Positions 1 to 15,400 of a stretch of DNA of 15,400 bases are shown here, one piece after another. Source of the stretch: Epithemia pelagica (Eukaryota > Protista > Bacillariophyta); the NCBI GenBank assembly GCA_946965045.2, contig CAMPTO020000001.1, forward strand, positions 1 through 15,400, written 5' to 3'. The translations under genes were made by a program, and so were the position numbers. The notes beneath the pieces were generated by a model. That model had not been told where the DNA came from, did no database searches, and saw only the letters and a list, made by a program, of their open reading frames with translations. Position 1 is the stretch's first letter. The number at the start of each line of letters is the position of its first letter.

Positions 1-549
1 AACCCTAACCCTAACCCTAACCCTAACCCTAACCCTAACCCTAACCCTAACCCTAACCCTAACCCTAACCCTAACCCTAACCCTAACCCTAACCCTAACC
101 CTAACCCTAACCCTAACCCTAACCCTAACCCTAACCCTAACCCTAACCCTAACCCTAACCCTAACCCTAACCCTAACCCTAACCCTAACCCTAACCCTAA
201 CCCTAACCCTAACCCTAACCCTAACCCTAACCCTAACCCTAACCCTAACCCTAACCCTAACCCTAACCCTAACCCTAACCCTAACCCTAACCCTAACCCT
301 AACCCTAACCCTAACCCTAACCCTAACCCTAACCCTAACCCTAACCCTAACCCTAACCCTAACCCTAACCCTAACCCTAACCCTAACCCTAACCCTAACC
401 CTAACCCTAACCCTAACCCTAACCCTAACCCTAACCCTAACCCTAACCCTAACCCTAACCCTAACCCTAACCCTAACCCTAACCCTAACCCTAACCCTAA
501 CCCTAACCCTAACCCTAACCCTAACCCTAACCCTAACCCTAACCCTAAC
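1..549. repeat. Telomere, (CCCTAA)n / (TTAGGG)n, about 91 perfect units, left chromosome end
   Basis: Uninterrupted CCCTAA array from base 1 to ...ccctaac at 549. C-rich strand on plus, the polarity expected for a left chromosome end. Confidence 0.99.
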
Positions 550-1505
550 GATTTCTGGAACAAGTCGGTTTGGAAACTTGGTGAATGTGTAGGTCGTATT
601 TGCTCCAGCATGTGACCCACTTTCCCTTGTACCATCAAATACCAAAAGCTTCGACCGAAAATTTGCTGGGACCATTTTCACATGAATTGGAGGGCCATGC
701 AACAACCACTTCTCTCCAAAATCATAGAAAAACTTGAGTATGGGTTCGTTGACTTCATCTTCGCCGGTAGTGGTTGTCAGAGAAAGCAAATTTTCCATCC
801 GTTCTTGAAAGGTTGCTCCATCTGGCTTGGAAGAGTAGTGTTCCTCCTGAGCCAATGGATGAAACAAAGGAACAAAACAATCAACCATCTCCTCAGATAC
901 CATATGGAAAGTTTGGGTGACCGCTCTCTTTGTTTTCAAGATTGGATCCTCTTGGGAATATTTCATACTGACAGCAGTAATAGATACCAGCCTCCCACAA
1001 GAAGTGACCTGTAATTGTTCCCTCTCAGGCCCAATGGCTCCACAGGAGTTAGGTGAGGAGAGATGACACATATCATTGCTGAGTCTTGTCCAAGAACAGA
1101 CCTCCCCGTGAAGAAGTTTTTTGCGGTATGAGGGTCTTCTTGCAAAATTTGCTCAAGGGACTGCTTTCTTGCAACAAGGAGTCGGTTGTCAGTTGCTGAG
1201 ACACAGACTCCATGTTGATTTAGATGCCGCTGCATGGACCAAAGACTTTCTCCGAATGATTGCTTGCATATGCCCCATCCCATACCAAAGGGTGTCACAA
1301 TTGTAGCATCTAAACATGACAAGCCAATGCCCTGATCGGAACGGATCTTCTTCACAGGCCGTCTCCGGGATGGAGATGGCGTTCCAGGCCCATTGTTGGT
1401 AGCCATTGCTGGTTTGCTCGTGTGCATGGAACAGAGGAAGAGACATAACCAGCCGACTCTCAAGCAAAAGCAAGGATGGGCCTCTTTGCAAGAGTCATAA
1501 TTCAT
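550..1505 (-). pseudogene. A1: 5' fragment of a putative telomere-linked helicase-like gene (N-terminal Zn-finger region), frameshifted and truncated by the telomere
   Basis: ORF 963..1505 is shifted out of frame by a 28-bp deletion relative to A2. My translation of the downstream frame has no stop from ~1085 to the telomere: ...QVTSCGRLVSITAVSMKYSQEDPILKTKRAVTQTFHMVSEEMVDCFVPLFHPLAQEEHYSSKPDGATFQERMENLLSLTTTTGEDEVNEPILKFFYDFGEKWLLHGPPIHVKMVPANFRSKLLVFDGTRESGSHAGANTTYTFTKFPNRLVPEI|VRVR... The ORF track misses it because it never meets a stop. The helicase-family link is inference from similarity to B and co-location with fragment C. Confidence 0.75.
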
Positions 1506-1524
1506 GAAACAACAATGACCTTTT

Positions 1525-1593
1525 GTTGGGCCAATTGAGGTTTTCAGGTGAAGATGTTGGGCCTATTGAGGTTTTCAGGTGAAAATGTTGGGC
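1525..1593. repeat. 31-bp tandem repeat x2.2 just upstream of the A gene (also at 4950..5018)
   Basis: GTTGGGCCAATTGAGGTTTTCAGGTGAAGAT, GTTGGGCCTATTGAGGTTTTCAGGTGAAAAT, GTTGGGC. Confidence 0.9.
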
Positions 1594-1682
1594 GCGAAGG
1601 GGCACGCAGGCAAGCTTTTCGCGCCAAAGAATGGGGGAACAACTAAGAGTGCGGTAATGGTTAGTAATCAATGAAATTTAGG

Positions 1683-1900
1683 ACTCATATTGAATATGAG
1701 TGCTTAGAAATTAGACTTGAGCGGGGCATAGACATTCTGTGCTCATCTGCACAAGGGGCAGTGCTCTTTTGCAACAAAAGGCATATATATCAGTGCTCAT
1801 ATGCACAGATACTATAGCCCCTTGTGCTCATATGCACATGTTCAAATCCTACGGTGTCTAGTACTAAAGACACCCAAAAAAGGCAAATATCCTTAGGGGA
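1683..1900. repeat. Subterminal palindromic motif array and terminus of unit A
   Basis: ACTCATAT-TGA-ATATGAGT at 1683-1701. GTGCTCA(T/C)-type motif GTGCTCATCTGCAC at 1739 and GTGCTCATATGCAC at 1793 and 1824, with a degenerate copy at 1761. GTGTCT-AGTACTAA-AGACAC at ~1855-1874. Ends in CCTTAGGG(GA). Confidence 0.85.
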
Positions 1901-3037
1901 CTCACCGAGTTCTTGAGCGGCAACTCCACATGATTTCAACCTCAAGCCATTCTTCGTCTTAGTGAACAACCTCTGCCAAGAGAACAGTAACACTACCCCT
2001 GAGTCGGACCAACAATAAATCTCACTGTCGAGTACCAACTCTGTCAGGAGTGACCCAAGAACACAATTTTGGAATGCAGTGTCCACAGAGAATCCATCAC
2101 CTTCAACCTGGCAGCAAAAATAGTCCCATCTCTTCCACTGCCTCTGATGCAGGAAACACAAGAGAGAGAGGAGTAGAGGTTTCACTCGTTTGTCATAATC
2201 ATGTCGATGGCTGAAATTCCATGAGTGATCCACATCACCATCATGGAAAGCAAACTAAGCAATCGGACTCCGAATGTCTGCTGGAATCCCCATTACGATC
2301 GAAGTCATCCTGTCCAGAAGGTGACAACCAACCTGATAGAGTCGGTTGATTGCAGTGTTATTTCCTCTCTTATGATACTTGGCTTCAAACATAATTCCTT
2401 GTTCAATGTCTCCAAGGGTATTCTCCAACGTGCCAGGAATCATATTACTCAGTACATCGGGCCACCTTCCCAAAGTGTCGCTTGGATGCAATAATGGTTC
2501 AATCGAACTTGCAAACTCGTTGGGTAACCTGCTGCAGGGCAGCGGCATGGTGAATATTGAATTCTCAACTTGAATTATTGGGGTCCAGTTGGTTTCTTGC
2601 TGCATGGTTTCTCTTTGGGGCCTTGGCATGAAGCATCCTCACTTCAGCTTGAGGAAAGTCTTGGCAATGACTTTGGCACTAGCGCAACAACCAGCAACGT
2701 GCTTCTCGCACAAAAGCTTCACATGAAACATCTTGTCACAGTCACTACAGAAATACTTGATTCTTGTATCATTTGACTCATGAATGAAACAATCAAACGG
2801 TTGGTTGTTGGCATTCTCCACAAGAGTGTGTATTTTGTTACCAAGATGTCTCCCAGGAAAGCGAAAGGACACCCCATGAATTTTGGAGCAGGTCTTGGCG
2901 TGGGGGGCAAGACACTTCATGTTTGCTCGGAAACCACCACCACAGAGCTTACAGACCAAGCCACAGGGTGTGGCAAAGTCCACAAGCCCCAAGTAATCGT
3001 CAAACTCCATGGTGGCTGTTGTCATTCCTATGGTCAA
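1901..3037 (-). pseudogene. B: 5' fragment of a divergent paralog of the A gene, two in-frame stops, truncated at the unit A terminus
   Basis: ORFs 2639..3037, 2255..2629 and 1790..2233 are one frame joined across TGA (2641-2639) and TAG (2257-2255). It aligns by eye to A: TPCGLVCKLC vs KPFGMGCGIC; KLK*GCF vs VTSCGRL; IEPLLHP vs FVPLFHP; RLYQVGCHLL...IPADIRSPIA*F vs FFYDFGEKWLL...VPANFRSKLLVF. After ELGES (~1901) the ORF runs into non-coding unit A terminus. Confidence 0.8.
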
Positions 3038-3201
3038 AATAGGTTTGGGACGTATGACCCTTTGCAGCCAAAAAAGAGGCCCTAAAGAGGGTCATTCACC
3101 TCAAAAACTGAAAAGGCCCTAACACCAGAGATCATTCACCTCAAAATCTTTGAGCGACAAGAAGGAATATGGTTTACTATGGAGAGCTAATGTAGGTTTG
3201 C

Positions 3202-3368
3202 AAATCGACCTTCTTGTGGTGGAAATCGACCTTTTTGTGGTCGCACTAAAAGTTCGCACGCAACAATACAGTGATTCAAAATTGACCTTTTTGTGGTCGC
3301 GCATGTGATTCTACAGAATGAACTTAGTGCGCACGACAAAAAGGTCGATTTCTAGCAAAACCCTTAGG
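3202..3368. repeat. Subterminal repeats and terminus of unit B
   Basis: AAATCGACCTT(C/T)TTGTGGT(CGC) at 3202 and 3223, AAATTGACCTTTTTGTGGTCGC at 3279, and an inverted copy CACGACAAAAAGGTCGATTT at ~3332-3351. Followed by AAAACCCTTAGG (3357-3368). Confidence 0.85.
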
Positions 3369-3990
3369 TCTGTCAAGACGATTCGGATTGGAGGTGGATT
3401 GCTGTGGTGTGTGTGATTGGTGTGTTGAACAATCAAATCAAAGTGGACACTCCAGAGTCAGGGAGAGGGTCAGGAATGAAGACATTGATGCGGAAAAGGC
3501 TGAATCCTATCTGGCAAGGCTTACAAGAGAATGCATTGTGTGCAAGGAGGCAGGATGCAATGGTGAAAGCTGTCTGCCCTATGGAGCATGCTTCAACTGT
3601 GGTCAGCCAGGTCACCAGAGAGGACAGTGCCGAGTTGATTTCCGAACAGTCTTGAGCAACAAGGCCTGCTTTTACTGCTTTGATGTGTTCAGCAGGCGCG
3701 GCTACTAGCAACACCATCCCAGTGCATGTCCTTTACAATGAAGATTGAAGCGGCTGATGATCGATGTATATGAGTCAAGGAAGACCAATGGACAATCCAG
3801 AGCAATGACTGATTTCATGTCCGAAGTAACATGCGACAGCCATTTGTTTCATGCTTTTCTGTGTCAGAGTGTTGAACAACGGATGGGCATGACAGTGACA
3901 CAGACACCTCATGCAACCACAGCAGCCAGACCATCTGTGGCACGACCAGCTCTACCAAGGAATCCATATGCAAAGAAAGCATTCAAGTAG
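3367..3990 (+). pseudogene. C: 3' fragment of a RecQ-type helicase gene (RecQ Zn-binding motif, further Cys clusters, CCHC zinc knuckle), two in-frame stops
   Basis: One frame from the junction: GLSRRFGLEVDCCGVCDWC (resembles the RecQ Zn motif ...L..YFG...C..CDxC), then CIVC...C...C, CFNCGQPGHQRGQC (CX2CX4HX4C), CFYC, RRGY*QHHPSACPLQ*RLKRL...RNPYAKKAFK*. This joins ORFs 3388..3708 and 3745..3990. No ATG and no helicase motifs upstream; the frame starts at CCCTTAGG. Confidence 0.75.
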
Positions 3991-4191
3991 ATCGTATTAA
4001 GTTAGTAGTTACAATGTGTCGGGTTAAAGACCATCATCAAAAGACCCATAGAAGAGTCATCTCACAAAAAATCTAATCACGTCTCACAAAAAAATATTAG
4101 GCCCAAAGAAGGGTCATTTCACACAAAAATCTGACCCAGTCACACTTGAAGTGACGGGAACTGAAACTAGTCGAGCTAGGACTAACTAATT

Positions 4192-4314
4192 AAAAGGCAT
4201 ATATATCAGTGCTCATATGCACAGATACTATAGCCCCTTGTGCTCATATGCACACGTTCAAATCCTACGGTGTCTAGTACTAAAGACACCCAAAAAAGGC
4301 AAATATCCTTAGGG
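4192..4314. repeat. 123-bp partial third copy of the unit A terminus
   Basis: Matches 1776..1898 and 5202..5324 from AAAAGGCATATATATCAG to AAATATCCTTAGGG. Confidence 0.97.
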
Positions 4315-4930
4315 TGACCGCTCTCTTTGTTTTCAAGATTGGATCCTCTTGGGAATATTTCATACTGACAGCAGTCATAGATACCAGCCTCCCACAAGAA
4401 GTGACCTGCAATTGTTCCCTCTCAGGCCCAATGGCTCCACAGGAGTTAGGTGAGGAGAGATGACACATATCATTGCTGAGTCTTGTCCAGCCAACAAGAC
4501 ACCTGCAGGAATATCCAAGAACAGACCTCCCCGTGAAGAAGTTTTTTGCGGTACGAGGGTCTTCTTGCAAAATTTGCTCAAGGGACTGTTTTCTTGCAAC
4601 AAGGAGTCGGTTGTCAGTTGCTGAGACACAGACTCCATGTTGATTTAGATGCGGCTGCATGGACCAAAGACTTTCTCCGAATGATTGCTTGCATATGCCG
4701 CATCCCATACCAAAGGGTTTCACAATTGTAGCATCTAAACATGACAAGCCAATGCCCTGATCGGAACGGATCTTCTTCACAGGCCGTCTCCGGGATGGAG
4801 ATGGCATTCCAGGCCCATTGTTGGTAGCCATTGCTGGTTTGCTCGTGTGCATGGAACAGAGGAAGAGACATAACCAGCCGACTCTCAAGCAAAAGCAAGG
4901 ATGGGCCTCTTTGCAAGAGTCATAATTCAT
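4312..4930 (-). pseudogene. A2: 5' fragment of the A gene, frame intact but truncated after ~206 codons
   Basis: ORF 4280..4930 contains CGIC-x13-HLNQH, YSCRC...CH and CGR. After KRAVT the ORF leaves the A coding sequence (compare A1) and reads into the 123-bp terminus copy (LRIFAFFGCL*). Confidence 0.8.
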
Positions 4931-5326
4931 GAAACAACAATGACCTTTAGTTGGGCCAATTGAGGTTTTCAGGTGAAGATGTTGGGCCTATTGAGGTTTT
5001 CAGGTGAAGATGTTTGGCGCGAAGGGGCACGCAGGCGAGCTTTTCGCGCCAAAAGAGTGGGGGAACAACTAAGAGTGCGGTAATGGTTAGTAATCAATGA
5101 AATTTAGGACTCATATTGAATATGAGTGCTTAGAAATTAGACTTGAGCGGGGCATAGACATTCTGTGCTCATCTGCACAACGGGCAGTGCTCTTTTGCAA
5201 CAAAAGGCATATATATCAGTGCTCATATGCACAGATACTATAGCCCCTTGTGCTCATATGCACACGTTCAAATCCTACGGTGTCTAGTACTAAAGACACC
5301 CAAAAAAGGCAAATATCCTTAGGGGA
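4312..5326. repeat. Direct repeat unit A, copy 2 (1015 bp)
   Basis: Pairs with 915..1900 and carries the extra 28 bp CCAGCCAACAAGACACCTGCAGGAATAT. Confidence 0.97.
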
Positions 5327-5352
5327 TCAAGTCAAGAACCAACTTGACTTGA
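5327..5352. other. Perfect 10-bp inverted repeat at the boundary between mosaic and unique sequence
   Basis: TCAAGTCAAG-AACCAA-CTTGACTTGA begins on the first base after CCTTAGGGGA. Confidence 0.85.
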
Positions 5353-5994
5353 CGAGTGGCGAGACTGACTCTGATGCACCGCTGCTCCACCGATGATCGC
5401 GCCATAAATTTCTGCCCTTTATCAACTGCCAATCGATAGCCCCGAACTTATTCGTGCTGCCAACCAAAGACCAAGCGGCAATATCCGACGAGGAACGAGG
5501 AGACTGGACCTGTCACCGCAGCAGCATCATTGCAGGGTTTGTCATTTTCAATAATTTTCAATGTCACTGAATGTGCCGGATACAAAAGAAACTTTTTAGG
5601 AGGTGGTAGCAGGATTCACCAACTGCTCGTTTTGCTTGGCCAGTAGTTTCGGATGGAGCATCGGAATCTTGCGTCCCTGGAAGCCCTCTTCGATTCTCGT
5701 CAATGCCAAACTATCGGAATCGGTAAGAAGAGAGGGAAGGGTAACGAGATTGTTGTTGCGGTTTGCGGTGGTGGTAAGGTTATCGCTTGGTGGAAAATCT
5801 CTCCCAATGGGTTTGCACCAAGTCAAAGGAGTGCGTCATGGGTCCATCGGTCGCGTCAGGGCGACGGGCGAGGGTTCGGAATTCGGAAAGAGGAAAAAAG
5901 AACCCTGAATACAGGAGGCACTTCTCAAAGACGACACAAACCAACAAGCCACTAAAACTACGTGGATTGGCGGCAACGATTGCCATTCGTCTCC

Positions 5995-8900
5995 ATGGCG
6001 ACAGTGTCATCCTCCCCTTGTCCTCCTCATCAACAACGATTGATCATGACGACCCAAGGGAGATTGGACGAACATGACGATATTTACACTCTACTTCAAA
6101 AGAGAATTTCACAAAACAACCGGACCTTGCAAAAACAGACGGAATCGGTCCTTTATGCGGCAACTACTACGACTACTAACACCACACTGATGAATCACAA
6201 CATGAATTATACCGCTCCACACCATGCTGCATCGCGACATGCTGTGGATGGAGGATCAGCACCGGATCAAAGTCACAGCGTGGCGGGTAGCAGCAAATGT
6301 AGTAGTAAGAGCCGTGAGTTGGGGAGCTTGTGGTGGAGCAGTAACAAGAGCAGTGGTGTCGGTAGCAGTGTTTCCTCCATGACTTTTACCACGCACGATT
6401 CCCGGGCGCAGCAGCACCAGCAACGACAACGCGAGACGGCTCGGCGCATGGCACAAGCCTATCAAAAGGGACAAGAGCAAATGGCGCTCCGGCGCTGGAT
6501 GGCACAGAATACCAAACAACAAGGCTTGGCCACCCGGCGTGAATGGATGCAAAAATCTAGAGAATTGCAACAACAACAGCATCAGCGTATGGCGCAACAC
6601 CACCATTCAGAAGAACATGACGACAGCATTCGAGGACGACCAGGACAAGGAGGCGAGAGTGGCATCTCTGCGCTTTCGAATCGAAAAAGTCAATCCACCA
6701 ATACCACCACGGAACGACGACGGTCATTCCGCATGTCACGTCGCGGATCTACCGGAACCAGTCCTGCAGTCGCACAGTCCCCCAGTATCCAACCAGACAA
6801 CAATGCCAAGTCTTTTTCACCCTCATCTGTCATTGGAACACCCGCAATGGAGGCTGGCTCGGCATCATGGTTCCCTCATTTCAACCACAATCCCGATGGC
6901 AAACCCAACAACACTTTTGGGCAACCCGATGTTACTGTCATGTCAACCAGCAGCCAGAATGAGCACCACCAACAGGATGCTTCTTCTCTAGTATCACGAG
7001 CCACAAGAAAAATGACTCGACGGGGGTCGACTGGCAATTTACCACTTTCATCCCCTGGCACCATGGCCTCGTCGCCAAGCAATCTTTTTTTGTCAAATGT
7101 GCCAGCTCACTCCCAGCAGTCAAAGCACGATCCTGGTCATCATCATTATCCAGATTCTAATGACAACACTACGGAGTCCAGTAACACCTTGTTGTTAGAT
7201 CATATAGGTGGAGAAGAGCCAGCTGACATGGAAAGCGAGACAATGGTCCACGAGTCGGATTCTTCCAGCACTTCAGGGCTGTCAGATGAGCCGACTACCG
7301 TCCTAGGAAAAGATGCAACAACCATACCATTTATCCATCAGGACACAACCCCAGAACCTCCAACGCCTGGTTGTGCTGCTGCTACTACAGATGGTACAAT
7401 CAATCGCGACGATGAGACATTGCTAGAGATGTTGGCCACCCCATTGTCGTCCTCTTCCTTCCTGACAGACAAATGTAAAGAAACGGAAATGGAGCAAATA
7501 ACCCAGCATTCGTCCAAAGAGTCCCAAGCATAGCCACTGGTGGTTGGAAGTGTGTTTGTGGACGACGATCAAGATGAGTTTTATGATTGCTTGTCCGTCA
7601 TTCTGGAAGAGCAAGAACAAGAACCTTGTTCCAGTGACAATGAAGACACTTCTGAGATGGACCATGTGAGTTTGGTACGAGCCATGGAGGCTGGAGATTC
7701 ACCAGTGCTGCTGCCATTGACACTTGTAATGTCCCAAGGTCGAGAAAAAGACGATGGCAGCACAAAAAATCATTCAACGAGTTTTCAGGAAAAAGAACCA
7801 CTTGCAACCTCTCGCGAGGAGTTCGCCGATCCAAAGTGGACCGAATCACCCAAGTCAAACAACACGCTTAAGGACACCAATTTGCAATGCCGACATCACC
7901 AACCACCGCCACTAGCACCCGCCAAAGGGTACGGACAAGTTGCTGTTGTTCCAACGGAGCATCCCAGTGACACAGTGCCCCATTGTGGGACGGAAATCTC
8001 GGGCCCCACCAGATTGCTGAATGACTCCACAAATTTCCCACAACAATTCAACTCGGACCATCCCACAATTGGGAATTCATCGAACCGCAGCCGACAGCAT
8101 CATCTAGATCATGTCGACTCACAGCAGCAACAAGACGATGAATCCAGCAGTGCATGCAAGGATGACACTGGACAGGGTACTTGTGGTCCGATTCTAGCTG
8201 GTAGCCATGATGACTGTGACAAGAAAGACAAAGAACGCAACTCGGAGACGTCCAATGACAACGAACAAGGGGCGTTTGTGGGCCGTCGAAACATGGATCA
8301 TGCGCCTCCAACAAAACCAAACGAGCCATCACCGCCTTTGGGCATACAATCCAAGGAGGAAAGAAGTGCAATAGGTCCACCAGAAGACAAGAAGCATGAT
8401 GAGGAGAAGGAGTACCCGACCGCTGTGTCGGACAAGACTCCCCTCGAAGGAACTGTTGTTCCTCACAAACTAGTGAAATCAGTGACCAGAACCCCTCGTC
8501 TCCAGCGACGCCGCTCCATGGGATCCTCCGTATCTCTAGCTTCCATGGATTCCCAGAAAAATTCTCTTTTCCAAGAAAATATGTCATTGCCATCGTCTTC
8601 ATCTCGAATGGCCGCCAATTATCGACTCTCCGTCGCCAAGCCAACGCATTGCTACGCCAACACGAATTGGTACACCGTCAGGCATGGGCCACCCAAGCGA
8701 GACGACAAAAAATGCCCGAAGACCAAGGGTCCATTCGGAGCATGCCGTCCGTGTCAGTCAGGAGGGGAACCTCGTGCCTGTGCACGCTACGGTTGGTAGA
8801 GATGACAAGGCTCGTGAATTATTGTCACCAAGGCGGTCCTTTGCATTACAACCTCCTGTTGGTCCATTGCAAGAGCCAGAACAGTTGCCTTCAAGTCCAG

Positions 8901-9907
8901 CACAAGCACAAGCACAACCACAAGTACAACAGCGACGACGACCTGGTCGCATGGCCCGCCGACGATCCACTGGCAATTGCTCGATACCTGTTGAAGCAGG
9001 CAATCCAGAAATGGATGAAACGAATCAGCAGATACTGTTGATGGACCGAGATGACAAGAACCGGAATTTGCCTACCCCAACGACGACGGGACAACCACCA
9101 GCGACGAGAAGAAAGTCGTTATCCGCATTGGGCATGAACGGCAGTGTCCACAAGCAGCAAAAGGAACATTCAACTACCACCAGCCTGGAGAAAACTAGCA
9201 ACCGCCACCAGGATGCCACATCGACTCGACAACGTGCTAGTGCGGGTCGTGGTGTACAAATGGCTCGTCGCAAGTCTACCGGTGGACTGGACTTCGAAGC
9301 ACAACCCGCAAACGCAAACAAAGCAACCATTCGATATGATGCCAGTGAGCCTTTCCATACACAAACAAGTGTTGTAATGGATAGTAATTCTCCGTCACTG
9401 CTACGAAGAGTGGGCCGAGTGAATTCCTTTCGTTCGTTTGCCTGCGATCCAGACGAATCGGAACAACACCAAATGCCCAACGAGCTCGTACCGACGCAAC
9501 AACCACAAGAACCTCAACCACAACACGATCGACAAGAGAACAAGCAGGAATTCTGCGATTCTTTTACTCCTGGTTCCGGTCCATTTCATCGGTGTCCATC
9601 CTGGGGCAATCTATCCGCCACATCCTCGCTGACCGAGTCGGTCGTGTCCGTGACGAAACGGGAACGCCAACAAGAATCACAACGACGCATGGCCCATGCC
9701 TACCAAAAGGGTCAAACGGAAATGGTTCTCCGTCGAGCGGTGGAATTGGAAACACGACAACGTTACTTGGCCGCACGACGAGCCTGGGTCGTCGACTCTT
9801 CGTCTCGCCAGTTTCGTCGTTTTTCGGCTTCTTCGTCCTCCTTGGCGTTTCGCGAGGACTCGATTGAACGAGCCGACTTGGCCCGTTCGTCTTTTCATCA
9901 GGAATGA
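5995..9907 (+). pseudogene. Large S/T/Q/H-rich, probably disordered protein (~1300 codons) interrupted by a TAG at 7531-7533 and a +1 frameshift near 8610; function unknown
   Basis: ORFs 5962..7533 and 7540..8799 are in the same frame across one TAG. Removing one G at 8610/8611 gives ...SSSRM|PPIIDSPSPSQRIATPTRIGTPSGMGHPSE..., continuous with ORF 8684..9907. The same ~42-aa motif occurs near both ends and MxRRxSTG recurs in the first and last parts. Two separate genes or assembly errors cannot be excluded. Confidence 0.65.
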
Positions 9908-10110
9908 ATGCCCAAAGAGGAGATTGGCCAGTGGCATTGGCATGACATGACGTGGAGTAACTCCACGACGGAAAGCCAGTCGTATTAGATCCCAAATCCT
10001 TGTTTCCTGGAGCTTGTGAGGATTGCCTATATCCTCCGGTAACTTGGATTGTTTTATATTTTAGATAGAGTCCATACAGTTCTGGCTAAAGGGTTCATGT
10101 AACCTTAGTA

Positions 10111-10703
10111 AGGGCTGGGTAAGCCGATCCATGTTCGGCTAAGTAGGCTCAGTACATTAAGCTACGTAGTACTATTTTCATCACTGTAACAAGTGGGGCG
10201 AATGGTCACAAATCGAAAACTTGCTGCCACGAGAAACAATGCAATCCGGAAACCATCACTCGACAATGGTCGAAGAAATCACCCCCATGGCAATAACTTC
10301 ATGGATAATTGAGCCTGCTTGAATCACTTTTAGAATAATACTCTTGAATACTAGAGCAACTATGGTTTCAATTTGATTCAGTCACCGTTGAGAAATGAAT
10401 GAGTTAGGAAGGTTTTTGATTACATCACCAGTATACCTTTTGATCCAACGCGACAAATCTTCTGTAGCTGCAGAACACAGTAATACTAGCAAACTCAAAC
10501 AACTTACAGTAGTAGGATGTTGATGCGATGCATCGGTAAATGCATGCGGCATCAACGGATCTCGCCGTCATCGTGCAGTGTTTTTGCATTTTTTCGGACT
10601 TCCCACCATTTCAGGTATGACGTGTACTATGGGATTTTATGTACCCTACGTAGCTTTGGTACTGAACCTACTTAGCCGAACATGGATCGGCTTACCCAGC
10701 CCT
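10111..10703. mobile_element. MITE / non-autonomous DNA transposon, 593 bp, ~59-bp TIRs, TA target-site duplication
   Basis: Left TIR 10111..10169 and right TIR 10646..10703. The first 37 bp are perfectly inverted (AGGGCTGGGTAAGCCGATCCATGTTCGGCTAAGTAGG). TA lies at 10109-10110 and 10704-10705. AT-richer interior with no ORF in the track. Superfamily not assignable from this alone. Confidence 0.9.
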
Positions 10704-11262
10704 TAGCACTAGGAATTTACACACCTCTCGCGCTTGCTCCATCCCCCGAATGGATAGCCCCCCGAATGGCTAGAGTGGGGGTGGAAACCGGATTTTTTCG
10801 TTGGGGGCGGTCCAGACTTTCCTGTCTTTCGTTTGGGGGCATCCCCCCAAGCATTCGTCTTGGGCCTTCCCCCATTCTCTTAGTACTTTGTTCGCCATAC
10901 TACTTATCAACTGCAGTTTGCAGTTGCCGCAGCGAATGCATTCTCTCCGTGGTTGGGCCTTTTTCTCTCATCCCCCACAACGGCTGTCCGTGGCGCAGAC
11001 AAAACAACCAAATGGTTTTGGTAGTACTGTTTGGCTCTGTAGAGAAAGAGGGTTACCATCAATGTGAGATCGACGAAAATTGCGAACTGAAAATCTCCAT
11101 CACCGTTCAGCCACCCTCACAGATCCAACCATTGCAACTACCGACTTCTCGTTTGACACTTGTCGCACTCTACGAGAGAAAGAGACGTTGCAAAAGACTT
11201 GGCGTGTCTTTGAGAAACGACACAGCGAAGAAGAAGAACCGAGAAGCAAGAAGCAAGAGACC

Positions 11263-11451
11263 ATGATGGAACACGCGAGTACCAACACGGCCATTGCGAC
11301 AGCCACCCCCAAGTCGTCAAGCAACAGTCACAAGGCAACCACAACGACGACAACTTCCCAAACGGCCAAAACGACGGCAACCTACATTCCCACTTCGGAA
11401 GAATTGACGCAAGCCATTAAAGCCATTGTCGATTCGAATCAAGATACCAAG
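11263..11451 (+). CDS. Exon 1 of a hypothetical single-pass membrane protein
   Basis: First in-frame ATG of ORF 11080..11952. T/S-rich start, ending ...EELTQAIKAIVDSNQDTK at the consensus donor AAG|GTACGT. Confidence 0.75.
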
Positions 11452-11533
11452 GTACGTCAAAAGCGAGAAAGACTGCGTGTGTTTGTCGGTCTGGACCGCT
11501 TCTCTCATAAGAAATCTTTTTTTCGTTTCACAG
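11452..11533 (+). other. 82-bp phase-0 spliceosomal intron
   Basis: GTACGT donor and TTTTTTTTCGTTTCACAG acceptor. Splicing joins the frame of ORF 11080 to the frame of ORF 11426. Confidence 0.85.
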
Positions 11534-12979
11534 ACCCCCTTGTCCGTGTCGCAAGTGCAGGCCCAACTCCTCAAGGAGCATCCCACCTGGAATGTGACGC
11601 ACCATCGAACCACGCAATGTGCCGAACAAGTCAACCTAGTCGCCCTGTCGTCGTCGTCCAAAACCTCGAAGGCCCCCTTGGTGCTTCCCCTCGTCACGGG
11701 GGACAACAATCCCCATCCAGTCGCCGCTGTCGACGACGATGCCGTCTCGGCCTCGTCCACCTTGACGGGTTCGACGCTCAATGGTGGCAGCAAATCCTCC
11801 AAGAAGAAGAACAAGACTCACAAATCTTCCACCAAACTACCGGCCAAGCGCACCACGACCACTCCTACTCCAACGACGACCAACACCACTCCATCCTCCC
11901 CCTTTCGTTTTCGGTCGTCGCCCTCGCGCAGCAAATCGACCACCAGCTGTAGCAACAACAGTTCCTCGCCGGCTCCCACCTTTCGACAACGATTCTTTTC
12001 CTTGCCCTCGTCACCCTTTCGAACGGCCACGACTTCTCCACGTAGTAATACTGCTCCATCCACACCCACCAAAAAGACGCCCACTACTCCTACTACTATT
12101 GGTAAAGCCCAAGCGACCAAGCCCCACGAAAAAGCTGCTGTGACTTCTTCCGCTGCAGTTCTTTCCAAACAAGCTTCGGCCAAAGCCAACAACAAGAAGC
12201 AGCCAGAACCATCGACGGTCGAAACCAAGAAGACGGACAAGAAGGAAGAACCAAAGACTGTGGAGGATGTTTCCTCCTCCTTGGTAGAACCACCTGTCTT
12301 GGAGAAAAAGGTGGTGAGTTTTGACCACCACGAACTTGGTGCCGACGTTGCGAAGAACAACACCCCGGAAGCAACTGGTGAAAAAGCCTCGGTCGTTGTC
12401 GACGTGCAACAGCAAGATTCCTTTACTCGTGTGCAGTCTCGGGCGCGTGCCGTCCTGCTCATTGTCGCGGCACTCCTCTTGCTGCCCGTCACAACCCTCG
12501 TGTTGGTCAGTAGTGGTAGTAGTAACAGCCCCAAGGCCGAACCAGCGGTGGTGGTCCCCGAGCAAGAATCACCACGAGAGGAACCCGCCATTGCTTCACT
12601 CTTTTCCGTGGCCTATTGGTGGGGTTCATCCCCCGTGGATCCTGTGGTACCAAACGACGAACAGGAACAACCGGTTCCTGCTCGCTCCTCCTCCACCTGG
12701 TCCTACGTCTGGTCGTTTGTTCCGTCGTCTTCCACAACTAAGGACGCAACTGTGATTCCTCTCAAACAAGAAGAGGTGCCACCCGCTCATCCGTCACCCT
12801 CCTCCTCGTATTGGTCCACCTTGACGGGATCGCGCAGCAGTTATCACGATGAACCAACAACAACCACAACCGTGGAACCGTCTTCTCCAGCCACTGATGC
12901 CACTCCCTCTCGGACATTTTCCCAGTATTGGACTTCGTCGTCGTCCTCGTCGGATGCACAAGATACGGCACCCAACTAG
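11534..12979 (+). CDS. Exon 2 of a hypothetical single-pass membrane protein (~544 aa spliced)
   Basis: Open frame TPLSVSQVQAQLLKEHPTWNV...DTAPN*. S/T/P/K-rich linker, hydrophobic segment AVLLIVAALLLLPVTTLVLVS, and an acidic P-rich tail with Trp-containing repeats. Confidence 0.8.
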   Translation, partial: TPLSVSQVQAQLLKEHPTWNVTHHRTTQCAEQVNLVALSSSSKTSKAPLVLPLVTGDNNPHPVAAVDDDAVSASSTLTGSTLNGGSKSSKKKNKTHKSSTKLPAKRTTTTPTPTTTNTTPSSPFRFRSSPSRSKSTTSCSNNSSSPAPTFRQRFFSLPSSPFRTATTSPRSNTAPSTPTKKTPTTPTTIGKAQATKPHEKAAVTSSAAVLSKQASAKANNKKQPEPSTVETKKTDKKEEPKTVEDVSSSLVEPPVLEKKVVSFDHHELGADVAKNNTPEATGEKASVVVDVQQQDSFTRVQSRARAVLLIVAALLLLPVTTLVLVSSGSSNSPKAEPAVVVPEQESPREEPAIASLFSVAYWWGSSPVDPVVPNDEQEQPVPARSSSTWSYVWSFVPSSSTTKDATVIPLKQEEVPPAHPSPSSSYWSTLTGSRSSYHDEPTTTTTVEPSSPATDATPSRTFSQYWTSSSSSSDAQDTAPN

Positions 12980-13825
12980 TCATGGAGAGTCTCGAAACAA
13001 CAGAGTCATGCGGGTACTCGGAACCGTCGTCCATGTCTCTCTACTCTATTTTATATTTGTAACTGAATTGAACCCTGGGGAAATACTAGTATAGGAACGA
13101 ATTATTTGTTCTTCTTTAATGGTCTGCCGAACGACTCCATCAAGAGTCGAACGAGGCAACGAGTCCAGTTGCATGTTTTGGAACGAACATGTAGGCTTAT
13201 TCCAACAGGACGGGAACGTGCCAAGGAAAACGTCGTGCCGGAACAACAACCAGGCACCTCAGCAGATCGTGTTTGGTATTTGTCCATTCCAAATGGACCA
13301 GAGTCAGCCCTTCTGGTCCGAGGAAATTTGGATAGATGATACATGTCTTCGAATAGTTTCGTAGGCCATTGGTTCTTTGGGTTGGACTATACCGAGAAGG
13401 TTAATCCAGCCCAACTGGACGGTTCCAGTCGCCAGAGAACACGATTCTTCTCCAATCTCCAAACGCGTTCTCACAGACCAAACGAAAAAGTACCATGCCA
13501 TCCAGAGGTGCGAGGGGTGAGAAAGTCCCTCCAGCCAGTCGTTCGGAATCATCCTCCTGCAGGTTGTCCATACCTTTGCTAGCTAGAGGTATAGGGGGAG
13601 TACTTGCTTTCTCGAGTGGTGGAGACAAGAAACATACAAGTTATTACAACAGCTATTAAAATCCTATGAATCACTCTTTGTGTATAATGTACTGTATGCA
13701 GAAGAAAATGTGTGGAGAAACTTCATTCCACGCCCTTTTTTTTGTGTGCAGAGGTATACAGGGGTCCGAACGTTTGGTTCCAAACAAGACAAGAGACGCT
13801 TCGGGAGGAGAAACGTACCGATCCT

Positions 13826-13827
<2 letters not shown>

Positions 13828-13870
<43 letters not shown>
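13828..13870. repeat. (TC)21 microsatellite
   Basis: Perfect TC dinucleotide run. Confidence 0.98.
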
Positions 13871-13877
<7 letters not shown>

Positions 13878-13884
13878 TTGGTTA

Positions 13885-14745
13885 TTAGTTGGTCATGGCT
13901 TGTTCTTCCTCCTCATGAGGATTCCGTTGCAACAACCAGGACCAGGCATTGCTCGCAAAGGAAGTGGTTGTTGTCGTTGGCTCATCTGGTTGGTCTTCCT
14001 CCTCCTCTTCCACAACGTCGTCATAGTGTTGCAACACAAAGGGACGCGAGGCGGCCGTTTGCGGGGGATGCAACTCGTCCAAGACGTGTTGTCCCGTCAG
14101 AGATTCGAACCGCTTGGGCATGGGCAAAGTAGTGGTAAAGAGAGTGGGCACATCGTGCCAATGCCAATGGCCCGTGGTAAATTCCTGCGCCAATCGTGTC
14201 GAGACATGTTCCAACTGTTCTCGCGTCGAATGGGTGCCATTGTGCGCGAGGCACCACCACCAGAGCAAGGCCACCAAGCCGCCCGTGGTGGCCAACAGTG
14301 TCACGAATCCCCACCACGACGATTGTTCGGCGGCAATCATTAAATCATCGAAAAAGGAACTGGGTTCGCGTCGCAACGGAGTTGTTGTCTTGGTGGTGGT
14401 TGGCTGGTCGGTCTTGTTGTTCTTGGTTGTTGGTTCGTCCAACACAATGTCATCGTCAGGTGTCACAATCCCAAAAATCATGGTCTTGTTGTGATCGTTG
14501 TTGTCGTTGGTTCAAGAAAGGGTCCGTTTGTAGGAGTTGAACGTTGTGTTTGTTCTTCTAAAAGTTTGTTTGTAGTATGCGATTGTGGGAACAAGGAATG
14601 GATCGTTCGACCCTTGCCTTGCGCCTCGAGACGAACCATCTGCTGCTGGTGGTTGGTTCTCATTCTTTCGTTTCTCCTCCTCCTCGTAGTAGTCTATTGT
14701 AGAGAGTGTGACAATGGTTCTCGTTTCATCCAGGTGCATCATCAT
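13885..14745 (-). pseudogene. Hypothetical single-pass membrane protein with one in-frame TGA (14514-14512); alternatively an intact 198-aa CDS from ATG 14481
   Basis: ORFs 14512..14745 and 13885..14481 share a frame: ...KRTLS*TNDNNDHNKTMIFG... Hydrophobic segment WWGFVTLLATTGGLVALLWWWCL and an acidic T-rich tail. Confidence 0.6.
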
Positions 14746-15294
14746 GGATCATGCTTCTCTTGTTCCTCGTCAACACAACGATCGATATGGTCGGTCCTGA
14801 CACCTTGGTTCGCTTCCACCGATCCACAGACTTTCTGCCTTGTTTTAGAGAACCCAGATTCGCCGGGGGGGGGGGGATTTGGGGGAGAGAGTTCGATGAA
14901 CGATCCGGCCCAACGCGAAACATAATATGTGACGCATGCCCACGTGGCATTCGGAAGGCGCGCGGGAATTAAGGCAAGTAAGAACGCACGCCGGCTTATT
15001 CTGATTCGCACGCCTTCTCCACATGCGCGCGCCAAACACTCCCCTCTTTGGCGACGCTGCGATTGGCGACGACTTGTTGCCGCCAAAAAGCATTCTCAGC
15101 CCCCAAACTCAAACTGACTCGGCCATCCATTCAATCTCCTTGTTACGCACCTTTCATTTCGCGCTCGTTCCAGAGATTCCGCCAAGTTCCATACATTGCT
15201 TGAGATTGCTTGAGATTGGTGTCTCTCTTCTGGAACGACCACGATCGAGAATCTGTATCCTCTTGAATTTGCCATCAAGTCCAATCGTCCATCT

Positions 15295-15371
15295 TCAGGC
15301 TCTATTGAAACGACGAATCGCAAGAACGAGATTCATTGATTGACGAATCCGAAACAGAGCTCGAGTCAAAT
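15295..15371 (-). CDS. Possible terminal exon of a gene continuing beyond the window
   Basis: Acceptor-like TTGTTGTGTGTGTCTGTTGCAG ends at 15372 on the minus strand. Two frames are plausible: LTRALFRIRQSMNLVLAIRRFNRA* (stop 15297-15295) or FDSSSVSDSSINESRSCDSSFQ* (stop 15304-15302). Confidence 0.3.
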
Positions 15372-15400
15372 CTGCAACAGACACACACAACAAGAACTCA

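Follow-up and report, generated by a model that had tools for sequence, protein, structure and literature searches.

A subtelomere of the diatom Epithemia pelagica is a polar stack of telomere-linked helicase-like cassettes that may join themselves onto chromosome ends

At the left end of contig CAMPTO020000001.1 of the diatom Epithemia pelagica, repeat units meet one another and the neighboring unique DNA at a short recurring motif, which raises the questions of what these units are and how they came to be joined. The original prediction was that an end-specific reaction may repeatedly add helicase-type units to broken ends. Apart from the telomere, the window (the whole stretch of 15,400 nucleotides that was analyzed) contains four copies of CCTTAGG (1891, 3362, 4307 and 5317), always on the plus strand, and each of them lies precisely where a repeat block ends, at a unit joint, as had been proposed.

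The units within positions 1-5326 adjoin terminal telomere repeats (Table 1). Read from centromere to telomere, the order is A2 (5326 to 4315), A3 plus C (4314 to 3369), B (3368 to 1901), A1 (1900 to 550) and (CCCTAA)n (549-1), with the terminus of each unit on its centromere side and the truncation on its telomere side. A1 matches positions 1-1372 of a full-length A cassette (locus L008) with 96% identity, carries a frameshifting 25-bp deletion relative to A2, and is broken at 550, where the break is healed by telomere addition. Unit B is 93.5% identical to positions 1-1472 of a full-length B cassette (L006); its ATG is near 3010, and in-frame stops are present at 2639-2641 and 2255-2257. A2 is cut at the native sequence GGTCACCC, equivalent to 912-917 of A1, where the native TTTGGG is present as originally described. 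The A block is repeated (912-1900 and 4309-5326, 95.6% identity) and the A end is present in triplicate (1776-1898, 4192-4314 and 5202-5324).

Table 1. Features of the chromosome end and their positions in the window.
Feature	Position	Strand	Detail
Telomere array (CCCTAA)n	1-549	+	Terminal; left chromosome end
Unit A1	550-1900	-	A-family cassette: terminus (1900), promoter-like region, N-terminal part of gene
Box of ~24 nt	1535-1589; also 4960-5014		Two copies, between terminus and ATG
A subterminal 15-nt motif, GTGCTCAT[AC]TGCACA	within 1739-1838		Three copies: 1739, 1793, 1824
Joint B/A1	1891-1900	+	Core CCTTAGGGGA
Unit B	1901-3368	-	B-family cassette, terminus (3368) into gene, cut at 1901
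B subterminal 19-nt motif	within 3202-3351		Direct: 3202, 3223, 3279; inverted, terminus-adjacent: 3333
Unit C	3369-4191	+	3' end of helicase paralog and flank, cut at 3369
Module A3	4192-4314	-	A-type terminal module, 122-123 bp
Unit A2	4315-5326	-	A cassette, terminus (5326) to A position 1014
Joint unique DNA/A2	5317-5326	+	First of stack

Unlike the others, unit C is not a promoter-side unit; it derives from the 3' end of a helicase paralog and is combined with a swapped-in 122-bp A terminal module. Its orientation is inverted relative to A and B, its open reading frames (3388-3708 and 3745-3990) encode a C-terminal CCHC knuckle region (Pfam zf-CCHC match; tblastn match to residues 1152-1286 of the full-length A protein, E 2e-21), and it is 97.7% identical to positions 204-1026 of a reference unit with a D terminus and a C body (DcC). 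At other ends a D-type terminal segment of 203 bp precedes C. Here A3 takes its place, the A3/C boundary (4191/4192) is a non-core joint, and in the reads a loose end at 4190 leads into a D-type continuation. None of the copies in the window contains a recombinase or helicase domain, and all are inert, dead fragments. The word depth of the unit sequences is roughly 10-40 times that of the unique flank.

A complete cassette, running from terminus to telomere, was present at another chromosome end of the same organism. It consists of a fixed terminus, (C)CC/TAAG[GT], about 170 bp containing 3-5 family-specific motifs of 12-20 nt, a promoter-like region, a single gene of some 1,100-1,300 codons, and a 179-bp satellite followed by the telomere; at L008, 3.7 kb separate the full-length gene from (TTAGGG)n. 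The 15-nt A motif of Table 1 recurs in A3 (4209, 4240) and A2 (5165, 5219, 5250), and both B (3092-3146) and C (4057-4128) contain boxes related to the ~24-nt A box. Each family has its own subterminal repeats, as is the case at transposon or integrase ends, and conservation of the A-end hairpin does not extend to A' or A''. The encoded protein begins with C2H2 zinc fingers, continues with a tyrosine recombinase (YR) domain and then a RecQ-like SF2 helicase, and ends in CCHC knuckles. The N-terminal fingers match Pfam OrsD (2.6e-5) and, weakly, zf-C2H2, and their profile matches the PRDM9 fingers at 4.6e-8 with invariant C and H columns. Pfam DEAD and Helicase_C were found in the helicase cores of P0010, P0013 and the B protein, and Foldseek matched the helicase to RecQ, BLM, WRN and RECQL5.

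TLH families of fungi and Monosiga brevicollis are multi-copy, telomere-adjacent genes whose products combine C2H2 fingers with a 'TLH domain' and RecQ-type helicase motifs (bioRxiv 10.1101/2024.02.27.582403). The diatom cassette resembles them in its telomere adjacency, N-terminal C2H2 fingers and RecQ-type SF2 helicase core. Its N-terminal region has its nearest Atlas and AlphaFold DB relatives among fungal C2H2 or 3'-5' helicase proteins; the middle region scored 0.94-0.95 (Atlas feature score) against fungal clusters, and at E 1e-9 there were matches to AlphaFold DB clusters that consist of fungal C2H2 or helicase proteins, these being clusters in both cases and not a named TLH. The units are pieces of a TLH-like cassette family, in agreement with the helicase-type units first proposed. 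The TLH literature searched mentions neither a fixed proximal terminus nor a core motif nor a polar stack of truncated copies, and it nowhere presents the TLH domain as a recombinase.

An end-specific enzyme had been anticipated in the form of a recombinase or transposase; a tyrosine recombinase fold with its motifs was found, which directly supports the recombinase option, and no DDE or HUH domain was detected. In a structure model of residues 1-730 of the A protein (pLDDT 80), residues 427-704 matched XerH (Z 11.2), XerA (10.3) and Cre (10.2) in a Foldseek-independent search (VIA wide), with further matches to integrases, topoisomerase IB and protelomerases (TelK, TelA). The tyrosine recombinase/topoisomerase IB superfamily accounted for 26 of the 27 best matches in that search, the best 36 Foldseek matches were all Cre, XerA/XerH or topoisomerase IB, and one AlphaFold DB relative is automatically named 'Tyr recombinase domain'. 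The motif set (MR..E, K at +27 residues, RH(F/L)WT at +77, GHS at +34 and Y at +8) is present in eight of nine family members; R122, K149, R226 and H260 (A3 numbering) are invariant, the Y stands 8 residues past the H in eight of nine, and the first H of HxxR is not conserved. Judged from the alignment, the predicted active-site residues R-K-R-H-Y have the order and spacing canonical for tyrosine recombinases, and the full-length protein apparently carries an intact, putatively active domain. Pfam Phage_integrase had no match in 15 members, and no sequence match to solved tyrosine recombinases was obtained in the PDB. The domain could also be a domesticated, non-catalytic or regulatory tyrosine recombinase.

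Joints of the same kind were found at 44 positions in five further chromosome-end pieces of this organism, whose A copies are 95-99% identical; together with the four in the window these 48 joints represent 40 distinct left/right partner pairs. In nearly all cases (about 40) a homology block begins at unit position 1-3, and 5'-truncated units are essentially absent from the window and the five other ends, so that this wider comparison of copies bore out the fixed terminus. Joint 5326 is spanned by a single-copy contig (5292-5616, 0 differences), and independent read support is limited to this joint; joints 1900, 3368 and 4314 rest on the assembly, and the expected confirmation by reads was thus obtained for one joint of four. 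An assembly artefact, or chance overlap of a 7-mer with repeat edges, could draw on these three joints without independent bridging and on the number of motifs in the window, since the count by itself is weak (1.2 expected from shuffles, with at least four in 8 of 200). Such an origin is nevertheless scarcely credible, because the joint type recurs at 48 places on six contig ends, CCTAAGG in the five other pieces is unit-oriented 39 times and reversed once, joint 5326 is bridged at single-copy depth, and units of 0.05-4.5 kb fit well inside single long reads.

The bases to the left of the joint were then compared across the 40 pairs. C was found at -1 in 40, at -2 in 39 and at -3 in 32 pairs and A at -4 in 16, and sequence upstream of -4 was random. 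In all 19 joints with known native recipient sequence, CC(C)(T) was native to the recipient; 18 of these joints show an identity of 2-5 nt, and a single doubtful one shows 1 nt. The element-borne part of the core is therefore only (T)AAG[GT] onwards, and the telomere unit and CCTNAGG palindrome originally seen in the motif are composites. Likewise, the apparent 2-bp scatter of the A end dissolves, as the recipient B natively contributes the last five bases of joint B/A1 (minus strand TCCCC, at 1900), and the B cassette of L006 runs on past TCCCC. Beyond CC(C)(T)(A), recipient sites have nothing in common with the terminus, which means that a classical two-arm core site is absent from the targets. 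Different left partners numbered 10 for the A terminus, 8 for D, 6 for A' and 4 for B, and the reuse of one end agrees with the earlier argument against random ectopic recombination. One recipient breakpoint, A position 1014 (GGTCACCC), was joined to the A, F and A' termini, and a single breakpoint with three different termini favors site-specific exchange.

The main rival to a cassette-encoded reaction is host repair only, in which microhomology-primed synthesis begins at the CCCTAA-like cassette boundary and extends along the donor end as far as the telomere; the joints would then owe nothing to the YR domain, which would be domesticated, regulatory or dead. The bases common to recipient and terminus fit such repair equally well: identity of 2-5 nt that decays away from the crossover is typical of microhomology joints, no reciprocal products were seen, and the complete cassette extends to the telomere. 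There is also a precedent in yeast, where pseudo-rolling-circle cis-mmBIR from an internal telomere-like seed of roughly 7 bp appends terminal copies with a fixed proximal boundary (PMC13515017), much as a short telomere-like seed sets the boundary here. The yeast seed, however, has telomere polarity and its joints contain expanded telomere tracts, whereas the polarity of the diatom seed is reversed, so that a G-overhang cannot prime outward copying as in yeast, and at most one repeat unit is present at each of the 48 joints; an amplicon of this kind seeded by an interstitial repeat was therefore rejected. Furthermore, three-nucleotide microhomology is ubiquitous, yet a single donor point was used in all 48 joints; repeated erosion would not readily give one left breakpoint with three right termini; and terminus, core and subterminal repeats are conserved between families that share only about 20-50% protein identity. 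On balance we consider host repair alone rather unlikely.

The strand that reads outward at the joint is CCCTAAGG, and the polarity of the terminus is that of a subtelomere-telomere junction (..CC/TTAGGG on the strand ending at the joint). This would be expected if the tip of an end eroded to its last telomere repeat had undergone head-on fusion with a broken end and the dicentric so formed had then broken within a few kb. The inversion of units relative to junction polarity, their distal truncation and the inverted 3' gene end of unit C would also follow from such events. However, no end was seen with telomere repeats abutting a terminus, and both telomere-bearing ends (the window and L008) have outward-facing cassettes with telomeres at idiosyncratic points. 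Variable repeat numbers and terminus deletions would be expected, and neither occurs in the 48 joints, while repeated dicentric breaks 0.05-4 kb from the fusion point are implausible. Fusion and breakage thus seem improbable.

RNA-mediated addition was also considered, in which an antisense cassette transcript ending in ..CCUUAGGG(U) would be reverse-transcribed from an eroded 3' end. The combination of one fixed end with a variable distal end and with microhomology at the terminus does resemble end-primed reverse transcription, and CCHC knuckles are present; these knuckles, however, form the C-terminus of the helicase protein, no cassette open reading frame encodes a reverse transcriptase, the joints have no poly(A) tracts, and most families would need a template antisense to the gene. 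We regard this route as very improbable, and a telomeric retrotransposon of the HeT-A/TART or Athena type was rejected on the first three of these grounds. The cassettes share with HeT-A/TART/TAHRE and the Penelope-like Athena elements the polar head-to-tail end arrays, one fixed and one eroded end, and end rebuilding; those elements are RNA-mediated and attached by their 3' ends, whereas the fixed end of the cassettes lies upstream of the gene in most families.

Several other systems were compared. Transcription of yeast Y' genes runs toward the telomere, as does that of the cassette gene; Y' arrays differ in being separated by telomere tracts of normal polarity. Helitrons, which are defined by an HUH Rep with a Pif1 helicase and by 5'-TC and CTRR-3' ends with a hairpin, were rejected, as the N-terminal enzyme fold is that of a tyrosine recombinase and not HUH, the helicase is RecQ-like and the A hairpin is unconserved. 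Poxvirus type IB topoisomerase transfers strands at (C/T)CCTT, its 3'-linked end joining a foreign 5'-OH strand with few paired bases. As a lead only, its catalytic fold is the one modeled for the cassette YR domain, and at the A, B, D, E and F termini the strand ending at the joint is TCCTT or CCCTT, unlike that of the A'' terminus (TACTT).

Crypton DNA transposons encode a tyrosine recombinase, include CryptonS in oomycetes and a diatom, and show 4-6 bp of element-target identity (PMC3212892). The cassette is likewise a eukaryotic DNA element with a tyrosine recombinase, without reverse transcriptase and with joints at short identity. Cryptons, in contrast, carry an identical short direct repeat at their two ends, can insert at any location and lack a helicase, whereas the cassette has a single end, a chromosome-end site, a fixed orientation and a fused RecQ-like helicase. 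No Crypton-type second end was found; each unit has one conserved terminus, with distal satellite and telomere at variable points. Endogenous nimaviruses of crustaceans have a telomere-repeat-specific tyrosine recombinase carrying a C2H2 domain (PMC10871703) and so resemble the cassette in tying this enzyme family, with C2H2 present, to telomere-repeat sequence. They are whole viral genomes inside (TAACC)n with repeats on both sides, while the diatom cassettes have no flanking array, target CC(C) in subtelomeric DNA and occur as truncated copies.

The explanation that we prefer, and to which we would give about an even chance of being correct, is that a cassette-encoded recombinase joins or exchanges cassettes at the core and so replaces chromosome ends. 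The cassette's own YR would act at the terminus core and swap everything distal between two termini, which would explain why one left partner is found with different right partners. Less often, a terminus would be joined to a CC(C)(T) site on the outward-reading strand of another subtelomere, probably a damaged or resected one, with only 2-5 nt of identity needed beside the crossover. A reciprocal exchange with such a pseudo-site predicts 5'-truncated units, and as these were not seen, this step requires the extra assumption of a free donor or a one-strand reaction. A whole cassette, complete with satellite and telomere, would thereby take the place of the distal part of the chromosome end; later terminal loss would truncate the added cassette, and repetition of the cycle would give a stack. 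We infer that units were added to broken ends in this way. Altogether, the subtelomere is a polar stack of TLH-like cassettes, and these cassettes may join themselves onto chromosome ends.

The first 549 bases of the window are filled by (CCCTAA)n, and the window is therefore a left chromosome end. Comparison of the window with itself revealed a long unit that is present twice, as A1 (912-1900) and A2 (4309-5326), with 95.6% identity between them, and a third copy, A3 (4192-4314), which is restricted to the last 123 bases of the unit. Outside of the telomere, the motif CCTTAGG was found at four sites (1891, 3362, 4307 and 5317), all on the plus strand. This count is only mildly unusual by itself, since 1.2 sites were expected by shuffling and four were reached in 8 of 200 shuffles. 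As the original prediction stated, the motif coincides with the joints between units: each of the four sites marks precisely where a homology block ends on its right-hand side. Unit C did not turn out to be a promoter-side copy. Its ORFs, on the plus strand, correspond to the CCHC-knuckle C-terminus of the full-length protein (residues 1152-1286), showing that C is the 3' end of an oppositely oriented helicase paralog. Elsewhere, at three chromosome ends, a 203-bp D-type terminal module precedes the C sequence; in the window, a 122-bp A module stands in its place. None of the copies in the window reaches the enzymatic domains, and comparison of the window ORFs with Pfam matched the CCHC knuckle alone, with no helicase, DDE, HUH or reverse transcriptase domain found in this stretch.

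Order of the units in the window, read from the centromere, coordinates of cassette features at other chromosome ends, and native sequences at recipient breakpoints (slash, breakpoint)
Feature	Locus	Position	Detail
Unique DNA	window		
Unit A2	window	5326 to 4315	
Units A3 + C	window	4314 to 3369	
Unit B	window	3368 to 1901	
Unit A1	window	1900 to 550	
Telomere	window		
Terminus of A cassette	L008	9510	
Intact A gene	L008	10001-13921	1,306 codons
Satellite between full-length A gene and telomere	L008	14015-17528	179 bp
Satellite between full-length B gene and telomere	L006	14175-17588	178 bp
Tandem duplication	L007	6634-17317	5.4-kb block of five truncated units (A/F/A''/D/A/A'), A termini at edges
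Native A at breakpoint			..GGTCACCC/AAAC
Native B at breakpoint			..GAGTCCCC/CTTT
Native C at breakpoint			..CAGACCT/TGTA

A1 received its telomere within the A gene, at 550. Alignment with native A (window 550-560 versus L006 7153-7190) showed a 7-bp deletion directly before the added repeats, which begin following ..AAATCGTT. A1 also lacks 25 bp (window 1089-1092 / 4489-4513) that are kept in A2 and other A copies; this loss shifts its reading frame, while A2 stays in one frame as far as its truncation. Elsewhere in the window, an intergenic 597-bp segment (10109-10705) lies between inverted repeats of 47-61 nt that are 98% complementary and, from its sequence, looks like a small, MITE-like TIR element, and a (CT)n microsatellite of ~45 bp occupies 13826-13870.

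In A1, an open frame continues into the telomere (window 550-1152, minus strand); it matches relatives of 1,000-1,330 residues whose C-terminal third holds DEAD and Helicase_C domains. Via these relatives, five further chromosome-end pieces of this organism (L001, L003/L006, L007, L008 and L009) were taken from a public long-read assembly, and their A copies are 95-99% identical to those of the window. The unit families A, A', A'', B, D1 and E all encode paralogs of one protein of ~1,100-1,300 residues. L008 is a complete end, in which ordinary genes are followed by eight truncated units and then by a full-length A cassette; ~20 copies of a 179-bp satellite come after its gene, and the telomere was added within a satellite repeat. 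The satellites that follow the A and B genes are related, being about 65% alike. Each cassette family has its own set of 3-5 subterminal motifs of 12-20 nt, up to about 170 bp from the terminus, and this layout is, as judged from sequence, that of putative recombinase or transposase binding sites. A 13-nt palindrome, CATATT-C/G-AATATG (window 1686-1698 and 5112-5124), lies ~200 bp inside the terminus and is common to the otherwise diverged terminal regions of A, A', A'' and E.

Several other candidates were discarded. A 369-aa ORF of L001 (4441-5550), in a unit starting with CCTAAGGATTACC, has no relatives in Pfam, PDB or Atlas and is probably not a gene. A TIR model, in which one element would carry the D terminus on either side, failed because the two D-type units have only 19 nt in common, and the 8.3-kb contig L009, considered as a free linear element, is merely another stack fragment. 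The A terminus was not found in a scan of JGI metagenomes.

The window and the five loci together contain 48 joints with the structure CC/TAAG(G/T), representing 40 distinct left/right pairs. In the five other loci, exact CCTAAGG occurred 39 times in the unit orientation versus once reversed. This sole reversed copy in the stacks (L007 5394-5400) is situated in a D/C unit, within its antisense Helicase_C ORF, and a short inverted repeat (GGAAAC..GTTTCC) borders it on both sides. The number of left partners per terminus was 10 for A, 8 for D, 6 for A', and 4 each for B and F. When every locus was mapped on a library of reference units, ~40 homology blocks began at unit position 1-3, bearing out the prediction that the ends are not scattered, and units without their own terminus were essentially absent. 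A reverse-oriented fragment of an F unit (positions 105-360) was seen at L006 2-258, proximal to the first terminus of that stack.

At all 19 joints that could be compared with an intact copy elsewhere, the bases left of TAAGG proved to be native to the recipient. The identity between recipient and ACCCT(A) was 2-5 nt at these joints, with 1 nt in one doubtful case. Among the 40 distinct joints, C was present at -1 in 40, at -2 in 39 and at -3 in 32, and A at -4 in 16; positions further upstream were random. The telomere unit and the CCTNAGG palindrome, which had been ascribed to the element itself, are consequently composites, formed at each joint from recipient bases and the (T)AAGG of the element, and the 2-bp scatter previously noted at the A end disappears. 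A P-nucleotide or hairpin-opening origin of the palindrome was rejected, as its left half is native recipient sequence. Thus, the joining reaction requires a few identical bases beside a fixed donor point.

Such short identities would be explained if host microhomology-primed repair had made the joints, and in yeast an internal telomere seed of ~7 bp sets the boundary of appended terminal copies (PMC13515017). However, the polarity of the seed here is wrong for a G-overhang, no joint holds more than one unit, and one donor point was used 48 times. Although host repair would also explain the lack of reciprocal products, we regard it as a possible but doubtful origin of the joints, and one breakpoint is particularly awkward for it. 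A single recipient position, where A breaks off behind GGTCACCC, occurs with three termini: that of A in the window and those of F and A' in L007. Repeated erosion to exactly one base is unlikely, and an exchange of all distal sequence between two termini explains this breakpoint simply. Fusion-breakage cycles would fit the polarity of the termini, but they require natural ends with telomere repeats directly on the terminus; none was seen, and we consider such cycles quite improbable. Nested insertion was rejected as a general explanation because no mirrored 3' remainders were seen, although single cases may still be of this kind.

Of the four joints in the window, that at 5326 was independently supported by a bridging single-copy contig, and those at 1900, 3368 and 4314 rest on the assembly. 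Contigs from public runs track the majority copies, and their loose ends at 554, 1896, 4190 and 4312 are intact A, B and D continuations. Biofilm and marine-sediment metagenomes contain parts of the units at low depth; one of them carries intact A sequence across the 4314 joint, indicating that related strains without this joint exist in nature. That the stacks are an artefact has almost no credibility and is excluded for the phenomenon as a whole.

Structure prediction for the whole B protein was poor (pLDDT 56), with the helicase core alone recognisable. Therefore, the N-terminal part was modelled separately, using residues 1-730 of the full-length A protein and a 15-sequence alignment (mean pLDDT 80). 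In a search of 48,161 solved chains that was independent of Foldseek, this model best matched XerH (Z 11.2), XerA (10.3) and Cre (10.2), in keeping with the tyrosine recombinase that the original prediction had listed among the folds to seek. Lower-ranked matches were integrases, type IB topoisomerases and the protelomerases TelK and TelA. Of the 27 best structure matches, 26 belong to the tyrosine recombinase/topoisomerase IB superfamily, and all align to residues ~427-704; the best 36 Foldseek matches comprised Cre, XerA/XerH and one bacterial topoisomerase IB. The family alignment contains the active-site series at canonical spacing (G.G.G.MR..E, K at +27, RH(F/L)WT at +77, GHS at +34 and Y at +8, each counted from the preceding motif), with the tyrosine kept in eight of nine members. 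Since neither Pfam nor solved recombinases matched the domain at the level of sequence profiles, the assignment rests on fold and motifs. Accepting the model, the middle domain has a predicted tyrosine recombinase fold with intact-looking catalytic residues, between upstream C2H2 fingers and a downstream RecQ-like helicase core. Protein-language features and AlphaFold DB clusters placed fungal C2H2 or 3'-5' helicase proteins nearest, together with two unnamed proteins; among the fungal clusters, one is auto-named 'Tyr recombinase domain'. When named fungal relatives were sought by profile search, the proteins obtained were all unnamed or labelled 'RecQ'. A Helitron reading (5'-TC, hairpin) was rejected, because the fold is otherwise and the hairpin is not conserved.

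The reading that we favour, at about even odds, is that a cassette-encoded recombinase acts at the terminus core. Such an enzyme would swap distal sequence between termini and, on occasion, attach one terminus to a CC(C)(T) site that a different subtelomere carries on its outward-reading strand. A chromosome end would thereby lose its distal part and gain an entire cassette, complete with satellite and telomere; this cassette would later be truncated by loss from the tip, as at 550, and the cycle would repeat. Plain reciprocal exchange with pseudo-sites is disfavoured by the absence of 5'-truncated reciprocal products, which suggests a free donor copy or one-strand transfer. Speculatively, a resected chromosome end might accept an enzyme-linked 3' end at its own 5' end, followed by fill-in. 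The topoisomerase-IB-like fold gave rise to this idea, as did the (C/T)CCTT that most termini read on the strand ending at the joint, which we take to resemble the poxvirus topoisomerase site.

Telomere-linked helicase (TLH) genes of fungi and Monosiga encode C2H2, 'TLH domain' and RecQ motifs (bioRxiv 10.1101/2024.02.27.582403), and the diatom cassette genes belong with them. In the searchable literature, which is part of the whole, we found no paper that links TLH genes to tyrosine recombinases, places them in diatoms, or describes a fixed terminus or polar stack for them. Cryptons, including a diatom lineage of them, resemble the cassettes in having a recombinase and short identity at their joints, but they are two-ended and without a helicase (PMC3212892). 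Nimaviral recombinases target telomere repeats, but differ in that they insert whole genomes inside the arrays (PMC10871703). Drosophila and rotifer telomeric elements form similar polar arrays, which are made through RNA; since reverse transcriptase is lacking here, we find an RNA route very hard to credit. There is a substantial chance that the cassettes are a new class of recombinase-driven, end-building element. A more specific version can be proposed only tentatively, namely a DNA-based, self-encoded class in which a zinc-finger/tyrosine recombinase/RecQ-helicase fusion would bind its own subterminal repeats, cut CCCT/AAGG, and transfer cassette, satellite and telomere to another chromosome end via a covalent protein-DNA intermediate and 2-5 nt of pairing.

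For more than 20 years, fungi and a choanoflagellate have been known to carry TLH genes at their chromosome ends and, to our knowledge, no mechanism has been offered for them in that time. Our results extend the family to diatoms, assign a predicted tyrosine recombinase fold with seemingly intact catalytic residues to what is probably its unexplained middle domain, and show that the cassettes possess a precise, conserved terminus that is the site of dozens of independent joints. Why helicase genes sit at telomeres thereby becomes a testable question, namely whether cutting and joining of the terminus is done by the protein that the cassette itself encodes. A positive answer would make the cassettes a DNA-level counterpart of HeT-A/TART and the first DNA-based (recombinase) system to rebuild chromosome ends, one that would either back up telomerase or parasitise it and would be a natural tool for end-specific DNA joining. 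The 'TLH domain' of fungal and choanoflagellate telomere-linked helicases would then stand for recombinase-driven end replacement, in which the yeast Y' element may perhaps also have its origin.

Follow-up and report, generated by a model that had tools for sequence, protein, structure and literature searches.

The window analysed in this study, a 15,400-nt stretch of Epithemia pelagica DNA, opens with a telomere tract, (CCCTAA)n, at positions 1 to 549. The tract was read directly on the plus strand (GC skew of -1.0), with TTAGGG running towards the end on the minus strand, and was excluded from all searches and from all run and read comparisons. Positions 550 to 5325, which lie between this tract and unique chromosomal DNA (from about position 5326), are very probably a stack of four truncated element units of the telomere-linked helicase (TLH) type. 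The original prediction recognized three members of a RecQ-like family here, A, B, and C; there are four gene fragments, A being present twice, at 550 to 1406 (A1) and 4312 to 4831 (A2), with approximately 96 to 98% identity. Beyond position 5330, only low-complexity open reading frames (ORFs) without Pfam matches were found, and across all ORFs of the window the sole Pfam match was zf-CCHC in fragment C (E = 2e-4).

Both copies of A are N-terminal stumps of an A-type gene on the minus strand. A2 (approximately 172 codons; family profile positions 9 to 138, E = 9e-15) retains an intact frame and both zinc fingers, and is cut at its native GGG (4312 to 4314) by the head of the next unit; the native continuation past this cut is visible in A1, and a metagenome contig also extends the gene at 4312. 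A1 was delimited from its frames and its profile match (positions 87 to 266, E = 6e-24), and its likely start is the ATG at 1406 to 1404, as judged by comparison with the copies on contig L001. Compared with A2, it lacks 28 nt at 1091/1092, by which the second zinc finger is lost and the frame is shifted; after this deletion, the frame is open into the telomere at 549/550. The leader and head of A2 (4832 to 5325, minus strand, repeat family D2) form the start of the innermost unit and meet the unique DNA at CCCC. Those of A1 (1407 to 1898, minus strand, identified by repeat families D2 and D3 and by head alignment) start with CCCTAAGGATATTT in the minus orientation, and the leader contains repeated GTGCTCATATGCAC palindromes. 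Positions 1896 to 1898 of this head overlap native bases of the B stump, and the run contigs depart from the window sequence at 1896. A word search with A returned its own copies only.

Fragment B (1896 to 3025, minus strand) is the N-terminal stump of a very divergent member. It has a pair of C2H2-type fingers, and of the recombinase-like region described below it retains the greater part of the first half, which is core-binding-like. When B was read through with X at its two in-frame stops (TGA at 2641 to 2639 and TAG at 2257 to 2255), a single alignment to positions 9 to 344 of the family profile was obtained (68.7 bits, E = 7e-21), against a top score of 3.6 bits among 500 shuffles. Both stops are sense codons in the contigs of runs X1-X3, in which 2639 T>A gives TGT and 2257 A>T gives AAG, and in the same contigs the frame of B goes on past 1896, where the head of A1 cuts it (1896 to 1899). 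Pairwise BLASTP gave nothing significant between A and B, for which the best E value was 0.013 and covered the finger only, or between B and a third type. A profile built solely from the long helicase-bearing relatives, compared with 318 six-frame pieces of the window, matched A1 (E = 6e-24), A2 (9e-15), and three pieces of B (B3, 1.6e-7; B1, 6e-4; B2, 0.03) in colinear order. As predicted, A and B have in common P.G..CxxC-x13-H, a second Cys/His cluster, PL(F/L)HP, and PA.(F/I)RS, with no nucleotide similarity found between them; the proposed shared CGR is present in A, but B reads CSR. The leader and head of B (3026 to 3368, minus strand) start with CCTAAGGGTTTTGC and bear AAATCGACCTTTTTGTGGT repeats, and positions 3366 to 3368 overlap native bases of C.

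It might be supposed that A2 or B functions as a short zinc-finger protein, for example an element-derived regulator, and A2 does lie with both fingers in an intact ORF of 216 codons (4280 to 4930). The terminal part of that ORF is, however, translated head sequence, and B carries two nonsense codons and A1 a frameshift; this reading is very improbable.

Fragment C (3367 to 3990, plus strand) comprises the final 207 codons of a member of the family (hhalign probability of 99.85, E = 8e-31, columns 429 to 539 of 544). It runs antisense to A and B, is truncated at its 5' side by the head of B, and spans a RecQ zinc motif, of whose four cysteines the last three are retained, followed by Cys-rich CCHC-type knuckles and a natural stop, in agreement with the zinc motif and knuckle first proposed for it. 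Its two in-frame stops (3706 to 3708 and 3739 to 3741) are sense codons in the run contigs, AAG through 3706 T>A and CGA through 3739 T>C, and there the gene extends upstream of the cut as ...CRVQG-LSRRFG. A phmmer search with C matched 33 long relatives, 60 to 170 aa before the protein ends. The terminal RNPYAK first noted in C was dismissed as a family signature, NPY occurring in just 2 of 51 tails; the conserved tail motif is the F..S.(I/V).CD..F.AF(L/I) stretch of C2.

The 3' trailer of C (3991 to 4191, plus strand, read directly) contains a 38-nt stretch that is 74% similar to the leader of B, and the run contigs part from the window after 4190. It is followed by a 123-nt A-type head module (4192 to 4314, minus strand, repeat family D3), 99 to 100% identical to 1776 to 1898 and 5202 to 5324. 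In this unit, designated X, the trailer of C follows the A-type head in place of an A leader, an arrangement of head and antisense gene end that a simple head-first model does not predict. Terminal inverted repeats were considered as an account of the antisense C and rejected: no inverted repeats were found in L002 or at the Fistulifera telomeric locus, and the run contigs diverge at 4190.

A longer copy of the A-like type, located at a second chromosome end, served as the query in a search that recovered 131 relatives. Without exception, the 38 relatives that reach 1,100 aa or more carry the A-like module followed by a DEAD/Helicase_C core, and in 33 of these the N-terminal module, the helicase, and a C-like tail stand in one ORF in invariable order. 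All fragments match the family profiles, which bears out the proposal that A, B, and C are the ends of long proteins of one diversified family. In the relatives, the intact protein has 1,200 to 1,850 aa and consists of two C2H2 fingers, a predicted two-lobed tyrosine-recombinase-like region, a RecQ-type SF2 helicase with a 4-Cys zinc motif, and a Cys-rich knuckle tail; several members are named "superfamily II DNA helicase RecQ" by JGI. The family profile matches solved C2H2 fingers with an E value of 7e-6.

The helicase profile places the core with RecQ. Its top PDB matches, across the core and the zinc region, were RECQ5, BLM, RECQ1, and E. coli RecQ (1e-21 for RECQ5, 9e-17 for BLM, and 9e-15 for E. 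coli RecQ, before eIF4A at 6e-14). The family profile was needed for this detection because the helicase region of relative P0007, searched against the PDB as a single sequence, gave only weak matches to MDA5 and DHX58 and none to RecQ. The motif GCR...LS..FG.....C.VCD.C is conserved, and C423, C439, C442, and C445 are invariant in the family, whereas the Pfam RecQ_Zn_bind model matches only 2 of 25 members (E = 2.4e-4). The family shares GxGKS, DExH, Q..GR.R, and the 4-Cys zinc subdomain with RECQ5, BLM, RECQ1, and E. coli RecQ. It differs from them in its N-terminal extension of approximately 750 aa and in the part after the zinc motif, where CCHC-type knuckles stand in place of RQC and HRDC; no Pfam match to the RQC winged helix or HRDC was obtained in 25 members.

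Between the fingers and the helicase, the relatives have a region of approximately 440 aa that is predicted, from its modelled structure and its conserved residues, to take a two-lobed tyrosine-recombinase-like fold with the R/K/R/H/Y residue set. Across 28 diverged sequences, R503, K530, R602, and H634 never vary and Y643 reaches a conservation of at least 90%, in the contexts GGGS.R..E, SIK, QVRH.W, and GHS..TH...Y; conservation does not extend to the first His of the HxxR box, located three residues ahead of the second Arg. The fold comparison used an AF2 model of the region from P0007 (pLDDT of 85), not the window fragments. The closest structures were Cre (Z-score = 9.6, number of aligned residues = 241), XerH (9.1), XerD (7.5), and topoisomerase IB (7.2), against 4.3 or less for unrelated entries, and the top 42 entries all belong to the tyrosine recombinase/topoisomerase IB superfamily. 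The catalytic lobe alone was superposed with RMSD values of 3.1 to 3.5 Å over 128 to 146 residues (Z-scores of 8 to 9). Foldseek gave nothing at E ≤ 0.001, its best match being Cre at 0.04; a shape search of the ESM Atlas found Phage_integrase clusters; and the N-terminal profile, compared with the PDB by sequence, matched zinc fingers and no recombinases.

Published TLH proteins consist of two N-terminal C2H2 motifs (Cx2-3Cx8-14Hx3-5H, then Cx2-5Cx11-16Hx4-5H), a conserved TLH domain of approximately 250 aa directly upstream of the helicase, and RecQ motifs. The present family shares with the fungal and choanoflagellate TLH genes the two C2H2 motifs, the RecQ motifs, and the position as last genes before telomeres, and some published TLH proteins likewise have extra Cys/His motifs near the C-terminus; unlike the fungal genes, the present family belongs to a stramenopile. 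Two Cys/His clusters are found in A2 and also in B, the spacing of the second cluster of A being slightly off the published pattern. In the relatives, a conserved domain that may correspond to the TLH domain occupies its position upstream of the helicase, and the window fragments lack this domain. In the ESM Atlas, look-alikes of the N-terminal 830 aa of the Fistulifera protein were Ascomycota OrsD clusters, one of them OrsD with DEAD. Shared architecture and these look-alikes suggest homology to the published TLH proteins, and the term "analogous", as first used, is probably too weak. Among the matches listed, word searches for named fungal TLH proteins with the N-terminal alignment of the family and with the Fistulifera protein returned close relatives only. 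A literature search found no paper in which the TLH domain is likened to a recombinase or units are stacked head first, and none on a diatom TLH.

The expectation that relatives lie at chromosome ends was borne out at three ends. The stack in the window adjoins (CCCTAA)n; in L003, from an ENA assembly that also has near-identical copies of the window units, TTAGGG repeats at the end cut a B copy, so that the head, the leader, and the first 14 codons of B stand directly at another telomere (97.9% identity); and the intact Fistulifera solaris member GAX27885.1 (L004) is the last gene and points towards the telomere, which lies 2.3 kb away. One relative, L005, has an internal position in its contig.

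No match to the helicase core or to the recombinase-like catalytic part was found with the family profiles among the 318 six-frame pieces of the window. What remains in A1, A2, and B is confined to the fingers and a portion of the first recombinase lobe, and in C to its last 207 codons. All copies in the window are dead: every one is truncated, the frame of A1 is shifted by its deletion, and B and C are each interrupted by two nonsense mutations peculiar to the copy. The motor core is thus missing, as predicted, but not by a loss within each gene. Three separate members that each lost the core by internal deletion would also lack it in every fragment; this narrower wording is nevertheless highly unlikely, since the end of every fragment coincides precisely with a unit head or with the telomere and the run contigs carry B and C in frame past their cut points. 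As each fragment ends at the invariant CC(C)TAAGG head of the next unit or at the telomere, terminal truncation is the probable way in which the cores were lost. Each of the 4 CCTAAGG sites in the window is on the minus strand at a unit boundary, at least 15 joints with such heads occur in L001 and L003, and the six head types have only CC(C)TAAGG in common. The native sequence at four cut points is CC(C)(T), with joint microhomology of 2 to 4 nt.

The order of the units rests on the assembly because none of the listed run contigs bridges a joint. That fact, together with the repetitiveness of the region, could be taken to mean that repeated chromosome-end sequences were joined in an assembly chimera. 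We consider this most improbable: the same kind of joint occurs at two other ends, on the long ENA contigs L001 and L003, all segments were found in three runs at 95 to 100% identity, and the joints are base-precise. The window fragments are fossils, in which no fewer than four end replacements in succession and one telomere added de novo would be recorded. The invariant CC(C)TAAGG head of each unit is joined to CC(C)(T) inside the preceding one, and at each such event it would have replaced everything distal; the outermost stump, A1, would then have been capped by telomere addition inside its ORF. The joints may have been made by the element's own recombinase-like domain or by host microhomology-mediated repair or replication via the telomere-like head.

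We tentatively propose that a self-propagating, DNA-based element of chromosome ends carries the TLH-type genes as its cargo. Its tyrosine-recombinase-like domain, assisted by the RecQ helicase, would attach the CC(C)TAAGG head, which is a telomere unit in inverted form, at CC(C)T sites close to where a chromosome end has eroded. It is also possible, if doubtful, that the genes are an ordinary host subtelomeric family, spread from end to end through homologous recombination or break-induced replication, with the stumps left by erosion and repair and the recombinase-like domain having no part in the joints. Recombination exchange is common at subtelomeres, the microhomology of just 2 to 4 nt is what microhomology-mediated repair gives, and recombinase catalysis is only predicted, with one box incomplete. 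Against this, the six head types belong to strongly diverged proteins and leaders, yet the same CC(C)TAAGG terminus stands at every joint, which is unexpected under homology-driven exchange, and R, K, R, H, and Y are conserved over 28 diverged sequences.

The proposed self-propagating element would resemble several known systems in part. Cryptons, DIRS, and Starship "Captain" DUF3435 elements also encode a recombinase-type fold with R/K/R/H/Y in the element's own protein and have short identities common to the element terminus and the target, and DUF3435 clusters were weak ESM Atlas look-alikes (0.79 to 0.81); however, these elements lack a helicase and insert as complete units at sites not specific to chromosome ends, whereas TLH-type units are terminally truncated and stacked. 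Drosophila HeT-A/TART, Chlorella Zepp, and Bombyx SART/TRAS are based on reverse transcriptase and have poly(A) joints. They likewise accumulate at ends as truncated copies stacked in one direction, new ones being added after erosion; the window stack differs in that it has no reverse transcriptase and its joint is a fixed DNA head. The Y' element of Saccharomyces cerevisiae (Y'-Help1) is also a subtelomeric repeated element encoding a helicase, of a different lineage and without a zinc-finger or recombinase-like part.

TLH genes at fungal chromosome ends have been known for more than two decades, with their function and spread unexplained. The window adds stramenopile members of this type, and the slot of the fungal TLH domain falls in the region for which the recombinase fold and residue set are predicted in the relatives. 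Copies pile up via one base-precise head, by which the telomere location of these helicases becomes a testable question. If the proposal is true, a self-propagating element re-caps the chromosome, which would account for the spread of TLH genes among the chromosome ends of diatoms and, by the same reasoning, of fungi and choanoflagellates.

The first 549 bases of the window are a telomere tract, (CCCTAA)n, read directly; this tract, which is the same repeat as in human, was excluded from all searches. Self-comparison of the window shows that positions 550 to approximately 5325 are a mosaic of repeats. Positions 912-1900 match 4309-5326 at 95.6% identity overall when a 28-nt gap is counted and at 98-99% within ungapped blocks, and a module of 123 nt is present in three copies (1776-1898, 4192-4314, and 5202-5324). 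On the minus strand, read toward the chromosome end, the mosaic consists of four units, each of which starts with a CC(C)TAAGG head (at 5323, 4313, 3368, and 1897); the window has no CCTAAGG site other than these four, all at unit boundaries on this strand. Unit 1 has an A-type head and leader (the stretch between head and ATG), followed by A2, an N-terminal stump of the A-type gene (minus strand, ATG at approximately 4831, truncated at 4312-4314). In unit 2 (X), the 123-nt A-type head is followed by the 3' trailer and the final 207 codons of an antisense gene (C; 3367-3990, plus strand). This unit is placed head-first like the other units, but the gene end inside it is antisense, and a terminal-inverted-repeat model for this arrangement was unsupported when checked. 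Unit 3 contains the B head and leader and the divergent N-terminal stump B (minus strand, approximately 3025 to 1896), and unit 4 contains an A-type head and leader and a second A-type stump, A1 (minus strand, ATG at approximately 1406), whose frame remains open into the telomere at 549/550. The A-type leader (1700-1860, 4200-4260, and 5120-5290) carries the palindrome GTGCTCATATGCAC in three to four copies, and the B leader carries AAATCGACCTTTTTGTGGT repeats in both orientations; these elements near the heads are candidate protein-binding sites. The DNA past 5330 is ordinary unique DNA, with solely low-complexity Ser/Thr/Gln-rich ORFs that have no Pfam matches. An insertion of approximately 600 bp (10109-10705), flanked by 47-nt inverted repeats that are 98% complementary, lies in an AT-richer stretch and resembles a MITE-type non-autonomous transposon.

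A word search returned one other copy only, which led to the terminal 18 kb of an ENA contig of 521 kb (L001). This is another stack of stumps and contains an A-like ORF of 494 codons, with which an exhaustive search returned 131 proteins. The helicase core is located downstream of the A-like module in all 38 proteins of at least 1,100 aa, and in 33 of these a C-like region follows the helicase, 60-170 aa from the protein end; the order is invariably N-module, helicase, and C. The original prediction had interpreted the fragments as the two ends of long helicase proteins, which is supported by the positive outcome of the check it had proposed: in these 33 relatives, an A/B-like N terminus, a helicase, and a C-like end are joined in one ORF. 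The helicase core of the family has the GxGKS, DExH, and Q..GR.R motifs and an invariant four-Cys motif of the RecQ type. The family profile matches RECQ5 (E = 1e-21), BLM (9e-17), RECQ1, and E. coli RecQ (9e-15) above eIF4A (6e-14). Because RecQ was not found with a single family sequence as the query, and neither an RQC nor an HRDC domain was found in 25 family members, "RecQ-like" is the right wording; several members are labelled "superfamily II DNA helicase RecQ" by JGI. At the locus of another relative (L002), a second ORF with a WDGR..RHCTS motif lies behind the helicase gene (5013-6083), and this motif occurs as a fused C-terminal extension in family members of 1,560-1,610 aa (P0033, P0054, P0063, and P0079).

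Between the fingers and the helicase of the relatives is a conserved region of approximately 440 aa that the original prediction had not seen. Among 28 diverged sequences, Arg503, Lys530, Arg602, and His634 are invariant, and Tyr643 is nearly so. These residues lie in GGGS.R..E, SIK, QVRH.W, and GHS..TH...Y boxes, which read like those of tyrosine recombinases. The AlphaFold model of residues 90-800 of the family protein P0007 has a pLDDT of 85. In Foldseek, the best rows for this model are Cre and XerH, which are weak (E = 0.04). In VIA-align, model residues 197-635 match Cre (Z = 9.6), XerH (9.1), XerD (7.5), topoisomerase IB (7.2), and Flp (6.3), with unrelated rows at 4.3 or below, and the shape search of the ESM Atlas returned Phage_integrase clusters. 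The assignment to a recombinase fold is good, and catalytic competence is plausible.

The original observation is confirmed, with the correction that the window contains four gene fragments (A1, A2, B, and C) rather than three members. The motifs described as shared by A and B are present in both, except that CGR reads CSR in B. Pairwise BLASTP of A and B gives almost no signal (best E = 0.013), and because this comparison is nearly blind, chance likeness was a real concern. The A-B relation is real at the family level. When 318 six-frame translated pieces of the window are searched with a profile made solely from long, helicase-bearing relatives, only those of A and B match, in colinear order. 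B, read through with both stops written as X, gives a single alignment (68.7 bits, E = 7e-21, profile positions 9-344), and the top score in 500 shuffles is 3.6 bits. C has a Pfam CCHC knuckle and aligns with the zinc-motif and knuckle region of the family over 111 columns (hhalign probability, 99.85; E = 8e-31). With family profiles, no window piece matches the helicase core, in agreement with the missing motor core noted originally, and none matches the catalytic part of the recombinase-like region. A1 ends within the first, core-binding-like lobe of this region and B near the end of that lobe; neither reaches the catalytic lobe.

Every fragment stops either at the head of a unit or at the telomere, and the native sequence at the cut, where known, is CC(C)(T), as compared for A2 with A1, for B and C with contigs of sequencing runs in which both genes go on in frame, and for the A-type stumps in L001. 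The six head types have diverged in leaders and proteins and have CC(C)TAAGG alone in common. The joint may have been made by the recombinase-like domain, or it may be a product of host microhomology-mediated repair. In the inferred history, every unit was joined head-first onto the remains of the preceding one, with all distal sequence replaced, and the final stump was healed through telomere addition. The heads and joints of the window are found again in L001 and in L003, an ENA contig ending in a telomere, where the terminal TTAGGG repeats leave a B copy with only 14 codons. Right before the telomere of L003 (13986-14821), there is a tandem duplication of a 371-nt block (93 nt of D-type head plus 278 nt of B head and leader), and even leader sequences are cut there at a native CCCT by the following head. 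Of the stacks in L003 and L001 (L003 656-5767; L001 2180-4945), one has a Copia-type (RVT_2) polyprotein ORF a few kb inside it, and the other holds weak Ulp1-protease and integrase-core matches.

The fragments have also decayed. In A1, a 28-nt deletion takes out the second finger. B and C have two in-frame stops each, and at all four places contigs from three sequencing runs of the organism have a sense codon; the two parts of C (C1 and C2) therefore belong to a single ORF and are not separate exons. Parts of 560-5330 are present at 95-99% identity in biofilm metagenomes from a 2025 study (runs X4-X7), in which one A copy extends beyond the cut point at 4312, so biofilms are a habitat of the organism or of a close relative.

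Outside the window, the evidence for telomere linkage comes from the located relatives. In addition to L003, an intact protein of 1,457 aa in Fistulifera solaris (GAX27885.1; locus tag FisN_13Hu001) is encoded by the last gene on an 850-kb scaffold, directed toward TTAGGG repeats 2.3 kb off. One located relative (L005) is instead internal to a 99-kb contig. Approximately 770 nt downstream of this intact gene (L005 13340-13400), a short degenerate TTAGGG run meets CCCTAA head-to-head (GGGTTAACCC); this may be what remains of a former chromosome end or of a fusion between ends.

In fungi and Monosiga, published telomere-linked helicases (TLHs) combine two C2H2 motifs at the N terminus with RecQ motifs and with a "TLH domain" of approximately 250 aa immediately before the helicase. 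Set against this description, their layout is the same as that of the present family, and the TLH domain occupies the position of the recombinase-like catalytic lobe. ESM Atlas look-alikes of the N-terminal 830 aa of the Fistulifera protein are Ascomycota clusters with OrsD, one of which is OrsD plus DEAD, and a third element type in L001 matches OrsD (E = 3e-5). Compared by published layout, homology of the family to fungal TLH is likely; our literature search found no paper tying TLH to a recombinase and none describing a diatom TLH. What the window preserves is fossil fragments of TLH-type elements, a family that is of interest in itself.
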